Part shown: piece by piece, positions 1 through 37,343 of the stretch
How positions within the stretch are numbered: the first letter of the stretch is position 1
How the letters are laid out: each line of letters opens with the position of its first letter
Assembly: GCA_035256305.1 (NCBI GenBank)
Contig: DATEYH010000138.1
Location: 1-37,343 of the forward strand
Source: Candidatus Nanoarchaeia archaeon
GTDB taxonomy: Archaea > Nanobdellota > Nanobdellia > Woesearchaeales > SM23-78
Reading direction: 5' to 3'
DNA: 37,343 bases
Made by a program: the position numbers and the translations under genes
The notes under the pieces: generated by a model
Database searches by the model: none
What the model was told of the DNA's origin: nothing
The model's input: only the letters and a program-made list of their open reading frames with translations

Positions 1-65
1 TTTCGTTCTTGACTGGACATTTGTTCGCGTGAAGCTTAAATACAACTATCAACAGCAAATATTCT

Positions 66-311
66 ATGAAGCAGGAATTCATAAGCATCAACAGCACAAT
101 CCAGGACTATGACGAGTACGTGAAGAACATCATCCTCCTAAAGAATTACCTGAAGAACAAGGTAAAGGAATTATTGTTTGAGGAGAATTTTGTGCTCACA
201 GAGAACCATAATGGCAGCTACCATGCCTCAAGCCTGGTGTTTTACAGCAAGGAAAAAGACTTGCAAGTTGAGATAAATATTAAAAAGAAAAATGAAGAAG
301 TTTTTGTCTAG
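66..311 (+). CDS. hypothetical protein (81 aa)
   Basis: ORF only; Lys/Glu/Asn-rich with no recognisable motif. Confidence 0.3.
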   Translation: MKQEFISINSTIQDYDEYVKNIILLKNYLKNKVKELLFEENFVLTENHNGSYHASSLVFYSKEKDLQVEINIKKKNEEVFV

Positions 312-357
312 CGCCACTTCACGTTAACAACAAAAATTAAGAATTTTTGAGTTTCCG

Positions 358-1350
358 TCATCGCCATTTGACAGAAACATCATCTGTTCTTTCATAAGGC
401 CTGATATCTGATTCTTCTACTTTTGCCTTCATGCCTGCCTTGTGCATCTCAATGCCTGTTATTGCTATCATAGCTGCATTGTCTATCAGGAACTGGTTAT
501 CAAGCACAAAGCTTTTGGCTCCTCTTTCCTCGCACATAATCCTGCACATCTCCTGCAAACGCTTGTTGCAAGCAACTCCTCCTCCAAGGAGCAATTCATT
601 CTTGCCTGTATGAGCCATTGCCCTCTCAGCAACCTCAACAAGCATTGCAAACACTGTTTCCTGCACGCTATAGCAAAGGTCTTCTTTTGAGTAATGCTTT
701 GAGCTTATCTTGCTTCGCAGGTTAGTCTCCATGCCTCCAAGGCTTATGTCCATTCCTTTAACGCTATATGGCAGCTTGATGTATTTCTTCCCTTGCTTTG
801 CGTATTCCTCAATCCTTGGGCCTCCTGGAAAGCCTAAGCCAAGCTCTCTTGCAAAGCTGTCAAGAAAATTTCCTGCTCCAAGGTCAAGGGTTTCCCCAAA
901 AACGCGGTACTTGCCTGCCTCGTAAGCAATCACCTGGGTGTTGGCTCCTGAAACATAAAGCAGGACAGGGTCTTTGGCTTTTGTCAAAAAGCGTCCAATC
1001 TCGAGGTGGGCTATGCAATGATTAACTCCTATGAGCGGCTTATTAAGAAGCAAGGCAAGGCTTCGGGCAACTCCTGCGCCTATCCTGAGGGCGTGCCCTA
1101 TGCCTGGGCCTTGGCTGAAAGCAATAAGGTCTATACTCTCTGGTTTTATGCCAGCCTTTTCCAAGGCTTTTTTCAAAGTCTCATCAAGAACCTCAACATG
1201 GTGCTCTGCAAGCTTTGCAGGGATTAATCCTCCGCTCTCTGTCTTGTAGGCATTGATTATGTTAGAAAGCACTTTATTATGAGAAAGCTTTAATTCTACA
1301 ATGCTTATTCCAAAGGTGTGGGCTGTGCTCTCTATTCCTAGGCATATCAT
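358..1350 (-). CDS. kae1: tRNA N6-adenosine threonylcarbamoyltransferase Kae1 (Kae1/TsaD ASKHA family), stand-alone form
   Basis: 330-aa ORF with GIESTAHTFG, NHCIAHLEIG and GGGVACN motifs typical of Kae1/Gcp; no Bud32 fusion. Confidence 0.9.
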   Translation of the reverse strand: MICLGIESTAHTFGISIVELKLSHNKVLSNIINAYKTESGGLIPAKLAEHHVEVLDETLKKALEKAGIKPESIDLIAFSQGPGIGHALRIGAGVARSLALLLNKPLIGVNHCIAHLEIGRFLTKAKDPVLLYVSGANTQVIAYEAGKYRVFGETLDLGAGNFLDSFARELGLGFPGGPRIEEYAKQGKKYIKLPYSVKGMDISLGGMETNLRSKISSKHYSKEDLCYSVQETVFAMLVEVAERAMAHTGKNELLLGGGVACNKRLQEMCRIMCEERGAKSFVLDNQFLIDNAAMIAITGIEMHKAGMKAKVEESDIRPYERTDDVSVKWR

Positions 1351-1384
1351 AATAAAAAAAGGATAGGAAGAAGGTTTATAAAGA

Positions 1385-2131
1385 TTATTCTCTCAGCACC
1401 GGCTCTGTCGCATTAACAAAGATTCCTTCACTAATCATCTTGTAAAAAGTCATGTACTCAACGCCTTTAAATTCTTTTGGCATGTAGAAGGACATCCTGT
1501 CAACATACCGGTTCCTGAAATAAATATCCGCTCCTTTCTCAACATAATGGAAGACTCTTAGCACTGAGACAAAGTCTTGGTAATCAGGCACGTCAAGCAA
1601 GTAATAGATTACTTCCTTGTCAATTCCTGTGCTGGTGTTTCCTTGCAGGTACTTATTGAAAGGGCTCTTGACAGTGATCCTGGTTACAGTATCATTCTCA
1701 AGATGAAAGCTGATTCCTGAAAGCTCGCCTCCAATGCCTATCTTATCCCTGTACTCCATGTTCTTGTAGCTCTCATCAGCAGGTATGAATAGCACGTCAG
1801 GGATGCCCAGCCCTTCAAGAACATATTCATAAGAGTCTCCGAGCATTATGCCTAAGAAGCTTATCTCTGCGCTGGTAAAGTTGCCCATTGAGAGTGTGAA
1901 GACATCATGCTCTGCAATCTCATACCTTGACCTGTTTGTAGGAGTGTAGTTATAGTAGAACTCAACAAAATCAGTTTCAGGGATGGTAAGGTTTTCTATC
2001 TGTTCGTTTATGCTCTGGTTGAACAAGGGAATTGTTATTTCTTGGGCTATTGGCGGCTTGCAGCCTGATAGCAGGATTAGGGCTATTGCTGTGAAAGCAG
2101 CGCACAAAAGCATAGTCTTCCTCATAATCAT
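1385..2131 (-). CDS. putative lipoprotein, unknown function
   Basis: Tracked ORF runs to 2236, but an internal Met (2131/2125) starts a signal peptide ending in lipobox LLSGC. A TATA-like TTTTATATAA lies about 35 nt upstream on the minus strand. Confidence 0.5.
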   Translation of the reverse strand: MIMRKTMLLCAAFTAIALILLSGCKPPIAQEITIPLFNQSINEQIENLTIPETDFVEFYYNYTPTNRSRYEIAEHDVFTLSMGNFTSAEISFLGIMLGDSYEYVLEGLGIPDVLFIPADESYKNMEYRDKIGIGGELSGISFHLENDTVTRITVKSPFNKYLQGNTSTGIDKEVIYYLLDVPDYQDFVSVLRVFHYVEKGADIYFRNRYVDRMSFYMPKEFKGVEYMTFYKMISEGIFVNATEPVLRE

Positions 2132-2256
2132 CACCCATAAAGTTGTACCCGCATGAAAAGCTTGGTTATATAAAAAGCTTTTCATAGGTTCCAGCAGGCT
2201 TGAAACCTTGGGAAAGCGAAAACTATTTATAAACAAAAAACATCACTTATTAATAG

Positions 2257-2349
2257 ATGGCAAAGAAAAACCAAAAGGAGTACAAGGATTTCTTATCAGC
2301 AGATGAGGAGGAGGAGCTGGAGGAAGAGTTATACGACGACTGGTTTTAG
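2257..2349 (+). CDS. small acidic protein (30 aa, MAKKNQKEYKDFLSADEEEELEEELYDDWF)
   Basis: Below the ORF-track cutoff. ATG lies 25 nt downstream of TATA-like TATTTATAAA (2223-2233), the leaderless spacing seen at other genes here. Confidence 0.3.
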   Translation: MAKKNQKEYKDFLSADEEEELEEELYDDWF

Positions 2350-2451
2350 GGCTTCTTTTCATAACCTCTTTTCTTAGGTTAAATAATATCATCTTGAAGA
2401 ATTGATTGAAAAAAATAGATTTATAAATTCTGGTAACAATTAATCATCTTT

Positions 2452-3057
2452 ATGAGCTGGTTCATTACTTTCGTGCTGTACATCTGGGAGCTTCTCAAGC
2501 TATGGTTCAACACAATGTTCCTCCTCCCTTTCCAGAACACTGACATGCTATGGATACTTGTGCCTGTCTGGCTTGGCTGGTTCTTTGCAGAGTTCTACCA
2601 GGAGAAGACAGGGACCTCAATGGGTAATGCAATGTCAAACGCTGTTATTGTTTTTTGGGGAAGCATTGACTGGTTCAGGCAGACCACAAGATTAATGGCT
2701 GAGAGGGTGATAACAGGATTCTGGAACATTGCTCCAAGGTTCTTCCTAGCATCAGTTGTGCTGATTTATGGCTTAATGATTATCATATTAGGAGTAAGAG
2801 GAAAAAAAGTAATCCAGTACGTAGGCAGGATAAGGGAAGTCACTTATGTCTTCGCCATGTTCACGCCAATATTCTATGGAGCAATAGAATTCTCTTTTGA
2901 GCACATCCTGGCTACCGTAATATTCTTTCCGCTATTCTACTATGTTGTAGAGCTCATAGACCGGTACACTCCAAATCCCAGGGCGTTGTTAGAGGATTCT
3001 GGCGTCAGCCAGCAGGTGAGCAGGCCTCCTCCCAGGATGGGTATGGTTAGGAGGTAA
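2452..3057 (+). CDS. integral membrane protein, unknown function
   Basis: 201-aa ORF with about 5 hydrophobic helices; TATA-like GATTTATAAATT about 25 nt upstream of the ATG. Confidence 0.55.
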   Translation: MSWFITFVLYIWELLKLWFNTMFLLPFQNTDMLWILVPVWLGWFFAEFYQEKTGTSMGNAMSNAVIVFWGSIDWFRQTTRLMAERVITGFWNIAPRFFLASVVLIYGLMIIILGVRGKKVIQYVGRIREVTYVFAMFTPIFYGAIEFSFEHILATVIFFPLFYYVVELIDRYTPNPRALLEDSGVSQQVSRPPPRMGMVRR

Positions 3058-3085
3058 GAATTTGAGTTGAGAGGCAAGCCAGGGC

Positions 3086-3853
3086 TTAGTTCTTAATCTT
3101 GCAGCCAGGAGGAAGAACGCGCATTATCTCGTCAAGCTCTCCTCCAATCCTTTTCTGCACCTGCTTTGCAACGTCACTAAGCTTTTCATCACCCTGGATA
3201 ATCTCAACAACCTCCTTGCAGTGCTTTTTAACAGCGCTCAAAGGACCACCCATAATTTTTTCATGGTACAATCCAATACCATAGCTCATAACAGGGTTAT
3301 AGAACTCTTTCTCCCCGTAAATCATAAAGGCACCCTTGGTCAGGTACTCTCCTGATTTTGCCTGCTTGCTCACCTGCTCAGGCTTTACCTGGAAGACTGG
3401 CAAGGTGCTCAACCCTTGCTTCCAGGCCTTTGAGAAGGCTGCTGTGAAAGCAGCTGCTTCCTCCCTGGTAAGTCCGGGCATATCTCCTGCTTTTCCCTCC
3501 TTCTTTACTACAACAAAGGGGCTGCCAGGAGCTTCTGTGTGAAACACTAGGTCATCCTTGTCAACATATTTCTTGATGATTACCTCATTAGTCGTGGCAT
3601 CCCTGCCGCCAATCACTAGGAAGCTGTCAGAGCTGATAAACCACCTGAACTTCTCGTACCACTCCTTCCTGGCCAAGGGCTTAATAACTGCTTTCTTCTG
3701 TGCTTTTTCCTCTTCAAGAGAGCTGAGCCTTTTCCTGTACTCTTCCACAATCCTTTTTGCTCCTTCGAGCTTCTTCTTCTCCTTCTTGGCCTTCTCAAAA
3801 TAAGAAGCAGCGTTCTCTTCCAATGATTTGCGTATGTCAAGGCTTATCTTCAT
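3086..3853 (-). CDS. NFACT-R (DUF814) domain protein, short form of the archaeal Rqc2/NEMF-like family
   Basis: N-terminal Lys/Glu coiled coil followed by FRWFISSDSFLVIGGRDATTNEVIIKKY...LVFHTEAPGSPFVVVK, the DUF814/NFACT-R signature. Confidence 0.75.
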   Translation of the reverse strand: MKISLDIRKSLEENAASYFEKAKKEKKKLEGAKRIVEEYRKRLSSLEEEKAQKKAVIKPLARKEWYEKFRWFISSDSFLVIGGRDATTNEVIIKKYVDKDDLVFHTEAPGSPFVVVKKEGKAGDMPGLTREEAAAFTAAFSKAWKQGLSTLPVFQVKPEQVSKQAKSGEYLTKGAFMIYGEKEFYNPVMSYGIGLYHEKIMGGPLSAVKKHCKEVVEIIQGDEKLSDVAKQVQKRIGGELDEIMRVLPPGCKIKN

Positions 3854-3901
3854 AACAAAAGGGAAGAAAAGGGCTATTAAAAAACTTTTTTATTAGGCGC
3901 T

Positions 3902-4363
3902 TTATTGGCAGTCAGGCAGATCAGCCAGATTAAGGGCAGGTTTTTCGCAAGGAATTGTTTTCTCGCCTAATTTCACGCTCGCTGTAAGAGAAACAGAAGC
4001 CATGCCTGTCTTAGCGTAAGTAATTTCTCTGTTAAGGAATTGGTTCTGATTAAGCTTTGAATCAGGCAATTCCCGTATGATAGGGCCTGTCTTGCTAGCG
4101 GTATCATCAACTATCTTCATGGTCACAGCCTCAACAGGCTCTCCTGTGTTCTTCACGCTCATCTTTATCATGTTATCAGCATAGCAAAGATAAGGGCTGA
4201 CAATCATCGTAATCTTAGAGCAGTCTGCTGACTTATCATCCCCGATTTTCAAGTTGATGATCATTGTGCCAAGGGCTACTGCAAAAGCGATCAATAGGAT
4301 AGTTGCTATTAGAGGGGACATGGCTTTCTTATCTGAAAGAACTCCGGCTAGCTCATTGCCCAA
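3902..4363 (-). CDS. archaeal type IV pilin-like protein (class III signal peptide)
   Basis: N-terminus ...SDKKAMSPLIATILLIAFAVALGTMI matches the archaeal prepilin/DUF1628-type hydrophobic N-terminal helix. Start codon uncertain (TTG 4363 or ATG 4321). Confidence 0.6.
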   Translation of the reverse strand: MGNELAGVLSDKKAMSPLIATILLIAFAVALGTMIINLKIGDDKSADCSKITMIVSPYLCYADNMIKMSVKNTGEPVEAVTMKIVDDTASKTGPIIRELPDSKLNQNQFLNREITYAKTGMASVSLTASVKLGEKTIPCEKPALNLADLPDCQ

Positions 4364-4412
4364 CTATGCACCTCTTTTATCCATAATACAAGCATAATTT
4401 ACTCAACACGGT

Positions 4413-5171
4413 TTATATATTTTTCCATTGGTTCAGTGCTTCTTCCTCTACAAAGTGTAGCTCTCCAGGAATGATAAGGCTGTGGAGAGGTTCTCCAAAG
4501 TCTGCTTTTAGAAGTTCCTCGGCTTTGCCGCTGATAATCCTTGGCTTTTCACTGCCTAGCCTTGCAATTCCGATGCACATGGTTTGTTTTGTGAACACCT
4601 TCTGCTTTTTCTTAGCCTCAATTCTTAGTAGGTACTCTATTGCTTCCTTTATTGTCATGAACCTGTTATTATCAGCATCAATATCCAGCAGGCATAAGGT
4701 GTGCAATTTGTTCTTCTTGTTATTCTTGATAACATCATAAGGAGCCTCGACATCCTTGTTGTGGAATGGTATCGAGGTGGTCTTGCCGTACTTGTAAAGC
4801 TCAAGCCCAACAATACTGATGGCATTGATTATGGAAGCATTATTAATAACAACAACATCGATCTTTTCTTGCTTAGCTCTTAAGTAAATGTCTGTATGAG
4901 TGGTCGCCCCAAACACATCACCAATCACGAGCAGGGCGACTGAGGATTTCCTGGCTGGCTCTAGGATTTGCTCAGCCTTTTTCTCAACCAGCTCCCTATT
5001 CGCAAGAAATATCTTCTTGCCATAGAATTTCTCAAGCTTGTCAACACTGATGCCTAGCTTTGAAGTGTAGCTCTCAAGAAAAATCTTGTCGCACTTCATA
5101 ACTGCTTCCAGTCCTTTGACTGTGATGTCCTTCTCATCCCATAATCCGATTCCTATCATGTAAAGCGTCAT
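4413..5171 (-). CDS. dph5: diphthine synthase
   Basis: 252 aa; MTLYMIGIGLWDEKDITVKGLEAV... and the overall tetrapyrrole-methylase-fold pattern of archaeal/eukaryotic Dph5. Confidence 0.9.
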   Translation of the reverse strand: MTLYMIGIGLWDEKDITVKGLEAVMKCDKIFLESYTSKLGISVDKLEKFYGKKIFLANRELVEKKAEQILEPARKSSVALLVIGDVFGATTHTDIYLRAKQEKIDVVVINNASIINAISIVGLELYKYGKTTSIPFHNKDVEAPYDVIKNNKKNKLHTLCLLDIDADNNRFMTIKEAIEYLLRIEAKKKQKVFTKQTMCIGIARLGSEKPRIISGKAEELLKADFGEPLHSLIIPGELHFVEEEALNQWKNI

Positions 5172-5207
5172 TTTATTGTTAGAGAAATAGTTCTTGTTTT
5201 AAAACTT

Positions 5208-6101
5208 TTATCTTCCCTGCTCTAGCCTTTGCAATACCAAAAGGTCTTCTGTTGTTAGCTTCATGCCTGTCTTCATCTTCTCGTCAATCTCTTTCTTCTT
5301 CTCGTCCAGGCTTTTCTTCTCATGCTCCCTGACGCTCTCCTCAAACTCTATCTTGTTCTCCTCAAGCTTGGTCTTGATAGCTCTTAATGCCTCGAGCTTC
5401 TGCTTTAGCTCCTCATTTACATCGTTGAACTCCTTCTTGTGCTCATCAAACTTGGTCCTAAGAGTTTCTTCTTCCTTCCTGAACTCGTCTATGCTCTTGG
5501 ATTTCTCAACCAGGGCTTCATGGTAGGACTGGCTCTGGGCAGCCTCTTCCTGCACCTGCCTGTGAACCTCATTTGCCCTTCTCTTGAGATCGTCAATCTC
5601 CCTTGACTTCTTCTTAAGGGCGTCTGCCTTGTCAGTCAGGACTTTTACTTCCTTGTACTTCTTGCTCAAGCCCTTTATCTGCTTTGTGAGCTTCTGCTCC
5701 TTCTCAAAGCTCATGGGCTCTGTCTGGATCTTGAACTCCATGCCGTCTATCTGCCTTCTGAGCTCTGAAGGGTCGTTCTTCACTCCCATGTCTTTCTTTA
5801 TGTTTTCGAACTCGTCCTTCATCTGCTTGATAAGAGCAACTTCCTTGTTGACCTGGGCGTTTAGCTCATCCCTGAGCTTTTTCTTCTCCTTTACTTCCTG
5901 GGTCAGGGTGTTTCTTTTCTCCTTAGAACCAGTGAGCTCCTTGATCCTGCCTTTAATGTCCTTGCCAAAGCCTTCTATCTTGTTGTAGAGCTCTTCCTTG
6001 TGCTTGTTGATTATGTTGAGCTTTTTTCGTAGCTCAAGTACTTCTTTCTCTGCCTTCTTCAGTTCCTCTAATAGTTCCTTGATCTCCTCTTCGTCCAGCA
6101 T
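5208..6101 (-). CDS. coiled-coil protein (COG1340-like), unknown function
   Basis: 297 aa, almost entirely Lys/Glu heptad-like sequence; no catalytic motif. Confidence 0.55.
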   Translation of the reverse strand: MLDEEEIKELLEELKKAEKEVLELRKKLNIINKHKEELYNKIEGFGKDIKGRIKELTGSKEKRNTLTQEVKEKKKLRDELNAQVNKEVALIKQMKDEFENIKKDMGVKNDPSELRRQIDGMEFKIQTEPMSFEKEQKLTKQIKGLSKKYKEVKVLTDKADALKKKSREIDDLKRRANEVHRQVQEEAAQSQSYHEALVEKSKSIDEFRKEEETLRTKFDEHKKEFNDVNEELKQKLEALRAIKTKLEENKIEFEESVREHEKKSLDEKKKEIDEKMKTGMKLTTEDLLVLQRLEQGR

Positions 6102-6167
6102 GTTTAGTTTTCACTACTTTGTTTTTATTTGCCCGGCTCATTGTTAATTTAAAAATATAAAAAGTTT

Positions 6168-6461
6168 TTAGCCGAACAATGCTCCTAGCCCTGCTGCTGC
6201 TTCCTCTGCTGAAGGCTTTTCCTCTTCCTTCTTCTTCTCTTCCTTCTTTGCTTCTGCAGGCGCTGCTGTTGCTGCTGCCGGAGCTATTGCTGCTGTCTTT
6301 ATGGCTTCGTCAATATTAACTCCTTCAAGCGCAGCTATCAAGGCCCTGATCCTTGTGTCATCAGCTTTTATGCTTGCTGACTCAAGCACTTTCTTCACAG
6401 AGCCTTCATCAATCTTTTGTCCTGCTTTGTGCAAAAGCATTGCCGCGTATATGTACTCCAT
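6168..6461 (-). CDS. rpl12: 50S ribosomal stalk protein P1 (L12)
   Basis: [14 protein letters not shown]..., Ala-rich hinge, acidic Lys/Glu tail and C-terminal GLGALFG. Start taken at the internal ATG with GGAGG 9 nt upstream, 1 nt after the P0 stop. Confidence 0.85.
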
Positions 6462-6462
6462 C

Positions 6463-7332
6463 TTATTCTGCCTCCGTTTTTGGTTGATTATTAGCTTCTT
6501 CATTTGCCTGGCTTGGCTTGGTTGTCTGTGCTTCTAATGCAACTGCCTCGTTATGAGCCTTGCCTAGCAATGAATTGATTATGTCCTTTGAAGGATAAGC
6601 TATGAATACTGCAAGGTTGAGTGCTTCAGCTGCTGCTGTTTTCAGGTTGTTAAGGAAGGCTTCCTCGTCAATGTCAAGCACTGCTCCTGTCAGTATTTCT
6701 CCGTTCTCAAATACAGCCACAAGGTCCAGTCCTATCTCCATTGGCTCAATGCCTAATCTTGTGAGTAATGCTGCTAATTTATCATTAATAACATCTCCTT
6801 CCTTTGCAACAACAGCATCATCCTTGATAACTACCTTGCCTGATTCTATGCCTGTTTTTATCTTGAGCATTCCTAATTCTCCGATTATTGGTCCTGGAGC
6901 AAAATTGGTCGGGCCTGCGCTCACTGTAATGTTTCTCGGAGCTTTCTGGCCAGGCCTTATAGGCGCATTTGACTTGTTCTTCTTTAATAATCTGAACAAT
7001 GCAAAAGGATTTTCGCTTGTGAACAGCAATGCAGGCATTCCTTTGACGTATTTCTCAAGCTCCTTTATGTTCTGCTTCTTGGATTGCTCTAATGCTAATC
7101 TTATGAACCTCTTCTTGGTCATTAGCAATAATACTTTGCCTCTAAGCTGGCTTCTCATGTTGCTTAATTGCTTTGCAGGAAGGTTTTCCATGTTAACAAT
7201 GCCGATTAACTGGCTCTTGTCCATGAGCTCAACTAACTGGTTGACTGCTTGCTTGTTGCGCTCAGGAACAGCCCTCTTAGCAGTAGTTTTCTTTGGCTTT
7301 TCCCCTTCTGAATCTATTGTTACGTCTACCAT
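6463..7332 (-). CDS. rplP0: 50S ribosomal stalk protein P0 (L10)
   Basis: 289 aa; position between L1 and P1 and the general L10/P0 pattern ([15 protein letters not shown]..., [15 protein letters not shown]). Confidence 0.85.
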
Positions 7333-7333
7333 T

Positions 7334-7987
7334 TTATTTCTCTAGCTTTACAGGCTTGCTCATGGTAAGCTTAAGATAAACATCCCTTATGTTCTGCCTC
7401 TCTCCAGGCATGTGATGAATTAATTGATCATAAATGAAGATGACATTATCAGCCACTTGCTCTGCAGGCATCTCCTCTGTGCCTACTCTTAACTGGATTA
7501 ATGGGACTTTCCTTGCGCTAATCTTAACGGTTTTTTGTAATCGGTCGTACAAAGGCTTAAGGTTAGCGCCCTTGGGAGGGACTACGCAGCCAGCCTTTGG
7601 GTTGGGCATTTTTCCTCTTACTCCTAGGTATCTTCCGAAGGCAGCTGCTACCTTGTTCATTATGTTAGCCTGGGCAACAAAGAAATCAAACTGCTGAGCA
7701 AGCTTTTTTGCTTTTGACTTGTCATACTTATTAAAATCATCCTGCATAATGACCATGTCAAACACCTTGATAGCTTCATCCCTGAGCTCAGGGCCTATTA
7801 AAGCGCAAACCTTAATCTTCTTGCCAGTGGTGTTGTGCATGGTAGTGAAGAACTCTATCTGCTGCTCTGTCTTCTTTAAATCCAAGTCCTTGAGAGTAAT
7901 GATTAAGTCGATTGACTGCTTGAACTTCCTCTGCTTGTCATCCTTCTTCAAAGCCTCTATTGCTTTTAGTACGCTAGCCTTATCCAT
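7334..7987 (-). CDS. rpl1: 50S ribosomal protein L1
   Basis: Sequence from MDKASVLKAIEALKK... has the L1 family pattern. GAGGT 8 nt upstream of ATG 7987. The tracked ORF carries 6 extra N-terminal codons. Confidence 0.85.
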   Translation of the reverse strand: MDKASVLKAIEALKKDDKQRKFKQSIDLIITLKDLDLKKTEQQIEFFTTMHNTTGKKIKVCALIGPELRDEAIKVFDMVIMQDDFNKYDKSKAKKLAQQFDFFVAQANIMNKVAAAFGRYLGVRGKMPNPKAGCVVPPKGANLKPLYDRLQKTVKISARKVPLIQLRVGTEEMPAEQVADNVIFIYDQLIHHMPGERQNIRDVYLKLTMSKPVKLEK

Positions 7988-8158
7988 GGAATATGACCTC
8001 AACACAAGCCCTACTACGCAAGGTAGTCAAGACGAAGATAGTGTTTCGTCCGGGCGATTGACTGATATGCTCAAGAAACAGGAAGTATTTATAAAGGTTA
8101 CGGAAGAATAGAATTAATTGGCTTCCGCATTTGACCCCGAAGAAGTTCAATAAGGAGA

Positions 8159-9331
8159 TCATCTCCTGTGATTATGCCTTCGCATCATGAACTCCCTTCT
8201 CTTATTTGGAGTCATGATTGCTCTTTGCAAATGAGGAGTTGCTTCCTCCCGGATTATGAAAGAGCGGTAATCATCAAGTATCCTTGAGAAGTTGTCATAG
8301 TCAAAGTCGCATAACAGGTTGATAACCTTCCCTTCCTCGCCAGCCCTTGCAGTCCTGCCAATCCTGTGGATGTAATCATTAGGGTTTTTGGGCAAGTCAT
8401 AATTATATATGTGAGAGACGTGCTCGATGTGAAGCCCCCTTGCAGCTACATCAGTGCAGACCAATACCTGAACTTTTGCTCCGTTGAACATGTCAATGGT
8501 TTTTGAACGCTTGTTCTGGGATAATCCTCCGTGAATAGCAATAGCGCTAATCCTGTTAAGCTTAAGGTTCTTTGCTACATAATCAGTGTTTCTCCTAGTA
8601 TTGCAGAAAACCATTACCAGGCCTGACTGCTCATGCTGGAGCAGATGAACAAGCAAGGATAACTTCATGTTCTTCTGAATGTTGTAATAGACTTGGTGTA
8701 ATTTATCAGGATCAACCATGTTCTGGGCAGAAGCCATTACCGGGTTTCTCATGTGCTTGTTAGCCAGTTGCTTGACCACAGGCTTGATAGTTGCTGAGAA
8801 GAACAAGGTCTGGCGATTAGTTGGGCAGGCTCTTATGATTCTTTCAACATCATCAATAAATCCCATGTCAAACATCCTGTCAGCCTCATCCAGGACTAAT
8901 ATGCTGATTCTTTCGGTGTGTATGGTGTTCCTCTTAAGATGATCCAATAATCTTCCTGGGGTGGCCACAACAACCTCTGCGCGCCTTAGTTCAGAGATTT
9001 GGTTGTTAATGGAAACTCCTCCGTAAACAGCTATAACCCTAAGATGCTTATTATACGCTAAAGAAGCCAGCATGTTCTTTACCTGCTCAGCAAGCTCCCT
9101 GGTAGGCGTGAGGACCAAAGCCTGCAATCCATTCCCCGGGATGACGTTATCTACAATCCCGCAGCCAAAAGCCAAGGTCTTGCCGCTGCCAGTCGCTGAT
9201 TCAGCAATGACATCCTTTCTTTCCATGACCAAAGGAATAGCTAATTCCTGGACCTGAGTAGGCGTTGAAAGTCTCAAGCCCTTTATCGCTGATATCAAAT
9301 TATTACTCAAATTAAATTCTTCAAATTTCAT
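8159..9331 (-). CDS. DEAD-box ATP-dependent RNA helicase
   Basis: Motifs AESATGSGKT (I), PTRELA (Ia), DEAD (II), SAT (III), ARGLHI (V), HRIGRTARAG (VI). Confidence 0.92.
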   Translation of the reverse strand: MKFEEFNLSNNLISAIKGLRLSTPTQVQELAIPLVMERKDVIAESATGSGKTLAFGCGIVDNVIPGNGLQALVLTPTRELAEQVKNMLASLAYNKHLRVIAVYGGVSINNQISELRRAEVVVATPGRLLDHLKRNTIHTERISILVLDEADRMFDMGFIDDVERIIRACPTNRQTLFFSATIKPVVKQLANKHMRNPVMASAQNMVDPDKLHQVYYNIQKNMKLSLLVHLLQHEQSGLVMVFCNTRRNTDYVAKNLKLNRISAIAIHGGLSQNKRSKTIDMFNGAKVQVLVCTDVAARGLHIEHVSHIYNYDLPKNPNDYIHRIGRTARAGEEGKVINLLCDFDYDNFSRILDDYRSFIIREEATPHLQRAIMTPNKRREFMMRRHNHRR

Positions 9332-9542
9332 TTTATTCTAACTCCAAAATGTTCACACATTTTAATCTTAATTAAGCACTTCCCTAGAAAAAGCGAAATG
9401 TCAGATAGCTGAGCAAGTGCTCTCTCATCAACAGTAATGCTATAATAAGAGGATAAGACACAGCTCCTGTTTATAAAGGTTTGCTTTTGTAAGTGCCTGT
9501 AATTTTTGTGCTTTTCACGTGTTCTTTGCGAAAATCTGTAGT

Positions 9543-9574
9543 AGCATCATATAAGCCAGCGCTTGAATGATGCT
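9543..9574. promoter_or_regulatory. 8-bp inverted repeat (AGCATCAT / ATGATGCT), putative operator just upstream of the Doc-cassette TATA box
   Basis: Perfect arms 16 nt apart. TATA-like TTTAAATA at 9585-9592, about 28 nt before the first codon of the Doc ORF. Confidence 0.35.
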
Positions 9575-9620
9575 AATCGCAAGCTTTAAATATTAGTTAT
9601 ACTTACTTATACTTATAAGT

Positions 9621-9968
9621 GTGTATAATATGATTAACAAAAAAGATGTTGTAAGGATTAACCAGGAGATAGGGGAAACAGGGGAGCTCCAGAACCAAGG
9701 CAGCCTGGACTACGCCCTCTCAACCCTGAAGCACAGGAAAAGCTGGCTCTACGAGCTAGCATACATCTCAAGAAGCCTCCTGGTAGACCATGCCTTTGTG
9801 GACGGCAACAAGAGGACTGCCCTGGCAATAATCCTCACATACCTTGAAGAGAAAAGCCAGGAATACGACAAGGAAAGACTGGTCAAGATAATGCTGCAAA
9901 TATCCAGGAAGAACATAAAAGACGTGAACAAGATAGCGAGGCTGATAAAAAGTGCAATCCTTTACTGA
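9621..9968 (+). CDS. doc: Doc (death-on-curing) / Fic-fold toxin
   Basis: Fic/Doc active-site motif HAFVDGNKRTALA. Start GTG 9621 or ATG 9630. Confidence 0.8.
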   Translation: MYNMINKKDVVRINQEIGETGELQNQGSLDYALSTLKHRKSWLYELAYISRSLLVDHAFVDGNKRTALAIILTYLEEKSQEYDKERLVKIMLQISRKNIKDVNKIARLIKSAILY

Positions 9969-10188
9969 GAAAGCAAAAAAGGTGATAAAGGAAAATCAGG
10001 ACATGTTCAACGTACTCGAAGAGCTTGACAGGACAGGCGCCTACAGGAAGGCATCATACAAGCAAAGAGTCAACTTCACAGTGGACGAGGAGCTGTTTAA
10101 CAAGTTCAGAAGCTACTGCAAGAAGAAAGGAATCAGCATGTCAGCAAGAGTAGAGGAATGCATGAGAAAGCAGCTGGAGAAAGCATAA
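9952..10188 (+). CDS. ribbon-helix-helix (CopG/Arc-like) protein, putative antitoxin of Doc
   Basis: RVNFTVDEELFNKFRSYCKKKGISMSARVEECMRKQL fits strand-helix-helix. Overlaps the Doc stop by 17 nt if the GTG start is used (alternative ATG 10003). Confidence 0.6.
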   Translation: MQSFTEKAKKVIKENQDMFNVLEELDRTGAYRKASYKQRVNFTVDEELFNKFRSYCKKKGISMSARVEECMRKQLEKA

Positions 10189-10326
10189 GAGTTCTTGAAT
10201 TATTTTCGTTTTTTTCCTGTTAATCACGAAAATTAATAATAGCATTATATAAATGAGTGGTTTGACATGGTTATTGACCAAAAAGCTTATATACTAAGCA
10301 TATATATCTATATATGTGATGTATAT

Positions 10327-10554
10327 ATGGTGCAGGCGATGATTAATATAAACGAGAACTCCAACCGCGTATTGAACATAGTCAAAGCCAAGTACGGGCT
10401 GAAAGATAAGTCTCAGGCTATAGACTTAGTTGTGTCTGAGTACGAGGAATCCTTCCTTGAGCCAGAGCTAAAGCCTGACTACAAGAAAAAGCTTGATAAG
10501 ATAATCAAAGGCAAGCACTTGTCCCGAAAGGAGTTTGAGAAAAGAGTGGGTTAG
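10327..10554 (+). CDS. putative antitoxin (small DNA-binding protein) of the RelE-like toxin
   Basis: MVQAMININENSNRVLNIVKAKYGLKDKSQAIDLVVSEY...; overlaps the downstream toxin by 20 nt. AT-rich TATA run ends about 20 nt upstream. The N-terminal 20 codons of the tracked ORF are AT-rich promoter-like sequence. Confidence 0.5.
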   Translation: MVQAMININENSNRVLNIVKAKYGLKDKSQAIDLVVSEYEESFLEPELKPDYKKKLDKIIKGKHLSRKEFEKRVG

Positions 10555-10819
10555 GTTGTACACAGACGAGTACAGCGATAAGATTAGTGATACCCTGGCC
10601 AAGCTGAAGAAGAGGGATCTCAAGCAATACCTAATCGTGCGCAAGAAGATGGACTGGATTCTTGAGAATCCAGGTCATAGCTACAAGTTCTTAAGCCAGG
10701 ACATGAAAGGTCTTAGCCGGATTCATTTAGGGCATTTTGTGCTGGTGTTTTCCATCAATCATAAGAAGAGGTTAGTATCTTTTGAAGATTACGACCACCA
10801 CGACAAGATATACTACTGA
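10535..10819 (+). CDS. RelE/ParE-superfamily toxin
   Basis: 94 aa, basic; ...LKGLSRIHLGHFVLVFSINHKKRLVSFEDYDHHDKIYY resembles the RelE/YafQ C-terminal core; paired with an upstream small ORF. Confidence 0.6.
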   Translation: MRKEWVRLYTDEYSDKISDTLAKLKKRDLKQYLIVRKKMDWILENPGHSYKFLSQDMKGLSRIHLGHFVLVFSINHKKRLVSFEDYDHHDKIYY

Positions 10820-10932
10820 ATAAGCCACTCCTCCTTCACAAAGCTGTCAGGCAATTGTTGCTCAAAGCAGAGAAAACCAGCTCTTCCAGTGATGAGTTAA
10901 ACAAATGAGAAAACTGAACTAAAATATTTTAG

Positions 10933-10975
10933 GGCTTCCACATTAAACTCTTACGAGGAAGGAGGTGGACAGCGG
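10933..10975 (+). repeat. dispersed intergenic repeat, copy A (GGCTTCCACA..CTTACGAGGAAGGAGGTGGACAGCGG)
   Basis: Near-identical to 12875-12917; partial copies at 8113-8135, 12839-12850 and 13948-13972. The ends form an imperfect inverted repeat (GCTTCCAC / GTGGACAGC). Confidence 0.7.
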
Positions 10976-10979
10976 ATAA

Positions 10980-11813
10980 TTATGTTAACCTTTTCCTCTT
11001 AGATTTTTCAGGCTCTGAAAGGTAGCTTTCTTTTGAGGTTATGGGTTTGCCTATTTCTTTCTCAGCATCTTTCCTGGCTTTTCCAGCAACCCTTCCCCCT
11101 CTTCTTGCTGAATCCTGGCATTGTTTGAGCCCTTGCGAGTCTTTTGTTTGAGTAATCTCAGTGGTTACTTTCTCACCAAGCATAGTAAATATTAATTCTA
11201 AATCATTCATATGATCTCTTAAGTTATGCCTTTTCAAGCCTTTGAACTGCTTGTATTCTTCAACAGTCTTTCCAAAAGTAGCCTTGCTAATATCGTTGGT
11301 TAATATCGCGAACTCAACATTCTCATCAACACCCCTGTTCTTCCACTCATCAGTCAGTTCCTGTCTTATAGCGATTCCCCTAACTCTCTTCTCAATCCAC
11401 TCATCAGAATAACCTTTGGCCCGGTAAAGCTCTTTCATTCTCTTCTGGGCTAACTCAGGATCCTGTATTTCCTGCACTCTTTCATAGCCAACCTTTGCAA
11501 GCCAAAGCTTGAAAGGCTCTGCCTTGGGTGATGGGATAGACTGGATAATCCTGAACATATTTTTGGTATTTGCGCAGTCAGTTTCCCTTAGTTTACCATC
11601 TTCTGCTGGTAATTTCAACTGTAAACAAAATGTTAACAGTTGAGGCTCTCGGCTCTTTAAAACGCCCCAATACTGTCTGGGACTAGGGCTATCAGTTAAA
11701 GCTTGCACAATATCAACAACTGAGAAATACCACTCATCATTATGCCAAACCCTTCTGATTTTCTTGTCCTGAAAAACAACCAGTGCCTTGTCTTGACTAA
11801 CATTTTCTGTCAT
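10980..11813 (-). CDS. Bro-N domain protein (phage antirepressor / DinD-like)
   Basis: N-terminus LVVFQDKKIRRVWHNDEWYFSVVDIVQALTDS is the Bro-N pattern; basic C-terminal tail. Confidence 0.7.
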   Translation of the reverse strand: MTENVSQDKALVVFQDKKIRRVWHNDEWYFSVVDIVQALTDSPSPRQYWGVLKSREPQLLTFCLQLKLPAEDGKLRETDCANTKNMFRIIQSIPSPKAEPFKLWLAKVGYERVQEIQDPELAQKRMKELYRAKGYSDEWIEKRVRGIAIRQELTDEWKNRGVDENVEFAILTNDISKATFGKTVEEYKQFKGLKRHNLRDHMNDLELIFTMLGEKVTTEITQTKDSQGLKQCQDSARRGGRVAGKARKDAEKEIGKPITSKESYLSEPEKSKRKRLT

Positions 11814-11940
11814 GGAATTATAGAAGAGAATGCAAGCTTATAAACCTTACGCGAAGATGTCCAGTGGAGAACGAAAGATTTGCGAATGTGTCCAGTGCCC
11901 TTGCACAACTTTTATAATCAATACATAATTACTTTCCTAT

Positions 11941-12819
11941 ATGAGAATCCTAGTGACAGGAGCAACAGGCTTTATTGGCAGTAATTTGGTTAAGGTTCTT
12001 AGGAAGAAGCATTCTGTTCGCGCTCTGGCTCGCCGCGAAGTAGCTATTCCTGGAGTGGAGGTTGCTATTGCTGACCTGAATGACAGGAAGGCGCTGGTTG
12101 AAGCCTTGAAAGGAATAGAAGTTGCTTATTATTTGGTGCATTCCATGAGCCAGACTTCTAAGTTTGAAGAGATGGAACTGGCTAGTGCAAAGAACTTTGC
12201 CAGTGCCTGTGACGCTAATAATGTTAAGAGAATAATCTATTTATCAGGCATAATACCCTCTGGAGAGCTGTCAAGGCACCTTCGGAGCAGGAAGAGAGTG
12301 GGTGATGCGCTTAGGAAGAGCACTGCAAAGGTTACTGAGCTCAGGGCTTCCATAATCGTTGGAGCTAACGGGAGCTCATACAAGATAATACAAGGACTGG
12401 TAGAGAAGATGCCTATCATGATATGGCCTTTTAAGGAAGCGCTGAACCAGCCAATAGCGCTCACAGATGCGCTGCATTACCTGGCTAAGAGCCTTGCAGA
12501 GAAGAAGACTATTGATAAGACCTACGACATAGGAGGGCCTGACGTGATAAGCTTTAAAGACATGCTAACAATATACGCAGAAGAGAAAGGATTGAAGAGG
12601 AAGATTGTGAAGGTTCCATTCTTCAACTCAAACATTTATTCCTTGATAGCAGCGAGAATAACAGGCCAGCCCAGGAACTTGATAAAAGCATTGATGGAAA
12701 GCTTAAAGCACGATGTAATCTGCAAAGAGAACAAGATAAGAAAGATAATTCCGAGAAGACTGCTGACGTATAGAGAAGCGGTGAGGCGAGTGATAAAGGA
12801 AGGCAAGACTGATTTCTGA
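11941..12819 (+). CDS. NAD(P)-binding Rossmann protein (atypical SDR / NmrA-like epimerase family)
   Basis: MRILVTGATGFIGSNLVKVL = TGxxGxxG dinucleotide-binding motif at the N-terminus. Confidence 0.75.
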   Translation: MRILVTGATGFIGSNLVKVLRKKHSVRALARREVAIPGVEVAIADLNDRKALVEALKGIEVAYYLVHSMSQTSKFEEMELASAKNFASACDANNVKRIIYLSGIIPSGELSRHLRSRKRVGDALRKSTAKVTELRASIIVGANGSSYKIIQGLVEKMPIMIWPFKEALNQPIALTDALHYLAKSLAEKKTIDKTYDIGGPDVISFKDMLTIYAEEKGLKRKIVKVPFFNSNIYSLIAARITGQPRNLIKALMESLKHDVICKENKIRKIIPRRLLTYREAVRRVIKEGKTDF

Positions 12820-12874
12820 ACGAAACGAGAAGATTAAGGGGCTTCCACACCGGTGACGAACGGGAAAATTAATT

Positions 12875-12917
12875 GGCTTCCACAACTATTTCTTACGAGG
12901 AGGGAAGTGGACAGCGG
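12875..12917 (+). repeat. dispersed intergenic repeat, copy B
   Basis: GGCTTCCACAACTATTTCTTACGAGGAGGGAAGTGGACAGCGG; see copy A. Both full copies sit between convergent gene ends. Confidence 0.7.
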
Positions 12918-13058
12918 AGGATGGATTTCCGAAGAAAGGATACAACCAGAAAAGGGAGAAGATAGTTTATCATATGTGAAGCAAATAAAACTTTAATTTT
13001 ATCCATTATGAAGAGTAAAATTAAAACAATGAAGGTATATAATTATATACTTTTAGAT

Positions 13059-13439
13059 TCAATTCTTGGATTTGCTAAAAGGGTGCCACTTCTTCCAAAC
13101 CAATTCAGAAAAGTAGAGAAGTCTATCAACAAATCTTACCAATTTTAATGATATCAGGATTACAATAAAGAAGAGCAGGGATATTGCGAATGCACCTAAA
13201 GGCACATCAATTAATAAATTTCCACTAAATGGATGCGCAGCGAAATCATATTTACTTAGAACCCATGAAGTGGCTCCTGAAAGCGTACTTGCAATTATTA
13301 TTGTAATGTAATCTTTACTTTTAACGAAATCTTTTTTTTCTTCACAGGAATACTTATATAACTCTTTTAAAGAAGGTTTATCCGATAATTTCATTAAAAT
13401 TGAGAATGCGCACTTATTTTTATTTTTTACTATTTTCAC
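13059..13439 (-). CDS. membrane protein, unknown function
   Basis: 126 aa with two clear hydrophobic helices. Confidence 0.4.
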   Translation of the reverse strand: MKIVKNKNKCAFSILMKLSDKPSLKELYKYSCEEKKDFVKSKDYITIIIASTLSGATSWVLSKYDFAAHPFSGNLLIDVPLGAFAISLLFFIVILISLKLVRFVDRLLYFSELVWKKWHPFSKSKN

Positions 13440-13566
13440 TACCCTAGAACTTCTTCAGAACATTCACTAGCGTTCCTTGTTCTTTCATCCGGGAGACTTG
13501 CATATCTTTTTCACTATCCTTCAGCGAGGCTCTTTCCGAGGGAAAAATAATAAAACCTGGTTATAT

Positions 13567-13935
13567 TCAATTCTTTTTAGAACGCAACTCAGAAATCCAC
13601 TTCTCAATTTCTTGAATTCGAACATCATATAATTTCTCTTTAGATTTCATAATCATTTGAACTCCTTGATAAGCAAGGCTGCCCACTAAAAAAGGAAGTC
13701 CAAAAATCAAAAGGATGAGCATAATTAATGCAACTATTACATTAAATTCTATAATCGCTTTTACAACAGAAGTGATGGTATTAGTAAAGGCATTAGCTAA
13801 AAAGCCCGTTGTAACCAAAAAAGTTAAGACTCCTGCCAAGATTGAAACAGCCAAAGAATGCAATTCTTTTTCTTTCTCAAGCTTTAATTCAATTTTCTTC
13901 AATTTTAACTCAAATATCTTCTCATCCTTATCCAT
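13567..13935 (-). CDS. membrane protein with N- and C-terminal coiled segments, unknown function
   Basis: 122 aa with two hydrophobic helices flanked by Lys/Glu-rich segments. Confidence 0.4.
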   Translation of the reverse strand: MDKDEKIFELKLKKIELKLEKEKELHSLAVSILAGVLTFLVTTGFLANAFTNTITSVVKAIIEFNVIVALIMLILLIFGLPFLVGSLAYQGVQMIMKSKEKLYDVRIQEIEKWISELRSKKN

Positions 13936-14114
13936 GTAATCAAGTAATTCATTCCACTATTTAACTCTTACGTTTCAAAAAGAACTCTTCGCTCACGAAT
14001 GCGCTGCACTTATTCTGTTCGCTCGTCGCCCCATCTCTCAGCCTCGCACCTCTCACTCACTTTCGTTCATGGAGGCTCAGCTGGAGAGATATCCCCTATA
14101 GCAATTGATAGTAC

Positions 14115-14612
14115 TTAGTTACACTGTTCTTCTTGTCTATATTTTGTTACTATTCGTGTTTCTTTTTTTGTTCCCGGAATAACTTGATATTGTACTGTGA
14201 AATCCTCTCCAGAGCTAATATCATATTCTTCTCTAAATTCTATAGCTTCTCCTGGCATGATATAATGTGCTGACTTTAATGAGGTTTCTCCATCTTCTAA
14301 GGTTTTAAAGATTTGAGTCACAGTAAATTCTCCGGTTTCCGAATCAACATTTTTTACTTTTACTATTCCAACTGCCCAAACGTCCAATATCCCTTTGAAT
14401 ATTGTTGTTTTTGTATCCTCAACAACTTCATATTTCAAGTCAACAGAGTATTCTTCAGTAGTTTCATAAGGAACGTCTACCATTTTACATTTTTGTATAG
14501 GGCTAGTAAACTTGATAGTAGACCGGTCTGACGAGCTACAAGCAGTTAACGCTAAGCTAAACATTATTAACAAAATAGAACTCACAATAAGGAAGTTATT
14601 CATTTTATGCAC
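14115..14612 (-). CDS. putative lipoprotein
   Basis: Signal peptide ending in lipobox LALTAC; beta-rich mature part. Confidence 0.5.
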   Translation of the reverse strand: MHKMNNFLIVSSILLIMFSLALTACSSSDRSTIKFTSPIQKCKMVDVPYETTEEYSVDLKYEVVEDTKTTIFKGILDVWAVGIVKVKNVDSETGEFTVTQIFKTLEDGETSLKSAHYIMPGEAIEFREEYDISSGEDFTVQYQVIPGTKKETRIVTKYRQEEQCN

Positions 14613-14703
14613 CCCCGCGTATTGTGTGTTTAGAATCCTGACTTTATTTAAAAAGAATGTGTTTTTTAAGAAGATTTAAATAGATAAAGTTCCTGTTATA
14701 TTA

Positions 14704-14937
14704 ATGACCGACATGGAACCTAAAAAAAGCATTCCTATTAAAGGTTGGAGATGGATATTCTTTATAATAGGGATTATTTTCGGAATATTGAATGTTGCCT
14801 TTTGGGTATATTACCTAATTTTACATTCAAAAATGAAAGATAAATGGGACACTCAAAAATACTTTGCCTTTTTTTGGTGGGGTGTTTTTGTAAGCGTTCT
14901 TTTAGGAATAGCCATTATTGTGAATATAATATTTTAA
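14704..14937 (+). CDS. small two-helix membrane protein
   Basis: 77 aa with two Trp/Phe-rich hydrophobic helices. Confidence 0.4.
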   Translation: MTDMEPKKSIPIKGWRWIFFIIGIIFGILNVAFWVYYLILHSKMKDKWDTQKYFAFFWWGVFVSVLLGIAIIVNIIF

Positions 14938-14969
14938 AAAAGATTTAAATAATATAATTAATTACAAGA

Positions 14970-17288
14970 TCATACTTCTCCTGGCTGTTCTCCAATTGTT
15001 TGCCAAAAAGCCAATCCTTCAGCTCCTGTAGTGCAGGGCCCTGCTCCTAATCCGTATGGATTATTATGAACTCCTATAAATGCACAGATGTGTTGATAAC
15101 ATCCAATTGCACCACTTTTATGTTCATAAAGAAGATTATAACGATGACCTCGGCTCGTCATCCAGGAATCAACTGCTTCTTTAGGACTTGTGCCGGCAAT
15201 CGGTTCACCACTTTCATAATAAGTCATTCCGCCGAGGTTTTCTGCGAGAATTTCGTTTTCACTAAAGCCGTATTCACTTTTCATATCCTTTACACAAGTA
15301 CCTTCTGGTGTTACGTGATCGAAATAATTTCTTTCAGTCAAATCTTTAGACCGTGCAACTGCTAATTTATAAGCCCTTTCATCCCAGTCAATTTCATTTT
15401 TACCGTTTTCTTCCCTTAGCTGATTGATATAATCAAAAGCTTCCAAGTCTTGAACTTTTTTACTCTCGATACAATCTCCTTTCCAAATTGAATAACCCCA
15501 TTTACATCCACATTTTTCTGCGAAGGGGATTAGCTCTCCTTCTTTACAGTAATACGGCTTGTTATCATTACATTGACCATATTCTGTTCTATCAGAGCAA
15601 CGCATAATCTTCTTACAAGAATTTCCGTCTTTTCGATAGTCTTCAGGGCAACCGCATTCATCTGCATTGTTAATTAATGTTCCGTTAATGCATTGCTTTG
15701 GTTTGTTTAGAGAGCATTCTGGAGAGAGTGTGTTATCTGAACATTTTATTATAACTATGCATTCCTTTTGATACTCCCTTTGCCCCCCAGGACATCCGCA
15801 TTTGACAGCATCTTTTTTTAAACCCGAATAAGAGCAAAAAAACGGTGGATTACTGGAACAATCATTCAGTTGGGTTCCATCGCTGCATGTTATTTCTTCA
15901 CCAAATAAATTAAATACGAAATTTCTAACGATAAGAAAACGAGGTTGCTTAACAGAGTAGTTAATCACCTCAATGTAACTAAAATTCTTCTGAACTAATA
16001 TTGTTCCCGAAATATCCCTTTCAGATTTTTTTATGCTCGAAACATTAATCTTTAAATCGTTATAACTTCTTTTAAACACTCCCGTTATCTCATAAATATC
16101 AGGAGACGTCCCTTTATTTAGGAAAAATGAAGAATATTCTGACTCCCTGTTGATAAAATCCAGAGTGTTCCCATCATCATCGGCGATGGCTTGAACATAA
16201 ACTCCGGAAGTACTGCTACCTTTAACATACCTTTGAAGAAAACCTTTCAGCGTTACCGGTTGATTATTATAAGCAGTTCTATTTGCCAAATATTTTGAAA
16301 ATGACATGTGGGAAGTAATTGTTTGATTTTCGTAAACGGTCCTTATTTTTGTAAGATTCTCTGTTACTTCTTGCGTTGTTGTACTAAACGTCAGGTATAG
16401 AATAATTATAAAAATGAGAATTATTGGCAGAAATATTTTTATCAGTCGAAGAATGATTTTTTTCTTTTTTACATTAGGTTTTTTATTTTCTGATTTGATT
16501 TCTTCTTTTTCATCTGGCTTAATCTTAGTCTCTTCAGTTTCTTTCTTCGTTTCTGTTTCTAGTTTAGCTTCTAATGACTTGGCAGGAGCCTTGCTCGGAG
16601 TTTCTTTTCGCGGTGACTTGATAACTAAGTCTAGTTTTTTCCTGTATTCCTCTTGTTTTCTTTTTTGTTCAGCTTCCCAGTACTCAACAAAGTCCGGGCA
16701 AGGATGTCCCCCCATTTTACGCCATTCTTCCATGAATATTTTATCTTCTGGCCTGTTACTTTTGAATCTAGGAGGCCCCGCTGGCTTAGGCCTAAGATGG
16801 AAGGTGCAGAAAAACTGTTTGCAGTAAGAGCATTTTTTTAATTCTGTTTTTTTCTTACAATAATAATAACTACATTCATGTTTATTCAATTTTTTCTTAA
16901 CAATTTTTTCATTTTCTTTATCTAAGTTTAAACCGCCGCCCAAGTATATCCCTCCGGGCGGCTTCCAGGTGCCTAATCGAGCATTGCTCTGGGTTGCATA
17001 AAAACTGCTTTCGTGGCTTGGGTTTACAAGATGTGTTACTTCATGAGAAGCAGCTTCTTCAATTTCTTCAAAAGTCATCTGTTTTAGCCTTCGTTTAGAA
17101 ACACAAATAATGCCAGTTTCAATGTGTATATGCGCCCATTCATCAGGTCCTTCATATGGACATCTATCTTCATGAAATTCAACTCTGGGAATTTCAACAT
17201 TAAGGAATTCGGCTGTCTTTTTAACTGTAGCTAGAAATCTTGCTTTTTTCTCTGTTAAAATTTTATCTTCAAACGCGTCAGGTTCCAT
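14970..17288 (-). CDS. multidomain membrane protein: WLM/SprT-like Zn-protease + AN1-like zinc finger (cytoplasmic), TM helix, 3 Cys-rich repeats + CAP/SCP/PR-1 domain (extracellular)
   Basis: HEVTHLVNPSH (HExxHx5H) at aa 82-92. C-x4-C-x9-C-x2-C-x4-C-x2-H ... H-x-C at aa 139-197. Hydrophobic helix at aa 279-301. Three ~45-aa repeats ending CGCP/CGCK at aa 468-606. CAP motifs (YFDHV, WMTSRGHRYNLL) at aa 615-745. Confidence 0.75.
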   Translation of the reverse strand: MEPDAFEDKILTEKKARFLATVKKTAEFLNVEIPRVEFHEDRCPYEGPDEWAHIHIETGIICVSKRRLKQMTFEEIEEAASHEVTHLVNPSHESSFYATQSNARLGTWKPPGGIYLGGGLNLDKENEKIVKKKLNKHECSYYYCKKKTELKKCSYCKQFFCTFHLRPKPAGPPRFKSNRPEDKIFMEEWRKMGGHPCPDFVEYWEAEQKRKQEEYRKKLDLVIKSPRKETPSKAPAKSLEAKLETETKKETEETKIKPDEKEEIKSENKKPNVKKKKIILRLIKIFLPIILIFIIILYLTFSTTTQEVTENLTKIRTVYENQTITSHMSFSKYLANRTAYNNQPVTLKGFLQRYVKGSSTSGVYVQAIADDDGNTLDFINRESEYSSFFLNKGTSPDIYEITGVFKRSYNDLKINVSSIKKSERDISGTILVQKNFSYIEVINYSVKQPRFLIVRNFVFNLFGEEITCSDGTQLNDCSSNPPFFCSYSGLKKDAVKCGCPGGQREYQKECIVIIKCSDNTLSPECSLNKPKQCINGTLINNADECGCPEDYRKDGNSCKKIMRCSDRTEYGQCNDNKPYYCKEGELIPFAEKCGCKWGYSIWKGDCIESKKVQDLEAFDYINQLREENGKNEIDWDERAYKLAVARSKDLTERNYFDHVTPEGTCVKDMKSEYGFSENEILAENLGGMTYYESGEPIAGTSPKEAVDSWMTSRGHRYNLLYEHKSGAIGCYQHICAFIGVHNNPYGLGAGPCTTGAEGLAFWQTIGEQPGEV

Positions 17289-17319
17289 TTTTTTATAGAG
17301 TGAAGATACATTTTGGCGT

Positions 17320-17340
17320 ATTAATGTTTTTCTGTTTTTT
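17320..17340 (-). promoter_or_regulatory. shared promoter module copy 1 (plus strand ATTAATGTTTTTCTGTTTTTT)
   Basis: One of four near-identical copies, each 22-29 nt upstream of a minus-strand start codon. On the minus strand it reads as a purine-rich BRE-like tract followed by an ATTAATA TATA-like box. Confidence 0.6.
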
Positions 17341-17363
17341 CATCAATCCCTGCAGAAGAATAG

Positions 17364-17666
17364 TTACCGCATCCGGAATGGAATGCCGTGCTCTTCCAAA
17401 AGCACTTTCCTTATCTTTTGACGAACCCAATGACCGCGTTTGCCTCTTCTCTTAATGATGTCATGGCTGGTCTTAATAACAAGCCGCATGAACTCATTTC
17501 TTGTAGGCTCTCTTTTATGCCTAAGCTTAAATTTCCTTAATCGCTTGTTTAAGTTCCTATGAGCTCTGGCTCTTAGCTTACGGGAAAGAAATGGTCTTCG
17601 CTTTTTTGGAGCTACTGGAGGAAAAAGCCATCTAAGAAATTTTTTAATCTTGGTAAATAAACTCAT
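17364..17666 (-). CDS. highly basic small protein (100 aa, about 40% Lys/Arg), unknown function
   Basis: ORF preceded by promoter module copy 2 at leaderless spacing; no recognisable domain. Confidence 0.45.
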   Translation of the reverse strand: MSLFTKIKKFLRWLFPPVAPKKRRPFLSRKLRARAHRNLNKRLRKFKLRHKREPTRNEFMRLVIKTSHDIIKRRGKRGHWVRQKIRKVLLEEHGIPFRMR

Positions 17667-17690
17667 ACATTCAACCTTAAGTTTCAGTAT

Positions 17691-17710
17691 ATTAATGTTT
17701 TTTCGTTTTT
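17691..17710 (-). promoter_or_regulatory. shared promoter module copy 2
   Basis: ATTAATGTTTTTTCGTTTTT; TATA-like box ends 22 nt upstream of ATG 17666. Confidence 0.6.
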
Positions 17711-17720
17711 ATTTAAATTA

Positions 17721-18416
17721 TTAATCTACAAATTTAGCTGTAAAAATAAGTTCCTTTGAGTCTCTTGTTGGCGTGATGTTACTATAGCAGGTTAAGTTAC
17801 AGAGATACCTCCCAATTTTTACTTCAGTGGGAAAATCAGTGAATTTTATGGTATAGCTTCCTCCACAATATTCTTGGGTTTTCATAAGAACAATTCTTGT
17901 TGTAGAGCCTAAATTTGGACTATCAGTTATGCAAGCAGTAGTAGGTCCTGCCATTCCAGACCAACCTCGTTGAATAATTTTACCAATATATTGTTCGCAA
18001 CTTGAATCGCAAAAAACATCTCTTAGTAACGTATTACCAGTGTTCACAACAGTAAAAGTAAATGCGAGATAGTTCAATTCACGGGATATGTCACAAAAAC
18101 CTATATAAGTGTCATTAGTTATTTTTTCAATGTTTGAACAAGGTGCAGGTCCTGGTCCAGGTCCTATATCAAGGCGACTGATTGATATTTCATTTTTTTC
18201 CACAGTTTCTTGTGAACATAAAATAGGATTATCTACCTCCCTCCCATCATCACAATAATAGGCAGTTTTTTCAGGTTCTGGCGTAGGTTGGGGGCATAAG
18301 GAAGGGTCTGAGACCGTTTGCCCATTTGAACAAACATATTTAGCTGGCTCTTTTGAACAACTCGTTAAGAGAACTAACAAGAAAACTAACAAGAGCGATA
18401 TTTGAATAAGTTTCAT
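17721..18416 (-). CDS. cysteine-rich lipoprotein
   Basis: MKLIQISLLLVFLLVLLTSC lipobox. Duplicated Y-x-C-x2-G-x2-V-x2-P-x-LC motif. Start taken at ATG 18416, 22 nt from the TATA-like box (tracked ORF starts at 18425). Confidence 0.55.
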   Translation of the reverse strand: MKLIQISLLLVFLLVLLTSCSKEPAKYVCSNGQTVSDPSLCPQPTPEPEKTAYYCDDGREVDNPILCSQETVEKNEISISRLDIGPGPGPAPCSNIEKITNDTYIGFCDISRELNYLAFTFTVVNTGNTLLRDVFCDSSCEQYIGKIIQRGWSGMAGPTTACITDSPNLGSTTRIVLMKTQEYCGGSYTIKFTDFPTEVKIGRYLCNLTCYSNITPTRDSKELIFTAKFVD

Positions 18417-18440
18417 CAAAAGCATTATTATTTATCCAAT

Positions 18441-18461
18441 ATTAATGTTTTTCTGTTTTTT
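18441..18461 (-). promoter_or_regulatory. shared promoter module copy 3
   Basis: ATTAATGTTTTTCTGTTTTTT. Confidence 0.6.
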
Positions 18462-18547
18462 CTGTGTTTTTGATGTTAAATCTTGCTTTTATAGACTATA
18501 AATAAGCCTTTGAAAATATAAGCTCTGAGTTTGCTTAACCTAAATCA

Positions 18548-19576
18548 CTAATTTCTAATTAGAACATCTCCATCAGAAATAGTTATTGCCTCCGCATCAT
18601 AATATGACCCATAAACATCTGAATAATACCTGAAATTAGGGTCAGAAACTAAAGTAGTTTCTATAGGACAATAAACTATATCCCCATACTTACGACCGCT
18701 TAAACATTTAACTCCTACAGAAGCATGGTCTGCTTCTTCAAACATAAGTAGAGCTGTTCCATAACCTAATTCTCTTAGAAGGTAAATAAGAAGCAGGCTT
18801 TTTTCTTCACACAAACCTCTTTGTTCATAAAGAACCTGGAAAGGATACTTTCTATCTAAAGAATAGTTTCCTTCATTCGTAAGCTCATTTTCTAAAATCA
18901 AAAGTTTCTTATAATCATAAGAAATATATTGCACTAGGTTAATTGCAATATCTGCTTGTTCGTCTCTATTTGGAGTCTGCTTTTTTATCTCGCTTAATAA
19001 TTCATTTAAAAATGGTCTTTGGGCTTCCTCATCAAGAAATTTATTATAAAAATTCCTTCCTTCCTCCTCAGAGTAACCTTCATAGAGGACAGGTCTACGT
19101 AACTGTTTTAAATATTCGTTTAACCCTCCATATACTGTGAAATTCATGTAATCCTTTTCACCCACACGCAATTTTATTGTTTTAGGATTCAATTTGAAAT
19201 TATACTCGCAGTTTTCACCAACTACAACCATTAAAGGAGGGCAACCACACTCGGAAGCTTTATTAACCAACCATCCATTTTCACAATATAAAGGCTTATT
19301 TCTTGAGCATTCTCCATATTTTGTTCCTTCTATTCTATACATAACATCATCAGCCCAATATACTACATCGTCAAGACATCTTTGACTTGAATAATACTCC
19401 TGTTGCTCAGTGATATTATCAGAAGAATTGTCTGTGCTTTCATTTTCAACATAAATTCCGTTTTGGCTATAATTTGTTGGCTTGGAATAATTATTAGTAA
19501 CAATTGTTCCTTGTAATGAAGGATTACATGAAGTAATAAAAAGAAGAATTACCAATAACAAAAACAGTTCTTTCAT
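18548..19576 (-). CDS. secreted transglutaminase-like cysteine protease-fold protein with N-terminal Cys-rich module
   Basis: Signal/lipobox MKELFLLLVILLFITSC. GECSRNKPLYCENGWLVNKASECGCPP is the same module as in 14970-17288. QRGLCEEKSLLLIYLLRELGY...HASVGV fits a transglutaminase-like Cys/His core. The tracked N-terminal 28 codons overlap the promoter module. Confidence 0.6.
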   Translation of the reverse strand: MKELFLLLVILLFITSCNPSLQGTIVTNNYSKPTNYSQNGIYVENESTDNSSDNITEQQEYYSSQRCLDDVVYWADDVMYRIEGTKYGECSRNKPLYCENGWLVNKASECGCPPLMVVVGENCEYNFKLNPKTIKLRVGEKDYMNFTVYGGLNEYLKQLRRPVLYEGYSEEEGRNFYNKFLDEEAQRPFLNELLSEIKKQTPNRDEQADIAINLVQYISYDYKKLLILENELTNEGNYSLDRKYPFQVLYEQRGLCEEKSLLLIYLLRELGYGTALLMFEEADHASVGVKCLSGRKYGDIVYCPIETTLVSDPNFRYYSDVYGSYYDAEAITISDGDVLIRN

Positions 19577-19604
19577 ATTATTGAATGTAAAGATAATCTT
19601 GAAT

Positions 19605-19624
19605 ATTAATGTTTTTTCGTTTTT
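19605..19624 (-). promoter_or_regulatory. shared promoter module copy 4
   Basis: ATTAATGTTTTTTCGTTTTT; TATA-like box ends 26 nt upstream of ATG 19576. Confidence 0.6.
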
Positions 19625-19628
19625 ACTC

Positions 19629-19802
19629 TTATTTTCTAGGTAATTGTATGGTTGGTTCAATTTCTTTAGCTTTTTTATAATCGTTCTCCGCGCCTTTTAA
19701 ATCGCCCATTCTTTGTTTTATGAGTCCTCTTTCAACATATGCATCAGCATAATCTGGCTTAATTTTTATACATTTATTTAGGTCCTTCAGATTATTCTTC
19801 AA
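19629..19802 (-). pseudogene. TPR-repeat fragment (about 57 codons, no ATG)
   Basis: Minus-strand frame reads ...LKDLNKCIKIKPDYADAYVERGLIKQRMGDLKGAENDYKKAKEIEPTIQLPRK*, a single TPR unit. An in-frame stop lies just upstream and only a TTG could start it. Confidence 0.35.
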
Positions 19803-20030
19803 ACTCCTATTAATTTCCTTATCAGTTTAATGCTTATTTCTTAATCTATGCTTTGTCAAGGACTTTTTGTAATGATTATTTGTCATTATGCTTTTCTCAC
19901 TTCAATAATCGTTATAAACAATATCATCTTTTTCTTTCTTTTATCGTCGAGTGTTCAAGAGGCAGCTTTGCAGGGTTCTAGCAATGTATGAATGTTAGCA
20001 TGGCTAGCCAGGGCCATGGAGGTTCGTATC

Positions 20031-20219
20031 ATGAAGAAGAAGGATATCATTAAGAAGTTGTGCTTGATTCAACGCCAGTTCAACAACGCAGTAGTCTTCC
20101 GCATCGGAATAAGGGACAACGGCAAGGTCATCGACATTATTAGCGCTGACAACACTTTCAGCAATAAGAATGAGCCTGAGCAGGAGCTTGAGCTCCAGCT
20201 GCCGGAATATATTGGGTGA
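20031..20219 (+). CDS. hypothetical protein (62 aa from ATG 20031)
   Basis: ORF only; competes with an antisense ORF (20004-20270). Confidence 0.3.
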   Translation: MKKKDIIKKLCLIQRQFNNAVVFRIGIRDNGKVIDIISADNTFSNKNEPEQELELQLPEYIG

Positions 20220-20429
20220 AACAATGAATAAGGAAGAAATACTCTGCAACAAGCTGTTCCTGGAGTTCACTAAGGAGTTATTGGAAGAATTGGAAGCGTA
20301 ATCCTTCCGCTTTTTGCTTTTCCTTTCCGAAAATTCATGATAGCATTATATAAAGGGGTTCTTTGATTAAGCCTGTATTAAGAATATTTAAAAACTGCGC
20401 TTCACTACAAGCAGTACAGAGGTGCTAGG

Positions 20430-20621
20430 ATGGATCAGAACTATGCCTTTTTCATGGAAACAGACATTTCTCCTTATGTTGGCAAGTGGATTGCCATTGC
20501 TGATGGAGAAATAGTTGCTTCTGGCGAGAATGTGAAGGAAGTCTTTAAGGAAGCTAGGAAAAAGACTAAGTCCAGGCCTCTCCTGACCAAGGTGCCAACG
20601 CAGGAAACCATGATTCTATAA
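20430..20621 (+). CDS. DUF5678-like small protein (partner of a retropepsin-like protease)
   Basis: VGKWIAIADGEIVASGENVKEV motif. GAGGTG 5 nt upstream of the ATG. Its stop lies 1 nt before the next gene's start. Confidence 0.6.
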   Translation: MDQNYAFFMETDISPYVGKWIAIADGEIVASGENVKEVFKEARKKTKSRPLLTKVPTQETMIL

Positions 20622-20622
20622 A

Positions 20623-21039
20623 ATGGCGCTTACCTTCAGGTATAAAGGTGTTAAGAGACCGCATGGAGTAGTCAAAACTCCAAGCATACCAATCACTTTT
20701 AAAGGCTTAACAGAAACAATCGAAGTAATTGCCTTGCTGGATTCAGGAGCTGACCTTTCTGCCATATCAAAAGACTTTGCTGAACTATTAGGGCTTGAGT
20801 TGACAGGCAAAAAAGAGCCTGTAAGAGGAATAGGCGGAGAAGTAGACGCTGTTGAGACTAAGACATGGATTTCTTTGGGCAAGGACAGGGAAAAATATAA
20901 CTTCCTCATACCGGTAAAGGTGCTTTTAACCAAGGATGATTTTGGCATCATTCTCGAAAGAGCAGGTTTCTTTGACAAGTTCCTGATAACCTTTGATGAA
21001 AGTAATGAAAAGGTAGTTCTGAAAAGAAGACAAGCATAA
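20623..21039 (+). CDS. retropepsin-like (clan AA) aspartic protease
   Basis: ALLDSGADLSAI contains the D-S-G-A active-site motif; size (138 aa) fits a single-lobe retropepsin that would dimerise. Confidence 0.7.
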   Translation: MALTFRYKGVKRPHGVVKTPSIPITFKGLTETIEVIALLDSGADLSAISKDFAELLGLELTGKKEPVRGIGGEVDAVETKTWISLGKDREKYNFLIPVKVLLTKDDFGIILERAGFFDKFLITFDESNEKVVLKRRQA

Positions 21040-21147
21040 GCAGAACGAGTTTGATTCTTAGTAAGAATTAGCCTCAAACTCCAATTAATTTTCTCGTAAA
21101 GTTTATATATCTGTATTACTCTTCGCTTCGTAACGGGGGTGTTTTGT

Positions 21148-21864
21148 ATGAATAAACTTGTTTTGTTCGGAGCATTTGTTCTTGCATTATTGTTCATTGG
21201 TGGTTGCGGTCAGAAGTCAACGACAGGCACATTGGTTCTTGAACTGACTGATGCACCAGCTAATTATGAGAAGGTTGAGGTCACGATTTCTAGCGTGATG
21301 GTTCACCTGGGCTCTGAGGATGAGAACTCTACGCAGGGCTGGTTCAGTGTTGTTGAGACGCCTCAGACTTTTGACTTGATAGCAGTCAAGGATGTGAATG
21401 CTTTCCTTGGAAGCACTGTATTGGAGCCTGGCAGGTATACTCAGGTCAGGCTTAGTGTTGACCAGGCAAAGGTCACTGTTGATGGCACAGAGTATGACGT
21501 TAAGGTTCCTTCTAAGATTGTGAAGCTTATCAGAGGCTTTACTATTGAGGCTAATAAGACAACCACCTTGACCCTTGACTTTGACGCTCAGAAGTCAGTG
21601 CATAAGACTAGCAAGGACAATTATAGCATGAGGCCTACGATAATGATACTGCAGGAAGGAGAAGAAGCTGTAGAGCCTGTATGCTTTGCAACTGTCAGCA
21701 CTTCAGCAGAAGCAGCTAATCATGTGCACGTGTGGTGCGAAGAAGACGAGTACACAGCTGATTATTGCAATGATGAAGAGGTATGCCATACCCACCTGTT
21801 GAACGAGGCAGGAAACCTTGCAGAAGCAGCAGGAGCAGGACCTCACACTCATGCGCTGAAATAA
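21148..21864 (+). CDS. DUF4382-like lipoprotein with His/Cys-rich C-terminal tail
   Basis: Lipobox FIGGCG. LVLELTDAP...FDLIAVKD...PGRYTQVRLSV...VKVPSKIVKL...LTLDFDAQKSV pattern. Tail HVHVWCEEDEYTADYCNDEEVCHTH...PHTH. GGGGGTG 7 nt upstream of ATG 21148. Confidence 0.6.
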   Translation: MNKLVLFGAFVLALLFIGGCGQKSTTGTLVLELTDAPANYEKVEVTISSVMVHLGSEDENSTQGWFSVVETPQTFDLIAVKDVNAFLGSTVLEPGRYTQVRLSVDQAKVTVDGTEYDVKVPSKIVKLIRGFTIEANKTTTLTLDFDAQKSVHKTSKDNYSMRPTIMILQEGEEAVEPVCFATVSTSAEAANHVHVWCEEDEYTADYCNDEEVCHTHLLNEAGNLAEAAGAGPHTHALK

Positions 21865-21942
21865 ATTTTTTTATTCTTTCTTTTTGCTAACATTTAAATA
21901 ATCAGAGCAATATTCTTTCTTTGCTTTTGCGAGGTGGTTTTT

Positions 21943-22152
21943 ATGGCAGCTAAGAAGGTTGTTAAGGAAGATAAGTGTTGCACAACAGGTGCTAGAATGC
22001 AGTGCGGCGGAGGCGCTGTTTACGGGCTTGGCTTTATTGGCGCAGCAATATATTACATCTCCACTGCCACTGGCTTCTGGATGGGAGTATTGGGCTTCTT
22101 GAAAGCGATTGTCTGGCCTGCCTTCCTGGTTTATCAGTTATTAGGCTTGTGA
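21943..22152 (+). CDS. small membrane protein with N-terminal CC..C motif
   Basis: MAAKKVVKEDKCCTTGARMQCGGG followed by two Gly/Ala-rich hydrophobic helices. Confidence 0.45.
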   Translation: MAAKKVVKEDKCCTTGARMQCGGGAVYGLGFIGAAIYYISTATGFWMGVLGFLKAIVWPAFLVYQLLGL

Positions 22153-22217
22153 GACTTCCGTAATCCTTCCGCCTTTTCATAACATTTAAATAGCAAGAAA
22201 ACTGCTTTTAACCTGAA

Positions 22218-22571
22218 ATGAGTTCAACCAAAGTGCAGGTTAAGAATTATCTTGGCAGCTCTTTTGTCACTCAGCACAGTGTTTACAAGATCTCTAAGGA
22301 CGGAAGGTTCGAGGGCAGGCCGAGCATTGAAGGAGCTGAGCTAGAGCTTATAGGAGGCCTTGAAAAAAAGTTTCGCGAAGCTGCTATTGAATACCTTAAC
22401 ACTTCAATGCCTGAGCTTAAGGAAAAACTTGACTTATTAATCAAGGAGAAAGGACAAAAGATTAAGCCAGGGCTTATAGTGGTGGCAAGCCTTACTTCTG
22501 AGTATGTTGAGAAGAAGCAAAGGCACGGGATTGTCACAAGCACTGTCAAGGATGTTTTTTATGTTAATTAG
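22218..22571 (+). CDS. hypothetical protein (117 aa)
   Basis: ORF only. Confidence 0.4.
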   Translation: MSSTKVQVKNYLGSSFVTQHSVYKISKDGRFEGRPSIEGAELELIGGLEKKFREAAIEYLNTSMPELKEKLDLLIKEKGQKIKPGLIVVASLTSEYVEKKQRHGIVTSTVKDVFYVN

Positions 22572-22836
22572 AAAGCTGGAGGCAAGGATAAACCTCAAAC
22601 TCCAATTAAAAAATATAACCAGCCAGGAAGAATAAACAAAAGCCAGTGGTACCATGCTGGAAAAGAACGCATAATCCTAGTCATGCTTAATAATCTGCAT
22701 ACTTAATGACCTGATGCCGGTTCCTCCTATGCATTTCCATTTTCCACCACCACTTATCCAGCCCGACATCACCCATTTTCATCACCTAACTTTTTCATCA
22801 CTTTCATACATATAATCTAATCTTGTTTTCCACATC

Positions 22837-22971
22837 TTAACTCACCTTAACATCTTTCTCAATCTTTCCGCTGCTATTCATCATCCTTGACCAAAAACTA
22901 TTGCAGACCTCCTCTCTATTAAAATAGGCCACTCCTAACTCAATTTCTCCTTGCTTCTTATCTTGTAACAT
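22837..22971 (-). CDS. micro-ORF (44 aa), first of three coupled micro-ORFs
   Basis: GAGGTGA 6 nt upstream of the ATG. Followed by a 17-codon ORF (22782-22835, AAGGTGA upstream) and a 31-codon ORF (22687-22782, TGATG stop/start overlap). Confidence 0.3.
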   Translation of the reverse strand: MLQDKKQGEIELGVAYFNREEVCNSFWSRMMNSSGKIEKDVKVS

Positions 22972-23007
22972 TTTCGTCACCTCTAATCACTCTAACTATT
23001 AATGGTT

Positions 23008-23031
23008 GGGGCAGGTTATTCTCTCTGCCCC
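23008..23031 (-). terminator. GC-rich hairpin (GGGGCAG-N10-CTGCCCC)
   Basis: 7-bp perfect stem, the only GC-rich hairpin in this AT-rich spacer, downstream of the zinc-ribbon ORF. Confidence 0.3.
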
Positions 23032-23104
23032 AAAATTTACTCAGTTCTAATCATTCAATCTCCTTCTATTCCTACCTCCTTTTCAAACAACGTCATTATA
23101 CGGG

Positions 23105-23230
23105 TCAAACAAAGTCCACGCACGGTCTTTCACAATAAGGGCATATGGGCGTAAGTCCAAGAATTTTTACCATACCTCCAATTTGCTTATTACAATGCTT
23201 ACAAATCATTGTCCTTGTTGTTTTAACCAT
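23105..23230 (-). CDS. zinc-ribbon mini-protein (41 aa, MVKTTRTMICKHCNKQIGGMVKILGLTPICPYCERPCVDFV)
   Basis: Two CxxC pairs; below the ORF-track cutoff. Confidence 0.4.
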   Translation of the reverse strand: MVKTTRTMICKHCNKQIGGMVKILGLTPICPYCERPCVDFV

Positions 23231-23389
23231 ATACTAACTTAGGATTAGCAAGTATAACTACCTGTGGTAGTAGAAATTATCTGAAAAGCCTTAAGGAGTA
23301 GTTATTTACCAAAAATCAAACAATACCTCTTAATTCAGTTTGAGGTTTTACTTCGCTTATTTGATTACAAAAAAAGCATACCTCGTTGT

Positions 23390-23612
23390 TTACAGCGAGG
23401 ATTGGTTTCCTTTTTTTGGATCAACAAAAGCTTTGCTTTTGAGCGCCAAAACAAAGTTTTGAGCGCAACAACCTCGCTTAATGCTTTTTTTGTACCAACA
23501 AAAGCTCTGCTTTTGAGTGCCAAAAAGCTTCGCTTTTTGAGCACAACATACCTTGCCCTTTAGGGCGAGGTTGTTGATTTTTGGAAATAATTCAGCCCGA
23601 AGGCCGAAATTA
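23390..23612 (-). repeat. cluster of four A/T-foot hairpin modules plus a 12-bp long-range inverted repeat and a UUCG-capped hairpin, in the 3' flank of the Lrp-like gene
   Basis: Units at 23424-23446, 23447-23466, 23499-23521 and 23521-23544 (minus-strand reading GCTCAAAAGC-loop-GCTTTTG-TTG). Inverted repeat 23466-23477 / 23565-23576. Hairpin 23586-23616. Confidence 0.7.
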
Positions 23613-24164
23613 TTTATCCAAGAAAAAATCATTTGATAAAGCTTCTTCAGGGTTAAGAATCGTGTTCAACAGGCCGATATGATTTGTTTTGATAATCCTA
23701 TCAACTGAAAAAGGGTAGACATTCACTATTTCAATCTCTTTTGAATATTTGCTTTGCAGCCTCATCAGGTACCTGTCCTTATCGTCAATATTCTTAAAGC
23801 CCATGACCAGCAAATGGGAGATTCTTGATTCAGGGACACGATACGCGATTATCACCTGCGGAATTTTTAGTATTTTTTCAGCGATCTCCTCCTCTGAATA
23901 CTTGTTCCAAATATACTGGGTAAACCTTACGCCTAAAACAACCAATGCCTCAATCCCAATTTTTTTATAATCAATGATAGGCATATACCCCCTTATTATC
24001 CCTACCTTCTCAAGCTTATGCCTGATCTTGAAGATTGCTTGCTGGGAGAGCCCCATCTTATGGGCGATTTCCAAATCAGGTATTTTGGCCTGCTCAATAA
24101 TCTTTTTCAGAACTTTTTGCTCGTTTCTTGTTAATTTAGGAAAGTTAACATCGGGCTTTTCCAT
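23610..24164 (-). CDS. Lrp/AsnC-like HTH transcriptional regulator
   Basis: N-terminal LTRNEQKVLKKIIEQAKIPDLEIAHKMGLSQQAIFKIRHKLEKVGIIRGY (winged-HTH AsnC type) plus a C-terminal alpha/beta domain. TTTATATA about 23 nt upstream of the ATG. Confidence 0.7.
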   Translation of the reverse strand: MEKPDVNFPKLTRNEQKVLKKIIEQAKIPDLEIAHKMGLSQQAIFKIRHKLEKVGIIRGYMPIIDYKKIGIEALVVLGVRFTQYIWNKYSEEEIAEKILKIPQVIIAYRVPESRISHLLVMGFKNIDDKDRYLMRLQSKYSKEIEIVNVYPFSVDRIIKTNHIGLLNTILNPEEALSNDFFLDK

Positions 24165-24230
24165 GCCAATAGTGAAGGCAGCATTCTATATAAATGTTCT
24201 TAATGCGGCAGTTAACCATAGAAGGAAAAG

Positions 24231-24359
24231 CGCCACGGCCCGGACTTTCAATGAAACTTAATCTCTCAGTTTCTTCTTTGAACCAGGAATTCCTTGCGGA
24301 ACCAGCTTTCCAGCTTAATGCCTCAAGGCTGGCGCACTACCAGATTATGCGACCGTGGC
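24231..24359 (-). tRNA. tRNA-Ser(UGA), class II, with two introns (14 nt at 37/38, 24308-24321; 32 nt in the T-loop at 59/60, 24245-24276)
   Basis: Hand fold: acceptor GCCACGG/CCGUGGC, discriminator G, D arm GCAU/GUGC, anticodon stem CCAGC/GCUGG, loop CUUGAG-A, long variable arm UUCC-GCAA-GGAA, T arm CCUGG/CCGGG with loop UUCAAA-U after splicing. Confidence 0.75.
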
Positions 24360-24540
24360 AAAAAAATTTTATTTTTTTGGACGTTCGCATACTCAAAAAT
24401 TGTAAATGAATTTTGTTGTACGCCTTTTTTAGGCGTGCTCAAAAATTGTGAAACAATTTTTGTTGTATGCGACCGTGGCACGAAGTGCTAGGTTGCATTC
24501 AGAAATTTGGAACAAATTTCTGTTATGCGACCGTGGCAAG
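24360..24540 (-). repeat. 5' leader of tRNA-Ser with two extra copies of tRNA nt 1-14 (GCCACGGUCGCAUA), one imperfect inverted copy and four hairpins
   Basis: Plus-strand TATGCGACCGTGGCA at 24346, 24466 and 24524. Hairpins CAGAAATTTG/CAAATTTCTG, CAAAAATTG/CAATTTTTG, ACGCC/GGCGT, CAAAAATT/AATTTTG. Inverted copy GGACGTTCGCATA at 24379-24391. Confidence 0.8.
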
Positions 24541-24594
24541 TCTGATAATATAACAGAACCATAACAACTTTTTAAATGTTTATCTTTTCTTGGC

Positions 24595-24927
24595 TCACCA
24601 CTCACCGACGCGGACATTAGCATATATCGAGCTTATTCCTTTCTTCCTGAAGGCTCTAAGCCTCGATATGCCGTCCTCAACCCTGAACTCCTCTCTTTGG
24701 GCGTGAAGCACAATCCTGATAGGGGGTATAGAAAACGGGTTTTTGCCTGCATCAAGCCAAGAAAGCACTTTTTTCTCCTTTGCATCCTGCCAGTCATTCG
24801 ACCTGTAAACTTTGTCCAAGTCATATTTTCCAAGATGATGTAAAATGTAGCTAACACTCATCTTAAAAGTGACAGACTTGTAGTTTCGCCTTAACCATGG
24901 CTTTCTCATGTAAGTGAATAATCCCAT
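24595..24927 (-). CDS. ParB N-terminal-like (sulfiredoxin-fold) domain protein
   Basis: IPPIRIVLHAQREEFRVEDGISRLRAFRKKGISSIYANV resembles the ParB-N nuclease/NTPase core (PPI..., DGxxR, G...I.A.V). Confidence 0.5.
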   Translation of the reverse strand: MGLFTYMRKPWLRRNYKSVTFKMSVSYILHHLGKYDLDKVYRSNDWQDAKEKKVLSWLDAGKNPFSIPPIRIVLHAQREEFRVEDGISRLRAFRKKGISSIYANVRVGEW

Positions 24928-24936
24928 TTTTAGAAC

Positions 24937-25443
24937 TCACACAGCATACTTGAACATGTTAAGGTAAGATTTTATCTCTTCCTGGACTTCCTGGGCGTCC
25001 TTGACAAGCTCTGCCTCGTACCTGTCAGTGTAAGACCTGTAAATGAACTTGTCAACAATAGCCCTGTAGAAGAAATAAGCAGGGCGGGATTCCCATCTTC
25101 CCTCATAATCAGTCACGAGTATGGCGTCAAAGGTGAAGTTCGCGCTGCCCTTGAGAAGCTTTTGCTTTACCCCTTGCAGCTCAACCTCAACCTCTTTAAG
25201 GTTTTCAAAAACAACAAAAACCCTCATCTCTAGCTTGTAATAATCACTAACCTTCTTATAAGGAATCAGCTCAAAAATTATCTTTTTGCCGTCCTCATAA
25301 ACCTCCTCGTAGTTCTTGTTCTCCCACATGTCATAGCCGTGCTCATTGAACCATTTAACAATAGTCCTGAACAAGTCTTTCAGATTAAACAAGCCCTCAA
25401 AGGAGACGAACTTGTCCTGGTAAACAATCTTCTTCTCAGCCAT
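24937..25443 (-). CDS. uncharacterised protein, paralog B
   Basis: 168 aa from ATG 25443 (GAGG about 8 nt upstream). Colinear similarity to the 25505-26029 product (F-x-G-L-[FY]...W..., K-x-V-x-[DE]-Y-Y, C-terminal acidic helix). Confidence 0.5.
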   Translation of the reverse strand: MAEKKIVYQDKFVSFEGLFNLKDLFRTIVKWFNEHGYDMWENKNYEEVYEDGKKIIFELIPYKKVSDYYKLEMRVFVVFENLKEVEVELQGVKQKLLKGSANFTFDAILVTDYEGRWESRPAYFFYRAIVDKFIYRSYTDRYEAELVKDAQEVQEEIKSYLNMFKYAV

Positions 25444-25504
25444 GGCAAACCTCTTTTTGTTGGAGTATTTATACTCCAATTCAAAAATCTTTAGTTTTTG
25501 TTAA

Positions 25505-26029
25505 CTAGCCTACTCCACTAGCATCTGCTTCTATTTTTAAAAACTTTTTTATTTCTGCCTCAAGCCTGTGCAAGTCCTTGTCAAAAGGGTCAATATAATT
25601 TATCTCCAGCTCATTCTTCAAGACGACCTTGCTAAGGAACATCTCCATGAGCTTGTGCACAGTATTATCTGGCTTGTAACGCTTCTGCCAGTCAGTTATG
25701 ACCGCGCCCTCTATCTTGATATCAATCCTTCCGTGCATCTTCATCACCTGGCGGCCATTCTCCACCACAGGCACCTCCCTTGACTCCCACAAATGATAAT
25801 GCACTTCCGCCCTGTACTGATAGTACTCTGTGACCTCCTTCTCCCCCCAGACATCCACCTCAAGCTCATTCCCAAGCGCAGTGTCTATCTTGTCCTTGTA
25901 GCGCTTCTCATGCACCCTGAACTGGCGCTTCAGCATCCAATTCCAGACAAAGCGATAAAGCCCTTCCCAGTCAAAATAGCCCTTGTAGCGAATCTTCAGT
26001 GGAGCTGGAAAAACATCCTTTTTATTCAT
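25505..26029 (-). CDS. uncharacterised protein, paralog A
   Basis: 174 aa; see paralog B. No signal peptide and no known motif. Confidence 0.5.
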   Translation of the reverse strand: MNKKDVFPAPLKIRYKGYFDWEGLYRFVWNWMLKRQFRVHEKRYKDKIDTALGNELEVDVWGEKEVTEYYQYRAEVHYHLWESREVPVVENGRQVMKMHGRIDIKIEGAVITDWQKRYKPDNTVHKLMEMFLSKVVLKNELEINYIDPFDKDLHRLEAEIKKFLKIEADASGVG

Positions 26030-26091
26030 AATAATATTCCTCTGCCAAGATGATTATTTAAAGGTTGCGCTTAAAACTTTCATAAGCTTGC

Positions 26092-27240
26092 TTATTCTGG
26101 CTTTGCCAGCTTCCATAACAAGTCAAAATACTTCCTGTAACCATCGGCTATTGCTTTCTTGTCTATTATTATTGTTGTAATTGGTTCTGTCCAGTCAATG
26201 ATTACAACCTTATCATCATATATCTCCATGTGCAAAGGGCTAAAGTATTCTTCAGGCAAAAACCTTATTTGTGCAAGCTCTGCTTTTCTTTTGATTTTTG
26301 AACCTTTTTTGAAAAGTAACCTCTCATGAATAGCTCTTTTATTCTCTATGTCTATTAGTTCGTCCAGTTCCCTGGTCAGTTTTTCCTGAAGCTTGGATTC
26401 TTCAAGCCCGAATGCAAGTATTTCCCTGTTTGTCTGCGCCATGTCCTTAAGAGCAAACCTTAGCCCATCCAGTCCTATGAATGTTTTTGTCTGCTGATTC
26501 CAGAGCAGCTCGAACTGTTTTAGGAAAGAAGCCGCGACTTCCTTGTTATCAATCACTATGAGCAATGGCTGTTTTTCTGTTTCAGAGGGAAAAATAAGAA
26601 CTCTGTCGTGGAAGATGTTTATTCCTGCAGGCATGGCTTGTTCATTCTGCATAAACCTTATCTCTGATAACGGATTATTTTCTGGAAGTGCTTGTAATTC
26701 TCCTCTTGCGCTTTCATTGAATAACTGCCTTGCCTCCACACCTCGCCTTGCTCTTTCAGCATTCCATTTCACAAAGAAGAGGTTGACTTTGTCTGAGCGC
26801 TGAGGAATTCCGTATACATAAAAGGTTTCGCCTTTCTTCATTAGCTTGAGGGCATCATAAAAAGCAGTTTCAATTCCTCGCATTCCCCTGTAAATCGTTG
26901 CTTCCTGCTTATACTTGGCCATCTCTTTTTTTAGCACTAGTTGAGGGAGCAGTTGCTCAACTTCTTTTTTCTGAGTTGCAAGTTCCTCTTCTCTTTCCTT
27001 AAGGTAGTCAAGTATTCTTTCAGGGGGTGCTGCTTCAAAGTATTTTGTGCTGCCTTTCATCACATGGCTCGCCATTCCTTTGTGTATTAGCCGGTCAAGT
27101 ATCTCATAAATTTTTGAGCTGGCTGCTCCTGATTTATCAACGATTGGGCCTGTTGTGGAGGAGCCTAGCTCCAGGAGTGCAAGGTAGACTTTTATCTCTG
27201 ATTTGGTCAGGCCTATTTGTTCTAGTATTTCTAGGTTCAT
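26092..27240 (-). CDS. TrmB-family transcriptional regulator
   Basis: From MNLEILEQIGLTKSEIKVYLALLELGSSTTGPIVDKSGAASSKIYEILDRLIHKGM (TrmB wHTH), then a coiled coil and a C-terminal domain. The tracked 45-codon N-terminal extension covers the promoter. Confidence 0.75.
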   Translation of the reverse strand: MNLEILEQIGLTKSEIKVYLALLELGSSTTGPIVDKSGAASSKIYEILDRLIHKGMASHVMKGSTKYFEAAPPERILDYLKEREEELATQKKEVEQLLPQLVLKKEMAKYKQEATIYRGMRGIETAFYDALKLMKKGETFYVYGIPQRSDKVNLFFVKWNAERARRGVEARQLFNESARGELQALPENNPLSEIRFMQNEQAMPAGINIFHDRVLIFPSETEKQPLLIVIDNKEVAASFLKQFELLWNQQTKTFIGLDGLRFALKDMAQTNREILAFGLEESKLQEKLTRELDELIDIENKRAIHERLLFKKGSKIKRKAELAQIRFLPEEYFSPLHMEIYDDKVVIIDWTEPITTIIIDKKAIADGYRKYFDLLWKLAKPE

Positions 27241-27285
27241 AGGATAATCATTATTTTGCTTATTTATATTCTTTTCTAATTTCTC

Positions 27286-27297
27286 CCCCTTAAGGGG
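27286..27297. promoter_or_regulatory. perfect 12-nt palindrome CCCCTTAAGGGG between divergent TATA boxes
   Basis: Lies between the TATA-like box of the TrmB gene (about 27260-27270) and GTTTATATAG (27306-27315) of the divergent 27366 gene. Confidence 0.35.
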
Positions 27298-27365
27298 TAG
27301 GTAATGTTTATATAGTATATCTACTAAATAGTGGTTACAAGATAACAGAAAGAGGTGAAACAAAA

Positions 27366-28022
27366 ATGAAAACATTCATGCAAAAAATCAGGGAGAAAGC
27401 AAAGAAGGCAATAGTGGGCGCTGCAATAGCAGGCACGCTGGCTATGCCAATGAAAGCCAAGGCTGATATGAACGGAAGCCTGGAAGCAATAGCAGGACCA
27501 ACTAAGCAGAGTACTTACCTAAGAGGTAACGCATTCTACCAACTGCCTGGAAAGATTGGAGGCTACACCTTCATAGAACTCTACCAAGGAGGCAATGGCT
27601 ACTTTGGAAAGAGCATGTTAGGAAGGGAAATAAAAGGAGGAATATTAGCAAAAGGAGAGATAGTTCACTGCAACGAGCCTTTCAGCGAAGCAAGGCTTGG
27701 TCTAGAAGCCAAGTTGCCAACTCCAAAAGGCACCACGCTCCAAGTAAAAGCTCTTCCTGTCTGCGTAGATAAAGACGGAAAAATCGTGCCCAGAAAAGTG
27801 ATGGTAGGCTACTTTGCAGATGTACAGCTAGGCAAAGGATGGAGCATAAGCAGCTTCGGAGATTTCAACGCCCTGCAAGGAGGGCAATGGGAGTACGGGG
27901 AAGTCAGCCTGAAAAAATACGTTTGGGACGGAGTGTCGGTGGCATATAACCCAGCGCTAAAGGCAAGTGGAAAGCTAGCGCCCATAATAGAGCACAGAGT
28001 GACCTTAGGCATAGACTTCTAG
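27366..28022 (+). CDS. secreted beta-rich protein with an outer-membrane-protein-like C-terminus
   Basis: Signal peptide ...AIAGTLAMPMKAKA, alternating hydrophobic beta-strand pattern, C-terminal ...RVTLGIDF. GAGGTGA 8 nt upstream of the ATG. Confidence 0.55.
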   Translation: MKTFMQKIREKAKKAIVGAAIAGTLAMPMKAKADMNGSLEAIAGPTKQSTYLRGNAFYQLPGKIGGYTFIELYQGGNGYFGKSMLGREIKGGILAKGEIVHCNEPFSEARLGLEAKLPTPKGTTLQVKALPVCVDKDGKIVPRKVMVGYFADVQLGKGWSISSFGDFNALQGGQWEYGEVSLKKYVWDGVSVAYNPALKASGKLAPIIEHRVTLGIDF

Positions 28023-28555
28023 TTAAGAATAAAACAAAAATTCTTTTTTATATTTAATTTTGAAACATAATTTCTTAGAAATAATAAATTAATGATAGCT
28101 GTTCATAGGAATCAACAACCAAGGTTGTTGAGCCAAAAATTCTGAGGAATTTTTGTGCATCATAGTCTTTGCTTCTCAGAGCCAATTCTCTGATTTGATT
28201 GTTAAATGAGAGATTGGACTTATTAGTGGCTGCATGCTGAGCACCTTGTTGCCTTGGTGCGTACACACCAGCTCTATCAACCCGATCTTCTATCGGCGTC
28301 CATGAGCGTCTCTTTTCAAGGATGGCTTCATACTTAGATGCTTTCAGTATTTATCCATGTAAAGCGTAGCTGCCCGGCCTACCCTGTCGGATAACCGGTC
28401 GACCAGAGGCTTCGGGCCCTCGTTCCTCTCGTACTAAAGGTCCCTTCCTTTCAGACACCCAACACTTCCAGTAGATATCAAACAAACTGCCTCGCAGCGT
28501 TCTGAACCCAGCTCACGATCCCTTTTGATAGGTGAACACCCTCACCCTTGGCCGC

Positions 28556-28588
28556 ATACAGTACCTTCTTACTTTCGCAAAAAGGTTA
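28556..28588 (-). other. 33-nt BHB-type mini-intron in 23S domain V (hairpin after GAUGUCGGCU)
   Basis: Outer helix GGCCG/CGGCC, central helix GCAG/CUGU, bulges AAU and AUG, inner helix ACCUU/AAGGU. Removal gives CCGUGCAGAAGCGGCC, the conserved archaeal LSU sequence as I recall it. Confidence 0.6.
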
Positions 28589-28852
28589 TTCTGCACGGCC
28601 AGGATAGGAAGAGCCGACATCTATGTAGCAAACCGCGCCGTCGATAGGAGCTCTCGGGCGCGACAACTCTGTTATCCCCGGAGTAACTTTTCGGTCGGTA
28701 CCGTCCCCCATTCAAGGAGGAACGGCAGTTCGTTAGGCCCAACTTTCGTTTCTGGTATTCTTCTTATTCAAATACCAGTCAGGCTGGCTTTTGCCCTTAC
28801 ACTCAACATCGGATTTCTGACCCGACTGAGCCAACCTTGGGGCGCCACTGAT

Positions 28853-28897
28853 ATAAAGCGAGCATAGACAAGCTTTATCAAGCAATCTATTGCTCAT
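28853..28897 (-). other. 45-nt BHB-type mini-intron in 23S domain V
   Basis: Textbook helix-bulge-helix-bulge-helix: GCCGCUGA/UCAGUGGC, central AAAG/CUUU, two AUA bulges, inner helix UGAGCA-UAGA/UCUAUGCUCG. Removal gives GCUGAAAAGAUAUCAGUGGC. Confidence 0.75.
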
Positions 28898-29233
28898 ATC
28901 TTTTCAGCGGCGTGCCACCCCAGCCAAACTGTCCACCTGCCGGTGTCCAAGTCACAAGGACTTGTGAGCAGCGTAAAACCAGATGAGTAGTGTTACATCG
29001 ACGTCTAAACCTGCACTTGCATGCAAGCCTCAAACAACTCCTACTTACTCTATACACCCGGTCTCACGTTGCAGCAACAGGCTACAGTAAAGTTTCACGG
29101 GGTCTTCGCTTCCCACTGGAAGTCTCTGGTCTTTGCACCAGAACAAAATTTTCAGAGGGTTCCGGTTGGGGACAGTGGAGATCTCGTTACGCCATTCATG
29201 CAGGCCGTCAATCAAACGGCAAGGCATTTCGCT

Positions 29234-30005
29234 CACATCTGTTACTTCCCTTAAAATTTAAGGTACTGACCTTCTCTTTAAGGCGGACAAGCATTTCTAC
29301 TAGTTGCTCAAAAATCTCAAATGATTTTTGGCAACCCCAAAACCACATGGTTTTGATGTCTCCTCACATCGCTATGAGGGTCGGACTATATCTTAACACT
29401 CATCAAAGAGTGTTTTTGGCGTATAGTCTCTGAGGATTCTAGACGCCTTATGACTTTTCGGTTCATCTCAGAAGCAAGTTCAGCTATTTTCTCTAAGCCT
29501 GCTCTTGACAAGTGCTCCTTTTTATTCATAATCCCTAATATTTGTGCAAAGAGTTCAAAGCTATTCTTCTTAGAAGTTTGAAGAGGATTTTCATTTATGA
29601 ACTGAACTATACGGTTCAGGTTGTCTAATCCTCTCACTCGGAACTCTTTCCTATCTCCGTTATTCACAGTTACGCTTCCAAAACCAAAATATGACTTGAT
29701 TCTGTGAAGTACTGCTTCATCGCGTTGATGTTGCACTATCCTTAATTCAGGGAGTACCTGCCATTTTAAGGTCATTTTCTCTAATCTATTAATAGACACA
29801 TGAAAACAACCTTCTCCATCAATGAATCCGACAATCCACTTAGCATCCAGTCTTTCCTGCTGATTATCTGCACCTATCACTTTTTCACCCTGACAACATA
29901 TAAACGTTTTAATTTAAATAGCTCACGTTAATATGTCCAGTGGTAGTGTAGGACTCTCAGACGTCCCAGCATATAGCCAGATTGTTTAAGGCAACTTCTG
30001 TGCTT
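29234..30005 (-). mobile_element. group I intron (772 nt) in 23S domain IV, carrying a LAGLIDADG homing endonuclease ORF
   Basis: Interrupts CUUAAGGU|AGCGAAAUGCC. The 5' exon ends in U, paired as U.G in a 7-bp P1 with internal guide GCCUUAA 13 nt into the intron. The intron ends in G. AAGAUAUAGUCCGACC (the classical S/P7 3' element) follows the ORF, with candidate P7 partner GGACAUAU. Confidence 0.75.
29386..29880 (-). CDS. LAGLIDADG homing endonuclease (single-motif type)
   Basis: KWIVGFIDGEGCFHVSI motif near the N-terminus; 164 aa; GTG start; sits inside the intron and its stop codon lies within the AAGAUAUAGUCC core element. Confidence 0.85.
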   Translation of the reverse strand: MIGADNQQERLDAKWIVGFIDGEGCFHVSINRLEKMTLKWQVLPELRIVQHQRDEAVLHRIKSYFGFGSVTVNNGDRKEFRVRGLDNLNRIVQFINENPLQTSKKNSFELFAQILGIMNKKEHLSRAGLEKIAELASEMNRKVIRRLESSETIRQKHSLMSVKI

Positions 30006-30837
30006 ACCTTAAGAGAGTTATAGTTACTCCCGCCGTTTACCTGTCCTTCGTTCCCTTGGATGGGATTTTCAGATACAGGCACTGGGCAGACGTCACCGAC
30101 TATTCTAGCCCTTACGGGTTGGCAGTCGGTTAAGTTTTTGTTAAACAGTCGGACCTCCTTTGTTACTGTGCCTTACACTCGCATTCTTATGAATACAAGT
30201 GTAGGGACCCCTTAGACCGAAGGCTTGGGGCTAATTTGCCGAATTCCCTCAACCAGATTGTCCCTTCTCGCCGTGGGCTTCTCACCCAGGGGCACCTGTG
30301 CCGGTGCTGGGTATAGACATAAAGGATTTTTCCCTGTTCCCTTTTCAAGGGCTCCGGGTATTAGCTGAACAATACTTAAGTACTGCTGTTCTAAGAGTTG
30401 ACCAGGTTCTCATCGTTACGATACTCCCCTGACCTGCCCTTATTAACAATCCCGACGGGGATTGTCAGCCTAACCAGAAGCGTCAGGAACAAGGCTTGCG
30501 TTACCGCACATACCAATATGGTACAGGAATATTAACCTGTTTCCCTTTCCTCTACTAGCTCAAGTTATGAGCTGAGTTAGGACTAACTTACCCTTGGCTG
30601 ATCTGCATTGCCAAGGAACCCTTGCCCTTTCAGCGACACTGATTCTCACAGTGCTAAGTTCTTACTATTACCAGGATTCTCATTCCTGCAAGATTGACCT
30701 CTCCTCTCGGAGAAGCTTCTGCTCTAGCAGGACGCCTACCTACCGCAACGCTTGCGCGTGCCAGCGGTCTCGGTGACTGATTTAGCCCCGTCCATCTTAG
30801 GCGCTCATAACCTCGAAGAGTAAGCTGTTACGCACTT

Positions 30838-30870
<33 letters not shown>

Positions 30871-32235
30871 CGCTGTCTTTGGTTATGAACAACCTTCACC
30901 CTTTCACACTTAACCAATGCTTAGGGACCTTAACCGCTGTCTGGGTTGTTCCCCTCTCGCGCATCACCCTTACGACGATGCGCCGTCTCCTGAGGTCTAC
31001 AGTGCATGGGACTTTGGAGTTGGACAAAGAACCGACCACTTTCGCGGCCTAAATCCTAAATCCGTAGCTCTACCTCCCAGGCAACCTCGCTCAGGGCTTG
31101 ACTGCAGCCAACTTCGGTAGGAACCAGCTATCGCCGAACTCGATTGGCTTTTTACCCCTACGCTCAAGTTAGAAGAACATTTGTACATAGAACCTCTGCA
31201 GGCCTCCACCCTTCTTTAGAAGGGCTTCACCTTACCCAAGTGTAGTTCGTCCGGCTTCGGGTCTGGTCCGAGTGACTAAAGGCGCTTTCACACCTCTCCC
31301 CTCGCATGCTGCGGGATATTGCTTTCGCTTTGGATGCCCATTGATTAATGGTTATCCTTGCCACTCAGACAAACTCCCTGGCTCGTTATTCTAAACGCAC
31401 GATACACAGCCGAAGCTGCGTATCCCGCTGTATCTACTAGGTTTCAAGTTCTATTTGACTCTCTGTCAAGAGTTCTTTTCAGCTTTCCCTCACGGTACTG
31501 GTTCGCTATCGGACTCAAAACGTGTTTAGGGTTAGGAGTTGATGCCTCCTAGCTTCGCACCTAGTATCCAGTAGGTGCTACTCAAGATACTGCCACGCCT
31601 CCCTGACTCCCTCTACGGGACTATCACCCTCTATGGTACTTCTTTCCAGAAGACTTTGAGTCATCAGGGTAAGGTCTAAAAGACAGTCTTACAAATCCAC
31701 ATCCCATCTCATTTTTCAATGAAAGGTTCAGATTGCCCTTTGCTGCTTTCGCTCTCTGCTAATAACAGCATCCTTAGTTTAGTTTCTCTTCCTGCAGGTA
31801 CTAAGACGTTTCAGTTCCCTGCGTATAGCTAGCCTTTCGGCTTCAAAGCGAAGTCGCATTCAGAAATCCCTGGTTCAACCCCTGCGTGCGGGTCGCCAAG
31901 GCTTTTCGTGGCTTGCCACGTCCTTCTTCGCCGTCTTGAGCCAAGCTATCCTCCTAGTAGAGTATTTTCTCTCAGAACTTAGCAATCATTTCAGAGACTT
32001 ATCTCTGTGTTGCAAAGACCAATAATTTCCTATGAACAGCCTTCATTAAACATGAGTAAATGAATATTGGTCGACATGAAAAAGCATGTCTTCTCGTGTT
32101 CTGAGCTTCTTCACCCAGCAAGTCTTAGTTGCCGAGCTGCTAATAAAAAATTGAATATGAAATGTAAGTGGACTCTGCGACAACAAAAATCGCGAAGCGA
32201 TTTTTGAGTCCTCGAGTCCATCTCACTTCGTTCGA

Positions 32236-32377
32236 TGGACTCTGCGGGAATTGCGTCCTCAGAGTTTATGTAATAAACTCTGATGTTGTATTCGCACCCG
32301 CGGCCCCCACCTCTCTCAAGCAAAAGCTCTTGCCTTTTGCATGCAAGGGTGGTGCTCTACTACTGAGCTAAGAGCCC
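32236..32377 (-). tRNA. tRNA-Ala(UGC) in the 16S-23S spacer, with two introns (29 nt at 37/38, 32313-32341; 41 nt in the T-loop at 59/60, 32250-32290)
   Basis: Acceptor GGGCUCU/AGAGUCC with the G3:U70 Ala identity pair, D arm GCUC/GAGC, anticodon stem CCACC/GGUGG, loop CUUGCA-A, variable GGGCC, T stem GCGGG/CCCGC. T-loop intron flanked by central helix UGCG/CGCA and bulges AAU/AUU. The mature T-loop UGCGAAU and D-loop AGUAGUA are atypical. Confidence 0.75.
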
Positions 32378-33224
32378 ATGCCGGGGGTATAATCCCCTTT
32401 TGCTCCTGTGAATAGCAAAAAAATAATGTGGTAGGAGAAGAACTAGCCTAACAAGATTCTAATATTTATATAAAAAATTATAGGAGGTGATCCCACCGCA
32501 GGTTCCCCTACGGTGACCTTGTGACGACTTAACCCATCTCACTGAACTCAGGTTCAACACAACCAAGAAAGCTGTGTTTCACCTAAACCCTGCTCGATTG
32601 GTTTGACGGGCGGTGTGTGCAAGAGACAGGGACATATTCACCGGACTATGCTAAAATCCGATTACTAGGGATTCCATCGTCACGAGGCTGAGTTACAAGC
32701 CTCGATCTGAACTAAGATATGGTTTAGAGGTTTAGCTCCCCCTTTCGGGGTGGCATCCCATTGTCCATACCATTGTTGCGCGCGTGTAGCCTAGAGCATT
32801 CGGAGCATACAGACCTACCGTAGCCTGCACCTTCCTCCCTGTTTCCAGGGCAGTCCCCTCAAAGTGCTCAATCCATCCGTGGATGTTGTTAGCAATAGAG
32901 GGTACAGGTCTCGCTCGTTGCCAGACTTAACTGGACGCTTCACAGCACGAGCTGGCGACGGCCATGCACTACCTCTCGGCTTGTCAGGTAATGTCTTCAG
33001 CATGACCTTCATTCTGCCGTCGGCTCTAGTGAGGTTCTCTGCGTTGAGTTAGATTGAACCGCACGCCGCACCCCTTGTGGTGTCTCCCCGCCAATTCCTT
33101 AAAGTTTCAGCCTTGCGACCGTACTTCCCTGGTGGCGAGCTTAACGACTTCTCTTCGACACTGCGCATCCTCGTGGGGTGCGCAATACCTTGCTCGCAGC
33201 GTTTACAGCTAGGACTACTCGGGT

Positions 33225-33368
33225 AATTAGCACCTTTATTTCCATAACGTATCAGAATTTGCAATGGATTGTAGTAATTTTTTCTTGGCAAAAACAAATC
33301 GTTCAGTGGGTTTTAACGAAGTTAAAATCCCACATTGCATTTTTTGGTACAGCTTTGATTAAAGGTGT
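33225..33368 (-). other. 144-nt BHB-type intron in 16S, inside the GGAUUAGAUACCC block
   Basis: Central helix UUAG/CUAA, bulges AUA and UUA, 8-bp inner helix CACCUUUA/UAAAGGUG. Cutting after the 2nd bulge nt restores GGAUUAGAU|ACCCGAGUAGUCC. Contains a 12-bp UUCG-capped hairpin. Confidence 0.8.
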
Positions 33369-33852
33369 ATCTAATCCGTTTTGCTCCCCTAGCTTTCGTT
33401 CCTCACAGTCGGACCCGTCCTGGCCAGATGCCTTCGCCATTGGTAGTCCTCCCTGGATTAACCCATTTTACCGGTACCCAAGGAATACTTCTGACCTCTT
33501 CCGGTCCCGAGTCTTGTAGTGTCCTCTGCACGCCGACAGGTTAAGCCTGCCGATTTCACAAAGGATTTTCAAGACCTGCTACGAACGCTTTAGACCCAAT
33601 AATCGTGATGACCACTTGGGGCGCTGGGGTTACCGCGGCGGCTGGCACCAGTCTTGCCCACCCCTTATTCGCCAAGCTTTTTACACATGGCAAAAGCCTA
33701 TCAATGATAAGCACTTGGGATCCCCTTCTCACACTTGCGTGCATTGGAAAGGTTTCGCGCCTGCTGCACCCCGTGGGGCTGGGACCAGTATCTCAGTGTC
33801 CCTCTCCGGGCTCCCACTCTCATGGCCCGTACGGATCCTAGGTTTGGTGGTC

Positions 33853-33896
33853 TTGTAAGCGCCAGCTTACAACCCAAAAGGGTTAGCTTTTGCGTG
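33853..33896 (-). other. 44-nt BHB-type mini-intron in 16S (helix equivalent to E. coli ~255-270)
   Basis: Outer helix UUGGCGGU/ACCACCAA, central helix GUAA/UUAC, bulges UGC and AAG. Removal gives UUGGCGGUGUAAUGGACCACCAA, colinear with the conserved UUGGUGGGGUAACGGCCCACCAA. Confidence 0.65.
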
Positions 33897-34391
33897 CATT
33901 ACACCGCCAACAGCCTAATCCGCCGCCAGTCCATCCTATGGCACGAGTTTAAGGAAGAGCCCATTCCAGGGCTTGTTCCCTATCAGGTATTACCCTCACT
34001 TTCGCGAAGCTATCCCCGACCATAGGGCAGGTTACCGACGTGTTACTGAGCCTTTCGCCTCCATTGCTGGATGACTTGCATGGCTTAATCGGATCCCAAT
34101 AGCAGCAATCTCCCGCAGGATCAACGGGAACTGATTATTTGATTATTCGGCTAAAACTTTAATGAAACTTTATTAGAATTCTGCTAAACAGGATTCTTTC
34201 TCCTACCAGTATACTTGAATAGCTAGTTCAAGCATGAAACAAACTTTTCGAGTTATGCTGATGCAAAAGATGCTTAATCCAGACTTTCGTCGAGATGTTT
34301 TTAATTCTGCATAACTATGGCGCTGATCGCTTGTAGAGAATCAGTGTTTAGATCCTCGCCTGAAAATGCGTGTTTTCAGAGAGTTATAGGG

Positions 34392-34400
34392 TATTTATAA
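34392..34400 (-). promoter_or_regulatory. candidate rRNA operon TATA box (minus strand TTATAAATA)
   Basis: Best TATA-like element upstream of the 16S 5' processing stem. Other AT-rich candidates lie at 34430-34440 and 34507-34518; the last probably serves the plus-strand patatin gene. Confidence 0.35.
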
Positions 34401-34542
34401 GCTTTTCGGTATTACAAAAATCTATGATTTTTGTATATAAAATTCATTTTTAGTGAATTTTGTTTTAATATTTTGCGGTTTCAACCAGTAAATTGGTTCA
34501 GCAGAAAAATTTATAACCCTGCACATTGAATGGAGTGTTGTT

Positions 34543-35337
34543 ATGTCAAGAATCGGCTTGGTGCTTAGCGGAGGAGGAGTGAACGGTCTGGCTCATATCG
34601 GCGCCTTGAAAGTGCTGGATAAGCTGGGTGTGAAATTCAGCGCAATAGCTGGCTGCAGCATGGGCAGCATTATCGGGGCATGTTACGCTGCTGGCAGAAC
34701 GCCTCAGGAGATAGAAGATTTTATTTTAAAGTACAAGCTGGTTCAGCTCCTGGATTTATCCATTTACGCTATTTCAAAGCTCGGCATTACAAAAACAAAC
34801 AAGCTGAAGAAGGCACTGGATGATTTCATGGGTGTGAACAAGTTTGAGGAGCTGAAAATTCCGATGTATATCAATGCGACTGACCTTAGCAAGGGCAAGG
34901 AAGTGGTTTTCTGCTCAGGAGAACTCTTCAAAGCCATACGTGCTAGCATTGCCATTCCAGGAGTGTTTGCTCCGCCCATCATCCACAAAGACTATTATGT
35001 CGACGGAGGCGTATTAGACAATGTCCCATTCTCCATCCTGCCGAGCCAGATAAAAAAGTACATTATTATCGACGCAGTGCCTTATGAGCCTCTGAAAACC
35101 AGTAAGAAGCCGAGCTTGGTAAAGCTCCTGGAGACCAGCGGCAGGGCAGCCATGGATGAGATTATAAGGTTACGCCTGAAAGACATTCCTGACAAGAATT
35201 ATGTGCTGGTTAAGCCGCGGATTCCGGAATACAAGTTTATAATTCACAGGGAGAAGTCTTTGGAAATAATAAGGAGCGGCGAGCTTGCTACGCAAAGGAA
35301 GATTCCGGAGATTAAGCATAAATTTAAAGTTAAATAA
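34543..35337 (+). CDS. patatin-like phospholipase
   Basis: GLVLSGGGVNGLAHIG (oxyanion GGG), GCSMGS (GxSxG nucleophile), DGGVLDNVP (catalytic Asp). Confidence 0.85.
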   Translation: MSRIGLVLSGGGVNGLAHIGALKVLDKLGVKFSAIAGCSMGSIIGACYAAGRTPQEIEDFILKYKLVQLLDLSIYAISKLGITKTNKLKKALDDFMGVNKFEELKIPMYINATDLSKGKEVVFCSGELFKAIRASIAIPGVFAPPIIHKDYYVDGGVLDNVPFSILPSQIKKYIIIDAVPYEPLKTSKKPSLVKLLETSGRAAMDEIIRLRLKDIPDKNYVLVKPRIPEYKFIIHREKSLEIIRSGELATQRKIPEIKHKFKVK

Positions 35338-35373
35338 TCGATTCTAATATTTAAATAAGAAATAAGAACAAGC

Positions 35374-35478
35374 CTACTGGCTAGCCTTCCTTCTCCTCTT
35401 TTCCCTCTTCATCCTCTTGCGCTGCCACTTCCAGCGCATCTGCCTTTTCTTTTTCCAGCGTCGGCTGCTTCTCTTCAT
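35374..35478 (-). CDS. rpl41e: 50S ribosomal protein L41e (34 aa)
   Basis: Untracked ORF MKRSSRRWKKKRQMRWKWQRKRMKREKRRRKASQ, extremely Arg/Lys-rich with the RWKKKR..MR..KRxRR pattern of L41e. Confidence 0.6.
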   Translation of the reverse strand: MKRSSRRWKKKRQMRWKWQRKRMKREKRRRKASQ

Positions 35479-35538
35479 GTTTAAACACTGAGTTTTATTT
35501 CGTTTTATAAATCTTTTTAAAAATTAAAAAATAATTCA

Positions 35539-35702
35539 TGCCCCGAACGGGATTTGAACCCGTGTCCTCGGATGTTTTCGGCGTGAGGCAAAAACCTCAG
35601 CAACTTTGTTGCTCGCCGCGAAAATCCGAGATGATTGTTCCCGCAAGGGAACCAAGGAAACAGCTTCCTTGTTTCCTTTGGACCGGACTACACCATCGGG
35701 GC
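35539..35702 (-). tRNA. tRNA-Glu(UUC) with two introns (about 43 nt in the D-loop, 35635-35677; 45 nt at 37/38, 35574-35618)
   Basis: Acceptor GCCCCGA/UCGGGGC, D region GUGUAGUCCGGUCCAA..UCAU typical of archaeal tRNA-Glu, anticodon stem UCGGA/UCCGA, loop UUUUCG-A, variable GGAC, T arm ACGGG-UUCAAAU-CCCGU. D-loop intron ends are ambiguous by about 2 nt. Confidence 0.8.
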
Positions 35703-35705
35703 AAG

Positions 35706-35906
35706 TGGGCCCACAGGGACTTTCACCAGATATTTGCACCTTCGGTAACGCGGAGGACTTAACGAAGTTAATGTCCTCCTTGCTTGCTTTTTACCAGATT
35801 TTTCGGCAAAAATCTGTTTTGAACCCCAGACCCCCGGCTGTCCTATTCAGTGTTCGAAGCACTGCCTTATAAGACCGGTGCTCCAGCCAGGCTAAGCTAT
35901 GGGCCC
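35706..35906 (-). tRNA. tRNA-Ile(UAU) with two introns (28 nt at 37/38, 35840-35867; 98 nt in the T-loop at 59/60, 35720-35817)
   Basis: Acceptor GGGCCCA/UGGGCCC, D arm GCUU/GAGC, anticodon stem CCGGU/GCCGG, loop CUUAUA-A, variable GGGUC, T stem UGGGG/CCCUG. T-loop intron has a canonical BHB: central UUCA/UGAA, bulges AAA and AGU, inner helix CAGAU/AUCUG. Only 3 nt separate it from tRNA-Glu. Confidence 0.85.
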
Positions 35907-35992
35907 AACTTATAATGTCCTGTGGTTATAGTATGTTTAAAAACTTTTTTGTTATAGAAACAGCCAGAAAACTTAGCCCTAGGAGAACAGGT

Positions 35993-37240
35993 TCAATCTT
36001 CTTCTTGCGTTTCTTTTTCTTCAACGACTTCTACCTTTGAACGCCAATTCCAGAACCCGTGGAAGTGATTCCTGTTAGTAAGGAATACGAGGAATACGCA
36101 GGCAAAGATGCTGAAGGCAATCGCTGAGAATACCAATGTTGAGAAATCTTCTGCATAAGGAAGGTTGTATTGGAATAGGAGCAGCACCAGCACTGCCGCA
36201 GCAGTTCCTTTAGGGTTCAATATCTCAACATAAACCCTGTCCTTGTCATTCACGATTTTGCCGATGCCGCTGAGCTTAACAGCAAGCGGCCTGATTAACA
36301 TTATGAGGATTGACAAGGCAATTCCTGCTAAGATGATGTTTATGTTCTCCAAGTTGATGCTTAGCCCAAGATAGACGAAAAAGAATGATTTTACAAAGAA
36401 AGATATTTCTGCATAGAAGAACTTTGCACCAGGAGCAATCTCTTCCCCGCCATCCTTGTGGAAAGCTGCAAAGATCTGCTTTGTATTCGCATATATGACT
36501 GCAAAGGCAAGGCAGGCAATAGCTCCGTTGGCTCCCATATACTCGACTCCGCTGTAGAGCAAAAGAAGCGCCCCTATCGTAGTCATGTAAGACTTGGCGA
36601 ATGTGTCCATCCTTTTTTGCAAAGCAGACCATAAGAACCCGCCAAGTATTCCAAGGAAGATTGATACGCTTAAGGTGTATAGGAGCTTCTGGCCGACCTC
36701 GGCGAAGCTTGTGCTCTGCATGAGGATTATGTTGATGACAGTAATAGCCCCTACTATTCCAAATACGTCGCTGATTGCTGACTCAAATGTTAATGTTGAA
36801 TAAGCCTCTTTGCTAATCTTAAGCCTTTTCATGATTGGAATGATTACTGTCTGGGCAGAATCAGTCAGTATAATCCCAAGCAGCAAGCCCTCTAGCAGCC
36901 CCCAGCCGAATAACTTCATGAAACCAACTGTCACAGCAACCGTTAGGATGAAATGAAGTATAGAAACCTCGCTTCCCTTTATCACTCCCTGGAAAAAGCT
37001 TTTAAGGTCAGTGTTGAGCAAGCCCTCGAAAAGGATGTAAATCAGTGCGAAAACAGTGAATACGGCGCCTATCTGCGTGAATGCTTCATAATCAGAAATA
37101 GGGTAGAACTTGCCAAGCACAATACCAAAAATCATAAGCCATATCGGATCGGGGATTCCTGTCTTCTCAAAAATCCACTCGCCTATAAAACCTAGCAGGA
37201 TGACTGCTCCTCCAATGGCAAAAACAACGAAAGGCTCCAT
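35993..37240 (-). CDS. monovalent cation/H+ antiporter (CPA-family Na+/H+ exchanger)
   Basis: 415 aa, about 11-12 hydrophobic helices, general Na_H_Exchanger pattern; acidic C-terminal tail. Confidence 0.7.
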   Translation of the reverse strand: MEPFVVFAIGGAVILLGFIGEWIFEKTGIPDPIWLMIFGIVLGKFYPISDYEAFTQIGAVFTVFALIYILFEGLLNTDLKSFFQGVIKGSEVSILHFILTVAVTVGFMKLFGWGLLEGLLLGIILTDSAQTVIIPIMKRLKISKEAYSTLTFESAISDVFGIVGAITVINIILMQSTSFAEVGQKLLYTLSVSIFLGILGGFLWSALQKRMDTFAKSYMTTIGALLLLYSGVEYMGANGAIACLAFAVIYANTKQIFAAFHKDGGEEIAPGAKFFYAEISFFVKSFFFVYLGLSINLENINIILAGIALSILIMLIRPLAVKLSGIGKIVNDKDRVYVEILNPKGTAAAVLVLLLFQYNLPYAEDFSTLVFSAIAFSIFACVFLVFLTNRNHFHGFWNWRSKVEVVEEKETQEED

Positions 37241-37343
37241 GATAATCTTCCATTACCTCTTTTTAATATTCCATTATGCCTTATAGTTAAAAATATTTTC
37301 TTTTTTTGTTAGTACCAGAAAAGAAAGAAGGATGCGCCGACCG

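Follow-up and report, generated by a model that had tools for sequence, protein, structure and literature searches.

What is the short segment of DNA that stands between the end of a tRNA-Ala gene and a second copy of that same end, and how did it come to lie within an rRNA operon? The locus belongs to an archaeon of the Woesearchaeales, whose genome (G000; 1.18 Mb, 42.6% G+C, 165 contigs, 84% complete) includes contig C138, the 37,343-nucleotide stretch analysed here and referred to as the window. One congener carrying the element is entered as Candidatus Woesearchaeota. The operon is read from the minus strand, with 16S rRNA at 34131..32482 and 23S rRNA at 31977..28202. In the spacer between them lies tRNA-Ala(UGC) at 32236..32377, a gene missed by both ARAGORN and Rfam and read directly from the sequence. 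It spans 142 nt owing to two introns, one of 29 nt in the anticodon loop and one of 41 nt in the T loop (59/60). The encoded tRNA has a UGC anticodon, the 5′ end GGGCUCU, a 7-bp acceptor stem with a G3:U70 pair, and discriminator A73. RNase P RNA is found in the genome, so nothing points to unusual end maturation.

Several features of the tRNA complement deserve mention in their own right. ARAGORN (introns allowed) and the Rfam tRNA model each report only about 15 tRNA genes in the 1.18 Mb. The window holds at least four, none of which is detected by either program; multi-intron tRNAs of this genome escape standard finders. Modules of the kind described below are one cause of tRNA finders missing or mis-ending genes in these genomes. 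In both tRNA-Ala genes, that in the spacer (window 32236-32377) and another at C56:10455-10526, the T loop reads UGCGA(A/C)U, so that position 55 is a G, and the D loop, AGUAGUA, lacks GG. Hence, the usual elbow contacts G18/G19-U55/C56 appear to be replaced in this lineage.

On the minus (RNA-sense) strand, the tRNA ends in ...CCCGCAGAGUCCA at 32236. Its last 11 nt, CGCAGAGTCCA, lie at 32246..32236 and again at 32179..32169, giving a period of 67 nt; the original prediction had this direct repeat right in both position and sequence. By simple arithmetic, an exact copy within ~100 nt of a given 11-mer has a chance of about 2e-5. We call the repeat X (CGCAGAGUCCA). Copy 1 (32236..32246) covers the final two T-stem nucleotides, the acceptor 3′ strand and A73; it is the functional end of tRNA-Ala, which is complete with this copy. 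Copy 2 (32169..32179) is a stranded duplicate. It is followed by what spacers aligned by eye identify as the original trailer (32152..32168; CUUACA plus conserved UUUCAUAUUCA), which reads CUUACAUUUCAUAUUCA. The conserved trailer motif TTTCATATTCA begins 6 nt past copy 2, and in relatives the same motif follows the tRNA.

The insert between the two copies is 56 bp long and contains two hairpins, no gene and no ORF. The 15 nt directly after the tRNA, UCGAACGAAGUGAGA, form a hairpin of their own with the last tRNA bases. In this hairpin 1, whose tip UCGAAC-GAA-GUGAGA (32221..32235) is defined by DNA folding and covariation, the CCA of the tRNA end pairs with UGG of the next segment, and a GAA triloop is accompanied by tandem G.A/A.G mismatches. 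Next comes X′, UGGACUC-GA-GGACUC (32206..32220). It consists of UGGACUC at 32220..32214, the complement of GAGUCCA, and a second GGACUC at 32211..32206. UGGACUC is complementary to the acceptor 3′ strand, as originally noted, but does not follow the tRNA immediately, since the 15 nt of hairpin 1 intervene. The basal stem of hairpin 2 is formed by X′ with copy 2 and, in part, the foot. Within this stem lies an A5/U5 hairpin, C-AAAAAUCGC-UUC-GCGAUUUUU-G (32184..32206), hereafter the M hairpin; this is the UUC-looped hairpin of the original prediction, present at 32206..32184. Between it and copy 2 is the foot, GUUGU (32180..32184), which is conserved in 7 of 8 Ala units and also seen at the Arg, Phe and Ser modules.

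The stretch folds well as either nucleic acid. As RNA it reaches -34.1 kcal/mol (z = -5.1) and as DNA -20.2 kcal/mol (z = -4.9), and none of 200 shuffles matches either value. C-GNA-G triloops are frequent among the module loops, for example GCGAAGC (window 32190-32200, plus strand, and hairpin 1 tips). GCGAAGC forms an exceptionally stable DNA mini-hairpin, and these triloops may hint at single-stranded DNA intermediates.

Could the segment simply be part of the rRNA processing apparatus? An inverted-repeat map of the 16S and 23S flanks argues otherwise. The 16S processing stem pairs 32449-32464 with 34171-34186, and the 5′ strand of the 23S stem (31979..32049, minus strand) pairs with 28089-28205 through repeats I1 and I2, separately from the module; no stem arm involves 32161-32246, which lacks long-range complementarity to the far 16S or 23S flank. 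In the spacer comparison called for at the outset, two congeners (G001 and G002) lack the duplicated segment, which shows that not all relatives inherited it as ancestral sequence. Two other A5/T5 hairpin modules occur in this part of the window, at 28132-28159 and 29305-29332, and are mutually 75% complementary; one of the pair sits between the two arms of the 23S processing stem on its 3′ strand, and the other is within a 23S insertion region. The 23S gene also has a weak group I intron match (29362-29880, minus strand; 31.3 bits, under the gathering score). The match overlaps an ORF of 164 aa for a LAGLIDADG endonuclease (Pfam E = 1.6e-25), and such introns have been reported before from the rRNA of Woesearchaeota (PMC6125680).

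Duplicated tRNA ends recur throughout the genome, in line with the enrichment expected under the original prediction. Outward exact copies of at least 9 nt are found at 7 of the 32 ends of 16 tRNA genes, versus 0 of 32 on the wrong side. The ends concerned are the 3′ ends of the Ala, Arg, Phe and Ser(C2) genes, the 5′ and 3′ ends of Leu, and the 5′ end of the Ser gene in the window; additional cases are present at C126, C72 and C2:1358. The parallel drawn earlier with the tRNA-Ser(UGA) leader holds, as copies of its 5′ end lie at 24346-24360, 24466-24480 and 24524-24538 with A5/T5 hairpins between them. Hairpins of the form A5-stem-loop-stem-T5 number 28 in the genome, compared to a mean of 0.8 in shuffled genomes, and many bear the asymmetric foot CTC...GTTGT. 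The core UCGC/GCGA of the M type is spread over many families and genomes of the order.

Two aspects of this pattern bear on mechanism. First, the order of parts going outward is the same whether a 5′ or a 3′ end is flanked: X, loop, X′, CTC-hairpin, (G)TTGT, distal X (10 cases, by eye). That Ala, Arg, Phe, Leu and Ser genes share this architecture and polarity favours a single mechanism, as first proposed for tRNA ends. One caveat is that the 16S 3′ end is also duplicated in relatives. In G242 (L026, contig C3, ~1410-1580) and G015 (L006, contig C35), the end GATCACCTCC(T) recurs 110-160 nt downstream with hairpin modules in between, which indicates that the phenomenon is not limited to tRNAs. 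Second, the duplications, whose lengths range from 11 to 17 bp across targets, can extend past the mature RNA end, by 3 nt in the case of Arg and 9 nt in the third Leu copy (overall range, 1-9 nt). This points to an event at the level of DNA rather than at an RNA end.

A gapped-pattern scan of metagenome contigs identified a homologous unit after spacer tRNA-Ala(UGC) in five related contigs, two of which have identical unit sequence. (Locus L057 of the same scan is a CRISPR array and a chance match.) In the congener G011, a unit is found behind a non-operon tRNA-Ala(GGC) adjoining a phosphoesterase-like ORF (translated frame read by eye); this assembly does not include a spacer tRNA-Ala. The ortholog of tRNA-Ala(GGC) in the present genome, on C56, has neither module nor intron. 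The eight aligned units share the order X (11 nt), hairpin 1, X′, 2-3 nt, an X′-like segment, M hairpin, GTTGT, X. In all eight, copy 2 equals the local tRNA end, for CGCA and CGAC types alike, as would be the case if it derived from the target by duplication, or were kept up by recombination through the short repeat. The unit data fit equally well with a true duplication of the target, with att-like recombination, or with conversion among tRNA-Ala paralogs. The imperfect X′ form TGGCTCGGCGGCTC is common to mg54 and G011, with mg53 differing at one position. By this sharing, X′ of the Ala subfamily would be inherited with the unit, which points to a subfamily specialized for tRNA-Ala ends, where X′ could assist in choosing the site. 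Of 401 genomes sampled from the order, rRNA operons often being unassembled, only two show the strict Ala-unit pattern, and this subfamily appears confined to the genus.

Comparison of close relatives suggests that the units are dynamic. In mg54, two dissimilar units stand in tandem, giving three copies of X, and the extra unit is bounded exactly by X relative to the very close mg56 and mg59; mg53 has a third, partial copy. Among mg54, mg56 and mg59, variation is concentrated in hairpin 1, X′ and the tip of M, and the flanks are conserved. The introns of the spacer tRNA-Ala differ too (loci L054, L056 and L059), with one in the anticodon loop in mg54, one in the D loop in mg59, and none in mg56; hence, tRNA introns turn over quickly alongside the modules. 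In congeners G001 and G002, tRNA-Ala is followed by the trailer and the conserved TTCATATTCA motif, with no module, and in G005 a different hairpin-rich insert occupies the same site. An unrooted tree of the downstream spacer and 5′ part of 23S places the units in two well-supported clades, with G001, G002 and G005, which have no unit, between them. The tree allows either one ancient gain followed by losses or repeated gains. The predicted empty junction, in which the tRNA-Ala end is joined to the original trailer (CTTACATTTCATATTCA), was searched for in metagenomes and not found. A separate 21-mer search had a match in a Leptofilum genome, which was judged to be chance (~0.3 expected).

Taken as a whole, we think it probable that the insert is a DNA-level insertion module, placed at the 3′ edge of the tRNA-Ala gene and associated with a target duplication. 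The inserted DNA would be the 67 bp from 32235 down to 32169, that is, a GAA-tipped hairpin, the target-complementary X′, an A5/T5 hairpin, the GTTGT foot and then the 11-bp end duplicate. Its arrival may have involved either insertion accompanied by target duplication or recombination at the short repeat, and the module could spread among genes with a common 11-nt end. Single-stranded DNA hairpins together with X′ would take part in the choice of site. Copy 1 would complete a normal tRNA, which RNase P and the tRNA 3′ endonuclease can release, leaving the module and copy 2 as discarded spacer RNA. Members of the module family are numerous both here and elsewhere in the Woesearchaeales, and the best-supported reading is that the family keeps inserting at stable-RNA gene ends and has a rapid turnover. 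Several findings weigh against insertion. No transposase of a fitting type was found in the genome (84% complete), and the repeat length varies from 11 to 17 bp, unlike classical target-site duplications. The covarying stems described below and the tree, with its option of a single ancient gain, count on this side as well.

It is also conceivable, if unlikely, that selection maintains the unit as an RNA element within the pre-rRNA spacer or the tRNA trailer. In that case, hairpin 2, formed by X′ and copy 2, would mimic the acceptor stem of tRNA-Ala plus its discriminator and provide a second site for a tRNA-end enzyme such as RNase Z, the CCA-adding enzyme or even AlaRS. Alternatively, the unit could act as a folding switch, as X′ can pair with either copy. 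Certainly, the stems covary. Across the eight homologous units, eight pairs are altered on both sides, and 87.9% of cells are paired, compared to 35-45% with slid partners; helix 2, the basal stem with X′, has 90% of cells paired. In hairpin 1, pair 17-23 is AU in four units and GC in four, and pair 18-22 is CG in five and UA in three, while in the M hairpin 5 of 10 pairs show compensatory changes. The tandem G.A/A.G motif of hairpin 1 is retained in 5 of 8 units. Covarying stems and kept mismatches would fit a selected RNA structure, as would the low z-score of the RNA fold and the fact that copy 2 always tracks the tRNA. In the RNAalifold register, moreover, the basal stem reproduces pairs 2-71 to 7-66, with G.U at 3-70 in 5 of 8 units, but the register of this G.U is ambiguous and a bulged alternative fits equally well. 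Single-stranded DNA hairpins predict the same covariation, G001 and G002 have the same operon layout and manage without the unit, and the tandem units of mg54 are dissimilar. Since modules point outward at both gene ends, the leader and trailer RNAs are complementary, which argues against a single RNA-level function; with the 16S-end modules included, no one RNA sequence is common to all.

Another explanation, which we regard as rather improbable, dispenses with an element altogether. Local template switching or snap-back synthesis, at a replication fork stalled by a highly transcribed RNA gene, could have copied the gene end in both inverted and direct orientation, the A5/T5 hairpins being ordinary hairpins common in spacers. 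The order X, X′, X does resemble the products of duplication-inverted-duplication events, and C-GAA-G loops would nucleate DNA snap-back, d(GCGAAGC)-type mini-hairpins being stable. Inverted copies and hairpins can arise by this route in one step, as documented in earlier studies (PMC8794818, PMC5453318). Yet similar units, including the imperfect X′ noted above, are common to different loci and genomes, the CTC-hairpin-GTTGT core recurs at unrelated targets, and polarity is constant. We consider it very unlikely that the 11-nt copies represent the attL and attR sites left by a larger integrative element, a virus or plasmid that entered the tRNA-Ala gene by means of a tyrosine integrase and was later almost wholly deleted. 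Direct repeats of a tRNA gene end, extending to the end of the gene and placed around foreign DNA, are the hallmark of such integration, exemplified by a displaced tRNA-Thr fragment in Caldiarchaeum (PMC3293823), and repeats whose length varies between targets fit att identity segments. Against this, the insert is tiny and ORF-less, its small size at many genes and in many genomes is not expected from independent near-total deletions, and no integrase gene lies nearby, the genome having a single Xer-like gene.

The same tRNA already has two introns, which raises the question of whether the module is a third, with copy 2 as the true 3′ exon, and its counterpart in copy 1 removed together with the module by the splicing endonuclease. 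Whichever register of the repeat were used, splicing would yield an unchanged tRNA, and the T-loop intron starts with ACAAC and a hairpin, that is, the foot and M in opposite orientation. Both genuine introns, serving as positive controls, have canonical bulge-helix-bulge (BHB) geometry with 4/4 pairs in the central helix (UGCG/CGCA and CUUG/UGAG), but the best of all registers of the 67-nt period reaches only 3/4 in the canonical (2,2) geometry, the module is the reverse complement of the intron-like orientation, and it lies in the trailer of a tRNA already complete with copy 1 rather than interrupting the mature RNA, all of which makes a third intron highly improbable. Matches from a wider BHB scan are spurious products of the repeat itself, and 4/4 matches at other tRNAs come from self-complementary 4-mers within the repeat.

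The T-loop intron resembles the module in its layout. This intron (window 32250-32290, minus strand; U-ACAAC-AU-hairpin-AGGA-CGCA-AU) amounts to the foot and an M-type hairpin reversed, plus an exon-pairing segment (UGCG:CGCA) that forms the central helix of the BHB. It is flanked by an imperfect direct repeat, GCGAAU/GCAAU. Judged from its layout, the intron fits the idea that a module of this type, within a tRNA gene and in spliceable orientation, may become an intron. A broader proposal, tentative and on present grounds doubtful, is that the modules are guide-bearing mini-elements, in which X′ guides a host enzyme to where stable-RNA genes end, and that members of the same family inside tRNA genes give rise to BHB introns and are the source of many non-canonical archaeal tRNA introns. 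The host enzyme might be a Xer-type recombinase acting on folded single-stranded DNA, or else RNA-processing enzymes might serve. Where a module landed in a tRNA the other way round, exon and intron would form a helix, which would make it a BHB intron that can be spliced. In a 2026 census of tRNA introns from Asgard archaea, no general way for them to arrive emerged (10.64898/2026.10.13.758758).

These observations bear on how archaeal tRNA genes gain interruptions, and on how mobile DNA uses such genes without destroying them. Within 56 bp, the insert shows the essentials of tRNA-targeted integration, namely a duplicated gene end and an intact gene, with no recombinase gene of its own. It also shows a target-complementary segment, the formation of arrays, and a layout in common with a genuine intron of the same tRNA. 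The mechanism, if found, may reveal a new mode of targeted insertion that does without a dedicated enzyme, and may explain intron turnover in DPANN archaea as well.

How do the modules compare with known systems? A literature search found no description of such modules at tRNA or rRNA ends, and the family is apparently undescribed. In the genome (84% complete), families Y1 (PF01797), TnpB, Cas1, IS110, DDE_Tnp_1 and RT had no match in a screen that also included rve. The sole transposase-like gene found is of the IS6/IS240 type (DDE; 381 aa, N-terminal SWIM zinc finger; C148:778-1923), and the sole tyrosine recombinase is the Xer-like gene, at C157:8713-9573, with no integrase near the insert. 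A MITE mobilized by a DDE transposase would be expected to have a fixed-length duplication and a common TIR; here, duplications are 11, 12, 13, 14-15 and 17 bp at different genes, and the inverted segment is target-specific. Likeness to integron attC sites (GTTRRRY) does not go beyond GTT.

Other systems come closer. Non-canonical BHB introns, for which 'transposition' has been proposed in the Thermoproteales (reviewed in PMC4090602), are likewise hairpin-rich tRNA-associated inserts, with an intron segment that pairs with the exon; the module differs in lying outside the mature tRNA, in the opposite orientation and with no BHB. REP/BIME elements, the REPINs served by RAYT Y1 transposases, and Rickettsia palindromic elements are also short, non-coding, multicopy hairpins with covarying stems. 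The module, by contrast, has no Y1/RAYT partner, combines an 11-17-bp target duplication with an inverted copy, and is situated at stable-RNA gene ends. Casposons and CRISPR spacer integration, both of the Cas1 family, share with it a preference for tRNA-gene 3′ ends, long duplications and repeat-insert-repeat arrays that build up as one site is used again and again. Casposon duplications are 14-15 bp (PMC5137440), whereas that at tRNA-Ala is 11 bp and lengths vary among targets, the insert is tiny and non-coding, and the genome lacks a Cas1 match. Finally, in archaeal attL/attR sites of SSV-type and pNOB8-type integrases, a terminal repeat of the tRNA gene brackets the insert, leaving the gene whole and its former end stranded, just as in the module, and repeat length varies between targets in both. 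The nearest published case is the tRNA-Thr fragment of Caldiarchaeum, displaced beside a 1.9-kb insertion (PMC3293823). Elements of the att type are kilobases long, with their own or an adjacent integrase; the module is 56 bp, with neither integrase nor ORF, and instead contains hairpins and a target-complementary segment, recurs at many tRNA and 16S ends within one small genome, and forms tandem arrays.

Follow-up and report, generated by a model that had tools for sequence, protein, structure and literature searches.

A predicted BHB intron in the 16S rRNA 790 loop of a Woesearchaeales-like DPANN archaeon, at an apparently uncatalogued and widely used insertion site

Introns in archaeal 16S rRNA genes were catalogued by Jay and Inskeep in 2015, who described 13 loci, mostly from Thermoproteales, at positions 374, 548, 722, 781, 803, 901, 908, 919, 978, 1093, 1205, 1213 and 1391 (PMC4496867). 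A 522-bp insert at position 1093 is carried by ARM-1, its splicing status being stated as unknown; the same 2022 report states that 16S insertions are known only from Cren-, Aig- and Micrarchaeota and leaves their splicing open (PMC8784108). For DPANN, intron-containing 16S genes have been mentioned in passing, and it is known that pipelines strip such inserts (PMC7906910). BHB introns were also noted beside group I introns in DPANN rRNA, their sites not being catalogued (Nawrocki, Jones & Eddy 2018, PMC6125680). The insert analysed here lies between positions 793 and 794, which is not among the 13 loci of the Jay and Inskeep catalogue, the only one that was found. The primer table of that work assigns Ab789F and 806R to locus 803 only (PMC4496867). 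Locus '781' therefore appears distinct from 793/794 by the primer table, not by sequence, and mis-numbering is possible. No description of a 793/794 intron in DPANN was found in the searchable open-access literature. The mechanism proposed below is classical and the BHB kind of intron is well known; it is the site that appears to be uncatalogued.

The window, by which we mean the whole stretch of 37,343 nt that was analysed, contains two large rRNA genes recognized by Rfam:

32482 to 34131, minus strand: archaeal 16S rRNA (SSU_rRNA_archaea, RF01959, 1366.8 bits, model positions 1-1478)
28202 to 31977, minus strand: 23S rRNA, 3776 nt against 2987 model positions

The unspliced 16S measures 1650 nt against the 1478 positions of its model, and about 1462 nt once the 144-nt intron and a second, 44-nt insert are removed. 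Proteins encoded in the window are archaeal, including Kae1/TsaD, NFACT, ribosomal proteins L1, L10/P0 and P1, and a DEAD-box helicase. The gene neighbouring the 16S encodes a patatin-like protein; its homologs with a named source are from Woesearchaeota, 'Nanoarchaeota', 'Euryarchaeota archaeon SM23-78' and Patescibacteria. The 16S itself groups, in a distance tree built from exons only, with SM23-78 and with Woesearchaeota-labelled genomes. The host can be placed by these sequences as a DPANN, Woesearchaeales-like archaeon; it is mesophile-like and AT-rich.

The original prediction placed a 144-nt BHB intron at 33225-33368, and these coordinates proved exact to the base. First, alignment to the archaeal SSU covariance model of Rfam sets 145 nt against one model position directly 3' of GGAUUAGAUA, a net insertion of 144 nt. 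Second, an explicit geometric scanner run over the insertion ends finds a single BHB there, with cuts after 33369 and after 33225. The insertion point falls between U793 (33369) and A794 (33224) of GGAUUAGAU↓ACCC in E. coli numbering, which we take from the standard coordinates of primers 785F and 806R. In the RNA sense the junction region reads ...AACGGA UUAG AU↓A CACCUUUA ...intron... UAAAGGUG CUAA UU↓A CCCGAGUAG, with arrows at the predicted cuts. Its elements are the following:

33225 to 33368, minus strand: intron, 144 nt, running from 33368 to 33225 in the RNA sense (cmscan insertion, BHB scanner cut sites and in-silico splicing)
33371 to 33374, minus strand: 5' strand (UUAG) of the central 4-bp helix, exon nucleotides 788-791 of the 790 loop (read from the sequence)
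33227 to 33230, minus strand: 3' strand (CUAA) of the central 4-bp helix, at the 3' end of the intron (sequence and BHB scan)
33368 to 33370, minus strand: 5' bulge A-U↓A, predicted cleavage 33369/33368 (BHB scan)
33224 to 33226, minus strand: 3' bulge U-U↓A, predicted cleavage 33225/33224 (BHB scan)
33360 to 33367, minus strand: 5' strand of the inner helix, CACCUUUA, 8 contiguous pairs with 33231 to 33238 (fold, BHB scan, covariation)
33231 to 33238, minus strand: 3' strand of the inner helix, UAAAGGUG (fold, BHB scan, covariation, RNAalifold)
33376 to 33378, minus strand: 5' strand (CGG) of the outer helix, native h24, 784-786 (Rfam consensus structure, RNAalifold, pairs 3-44, 4-43 and 5-42 of the covariation test)
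33220 to 33222, minus strand: 3' strand (CCG) of the outer helix, native h24, 796-798 (Rfam consensus structure, RNAalifold, covariation test)
33306 to 33333, minus strand: internal hairpin, GUGGG-A-UUUUAAC UUC GUUAAAA-CCCAC, 5+7 bp with a bulged A and a UUC loop
33242 to 33246, minus strand: UAUGG motif, starting 22 nt from the 3' end of the intron

The features of an hBHBh' motif are found here, namely two 3-nt bulges on opposite strands, 4 bp apart, with helices on both sides. Sequence and scan agree with the earlier description of a UUAG/CUAA central helix, bulges AUA and UUA and an inner helix of 8 bp, which can extend to about 11 bp. The motif is slightly relaxed on its outer side, where A787 stands opposite C795 between the central helix and the 3-bp CGG/CCG stem; this mismatch leaves the outer helix short of the ideal. 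The intron with its flanks folds better than 200 of 200 shuffles (z = -3.8). The minimum-energy fold lengthens the central helix to 6 bp (GAUUAG/CUAAUU) and closes the 3' bulge, as energy models usually do; the 4-bp central helix is absent from the RNAalifold prediction. The window sequence leaves the boundary ambiguous by 1 nt, and a related locus, L002, settles it: its intron begins with U, so that the cuts must fall at GAU↓ and UU↓ACCC, where a BHB is canonically cut. When the intron is removed in silico, GGAUUAGAUACCCGAG and a 1506-nt 16S result, with the universal GGAUUAGAUACCC restored. The universal block is thus interrupted, and cutting after the second bulge nucleotide restores the consensus exactly, both as first proposed.

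The 144 nt contain no ORF confined to them, again as expected. Their sole open frame is antisense and forms part of a spurious 113-aa ORF (33178..33519) that crosses the rRNA exons. The internal hairpin had been described as a 12-bp UUCG hairpin. Its 12 pairs are present, as 5+7 with a bulged A; its loop is a UUC triloop closed by C-G, so that the letters UUCG occur, yet no C(UUCG)G tetraloop is formed. The hairpin is kept with compensatory changes in the window-type subfamily (alignment columns 59-86). A box C/D sRNA or K-turn inside the intron was considered and rejected, there being no UGAUGA or C box and no Rfam match in the 144 nt. The AUGAUGA seen in some homologs is the complement of an inner-helix strand.

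Relatives of this operon were found through contigs encoding close patatin homologs with an adjoining rRNA operon. This synteny is lost beyond the P0014 lineage, so prevalence assessed via patatin can be scored in four lineages only. In addition, an exon 2 signature specific to the clade retrieved eight loci from the metagenome collection. The state of the site in these sequences is as follows:

L002/L003 (patatin 68% identical): 150-nt homolog of the window intron, first base U
L005/L007 (SM23-78): 113-nt intron unrelated in sequence to that of the window, inner helix CGAG/CUCG
L006/L008 (patatin protein identical to that of L005/L007): site empty, uninterrupted GGATTAGATACCCGAG
L142/L143 (patatin 54% identical): site uninterrupted
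L134 and L135 (exon 2 signature): site empty
L129 (exon 2 signature): L005-type intron
L130, L132 and L133 (exon 2 signature): L002-type intron
L131 (exon 2 signature): a third, unrelated 121-nt intron
L136 (exon 2 signature): window-type 151-nt intron

Six of these (L006, L008, L134, L135, L142 and L143) are therefore empty alleles with exactly the predicted junction. The hosts concerned are alike in their 16S exons (91-98% identity), and the site is either empty or occupied by one of three intron families that cannot be aligned with one another. Introns diverge fast: the window and L002 are 97.6% identical in their exons and 68.7% in the intron. The exons of L136 are slightly nearer to those of L005 (94.3%) than to those of the window (92.0%), and its intron is 69-76% identical to the window/L002 type versus 41% to that of L005. 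As the window is a metagenomic assembly, the insert might be thought an assembly artefact or part of a dead operon copy. The same sequence is found identically on L001 (ENA ERZ4902897, a 12.4-kb contig that may or may not be independent), and homologous introns occur in many unrelated assemblies. The 16S and 23S both reach full-length scores against Rfam, and DPANN genomes usually carry one rRNA operon. We regard an artefact or a dead copy as extremely improbable.

The distribution of such inserts was surveyed with the pattern CTAANNACCCNNGTAGTCC in one genome per GTDB species. The pattern was designed on the basis that the 3' end of the intron must pair with exon UUAG, and it cannot match an intron-less 16S. 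It matched at least 120 loci. Among the matches listed, at least 89 are archaeal 16S genes with an insert of 23-765 nt exactly between GGATTAGAT and ACCC; including the window and its relatives, at least 91 distinct introns are found at the site. The other 31 loci among the matches listed comprise L036, with the 3' junction only, and about 30 without rRNA context. The latter fit chance: a pattern with 15 specified bases should match about 1,100 times in 596 Gb. The record labels among the matches listed, counted by hand, were these:

Woesearchaeota: at least 31 loci with the insert
'Uncultured Methanosarcinales': at least 12 loci
Micrarchaeota: at least 10 loci (plus 1 Bilamarchaeaceae)
Unclassified archaea: at least 10 loci
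Aenigmatarchaeota: at least 8 loci
Nanoarchaeota/Nanoarchaeia/Nanobdellati: at least 8 loci
Pacearchaeota: at least 2 loci
Parvarchaeota: at least 2 loci
Asgard (Hermodarchaeum, Borrarchaeum): at least 2 loci
Nitrososphaerota: at least 1 locus
'Aminicenantes': at least 1 locus
'Euryarchaeota archaeon SM23-78': at least 1 locus

The 'Methanosarcinales' and 'Aminicenantes' contigs have Woesearchaeota-like exon sequence, and their labels are taken to be presumed binning or labelling artefacts. L036, a Caldarchaeum contig, starts within a long intron that ends at the 793/794 junction. Position 793/794 appears to be widely used and is apparently a major homing site.

For each of 88 distinct introns a construct was assembled in which the 5' junction (12 exon 1 nt followed by 9 intron nt) and the 3' junction (14 intron nt followed by 9 exon 2 nt) are joined by an artificial GAAA linker, and these fixed-register constructs were aligned gap-free. 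The central helix and the length of the 3' bulge are imposed by the CTAANNACCCNNGTAGTCC pattern and are not independent evidence; the 5' boundary and the inner helix are not imposed by it. Inner pairs 1-4 beside the bulges are paired in 100, 97, 97 and 93% of the 88 sequences, with 4-6 pair types each, the pair adjoining the 5' bulge being formed in all 88. Over the whole structure the covariation score is 0.548; shuffles score 0.131, none of 500 reaching 0.548, and shifting the partners by 1-3 columns yields no more than 0.165. Being exon sequence, the UUAG strand of the central helix does not vary. Base 3 of the 5' bulge differs across homologs (A 69, U 15, C 7), as do bases 1-2 of the 3' bulge (UU 31, AU 23, AA 19, others); the latter are free to vary, as is expected of unpaired bases. 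These comparative data from 88 inserts at the same site exclude chance for the BHB, and the motif is maintained by compensatory change in homologs.

Mobility of the element may be considered in the light of its longer relatives. All five long same-site introns tested encode a LAGLIDADG_3 domain (E = 1e-10 to 2e-20); the homing endonuclease is absent from the ORF-less 144 nt of the window. Empty sites, unrelated introns, LAGLIDADG versions and fast intron divergence are together what marks a homing site at which introns are gained, lost and exchanged. On an evolutionary scale, 793/794 would thus be a homing site at which long versions carry LAGLIDADG endonucleases, and short ORF-less versions, that of the window included, would be inherited, lost and occasionally swapped between related hosts. 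The window intron would be an ORF-less occupant of this site, and its mode of mobility is read from such comparisons. A parallel may be seen in Caldiarchaeum, where intron-containing and intron-less SSU genes coexist in one ribotype (PMC3082918).

These observations also bear on the possibility that the 144 nt stay in the mature 16S as an expansion segment. Large rRNA expansion segments do exist in some archaea. The present site, however, is the universally conserved and functional 790 loop and not a variable region. Presence and absence differ among near-identical hosts (exons 91-98% identical) with exact BHB boundaries, and unrelated sequences, homing-endonuclease versions among them, occupy the same site. 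Moreover, covariation keeps the cleavage motif, not an extension of h24. Retention is hardly credible on this evidence, which supports an excised mobile intron instead.

Geometry, covariation, exact empty sites, endonuclease-bearing relatives and fast divergence are all observed, and they support the original reading of the insert as a BHB intron. We consider it very probable that an ORF-less archaeal BHB intron is excised from the h24 790 loop and that the exons are religated. In the precursor, the intron-terminal CUAA would pair with loop nucleotides U788-G791, and the intron ends would pair with each other through CACCUUUA/UAAAGGUG. CUAA/UUAG, the inner helix and the native h24 stem would then present two 3-nt bulges 4 bp apart. 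The tRNA-splicing endonuclease EndA would cut after base 2 of each bulge (AU↓A, UU↓A), an RtcB-type ligase would join U793 to A794, restoring GGAUUAGAUACCC, and the intron would probably be circularised by an RtcB-type ligase as well. We infer these steps of cleavage, ligation and circularisation from the motif. Neither EndA nor RtcB is encoded in the 37-kb window, whose 34 ORFs were compared with Pfam. EndA of DPANN has several architectures, most with a loop that is associated with more disrupted tRNA genes (PMC5829648).

Within the ribosome, the P/E gate is formed by the 790 loop and G1338/A1339; A790 makes contact with tRNA in the P site, and C795 is located at the E site (PMC2709574). Bridge B2b likewise involves the loop, to which IF3 binds through its C-terminal domain (PMC3130014). 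These P/E-site and bridge B2b nucleotides would be sequestered until splicing. With U788-G791 locked to intron bases and 144 nt protruding from the subunit interface, there are strong grounds to think that only the spliced 16S would be functional.

Two of the relatives are relevant to splicing. The full-length SSU collection that Karst et al. obtained from RNA (PMC12203549) contains L135 and, judging by its format, L134. Both are without inserts at all four polymorphic 16S sites and are continuous across 793/794. Inserts are thus found in 0 of 2 RNA-derived sequences versus at least one insert in 7 of 8 DNA lineages, a contrast that is only suggestive because the intron-free DNA allele L142 nests in the clade of L134/L135 in the exon-only distance tree. 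The two sequences were accordingly set aside as proof of splicing. The spliced junction in the exon context of the window had 0 matches in the metagenome collection. Excision might also leave the two 16S halves unjoined, the fragments being held by base pairing and proteins as with bacterial intervening sequences. Nothing in the data separates ligation from non-ligation, and the continuous L134/L135 may stem from intron-free genes. A U793/A794 nick, however, would fall inside the P/E gate and bridge B2b, and exact restoration of the universal sequence is what ligation predicts. In the archaeal rRNA BHB introns characterised so far, the exons are ligated and the introns circularised. Unjoined halves are for these reasons highly unlikely, and excision with religation is the reading kept here.

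The operon is probably interrupted six times, in the 16S, tRNA-Ala and 23S, by five BHB-type introns and a probable group I intron. The five further inserts were found using L002 as a near insertion-free reference and by reading the spacer by eye:

33853 to 33896, minus strand: 44-nt 16S insert, GGU (GUAA) UG↓C ... (UUAC) AA↓G ACCACC
32313 to 32341, minus strand: 29-nt intron at position 37/38 of a spacer tRNA-Ala(UGC), none in L002
about 32250 to 32290, minus strand: intron of about 41 nt in the T-loop of the spacer tRNA-Ala(UGC), (UGCG) AA↓U ... (CGCA) AU↓U
28556 to 28588, minus strand: 33-nt 23S insert, GCAG/CUGU, bulges AA↓U and AU↓G, native GGCCG/CGGCC stem
29234 to 30005, minus strand: 772-nt 23S insert after what we number as U1931, with a LAGLIDADG_1 gene at 29386..29880

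The 44-nt, 29-nt, 41-nt and 33-nt inserts obey the same cutting rule and some of them are missing from L002. Removal of the 44-nt 16S insert in silico gives the consensus loop GUAAUGG. Its site is empty in twelve other sequences, and other inserts are found there in L131, with a perfect 8-bp inner helix, and in L009. A fixed expansion segment (of 44 or 45 nt) was dropped as an explanation in view of the empty and other alleles and the BHB-rule junction, and a second mini-intron is more likely. The spacer tRNA was missed in its unspliced form by ARAGORN, and by Rfam at the gathering threshold, and was spotted by eye; after both introns are removed in silico, ARAGORN calls a tRNA-Ala, with G3-U70 in the acceptor stem. 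In the 33-nt 23S insert the BHB departs from the strict form in having an extra U and an A-A mismatch. A BHB scan of the 16S and 23S processing stems gave 14 and 11 matches versus 8.9 and 10.9 in shuffled flanks.

The 772-nt 23S insert is probably a group I intron: U is the last base of the exon and G that of the intron, and RF00028 matches it below threshold (31.3 bits, E = 4e-5). LSU/1931 is the commonest archaeal group I site (Nawrocki et al., PMC6125680). The presence of this element in the same operon, and of group I introns in DPANN rRNA genes generally (PMC6125680), raises the question of whether the 144-nt element could itself be a self-splicing group I or group II intron. No Rfam match, RF00028 included, is found in the 144 nt at E <= 1. 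The element ends in U and its homologs in UU, AU, AA and other bases, without the terminal G of group I. A catalytic core would not fit into 144 nt, still less into the shortest homologs of 23 nt. The chance of self-splicing is practically negligible, and the 144-nt element is treated here as a BHB intron.

It is conceivable, though we consider it unlikely, that the ORF-less introns at this site are not mere decaying remnants but are retained as structured RNAs that have their own function. Candidate roles would be that of a stable circular RNA, or of a maturation checkpoint that masks the P/E-gate and B2b nucleotides until late small-subunit assembly. Some regularities may be mentioned in this connection. 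Of 66 mid-size introns at the site, 23, from otherwise unalignable families, have a [UA]AUG[AG] motif at a distance of 21-23 nt from the 3' end. An exon-like GGAAUUAG motif is present in 14 of the 66 versus 1.4 expected, and the subfamily of the window has a covarying internal hairpin and an invariant AAAGCUGKACCAAAA stretch. If true, and in view of the occurrence of the site in DPANN, Asgard, Nitrososphaerota and Aigarchaeota, such a role would be a widespread, apparently undescribed feature of archaeal ribosome biogenesis.

On the main reading, that of an excised intron, the functional heart of the small subunit tolerates a mobile element provided that it is removed, and the six-fold interrupted operon may offer a compact test case for the substrate range of DPANN EndA. 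In our opinion the value of the locus lies in the breadth of the site, its place under the most-used primers, the structured ORF-less families and this six-fold interruption.

The intron lies under the primer sites of 806R, 785F/805R, Ab779F and Ab789F. On the spliced sequence, 806R and 805R have 0 mismatches. On genomic DNA, 806R matches at 16 of 20 positions versus 20 of 20 on the spliced form. Where exon 1 meets the intron, 9 bases at its 3' end match perfectly and its 4 mismatches fall in the 5' half, and 785R/805R has 3 mismatches and 11 perfect 3' bases; on the exon 2 side 806R has 4 mismatches, including the two 3'-terminal bases. The expectation that the insert would defeat 515F/806R surveys therefore needs qualification: 806R is weakened and, with 9 matched 3' bases, need not fail outright, and 515F is unaffected. 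Since the reverse primer has its 3' end in exon 1 and extends away from the intron, PCR at low stringency might still amplify. Amplification should be strongly biased, not necessarily abolished. This would be a concrete mechanism for under-detection of DPANN in V4 and V3-V4 surveys. It would also account for the better recovery of DPANN from RNA-based full-length data (PMC12203549).

The closest described elements are the 16S introns of Thermoproteales, Desulfurococcales and Aigarchaeota (PMC4496867). They share with the present intron the BHB junctions, the location in conserved loops that double as universal primer sites, the existence of long LAGLIDADG-encoding and short ORF-less or hairpin versions, and a presence that differs between close relatives. 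The differences are the DPANN host, mesophile-like and AT-rich, another site, and ORF-less introns in conserved structured families. The EndA motif, with bulges 4 bp apart and a cut between bulge bases 2 and 3, is the same in archaeal pre-tRNA introns and rRNA processing stems. Two BHB-type introns of this sort are found in the spacer tRNA-Ala of the same operon. Such elements differ in host RNA and in size, and here the 5' strand of the central helix consists of functional 790-loop nucleotides. In CPR, 16S insertions arise by mechanisms that are different or unknown. Such insertions in CPR/Patescibacteria and in Micrarchaeota (ARMAN, ARM-1) resemble the present case in that divergent or interrupted primer sites keep the organisms out of amplicon surveys (PMC7906910); unlike the present case, they lie at other sites, whereas here the BHB rule predicts an explicit junction. 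Finally, archaeal rRNA group I introns share with the BHB introns described here their lineages (Woese-, Pace- and Micrarchaeota) and even the genes they interrupt, and LAGLIDADG genes are found in them too (PMC6125680), whereas the 144-nt element has no group I core and no terminal G and is too short.

Several mini-introns are shuffled within the window's clade. A probable one interrupts the window's own 16S gene.

Window 33853-33896, minus strand: 44-nt insert in 16S, located at Rfam model position 246/247 within the hairpin loop GUAAYGG.

Its ends fit the BHB rule of cutting after the second base of each 3-nt bulge, [GUAA] UG/C ... [UUAC] AA/G (brackets, central-helix strands; slash, cut), with a relaxed inner helix. 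The 246/247 insert was found in every close relative; 12 other sequences have no insert at this position. Different inserts occupy it in L131, a metagenomic locus of the same clade (49 nt, with a perfect BHB), and in the species-genome locus L009 (46 nt). Additional short inserts are present in the 16S genes of the relatives reached through the neighbouring patatin gene (L005-L008), near GGCTGAAAC/.../TTTAAGGAATTGG at the ~908-911 site, where the sequence in L005 and L007 differs from that in L006 and L008. These relatives carry another 16S insert about 200 nt further downstream; the window 16S has neither.

The introns at the U793/A794 site, compared among the GTDB species-genome loci (L009-L128) together with that of the window, share short motifs across families that otherwise cannot be aligned. 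The motif [UA]AUG[AG] occurs 21-23 nt from the 3' end in 23 of 66 mid-size introns (window copy, 33242-33246), and an exon-like GGA(N)WUUAR at intron positions 20-38 in 14 of the 66, compared with 1.4 expected from shuffles. Within the subfamily of the window intron, the stretch AAAGCUGKACCAAAA is invariant. Some GTDB-representative contigs that carry an intron at this site within Woesearchaeota-like 16S exons are named 'uncultured Methanosarcinales' or 'Aminicenantes bacterium' (L009, L022, L023, L030, L032, L033, L035, L051, L084, L109, L113, L125 and L073); mislabelling or misbinning is the likely cause. Two loci of the window's clade, L134 (OBAT01047007.1) and L135 (OBEP011351381.1), are RNA-derived full-length SSU records of Karst et al. 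that form part of the 'metagenome_contigs' collection. Such records can serve as mature-rRNA references in questions about introns.

The 16S-23S spacer contains a tRNA gene that is itself interrupted twice.

Window 32236-32377, minus strand: tRNA-Ala(UGC) with two introns.
Window 32313-32341, minus strand: 29-nt intron at the canonical 37/38 position.
Window about 32250-32290, minus strand: intron of about 41 nt in the T-loop.

Unspliced, this tRNA was called neither by ARAGORN nor by Rfam at the gathering threshold; ARAGORN called a tRNA-Ala once both introns had been removed in silico, and the acceptor stem of the spliced form has G3-U70. In the close relative L002, the tRNA-Ala is without the 37/38 intron and its T-loop intron differs from that of the window.

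Two protein-coding regions deserve mention.

Window 34543-35337, plus strand: patatin-like phospholipase, adjoining 16S.
Window 9621-11813: clustered Fic/DOC-domain ORF, weak DUF2683 match and Bro-N-domain ORF.

The best named homologs of the phospholipase (about 54% identity) belong to both Patescibacteria and DPANN archaea, which suggests gene exchange between these two groups of ultra-small organisms. The cluster lies between the DEAD-box helicase and a gene of NmrA-like type, and it could be what is left of a small mobile element or virus.

Finally, the 23S gene carries two insertions, both absent from L002.

Window 28556-28588, minus strand: 33-nt insertion, in the loop of a hairpin that follows the peptidyl-transferase region downstream.
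Window 29234-30005, minus strand: 772-nt insertion after U1931 (our own numbering).
Window 29386-29880: ORF of a LAGLIDADG_1 gene within the 772-nt insertion (E = 1.6e-25).

The shorter one has a relaxed BHB-like geometry, GGCCG U [GCAG] AA/U A ACCUU...AAGGU A [CUGU] AU/G CGGCC. In the longer one, U is the last exon base and G the last intron base, and a sub-threshold Rfam group I match covers 29362-29561 (31.3 bits, E = 3.9e-5). This insertion is likely to be a group I intron occupying LSU/1931, a common site for such introns.

Follow-up and report, generated by a model that had tools for sequence, protein, structure and literature searches.

A putative 44-nt BHB mini-intron in the helix-11 loop of the 16S rRNA of a Woesearchaeota-type archaeon

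The apical loop of helix 11 (h11) in the 16S rRNA gene of a Woesearchaeota-type archaeon contains a 44-nt insert that is very probably an ORF-less BHB mini-intron spliced by proteins. This reading rests on four observations: intronless congeners carry the expected splicing product, the splice motif is conserved and covaries among relatives, genes for the endonuclease EndA and the ligase RtcB are present, and the tRNA-Ala gene of the same operon has introns. Cleavage and ligation themselves we infer from sequence. The kind of element is known and the mechanism is not new, and it is the site that is new, the helix-11 loop at 265/266 being uncatalogued among archaeal 16S intron loci.

The insert lies in a window (the whole stretch of DNA that was analysed) of 37,343 nt, taken from a metagenome-assembled genome (MAG) of 1.18 Mb in 165 contigs that is 84% complete. 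Judged from its public relatives, which are labelled Woesearchaeota or Nanoarchaeota, the host genome is a DPANN archaeon of the Woesearchaeota type. Only the SSU and LSU rRNA models of Rfam match the window above their gathering scores, and no group I intron model does so anywhere in it. A single 16S copy was found in the assembly, in an operon with the normal order 16S-tRNA-Ala-23S, and this gene measures 1650 nt against the 1478 positions of the model. The features of the operon and the insert are as follows.

32482-34131, minus strand: archaeal 16S (SSU) rRNA, host of the insert (Rfam RF01959, 1366.8 bits, model positions 1-1478)
32236-32377, minus strand: tRNA-Ala(UGC) in the 16S-23S spacer (ARAGORN, after removal of a T-loop insert)
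28202-31977, minus strand: 23S (LSU) rRNA (Rfam)
33853-33896, minus strand: 44-nt ORF-less insert, putative BHB intron, CACGCAAAAGCUAACCCUUUUGGGUUGUAAGCUGGCGCUUACAA (Rfam alignment, sequence, congeners without the insert)

In the SSU alignment the insert appears as an unaligned block of 45 opposite one model position in the helix-11 hairpin, and alignment with E. coli rrsH places the insertion bond between E. coli positions 265 and 266, within the helix-11 loop G260-U-A-A-C-G-G266. On the minus strand the region reads ...GGAUUAGGCUG UUGGCGGU GUAA UG↓C ACGC AAAAGCUAACCCUUUUGGGUUGUAAGCUG GCGC UUAC AA↓G ACCACCAA ACCUAGGAUCC..., where arrows mark the predicted cuts, and it can be divided into the following elements.

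33903-33910, minus strand: 5′ strand of the outer helix h, UUGGCGGU, which is the h11 stem (pairs with 33844-33851)
33844-33851, minus strand: 3′ strand of the outer helix h, ACCACCAA (sequence)
33899-33902, minus strand: 5′ strand of the 4-bp central helix H, GUAA, in the exon, from the h11 loop (pairs with 33855-33858)
33855-33858, minus strand: 3′ strand of the central helix H, UUAC, intron positions -6 to -3 (sequence)
33896-33898, minus strand: 5′ bulge UG↓C, predicted 5′ cleavage between 33897 and 33896
33852-33854, minus strand: 3′ bulge AA↓G, predicted 3′ cleavage between 33853 and 33852
33859-33895, minus strand: intron body with an A.C mismatch, the inner helix h′, AGCU/AGCU and an apical hairpin AACCC-UUUU-GGGUU (constrained fold)

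A first-pass annotation had placed a 44-nt insert at 33853-33896, and both the Rfam alignment and the sequence bear out these coordinates exactly. The boundaries are fixed and do not slide in the alignment, because the first base of the intron (C) differs from the first base of the 3′ exon (G), and the last base of the 5′ exon (G) differs from the last base of the intron (A). The central GUAA/UUAC helix and the 3-nt bulges UGC and AAG that the annotation described are likewise all found in the minus-strand sequence. The outer helix comprises 8 bp with one C.A mismatch, and the same mismatch occurs in intronless congeners. The annotation had also held the inner helix to be weaker, with an A.C mismatch next to the bulge, and this mismatch is indeed present, beside the 5′ bulge, where it precedes the CGC/GCG pairing of 33892-33894 with 33860-33862. 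Because the inner helix opens with this mismatch, the BHB motif is slightly relaxed on its inner side. The mismatch is a trait of a sub-family of inserts, as those that start with (U)AGCGCAAAA, UGACGC, CUGCGC or AUGCAC are also mismatched, or have an extra base, at this point.

The arrangement suggests how the insert could be removed. In the pre-rRNA the h11 stem would serve as the outer helix, and the loop bases GUAA would pair with UUAC near the 3′ end of the intron to form a central helix of 4 bp, with the staggered 3-nt bulges exposing the scissile bonds and the remainder of the intron folding as an irregular hairpin that provides the inner helix. EndA would then cleave each bulge on the 3′ side of its second base, and RtcB would join the exons, restoring the conserved loop GGUGUAAUG-GACCACC; the spliced exon junction would thus read GGUGUAAUG followed directly by GACCACCAA (GUAAUG-GACCAC). 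RtcB would probably also circularise the 44-mer, with ...GCGCUUACAA joined to CACGCAAAAG... at the junction of the circle.

To place the insert among its relatives, 16S genes were searched in 40 related genomes, and the h11 region was examined in 16 of them. Three intronless congeners (G008, G001 and G012) read UUGGCGGUGUAAUGGACCACCAA at this position, which is exactly the predicted ligation product. A fourth member of the genus, G005, carries a 44-nt insert that differs from that of this genome by one substitution, and a fifth, G002, carries a different insert of 34 nt at the same bond. Inserts at this bond also occur in other families of the order (49 nt in G037 and 34 nt in G019). In the six congeners compared, the insert is present or absent as a whole at a single phosphodiester bond. 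The annotation had named in advance, as an observation that would speak against an intron, a gradual extension of the helix in relatives; among the relatives compared we found no graded helix-11 extension, and what was seen instead is this discrete, all-or-none insert. Within the genus, the pattern would fit one ancestral presence and one precise loss, with weak support for the branches concerned. When intron presence is set against a tree of the hosts, intron-bearing species come from a global scan and intronless ones from the relatives only, and counts of gains and losses are not meaningful because of this sampling bias. Small inserts also occur sporadically at about six other 16S sites in the group, and their complement differs among congeners.

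The recurrence of nearly the same insert in G005 bears on whether it is real. An artefact of assembly or binning, or a 16S pseudogene, has in our view next to no chance of being the explanation. The MAG is fragmented and incomplete, as described above, but the gene is the sole 16S found in it, reaches a full-length model score and sits in a normal operon, and the same 44 nt, one base different, are present in the independently assembled MAG of Euryarchaeota archaeon SM23-78 (L072; G005 above). We also considered a self-splicing intron of group I or group II and rejected it, as the window contains no match to a catalytic-core model above its gathering score and the insert measures 44 nt as against hundreds.

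To ask how widely the site is used, we scanned species-representative genomes with a pattern anchored in the exons and obtained at least 119 matches. Of the matches listed, 36 are inserts in h11 of 16S genes, and the other 83 are chance hits to sequence elsewhere. Since the pattern constrained the exons only, it did not bias the sampling of intron ends, and these chance matches serve as a negative control. A stricter pattern, for which the list is complete, identified 39 species-representative genomes with inserts of 28-58 nt at the 265/266 bond. These genomes are labelled Woesearchaeota, Nanoarchaeota/Nanoarchaeia, Micrarchaeota/Bilamarchaeaceae, Euryarchaeota SM23-78 (that is, G005), two unnamed archaea and seven "Methanosarcinales" MAGs. 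We read all 39 insert-bearing 16S genes as DPANN-type, with three of the "Methanosarcinales" genes unplaced in the tree. Four MAGs named "uncultured Methanosarcinales archaeon" (L035, L096, L126 and L151) have 16S genes that fall among Woesearchaeota-type sequences in the tree, while for L105, L122 and one more the flanking sequence is too short for placement. The "Methanosarcinales" labels, or the binning behind them, look wrong.

The intron ends in this collection carry the signature of a splice motif. Among the matches listed, all four bases of the exon GUAA find a pairing partner at intron positions -6 to -3 in 32 of 37 inserts, as compared with 0 of the 83 chance matches; a random 4-mer would be expected to pair completely with GUAA in about 1 of 64 cases. 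The 3′ bulge takes the form NN↓G in every insert (37/37). When 36 distinct inserts are aligned in the hBHBh′ core, 89.7% of cells are paired (96.5% in the central helix and 97.2% in the outer helix), and sliding the 3′ partners by 1-3 columns lowers the paired cells to 37-48%. In each of the six inner-helix pairs, both partners vary across the 36 distinct inserts, and the observed covariation score was reached by none of 500 shuffles. The core alignment used here has a fixed register and no gaps and took the place of a MAFFT alignment, on which RNAalifold, applied to 11 members of the GCGCAAAA sub-family, predicted the h11 stem alone, the bodies of the inserts being misaligned by indels. Together with the congeners that match the ligation product and the absence of graded extension, the covariation of the register in 36 distinct inserts supports the annotation's view of the element as a BHB-bounded mini-intron.

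Outside these ends the inserts have little in common. They fall into length classes of 29-49 nt with unrelated bodies and into several sequence families, whose only common feature is the 3′ UUAY-NN end that the site dictates. Elsewhere in the whole genome, other copies or modules of the 44-mer are represented by chance 10-13-mers only, so that the insert is single-copy here, and no sequence similarity to other introns of the same genome was found. When metagenomes were searched for the ligated junction flanked by lineage-specific sequence, three intronless 16S sequences were obtained that are about 87-94% identical; we rejected these as spliced copies, since identity at this level indicates other species. 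Two metagenomic records, L154 (OBAT01047007.1) and L155 (OBAT01035317.1), are 1427-1432 nt long, represent essentially one intron-free 16S with primer-like ends and show 92-94% exon identity to the gene studied here; they may derive from amplicons or cDNA.

The annotation had raised the alternative of an expansion segment. On this reading, mature 16S rRNA would keep the 44 nt as a branch of helix 11, and their BHB-like shape would be incidental. We consider this improbable, although a helix tip is a place where extra RNA could in principle protrude and the region prefers to fold as an extension that branches into two small hairpins, not as a BHB. The insert occupies a conserved loop and not a variable region (the GUAA bases are conserved in 16/16 relatives), shows no graded length among the six congeners, and is all-or-none within the genus with the intronless sequence untouched. 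Its body diverges much faster than the exons, as seen between this genome (G000) and G002. Furthermore, the unrelated inserts of 29-49 nt all keep a 4-bp helix and staggered 3-nt bulges at the insertion boundaries, which a structural extension would have no reason to conserve. Known expansion segments, such as the supersized ones of Asgard archaea and those of eukaryotes, also place extra RNA at the tip of an rRNA helix. Unlike this insert, which keeps a motif for splicing enzymes, they are retained, lie in variable regions and change gradually in length.

The folding energies that lend the expansion segment its support are a weak test. Unconstrained folding of the insert region gave a minimum free energy (MFE) structure other than the BHB, at -28.9 kcal/mol as compared with -27.5 kcal/mol for the BHB conformer in a constrained fold, a gap of 1.4 kcal/mol. 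The MFE structure includes a competing hairpin that ties up the UUAC of the central helix.

33855-33870, minus strand: competing hairpin GUAAGC-UGGC-GCUUAC (in the MFE structure)

Its pair probability is 0.54, as compared with 0.21-0.24 for the central helix of the BHB. The central helix appears in the MFE structures of 7 of 40 family members and of 0 of 83 controls among the matches listed. Nearest-neighbour energy models disfavour a 4-bp helix flanked by two 3-nt bulges. We take this to be the usual weakness of such models for BHB motifs and regard unconstrained folding as a weak test of the intron reading. The competing hairpin is nevertheless real in G000 and G005, and it could modulate cleavage.

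The enzymes that a BHB intron would call for are encoded elsewhere in the assembly.

Contig C15, 3345-4064 (L031 1474-2193), minus strand: 239-aa ORF for EndA, with PF02778 and PF01974 as its N- and C-terminal domains
Contig C66: RtcB ligase (PF01139)

Ahead of its two standard domains, EndA carries about 65 aa of N-terminal sequence rich in Lys and Glu. It is the one EndA gene found in the 84%-complete assembly and is of the plain alpha type; no second subunit (beta or epsilon-type) was detected in that assembly. Like the relaxed inner helix of the motif, the lone alpha-type enzyme counts against the intron reading.

The tRNA-Ala gene in the spacer provides an internal control. In its unmodified form it gave no match with ARAGORN or Rfam, and Rfam missed it because of its two introns; a 41-nt insert in the T loop (32250-32290) must be taken out before ARAGORN recognises the tRNA. 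The second intron is a canonical one of 29 nt at position 37/38, in which C32-G35 pair with intron positions -6 to -3 and the bulges are CA↓U and AG↓A. The 16S insert and this 37/38 intron have the same register of outer helix, 4 bp, bulges cut 2 to 1, and inner helix. With the T-loop insert and the 37/38 intron in tRNA-Ala, one and the same pre-rRNA transcript carries tRNA introns that need splicing. The 16S insert thus has the register of archaeal tRNA BHB introns, including those of this window, and the same enzymes would act on it; unlike them, it resides in an rRNA and forms its central helix with the GUAA of the h11 loop and not with bases of the anticodon loop. Across the whole unmodified window ARAGORN reported 0 tRNA genes, although by eye there are tRNA-like sequences on the minus strand at 35540-35910; that these were missed fits the presence of multiple non-canonical introns.

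A further alternative accepts excision through the BHB but not rejoining of the exons, so that, as with bacterial intervening sequences, the 16S rRNA would be in pieces, broken at the h11 loop. The molecule could probably tolerate such a break in an apical loop, but we judge this outcome very improbable, given that the genome has an RtcB gene, that the tRNA introns of the same operon need ligation to give a functional tRNA, and that the exons flanking characterised archaeal rRNA BHB introns are ligated.

Introns in archaeal 16S genes have been catalogued at 13 loci in Thermoproteales, Desulfurococcales and Aigarchaeota (positions 374, 548, 722, 781, 803, 901, 907/908, 919, 978, 1093, 1205, 1213 and 1391), and the same study defined hairpin introns shorter than 50 nt, with the BHB retained, as a class (Jay & Inskeep 2015, PMC4496867). 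The h11 insert resembles those introns in lacking an ORF, in being shorter than 50 nt, in interrupting a conserved 16S loop with a BHB between exon and intron, in its patchy occurrence among close relatives, and in the presumed cutting by tRNA-splicing endonuclease and joining by RtcB. It differs from them in its host, a mesophilic-type, AT-rich DPANN (Woesearchaeota-like) archaeon, and in its position, since the 265/266 bond of helix 11 lies outside the 13 loci. For Woesearchaeota, Pacearchaeota and Micrarchaeota, Nawrocki, Jones & Eddy (2018, PMC6125680) document BHB introns that accompany group I introns in rRNA genes. Their paper is concerned with group I introns; in the parts of it consulted, BHB introns feature in a schematic figure only, and neither a list of small ones nor the h11 site was found. 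The literature searched yielded no description of an intron at the h11 site.

At least 39 species-level DPANN genomes with Woesearchaeota, Nanoarchaeota or Micrarchaeota labels use the 265/266 site. A more far-reaching reading is that this bond forms a hotspot across DPANN, at which unrelated mini-introns that have no homing endonuclease have settled many times. Two observations point in this direction, namely that several families of inserts share only the 3′ UUAY-NN dictated by the site and that congeners differ in their intron complement; even so, we hold a hotspot of this kind to be unlikely. No neighbouring intron with a homing endonuclease able to co-convert the h11 insert was found. If the hotspot reading were true, spread would be independent of homing endonucleases; EndA and RtcB might, for example, carry out reverse splicing at the level of RNA, with reverse transcription or recombination as the next step.

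Inserts of the h11 type have practical consequences, since they inflate the length of 16S genes and, for DPANN archaea, upset alignment, chimera checking and taxonomy based on identity, and rRNA annotators leave them unmarked. The findings add to the evidence that these small-genome archaea depend to a large extent on EndA and RtcB for splicing both rRNA and tRNA, and that DPANN mini-introns turn over quickly between close relatives.

Three further observations concern the surroundings of the insert. The 16S gene has another insert, of 144 nt, in the h24 loop (33217-33360, minus strand; between GGAUUAGAUAC and CCGAGUAGUCC, at about E. coli 795), a site that holds unrelated inserts of 113, 140 and 93 nt in relatives and no insert in G002. 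The 23S gene spans 3776 nt against a model of 2987 positions, which amounts to about 790 extra nt spread over several inserts. Adjoining the rRNA operon, an ORF on the plus strand (34545-35339) starts with MSRIGLVLSGGGVNGLAHIG...GCSMGS, and from its GGGxxG and GxSxG motifs we take it to have the look of a patatin-like phospholipase.

Follow-up and report, generated by a model that had tools for sequence, protein, structure and literature searches.

A tRNA-Glu(UUC) gene of a woesearchaeal archaeon with predicted introns in the D-loop and the anticodon loop

Results and discussion

Gene organization and predicted product

The window analysed here is a stretch of 37,343 nucleotides (contig DATEYH010000138.1 of assembly GCA_035256305.1, Candidatus Nanoarchaeia archaeon, order Woesearchaeales). 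Its minus strand carries, at 35702..35539, a tRNA-Glu(UUC) gene of 164 nt with no encoded CCA, preceded by a tRNA-Ile(UAU) gene (Table 1). Read 5' to 3', the tRNA-Glu gene begins GCCCCGA UG GUGU AGUCCGGU (44 nt) CAA UCAU C UCGGA UUUUCG (45 nt) and continues after the second insert as A UCCGA GGAC ACGGG UUCAAAU CCCGU UCGGGGC A. Every element of an archaeal tRNA-Glu can be recognized in it: a 7-bp acceptor stem (GCCCCGA/UCGGGGC), a D-arm (GUGU...UCAU), a 5-bp anticodon stem (UCGGA/UCCGA), a 7-nt anticodon loop with UUC (UUUUCG↓A, the arrow marking a predicted cut here and below) and the T-arm GGGUUCAAAUCCC (ACGGG UUCAAAU CCCGU). When the 44 and 45 nt are excised in silico, a 75-nt cloverleaf with all stems intact is obtained, which ARAGORN identifies as tRNA-Glu(ttc), in agreement with the preliminary description of this locus as a tRNA-Glu gene interrupted in the D-loop and in the anticodon loop. 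This product is identical at 69 of 75 positions (92%) to the intron-less gene of a related genome, G023, and at 62-69 of 75 across the intron-less orthologues of relatives, with which it shares the length of 75 nt.

Table 1. Features of the tRNA-Ile-tRNA-Glu locus, in window coordinates and in the order of transcription
Feature	Position	Strand	Remarks
TATA-like box TTTTTAAA, likely promoter of the pair	35936..35943	-	about 30-37 nt upstream of tRNA-Ile G1
tRNA-Ile(UAU), two introns	35706..35906	-	first cistron of the presumed Ile-Glu transcript; read by eye
Spacer CUU, 3 nt	35703..35705	-	between tRNA-Ile A73 (35706) and tRNA-Glu G1 (35702)
tRNA-Glu exon 1	35682..35702	-	acceptor 5' strand, U8 G9, D-stem 5' strand, D-loop through U20
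Central helix, exon strand U16 C17 C17a G18	35684..35687	-	predicted to pair with 35643..35640 (CGGG)
5' bulge G19 U20↓C	35683, 35682 ↓ 35681	-	3 nt
D-loop intron	35638..35681	-	44 nt, position 20/20a, relaxed BHB (HBh')
Inner helix h', 5' strand CAA	35678..35680	-	predicted to pair with UUG 35646..35644
Central helix, intron strand CGGG	35640..35643	-	followed by 3' splice site AA↓C (35639, 35638 ↓ 35637)
tRNA-Glu exon 2	35619..35637	-	D-loop remainder, D-stem 3' strand, anticodon stem 5' strand, loop through G37
Anticodon UUC	35622..35620	-	within exon 2
Anticodon intron	35574..35618	-	45 nt, position 37/38, strict hBHBh'
tRNA-Glu exon 3	35539..35573	-	A38, anticodon stem 3' strand, variable loop, T-arm, acceptor 3' strand, discriminator A
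T6 run, likely archaeal terminator	35526..35531	-	8 nt past the discriminator, more T runs after

The arrangement of the two tRNA genes as a pair is conserved in relatives of the order. Only the three nucleotides CUU lie between the discriminator A of tRNA-Ile and G1 of tRNA-Glu, just as had been described at the outset, but this proximity is not special: in relatives the spacer measures 3 nt (CGC, G021), 9 nt (G050), 12 nt (G009), 15 nt (G039), 26 nt (G006) and, where a hairpin module has been inserted, about 117 nt (G014). Furthermore, the genome encodes both RNase P RNA and RNase Z, so that the short spacer requires no special mechanism. As a TATA-like box stands before tRNA-Ile and runs of T follow tRNA-Glu, one transcript is the simplest reading, and the two tRNAs are almost certainly made as such. 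Boxes of similar type, TTTAAAAA and TTTATAAA, are found upstream of those tRNA-Glu genes of relatives that have no preceding tRNA-Ile. RNase P and RNase Z would then cut the two tRNAs apart and trim them, after which CCA would be added.

A strict bulge-helix-bulge intron at position 37/38

Candidate splice motifs were sought by an exhaustive bulge-helix-bulge (BHB) scan, in which all pairs of cuts were tested for the 3-4-3 bulge-helix-bulge geometry. The anticodon intron, with a strict motif, is its top-scoring candidate (p=84, q=129). A 4-bp helix, in which U32-U35 pair with GAAA, the fourth pair being U.G, separates the 3-nt bulges CG↓C and AC↓A, one on each strand, and flanking helices of 7 and 4 bp close the motif, the outer one being the anticodon stem lengthened to 7 bp and the inner one GGCG/CGCC. 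The length of 45 nt and the bulge CG↓C are those first proposed for this intron; the central helix, described earlier as UUUU/AAAA, becomes UUUU/GAAA in the 3-4-3 register. Homologous introns, with compensatory changes, occupy the same position in G009, G012 and G019, other introns are found there in G014 and G010, and there is none in G006 or G023.

Boundaries of the D-loop intron

The limits of the insert in the D-loop are defined by comparison with genes that lack it. Twelve distinct intron-less tRNA-Glu genes of relatives, all 75 nt long, read GTGTAG(T/C)C(C/T)GG(T/C)CAATCAT in the D region (GTGTAGTCCGG(T/C)CAATCAT), and their mature D-loop is AGUCCGGUCAA, of 11 nt. Because the intron-less orthologues have an 11-nt D-loop, excision of 44 nt (35681..35638) is required. 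It restores the D-loop GGUCAAUCAU, with an 11-nt loop in a 75-nt tRNA, and predicts the junction GGU↓CAAUCAU rather than GGUCCAAUCAU, the cut falling between U20 and C20a in our own Sprinzl numbering.

An insert of about 43 nt had been estimated previously, which is one nucleotide too few: its removal would leave GUCCAA/UCAU, and the last C of the second hairpin in the insert is an exon nucleotide (C66). One could nevertheless envisage an intron of 43 nt consisting of two independent hairpins, without any BHB-like motif, that is recognized in some other way and leaves the 12-nt mature D-loop AGUCCGGUCCAA. Such an excision is formally possible through the CAA repeat, and ARAGORN accepts the resulting 76-nt product as tRNA-Glu; against it, all intron-less orthologues possess the 11-nt loop GG(U/C)CAAUCAU and a length of 75 nt, and no BHB register fits a 43-nt cut, either in the scan or by manual inspection of p=22-25. 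Two separate or nested small introns within the insert were considered as well and rejected, the candidates being weak (for example p=31, q=50) and their removal restoring no D-loop.

A relaxed motif in competition with two hairpins

For the 44-nt intron, the BHB scan returns a register (p=21, q=65) with four central pairs, an inner helix of 3 bp and no outer helix. Here U16, C17, C17a and G18 of the D-loop would pair with the intron sequence CGGG (U16.G, C17-G, C17a-G, G18-C), forming a 4-bp central helix. The 5' splice site would lie in the 3-nt bulge G19 U20↓C, between this central helix and the inner helix CAA/UUG, which would continue into the hairpin of the intron. The 3' splice site AA↓C would lie two nucleotides past the central helix, in an internal loop leading into the D-stem; it runs into AA and the D-stem, and since G15/A67 and A14/A68 cannot pair there is no outer helix. 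A 4-bp central helix, one closed 3-nt bulge and a second site 2 nt beyond the helix are what characterizes the relaxed HBh' form (PMC5829648, PMC3488258). Among all registers that restore the D-loop, in the scan and in a manual search of p=21-25, the outer helix is absent, so the earlier statement that no strict BHB can be folded here holds, as does its corollary that a relaxed-specificity endonuclease may be needed; what had been overlooked is that a BHB-like fold of the relaxed type exists.

The insert had originally been described as two hairpins, and both hairpin 1 (AAGGAAACA/UGUUUCCUU) and hairpin 2 (GUUCCC/GGGAAC) are indeed present. In the D region alone they form the local minimum-energy fold, at -20.2 kcal/mol versus -17.6 for the BHB-compatible fold, which lends some credit to the 43-nt reading; with the whole precursor constrained to the cloverleaf the two are nearly equal (-66.2 versus -65.5 kcal/mol). 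The BHB-compatible fold turns the intron into a single irregular hairpin with the helices CAA/UUG, GGA/UCC and CAAGGAA/UUCCUUG. Hairpin 2 shares GGG with the central helix, with which it therefore competes, and it contains the first exon nucleotide, C66. The scan lists many four-pair candidates and a single match could be due to chance; for this reason, the comparison with relatives was carried out.

The hairpin 1 sequence AGGAAAC...GTTTCCT also bears on the origin of the insert as a possible copy of a hairpin module widespread in the genome. It occurs at two loci only, the present intron and an intron of tRNA-Asp on contig C41 (each locus was matched on both strands, the hairpin being palindromic, and the control gave 2 matches). 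Confined as it is to two tRNA introns, the hairpin does not fit such an origin, and we rejected this explanation.

A family of D-loop introns across the order

In a BLAST comparison of the Ile-Glu region with 60 related genomes, the D insert was recovered in tRNA-Glu(UUC) of G014 and G044 and in tRNA-Glu(CUC) of G003, G005, G014 and G022. It is also present in tRNA-Gln(UUG) of G013 and G052 and in tRNA-Asp(GUC) of the genome under study (C41:3433-3582). When 401 genomes of the order were scanned with the pattern GTGTAG N3-6 GG N22-50 GCNNNAACWATCA, 32 matches were obtained in 28 genomes, while the reversed pattern, used as a control, gave none. Four matches were set aside, three (G078, G098:C179 and G357) being unlike the intron and one (G136:C34) a duplicate of G136:C30; the remaining 28, together with four copies found by BLAST only, make up the 32 introns that were parsed. 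All occupy the same position, 21 in Glu-type D-loops, 2 in tRNA-Gln and 9 in Asp-type D-loops, a group in which the identity as tRNA-Asp is confirmed only for the copy of the own genome.

The cores of these introns were aligned by anchors, as MAFFT alignment of whole D regions misplaced the hairpin 2 loop. The three central pairs nearest the bulge are formed in 32/32 introns and the fourth in 21/32; the inner helix is complete in 29/32. The fourth pair is the outermost one, 16-63, which is U.G in the gene studied here and unpaired in 9 of 24 distinct cores. The intron element that reads CGGG in our gene tracks the D-loop of its host, being CAGU in Asp, CGCG or CACG in Gln, and CGAG, CGAA or CAGG elsewhere. 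The combinations of D-loop strand and intron strand comprise UCCG with CGGG, CCCG with CGGG, CUCG with CGAG, UUCG with CGAA, CCUG with CAGG, UCUG with CAGA and AGUG with CACG. Relatives have CG, UA or GC at 17-62 and CG, UA or UG at 17a-61, and the inner helix varies among CAA/UUG, CAG/CUG, CGC/GCG, CGU/ACG, CAU/AUG and CUA/UAG.

Pairing is present in 92.9% of cells over the 24 distinct cores (a level reached by 0/500 shuffles), compared with 78.3% after shuffling and 27-44% after a shift of the partners by 1-3 columns, figures to be read with the understanding that related genomes are non-independent samples in covariation statistics. Both-side changes occur in 4 of 7 pairs (31 cells in the 24 cores). 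The scan pattern itself fixed G59, C60 and AAC, columns that consequently are not independent evidence, and the structure was derived from the study sequence; the free columns (16-17a versus 61-63, 24-25 versus 57-58) still carry a pairing signal. On this comparative evidence the D-loop intron is a member of an order-wide family, the helices of which are kept by compensatory change.

The family also helps to weigh the two folds. Hairpin 2 is eroded in the tRNA-Gln homologues, where 4-5 of its 6 pairs are left and the D-loop pairing is retained, and many family members consist of a single hairpin, with hairpin 2 altogether absent. The tRNA-Asp homologue, on the other hand, keeps the 6 bp of hairpin 2 through two compensatory changes, which speaks for two hairpins. 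Taken as a whole the comparative data favour HBh' as the relevant fold, and we regard a 43-nt intron of two independent hairpins as very unlikely.

Detection of the gene and of other tRNAs in the genome

Standard searches miss this gene. With ARAGORN the number of tRNAs detected in the window is 0, and the Rfam tRNA model passes over the tRNA-Glu(UUC) gene both at the gathering threshold and at E<=10, the sole Rfam match in the window being a spurious, partial tmRNA-like one on the T-arm. In the whole assembly (165 contigs, 83.6% complete, 42.6% G+C) Rfam finds 11 tRNAs in 1.18 Mb, mostly 99-132 nt long. So few matches, most of such length, suggest that the tRNAs of this genome are for the greater part concealed by introns. 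Our gene illustrates why standard finders deliver incomplete tRNA sets for such genomes, with 11 tRNAs by Rfam genome-wide and 0 by ARAGORN in the window.

A second intact tRNA-Glu(UUC), which would weaken the case for the present copy, was not found with four fuzzy patterns in the 83.6%-complete assembly, a result that favours the gene. The only other tRNA-Glu in the assembly is the CUC isoacceptor at C52:874-1093, with three introns in its 220 nt: one of 78 nt in the D-loop at 19/20, one of 25 nt at 37/38 and one of 42 nt in the T-loop. Splicing in silico reduces it to 75 nt.

These observations bear on the alternative that the locus is a decaying pseudogene, or one from which the D insert is not removed, with GAA and GAG being read by another copy of tRNA-Glu(UUC), located in the 16% of the genome that is not assembled. 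The incompleteness of the assembly leaves room for such a copy, and none of the loops known to serve relaxed motifs is seen in the splicing endonuclease described below. The stems are intact in all exons, however, and these match an intron-less orthologue at 92% of positions; 27 genomes, spread over many families of the order, have the D-loop intron with both its helices kept by compensatory change; the closest relative, G014, retains both introns in the orthologous gene; the tRNAs of this genome are mostly just as intron-laden, as the Rfam matches indicate; and the assembly offers no second UUC copy. A pseudogene at this locus is in our view extremely improbable.

The splicing endonuclease

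The genome encodes a single EndA gene (C15:3347-4063, 239 aa), in which the N- and C-terminal domains (PF02778, PF01974) form one unit, and a fragment of RNase Z adjoins it; RtcB is also encoded. One alpha unit with the catalytic Tyr, His and Lys and no beta gene is the gene content of an alpha4-type enzyme, from which EndA is presumably a homotetramer. A hidden beta subunit was sought and rejected: neither a self-search at E<=10 nor a PF01974 search of 61 genomes disclosed one. The self-search found no EndA paralogue in the genome, barring a partial duplicate at a contig end, and exactly one EndA match is present in 59/61 genomes (G000 and 58/60 relatives), closed genomes included.

Among solved structures, EndA is most closely related to 3IEY_A, the Nanoarchaeum equitans catalytic alpha subunit (E=5e-41). 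Aligned with the alpha4 enzyme of M. jannaschii, EndA shows a single one-residue gap over residues 94-239, outside the loop sites. Broad-specificity endonucleases are marked by loops (CSL/L1, ASL/L2 or NEQ-type/L3) with a conserved Lys near the active site, and none of these is seen in EndA. Opposite residues 157-161 of the ARMAN-2 ASL, K161 included, there is a 5-residue gap, and opposite the Lys/Arg-rich KK.KRSE loop of NEQ205, between the catalytic Tyr and His, one of 6 residues; the catalytic Tyr and His are separated by 9 residues in 35/35 Woesearchaeota sequences, which is the spacing of M. jannaschii. Alpha4 endonucleases without specificity loops cut strict BHB motifs only (PMC5829648, PMC3488258). 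The occurrence of relaxed introns together with a loop-less, single-subunit endonuclease, as read from gene content, therefore constitutes an apparent mismatch. EndA does possess a C-terminal Trp, which is typical of broad-specificity endonucleases (PMC3488258), and an N-terminal tail of roughly 70 aa, rich in Lys and Glu, whose length is variable in the order.

One way out of this mismatch would be that the D insert is removed with help beyond a lone EndA acting on the HBh' motif, be it an accessory factor, recognition of the tRNA body (as in eukaryotes), the Lys-rich N-terminal tail, or an ordered removal in which the 37/38 intron leaves first and the remainder refolds. Arguing for assistance of this kind are the collinearity of EndA with the strict-specificity M. 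jannaschii enzyme, without ASL and NEQ-loop insertions, the N-terminal extension itself, and the competition of hairpin 2 with the central helix. Yet the covariation shows that the helices matter and not which protein reads them, and EndA, having the C-terminal Trp of broad-specificity endonucleases, may suffice alone. We consider assisted removal unlikely on balance, if a serious candidate.

Our preferred reading is that a single alpha-type EndA, presumably a homotetramer, would cut all four sites, those of the strict motif offered by the 45-nt intron and those of the relaxed motif in the D-loop, and that RtcB would ligate the exons. With good confidence we take the locus to be a functional tRNA-Glu(UUC) gene of a member of the Woesearchaeota (DPANN), co-transcribed with tRNA-Ile and freed of its two introns by the endonuclease along this route.

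Comparison with known systems

The closest known case is the pre-tRNA-Glu(UUC) of Methanopyrus kandleri, in which an HBh' intron interrupts the D-loop at 20b/21 and a canonical one lies at 37/38, and the mature form of which is present in RNA-seq (Kaneta et al. 2018, PMC5829648). The tRNA species and the predicted double-intron architecture are the same; the D-loop intron lies at 20/20a rather than 20b/21, and one alpha-type gene stands here in place of the (alpha-beta)2 enzyme of M. kandleri. As this hyperthermophilic euryarchaeon is unrelated to the DPANN host, the introns were probably acquired independently.

In Thermoproteales, Nanoarchaeota and ARMAN, introns with relaxed BHB motifs (HBh'/hBH) outside the anticodon loop are known, several to a gene (Marck and Grosjean 2003; Sugahara 2008/2009; Fujishima 2010/2011, cited in PMC5829648 and PMC3488258), and homologous introns in different tRNAs have been taken as a sign of intron transposition (PMC5829648, PMC3488258). 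The present system resembles these in its multi-intron gene, in its relaxed motif outside the anticodon loop and in the homologous introns of different tRNAs. It differs in its endonuclease, those of the three groups being (alpha-beta)2 or epsilon2 with CSL or ASL, compared with a single alpha here that has neither.

An alpha4-type EndA of DPANN archaea has been tied to increased disruption of tRNA genes, attributed to an 'L3' (Nanoarchaea/ARMAN-2) loop (Kaneta et al. 2018, PMC5829648). The combination of a single-subunit enzyme with heavily disrupted tRNA genes recurs in our genome. Unlike the L3-loop enzymes, with L3 equated by us, from PMC3488258, with the NEQ 90-98 loop, EndA of this genome and of 34 relatives keeps the M. 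jannaschii Tyr-His spacing without insertion.

Conclusions

Taken alone, a tRNA-Glu(UUC) gene with two introns is nothing unusual, disrupted tRNA genes of this sort being known from Thermoproteales, Nanoarchaeota, ARMAN and M. kandleri. Two points are less ordinary. One is an order-wide family of D-loop introns with an exon-pairing element that, to judge from the alignments, re-adapts to tRNA-Glu, tRNA-Asp and tRNA-Gln; the other is the apparent mismatch of relaxed introns with a single-subunit endonuclease devoid of specificity loops. In the 32 related D-loop introns, the helix between exon and intron covaries with the host tRNA, as transfer of an intron followed by re-adaptation would yield.

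It is conceivable, and we put it forward tentatively, that the loop-less, M. jannaschii-like EndA of Woesearchaeales routinely excises HBh' introns from D-loops and T-loops, on a basis of specificity that is as yet undescribed. If so, broad specificity would rest on the C-terminal Trp, on the variable Lys/Glu-rich tail or on an accessory factor, and the Glu/Asp/Gln family of D-loop introns, with its guide-like, re-adapting CGGG element, would be a natural set of substrates for mapping that specificity. The pairing of relaxed introns with an enzyme lacking the loops supposedly necessary for their removal is directly testable, with one recombinant protein and one transcript.

Introns in tRNA-Glu and tRNA-Gln genes

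The tRNA-Glu(CUC) gene of the same genome, like the two-intron tRNA-Glu(UUC) gene in the window, carries an intron in the D-loop, of 78 nt at position 19/20, with a central helix of GUCC/GGGC and a 3' site of AA|U. The two further introns lie at 37/38 (25 nt) and in the T-loop (42 nt), and in silico splicing yields a molecule of 75 nt. Among relatives, one and the same tRNA-Glu gene contains from zero to three introns, and T-loop introns occur in many of these genes. D-loop introns at positions neighbouring 20/20a are found at the tRNA-Glu loci L031 (G008:C61), L039 (G055:C42) and L047 (G002:C15). They interrupt the D-loop at 17/17a (28 nt), at 20a/20b, where a mini-intron of 15 nt has GAAA as its loop, and at 19/20 (33 nt). 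The D-loop intron family of tRNA-Glu(UUC) extends to tRNA-Gln(UUG) in two relatives, where the D-loop is shorter (AGUGG) and the central helix has three pairs only.

Features of the window, its own genome and relatives (C, contig; G, relative's genome; L, tRNA locus in a relative)
Feature	Location	Strand	Remarks
tRNA-Ile	window 35706-35906	-	upstream of tRNA-Glu(UUC); two introns
23S rRNA	window 28202-31977	-	3776 nt; Rfam model, 2987 positions
16S rRNA	window 32482-34131	-	1650 nt; Rfam model, 1478 positions
tRNA-Glu(CUC)	own genome C52:874-1093	-	220 nt; three introns; outside window
tRNA-Asp(GUC)	own genome C41:3433-3582	+	150 nt; outside window
EndA and RNase Z	own genome C15:3347-4507		divergent neighbours; RNase Z cut off by contig end
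Partial EndA	own genome C18:2201-2446		first 82 residues, 94% identical; at contig end
RNase P RNA match	own genome C35:1586-1947		362 nt; model, 288 positions; 119 bits
tRNA-Gln(UUG)	L015 (G013:C19)		D-loop intron
tRNA-Gln(UUG)	L034 (G052:C16)		D-loop intron

Splicing endonuclease and stable RNAs

The splicing endonuclease EndA has a Lys/Glu-rich N-terminal extension of about 70 aa; across the order, EndA-containing open frames span about 175 to about 358 aa and the translated proteins 177-306 aa. The partial copy probably reflects strain heterogeneity or assembly redundancy and not a second subunit. Both rRNA genes exceed their Rfam models in length and therefore contain sizeable insertions, either introns or expansion segments; given its length against the model, RNase P RNA may have an insertion too. 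The upstream tRNA-Ile is interrupted at 37/38 and, by a long intron, in the T-loop. Its anticodon appears to be UAU; reading AUA with UAU is an uncommon decoding route in archaea.

Hairpin modules upstream of tRNA genes

Several relatives' tRNA-Glu genes have, upstream, a stranded copy of the initial 14-30 nt of the tRNA, which reaches about 30 nt at L036. After this copy comes a module that bears a hairpin and ends in ...GAACGCTCA...GCGAAG. Copy and module occur together at L044, L007, L041, L036, L047 and L002 (G014:C12), and in the last of these the module sits between tRNA-Ile and tRNA-Glu, which are about 117 nt apart. A similar module precedes the tRNA-Asp gene of the window's own genome.

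A shared intron in tRNA-Asp and tRNA-Glu

The D-loop intron of tRNA-Asp(GUC) is clearly homologous to that of tRNA-Glu(UUC), its first hairpin and its position being identical. A second intron is located at 37/38, and in silico splicing gives a 75-nt tRNA-Asp. The element of the D-loop intron that pairs with the exon is now CAGU, fitting the CCUG of the Asp D-loop. An intron held in common by the two genes, with its pairing element re-matched to the host D-loop, suggests that the intron has moved between tRNA genes.

Follow-up and report, generated by a model that had tools for sequence, protein, structure and literature searches.

A tRNA-Ile(UAU) gene with two relaxed BHB introns in a Woesearchaeota-like DPANN archaeon and the dispersed family of its T-loop intron

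Non-canonical and multiple tRNA introns, together with 'intron transposition', have been described in Thermoproteales (Sugahara 2008; Fujishima 2010, as summarized in the relevant passages of PMC4090602 and PMC4033280). The tRNA-Ile locus analyzed here resembles that system, as those passages portray it, in having BHB introns beyond the anticodon loop, several introns per gene and similar introns across tRNA species, which implies spread. It differs as follows. The host is a Woesearchaeota-like DPANN archaeon and not a member of the Crenarchaeota; the introns share a structured P1/P2 core that is kept by covariation, is common to tRNA T loops, 16S and 23S rRNA, and also occurs outside introns; and they are 81–157 nt long, compared with a reported median of 12–25 nt. 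The haloarchaeal and euryarchaeal tRNA-Trp intron, which carries a box C/D sRNA (PMC4090602), is likewise long, structured and conserved beyond the needs of splicing. Compared with that intron as the cited section presents it, the one studied here lies at 59/60 instead of 37/38, is multi-copy, is present or absent among close relatives and does not qualify as a C/D sRNA.

Crenarchaeal 16S and 23S genes also contain inserts that lie in rRNA loops, are bounded by BHB motifs and are regarded as mobile (Jay & Inskeep 2015, PMC4496867), and some of them are short hairpins without ORFs that only maintain the BHB (PMC4496867). The 16S site found here (~793/794, in the 790 loop) is absent from the loci in that paper, and our rRNA copies are homologous to T-loop introns in tRNA genes of the same genomes. 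In Caldiarchaeum tRNA-Thr (Sugahara 2012, PMC3293823), intron presence or absence at the population level and stray tRNA exon fragments beside an insert have likewise been found. The insert there is 1.8 kb long and encodes a recombinase, whereas the units described here are 70–160 nt long and non-coding, with no recombinase seen. The expected enzymatic context for relaxed BHB/BHL motifs at non-canonical positions is provided by the broad-specificity endonucleases of DPANN archaea (ARMAN epsilon2; alpha4 with the L3 loop), which are treated in the cited parts of PMC3239211 and PMC5829648; according to the latter, DPANN endonucleases with an extra loop go together with disrupted tRNA genes. Those parts of the two papers deal with the enzymes and with counts of disrupted genes, and no shared family of structured introns is described in them.

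The tRNA-Ile(UAU) gene and its relatives

The gene lies near one end of the window, by which we mean the whole 37,343-nt stretch of DNA that was analyzed, and is divided as follows.

35706..35906, minus strand: tRNA-Ile(UAU) gene, 201 nt, three exons and two introns (ARAGORN call on the spliced form)
35868..35906, minus strand: exon 1, tRNA positions 1–37
35840..35867, minus strand: intron at the canonical position 37/38, 28 nt (BHB scan)
35818..35839, minus strand: exon 2, tRNA positions 38–59
35720..35817, minus strand: T-loop intron at 59/60, 98 nt, a member of the P1-P3-P2 element family (BHB scan, covariance model R1, intronless alleles)
35706..35719, minus strand: exon 3, tRNA positions 60–73

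In the unspliced locus the tRNA-Ile gene was recognized neither by ARAGORN, with or without its intron mode, nor by Rfam at gathering and permissive (E <= 10) thresholds, so that manual splicing was needed for its detection. Removal of the 28 nt at 37/38 and the 98 nt at 59/60 from the 201 nt leaves 75 nt, which ARAGORN calls as tRNA-Ile(TAT) with a normal cloverleaf and the anticodon UAU at positions 34–36. More than 100 DPANN and CPR genes that were retrieved and classified also have a UAU anticodon. Position 59/60 is one that we take to be a recurrent intron position in Thermoproteales. The sequence of the locus is identical in three independent assemblies. The source data for assembling this organism are ERZ4902897, ERZ4902948 and SRR4030043.

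Orthologues with the same tRNA-Ile exons were found at seven loci (L004, L041, L132, L160, L161, L156 and L168), where near-identical exons are interrupted at the same two positions by diverged introns. L004 was found through synteny of the flanking exchanger gene, and the P0004 contig carries no tRNA. L041, the nearest species representative, carries the label Woesearchaeota, and the named homologues of the flanking exchanger come from Woesearchaeota and Nanoarchaeota. When the exon-2 pattern was run against metagenomes, most matches were an unrelated intronless tRNA with the same 22-mer; 16 were informative for tRNA-Ile. The exons are essentially invariant, with few changes that are compensatory (49/65, 7/66 and 2/71), in relatives whose flanking exchanger protein is only 79% identical. 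The 37/38 intron is present in all orthologues, including those that have no T-loop intron, and its hairpin covaries. The T-loop intron is either absent among relatives or 20–157 nt long. The 98-nt window copy is not the longest, as introns of 157 nt (L168) and 143 nt (L013, L085) occur; the short or unrelated ones measure 46 nt (L139) and 20–30 nt (L010, L020, L087, L095). Four alleles with identical exons have an uninterrupted T loop (L143, L164, L163, L152), and its sequence, TTCAAATCCCTG, is the predicted ligation product. In many loci the gene adjoins tRNA-Glu, upstream of the rRNA operon. The neighbor in the window is itself interrupted.

35539..35702, minus strand: tRNA-Glu(UUC) gene, not a family copy, with a D-loop intron of ~43 nt and a 37/38 intron of 45 nt (introns supported by comparison with the L095 copy, whose D and anticodon arms are uninterrupted)

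The first-pass annotation had read the locus as a 201-nt gene for a 75-nt tRNA-Ile with a 28-nt anticodon-loop and a 98-nt T-loop intron, and the spliced cloverleaf, the orthologues and the intronless relatives agree with this. The best explanation as a whole, to which we assign a probability of about 0.82, is a working tRNA-Ile(UAU) gene with two BHB-type introns in a Woesearchaeota-like DPANN archaeon, with a T-loop intron that is a copy of a dispersed family. Its core is supported by the ARAGORN cloverleaf, by orthologues whose introns occupy the same positions and show compensatory change, and by intronless relatives that show the predicted junction.

Splice motifs at 37/38 and 59/60

Both introns are bounded by two 3-nt bulges on opposite strands with a 4-bp helix between them. 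At the T-loop intron the BHB scan found the T stem as outer helix (5 bp, two of them G-U), UUCA/UGAA as central helix and AAA and AGU as bulges; at the anticodon intron the outer helix is the anticodon stem (5 bp), the central helix CUUA/UAGG and the bulges UAA and ACA. The remaining parts of the T-loop motif are listed below, where X denotes the 5′ strand of the hairpin P1.

35820..35823, minus strand: UUCA (tRNA positions 54–57), which provides the 5′ strand of the 4-bp central helix; in alignment A2 it is unchanged and paired in every sequence
35722..35725, minus strand: UGAA, 3′ strand of the central helix, inside the host-matched tail G-UGAA-AG (BHB scan)
35727..35731, minus strand: X″ (AUCUG), the distal complement of X, which forms the BHB inner helix P0, with an unpaired G directly after it at 35726

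Taking the introns out at the bulges yields the 75-nt cloverleaf, and the intronless alleles share the junction. In alignment A2 the T stem and the central helix are 100% paired and the P0 inner helix 96%, with three double-sided changes that it shares with P1.

The inner side of both motifs is less regular. The T-loop inner helix CAGAU/AUCUG amounts to 1 bp under the strict rule and to 5 bp if a 1-nt spacer is allowed. Since an unpaired G stands between this helix and UGAA, the 5′ site of the T-loop intron is a 3x1 internal loop and no pure 3-nt bulge. At the anticodon intron, GG/AA mismatches come first and are followed by CAGUG/CACUG, so that there is no contiguous Watson-Crick inner helix. 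The outer helices are intact at 5 bp each, and the strict hBHBh′ form, with contiguous outer and inner helices, is found at neither intron. Both splice motifs are relaxed BHB forms, which the pertinent part of PMC5829648 names as known substrates of broad-specificity endonucleases. The T stem of 5 bp, both central helices and all four bulges had been proposed from the sequence beforehand and were recovered by the scan. The description 'textbook BHB' is correct in part only, given the spacer G and a competing hairpin in the T-loop intron and the lack of any contiguous helix in the anticodon intron. Neither an endonuclease gene (endA) nor rtcB was found within the window. A rule-based assembly of BHB motifs over all copies was dropped, as 13% of random positions passed the rules, yet these were too rigid for the 16S sites.

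Structured core of the T-loop intron and its dispersed copies

The isolated T-loop intron folds with −30.0 kcal/mol (z = −4.8; 0 of 200 shuffles were as stable), and the fold of the whole tRNA-Ile gene has z = −3.8. The intron contains two hairpins.

35795..35816, minus strand: P1, local hairpin CAGAUUUUU-GCCG-AAAAAUCUG (X and X′), 9 bp
35752..35779, minus strand: P2, hairpin GGAGGAC-A-UUAAC-UUC-GUUAA-GUCCUCC, with a 7-bp lower stem, a bulged A, a 5-bp upper stem and a triloop

Two hairpins had been reported in the first-pass annotation, and both exist, with the corrections that the first (P1) is incompatible with the inner helix listed beside it and that the second had been transcribed from the wrong strand. 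Both are 100% paired in alignment A2, P1 with three double-sided changes. In P2 the bulged A and the UU/AA pairs are conserved at the sequence level, beyond what a generic hairpin needs. P0 and P1 are mutually exclusive because the CAGAU strand is common to both, and despite this exclusion each is maintained by compensation. With the T stem and the central helix fixed, the P0 rod is the more stable fold in most orthologues, and the minimum-energy fold of the free window intron is the P1 state. A refolding switch, with P0 before excision and P1 after it, was considered and rejected, since the energies give no clean switch and P0 is still favored after excision in most orthologues.

The T-loop intron had been treated as a one-off, and BLAST together with the covariance model R1 instead identify it as one copy of a dispersed family. 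Over the loci searched, R1 gave 25 matches at E <= 0.01, located in tRNA-Ile, tRNA-Val, tRNA-Glu, another tRNA, 16S, 23S and spacers. Within these tRNAs the family occupies position 59/60. The window T-loop intron scores 89.9 bits with P1 and P2 paired, which places it in the family. A second copy in the window was found in the 16S gene.

33224..33367, minus strand: 144-nt BHB intron in the 790 loop of 16S rRNA, after GGAUUAGAUA (a weak R1 match, 28 bits, E = 2.5e-4)

The tail of this intron, CUAA-UUA, pairs with exon UUAG, and its P2 apex, UUAACUUCGUUAA, recurs unchanged in the tRNA-Ile intron. The window's own strain also has a tRNA-Val(UAC) gene with a 109-nt family copy at 59/60. By BLAST, the tRNA-Ile intron of L156 and an insert in the 16S gene of L156 share 88% identity over 84 nt; the 23S insert of L161 matches the tRNA-Ile introns of both L132 and the window at 87–88% identity over 67–77 nt; and the tRNA-Val and tRNA-Ile introns of L051 share 93% identity over 71 nt. 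The L161 23S insert scores 93.2 bits with R1, and the same genome's tRNA-Ile intron scores 93.3. In an alignment of 23 distinct copies, which was fitted to the model and is thereby biased toward pairing, P1 is 94% paired with double-sided changes at 9/9 pairs and P2 98% paired with such changes at 11/12 pairs. Double-sided changes thus affect 20/21 pairs of P1 and P2, and family-wide pairing is 92% compared with 29–51% in slid controls. P3 is the weakest helix, at 73% paired.

Copies of the element lie in the T loops of tRNAs, in the 790 loop of 16S, in domain V of 23S and in the trailers of tRNAs. Most intron copies possess X″ and a host-matched tail. Non-intron copies located right after tRNA 3′ ends (L164, L107) have X′ only and no X″, and in L160 and L132 copies lie beside duplicated tRNA exon fragments. 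Sequence inspection revealed no target-site duplication at the T-loop and 16S sites, and no transposase or recombinase was found near the element. A viral origin was tried and rejected: the P2 pattern had no match in IMG/VR, and the matches to the P1 pattern were mere AT-rich hairpins.

The element core consists of P1 and P2, linked by an A-rich stretch and the short helix P3. Inside an RNA gene it usually has two further parts at its 3′ end. One is X″, which complements the 5′ strand of P1 a second time, closes the intron into a rod and supplies the BHB inner helix; the other consists of 4 nt that complement the final bases of the exon (UGAA in T loops, CUAA in the 790 loop of 16S). Before splicing, the anticodon stem with CUUA/UAGG would present the 37/38 sites and the T stem with UUCA/UGAA the 59/60 sites, each cut falling between the second and third nucleotide of a 3-nt bulge. 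By analogy with established archaeal biology, the splicing endonuclease would make the cuts, and an RtcB-type ligase would join the exons and probably circularize the introns. Judging by its distribution, the element appears to have spread as DNA between the T loops of tRNAs, rRNA loops and the spacers that flank tRNA genes, and we propose that hosts tolerate it because their endonuclease cuts it out.

Alternative explanations and implications

On present sequence evidence the T-loop intron is most likely a mobile, self-folding, endonuclease-spliced intron. Conservation of the hairpins is most simply explained if they let the insert fold by itself, spare the folding of the tRNA or rRNA and present the splice motif, although such pure insulation does not obviously call for P1 when P0 is available. 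A separate role as a stable RNA is possible. The RNA, perhaps circular, would be released by splicing or, in spacers, by tRNA end-processing and would act in trans, for example by binding protein, with P1 as the native structure and P0 confined to the precursor. The compensatory upkeep of P1 and P2 in 23 distinct copies from tRNA introns, rRNA introns and non-intron spacers speaks for such a role, as do the sequence conservation within P2, the retention of P1 and P2 without X″ in non-intron copies and the P1 fold of the free window intron with its z of −4.8. Precedents are the C/D sRNA in archaeal tRNA-Trp introns, in the relevant section of PMC4090602, and stable circular tRNA introns in animals (PMC4536317). 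However, in close relatives whose exons are identical the T-loop intron is missing or is replaced by a short or unrelated one (L139; L010, L020, L087, L095), which counts against an essential role; modules are freely gained and lost (L156, L168); the energies show no clean change from precursor to product; and a long conserved single-stranded segment of the kind expected of a guide was not seen. Known RNA classes were not recognized either. None of the 14 family introns examined has a C box (RUGAUGA), and the window copy lacks the D-box tetramer (CUGA); no copy has ACA in its last 12 nt, as an H/ACA sRNA would; and Rfam 15 has no match over the intron in the window or in seven related loci. 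The longest frame, read circularly, encodes 29 aa, and the substitution pattern gives no support to an ORF. Group I introns are known in LSU genes of Woesearchaeota (PMC6125680), and a group I intron was rejected here, as there was no Rfam match at gathering or E <= 10 and 98 nt is too short compared with at least ~200 nt. Overall we regard the stable-RNA role as doubtful.

An unlikely reading makes the insert a MITE-like miniature DNA transposon, moved by an enzyme encoded elsewhere, with X and X″ as terminal inverted repeats, X′ as a subterminal one and the RNA structure as a by-product. It would account for the occupation of unrelated sites within one genome and for the copies after tRNA 3′ ends and beside exon fragments, which resemble the integration-linked fragments of PMC3293823, and in the window X/X″ indeed form an 11-bp imperfect inverted repeat, CAGATTTTTGC...GCAAATATCTG. 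The non-intron copies, however, have no X″ and hence no terminal inverted repeat, so that the combination of such repeats and a target-site duplication at every copy, which defines a MITE, is not found. Changes in P1 and P2 between paralogues are compensatory and not identical, which argues for selection on RNA pairing; the 3′ tail complements each host exon, whereas a cut-and-paste element would bring none; and there are no nearby transposases and no viral copies. That the 98 nt hold two nested introns, with a first splicing step at an inner BHB around P3/P2 and a second that takes out a short hairpin intron, is very improbable. P3 does allow a BHB-like motif to be drawn (GGUA/UACC, bulges AAA and GAA), and G-UAAAAAG, which follows X′, is similar to G-UGAAAG, the tail behind X″, but the outer helix of this inner motif has 2 bp only, inspection of A2 shows it unconserved in L132, L161 and L160, P3 is the weakest helix, and loose rules yield a 'BHB' at 13% of random positions. 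We rejected this reading since the inner motif is weak and not conserved. Finally, the gene might be decaying after disruption by the insertion, with AUA read by another tRNA, as the failure of ARAGORN and Rfam on the unspliced form and the relaxed BHBs would permit. This is barely credible, as the exons are near-invariant while the flanking protein is 79% identical and the introns have diverged, the exon changes are compensatory, the BHB helices covary, and the place beside tRNA-Glu and upstream of the rRNA operon is kept in many loci.

The mobile, endonuclease-spliced intron remains our preferred reading. Beyond it we suggest, tentatively, that the family is an undescribed mobile RNA/DNA element of Woesearchaeota-type DPANN archaea, which would colonize RNA genes and trailers and become spliceable through its 3′ adaptor; the excised, probably circular RNA might have a function too. 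In archaea that have broad-specificity endonucleases, a non-canonical BHB intron in a tRNA gene is by itself nothing out of the ordinary. The unusual point is that this intron is a copy of a structured family common to several tRNAs, both rRNAs and non-intron spacers, with empty sites in close relatives and an adaptor that most intron copies carry and non-intron copies lack. Standard tRNA and rRNA finders miss or mis-measure such genes, and this goes some way toward accounting for the gaps in the tRNA sets that have been reported for DPANN genomes. The family offers a comparative series for testing models of how endonuclease-spliced introns are gained and moved. If the mobile-element reading is true, its intermediates (bare copies, adapted copies, duplicated exon fragments and empty sites) would allow the mechanism by which archaeal BHB introns are gained to be tested, and the dispersed family could help explain the spread of such introns.

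Splice junctions of the tRNA-Ile gene and its neighbourhood

Removal of both introns in silico leaves 75 nt, for which ARAGORN gives a standard cloverleaf, tRNA-Ile with anticodon UAU. The lengths in the first-pass annotation are exact (201 = 75 + 28 + 98); its main interpretation was right and its observation is confirmed, with corrections to the motif details. At the unspliced locus no tRNA was detected by ARAGORN, with or without intron mode, or by Rfam at curated or permissive thresholds. The whole-gene fold outperforms 200 of 200 dinucleotide shuffles (z = -3.8), and the signal is clearer for the excised 98-mer (z = -4.8 against 200 dinucleotide shuffles). No splicing enzyme is encoded in the window.

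Features of the window
35906 to 35706, minus strand: tRNA-Ile(UAU) gene, cloverleaf after in-silico intron removal
35840-35867, minus strand: 28-nt intron after tRNA position 37 (37/38)
35720-35817, minus strand: 98-nt T-loop intron after tRNA position 59 (59/60)
35539-35702, minus strand: interrupted tRNA-Glu(UUC), 3 nt downstream of tRNA-Ile
34131-32482, minus strand: 16S gene
~33224-33367, minus strand: 144-nt 16S intron with BHB, a family copy; follows GGAUUAGAUA in the 790 loop, E. coli ~793/794
31977-28202, minus strand: 23S gene
~29234-30004, minus strand: insertion inside the 23S gene, 771 nt relative to loci L095 and L161
37333-37343, minus strand: last 11 nt of tRNA-Gly(GCC), which continues past the window end

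A scan for helix-bulge-helix-bulge-helix geometry placed both BHB motifs where the first-pass annotation had them. At the T loop, the 5-bp T stem, with two G-U pairs, serves as outer helix; UUCA (54-57) pairs with UGAA to form the central helix, and the bulges are AAA and AGU. Cuts between bulge nucleotides 2 and 3 yield the T loop UUCAAAU. At the anticodon, the outer helix is the 5-bp anticodon stem, with central helix CUUA/UAGG and bulges UAA and ACA. The T-loop inner helix CAGAU/AUCUG is set off from UGAA by one unpaired G (1 bp counted strictly, 5 bp with a 1-nt spacer), and the anticodon motif is without a contiguous inner helix, having GG/AA mismatches and then a CAGUG/CACUG hairpin. Both BHBs are relaxed forms, and the earlier description as textbook is overstated. 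CAGAU is also the 5′ strand of a 9-bp local hairpin, CAGAUUUUU-GCCG-AAAAAUCUG, so that the two pairings are mutually exclusive; listed earlier as separate items, they cannot coexist. The second hairpin had been taken from the opposite strand, and the RNA reads GGAGGAC-A-UUAAC-UUC-GUUAA-GUCCUCC.

The adjoining tRNA-Glu(UUC) at 35539-35702, undetected by ARAGORN and Rfam, has a D-loop intron of ~43 nt, whose boundary is uncertain by 1-2 nt, and a 37/38 intron of 45 nt with a 3′ bulge of only 2 nt. In L095 the D arm and anticodon arm of tRNA-Glu are uninterrupted, and L003 has a C-to-A variant in the D stem. The 771-nt 23S insertion, which may be a BHB or a group I intron, encodes a LAGLIDADG homing-endonuclease ORF (29386-29880) and has no Rfam group I match. 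Compared with L095, the 23S gene also has additional segments of ~35 nt at two places, near 28555-28589 and near 28854-28893. The full tRNA-Gly(GCC) gene, with an anticodon-loop intron, is at 4109-4195 of L001, a contig of the same strain. Positions 14000-20000 have low GC (0.32-0.36 versus ~0.42) and may be an island; among their ORFs, one of 772 aa has a CAP/cysteine-rich secretory domain and several are without Pfam match. ORFs with BRO-N and Fic domains are close by, at 9.6-11.8 kb.

Intron presence and absence among relatives

The window is archaeal, and the directly upstream gene is a Na+/H+ exchanger whose named homologues are from Woesearchaeota and Nanoarchaeota. Three other assemblies of the same strain differ at 0-2 positions over the compared 461-nt tRNA region. 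In L004 (exchanger 79% identical) the orthologous tRNA-Ile has nearly identical exons and two introns at the same positions, diverged in sequence and 31 and 111 nt long. A degenerate exon-1 pattern, with one genome per species, retrieved at least 119 loci; introns were mapped by aligning genes to the mature tRNA, and spliced products were confirmed with ARAGORN. These loci (L006-L124) also show that genomic UAU-anticodon tRNA-Ile occurs widely, among DPANN archaea as well as CPR and Chloroflexota bacteria.

Among the matches listed, tRNA-Ile(UAU) genes of DPANN often have T-arm introns. Window-type genes there have 59/60 introns of 20, 20, 26, 30, 81, 98, 99 and 111 nt, all with UUCA/UGAA and a 3′ end GAAAG or GAAAU before U60, and other DPANN lineages (labelled Aenigmatarchaeota or ‘uncultured archaeon’) have T-arm introns of up to 121-143 nt. 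The nearest species representative listed, L041 (Woesearchaeota label), shares the mature tRNA exactly and carries a 28-nt and a 99-nt intron; it is a different species, with the tRNA-Ile gene region 88% and the flanks about 80% identical.

An exon-2 pattern scan of metagenomes recovered further orthologues with the same exons and four T-loop-intron states. The intron is absent from L143, L164, L163 and L152, 46 nt long in L139, L180 and L191, 95-96 nt in L132, L157, L161 and L160, and 138 and 157 nt in L156 and L168; the 37/38 intron is present in all of them, including those with intronless T loops. Since the intronless T loop, TTCAAATCCCTG, is the exact predicted ligation product, the splice junctions are genetically supported. 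The gene, its exact junctions and its BHB geometry are established. The four states on the same exons indicate that the T-loop intron was gained, lost and resized over short evolutionary time. Known archaeal tRNA introns span 11-129 nt with medians of 12-25 nt (PMC4090602, a review); 98 nt is long, yet inside this range, which some relatives’ introns exceed. Two inserts with approximate boundaries beside the tRNA-Ile(UAU) anticodon loop, 186 nt in L037 (an Iainarchaeum MAG) and 323 nt in L086 (an uncultured archaeon), are also above the 129-nt maximum.

A dispersed family with a covarying core

Short-word BLAST of the introns against every retrieved locus detected second copies elsewhere. tRNA-Val(UAC) carries a 59/60 copy in L087 and in L051, where it matches that locus's own tRNA-Ile intron at 93% identity over 71 nt. 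The neighbouring tRNA has one in its T loop in L095 and L030, and L160 has one in another tRNA. Copies also occur in the 16S of L156 (88% over 84 nt versus its own tRNA-Ile intron) and L067, and in 23S domain V of L161 (87-88% over 67-77 nt versus the tRNA-Ile introns of L132 and the window). We built a covariance model of hairpins P1 and P2 and the short helix P3 from seven aligned copies in three host contexts. It gave 25 matches at E <= 0.01. Placed relative to the rRNA and tRNA genes, the intron matches are in the T loops of tRNA-Ile, tRNA-Val, tRNA-Glu and another tRNA, in 16S directly behind GGAUUAGAUA (the window, L157, L161, L143, L051, L067 and L156), and in 23S (L161). The 790-loop site, filled in the 7 loci with the 16S intron, is empty in L095, L132 and L020; PMC4496867 does not give it among the crenarchaeal 16S intron loci. 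Outside introns, copies lie 3 nt past a tRNA-Ile without T-loop intron (L164), immediately after tRNA-Gly (L107), and next to duplicated tRNA exon fragments (L160, L132).

An unfiltered search with the model finds exactly two copies in the window, scoring 89.9 bits for the T-loop intron and 28 bits (E = 2.5e-4) for the 16S intron. Their P2 apex, UUAACUUCGUUAA, is identical. About 1 kb past the window end, L001 has a 247-nt tRNA-Val(UAC) gene (3117-3363) with three introns: one in the D loop, one of 42 nt in the anticodon loop and a 109-nt family copy at 59/60.

Over 23 distinct copies, pairing reaches 94% in P1 and 98% in P2, with double-sided changes at 9/9 and 11/12 pairs, respectively; P3 is weaker (73%). 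The whole structure is 92% paired versus 29-51% with slid partners, in an alignment that was fitted to the model and so favours pairing. In five close orthologues, for which pairs were counted under two competing structures, the T stem and central helix are paired in every sequence. P2 consists of a 7-bp lower stem, a bulged A, a 5-bp upper stem and a triloop; its pairing is 100%, with four double-sided changes, and that of P3 is 95%. The 5′ strand of P1, here X, pairs in 100% with its local complement X′ (P1) and in 96% with a distal complement X″ (the BHB inner helix, P0). Three double-sided changes in L160 are compensated in X′ and X″ alike, so that three segments covary, and L004 keeps the pattern by coordinated indels. 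The T stem, central helix, P0, P1 and P2 are conserved and covarying.

With T stem and central helix fixed, a distal rod fold beats the P1 fold in most orthologues (window, -35.9 versus -33.1 kcal/mol). In the rod the P1 loop pairs distally, with covariation (UUUGC/GCAAA in the window, UUAGG/CCUAA in L132, GCG/CGU in L160). The excised intron has two states close in energy, P0 often ahead, in linear and circular forms alike, and these energies give no clean P0/P1 switch on excision. As X pairs with both partners and the states are near in energy, two conserved, mutually exclusive folds are encoded. P1 also contains a five-T run on the coding strand (35808-35812, minus; intron positions 6-10), which most family copies retain. 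Since oligo-T signals transcription termination in archaea, such a run is odd inside tRNA and rRNA genes.

Adaptors, and proposed splicing and spread

We then enumerated all complements of X downstream of each copy. Most intron copies combine a local X′ of 8-9 bp with a distal X″ of 5-9 bp, and X″ is directly followed by a host-matched tail. This tail is G-UGAA-AG|U for exons ending in UUCA or UUCG and CUAA-UUA|C for the 16S exon ending in UUAG. The non-intron copies in L107 and L164 and a reversed copy in L132 have X′ only. Exceptions are four intron copies with no anchored Watson-Crick X″ in this survey (L041, L168, L030 and the 23S copy of L161), and L156, whose distal pairing is shifted. 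The L067 16S intron starts GAGATTTTTGCCAAAAATCTCGTAAAAAGCAA and the window tRNA-Ile intron CAGATTTTTGCCGAAAAATCTGGTAAAAAGCAA; between them X, X′ and X″ co-vary at their first and last bases. We read this as a P1-linker-P2 core that turns spliceable when X″ and 4 nt complementary to the exon are present. What follows X′, G-UAAAAAG, is similar to the T-loop tail and may be a duplication relic or a pre-adaptation to pair with the universal T-loop UUCR. Reversed copies lie about 150 nt downstream of tRNA-Ile in L132 (~1290-1440) and L161 (~10140-10280), followed by a second 3′ exon copy (gtgagaa-TCCCTGTGGGCCCA), with which the same 5′ site could form a strict BHB and an alternative 244-nt intron. 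Duplicated tRNA end fragments also occur in L004 and L160.

Group I introns do exist in Woesearchaeota LSU genes (PMC6125680), but the 98-nt intron is too short for one and matches no group I model. The element does not behave like a classical MITE: the inverted repeat is missing from the non-intron copies, and no target duplication is visible; no copy was found in viral contigs. A nested intron is unsupported by the motif scan, orthologue alignment and family pairing. Rfam gave no match on the intron, either here or at seven related loci; C boxes and 3′ ACA motifs are absent from every copy, and the window copy also lacks a D box. That the released RNA has a function of its own appears unlikely. 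From the distribution of copies, the hairpins would rather be kept for self-folding of the insert and presentation of the BHB.

By established archaeal biology, EndA would cut both bulges at each site, and RtcB would ligate the exons and circularise the introns. The relaxed motifs would be tolerated by a broad-specificity DPANN endonuclease (PMC5829648). The distribution of the family, and which close relatives carry the intron, are direct observations; they suggest spread of the element as DNA, with persistence wherever the host is able to remove it by splicing or trimming.

The nearest parallel is the transposition of introns between tRNA genes of Thermoproteales (Fujishima 2010, via PMC4090602 and PMC4033280), and intron gain with scattered tRNA fragments through mobile-element integration (PMC3293823) is also relevant. 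Compared with these precedents, the hosts here are DPANN archaea; what the copies share is a structured core that covaries; they occur in tRNA T loops and both rRNAs as well as outside introns; and an intron-specific adaptor is identifiable. A full-text literature search found no description of such a family, which is weak evidence of absence. The tRNA-Ile T-loop intron is a BHB intron, a known kind; as a copy of a dispersed, adaptor-bearing structured family, it bears on how archaeal introns move.
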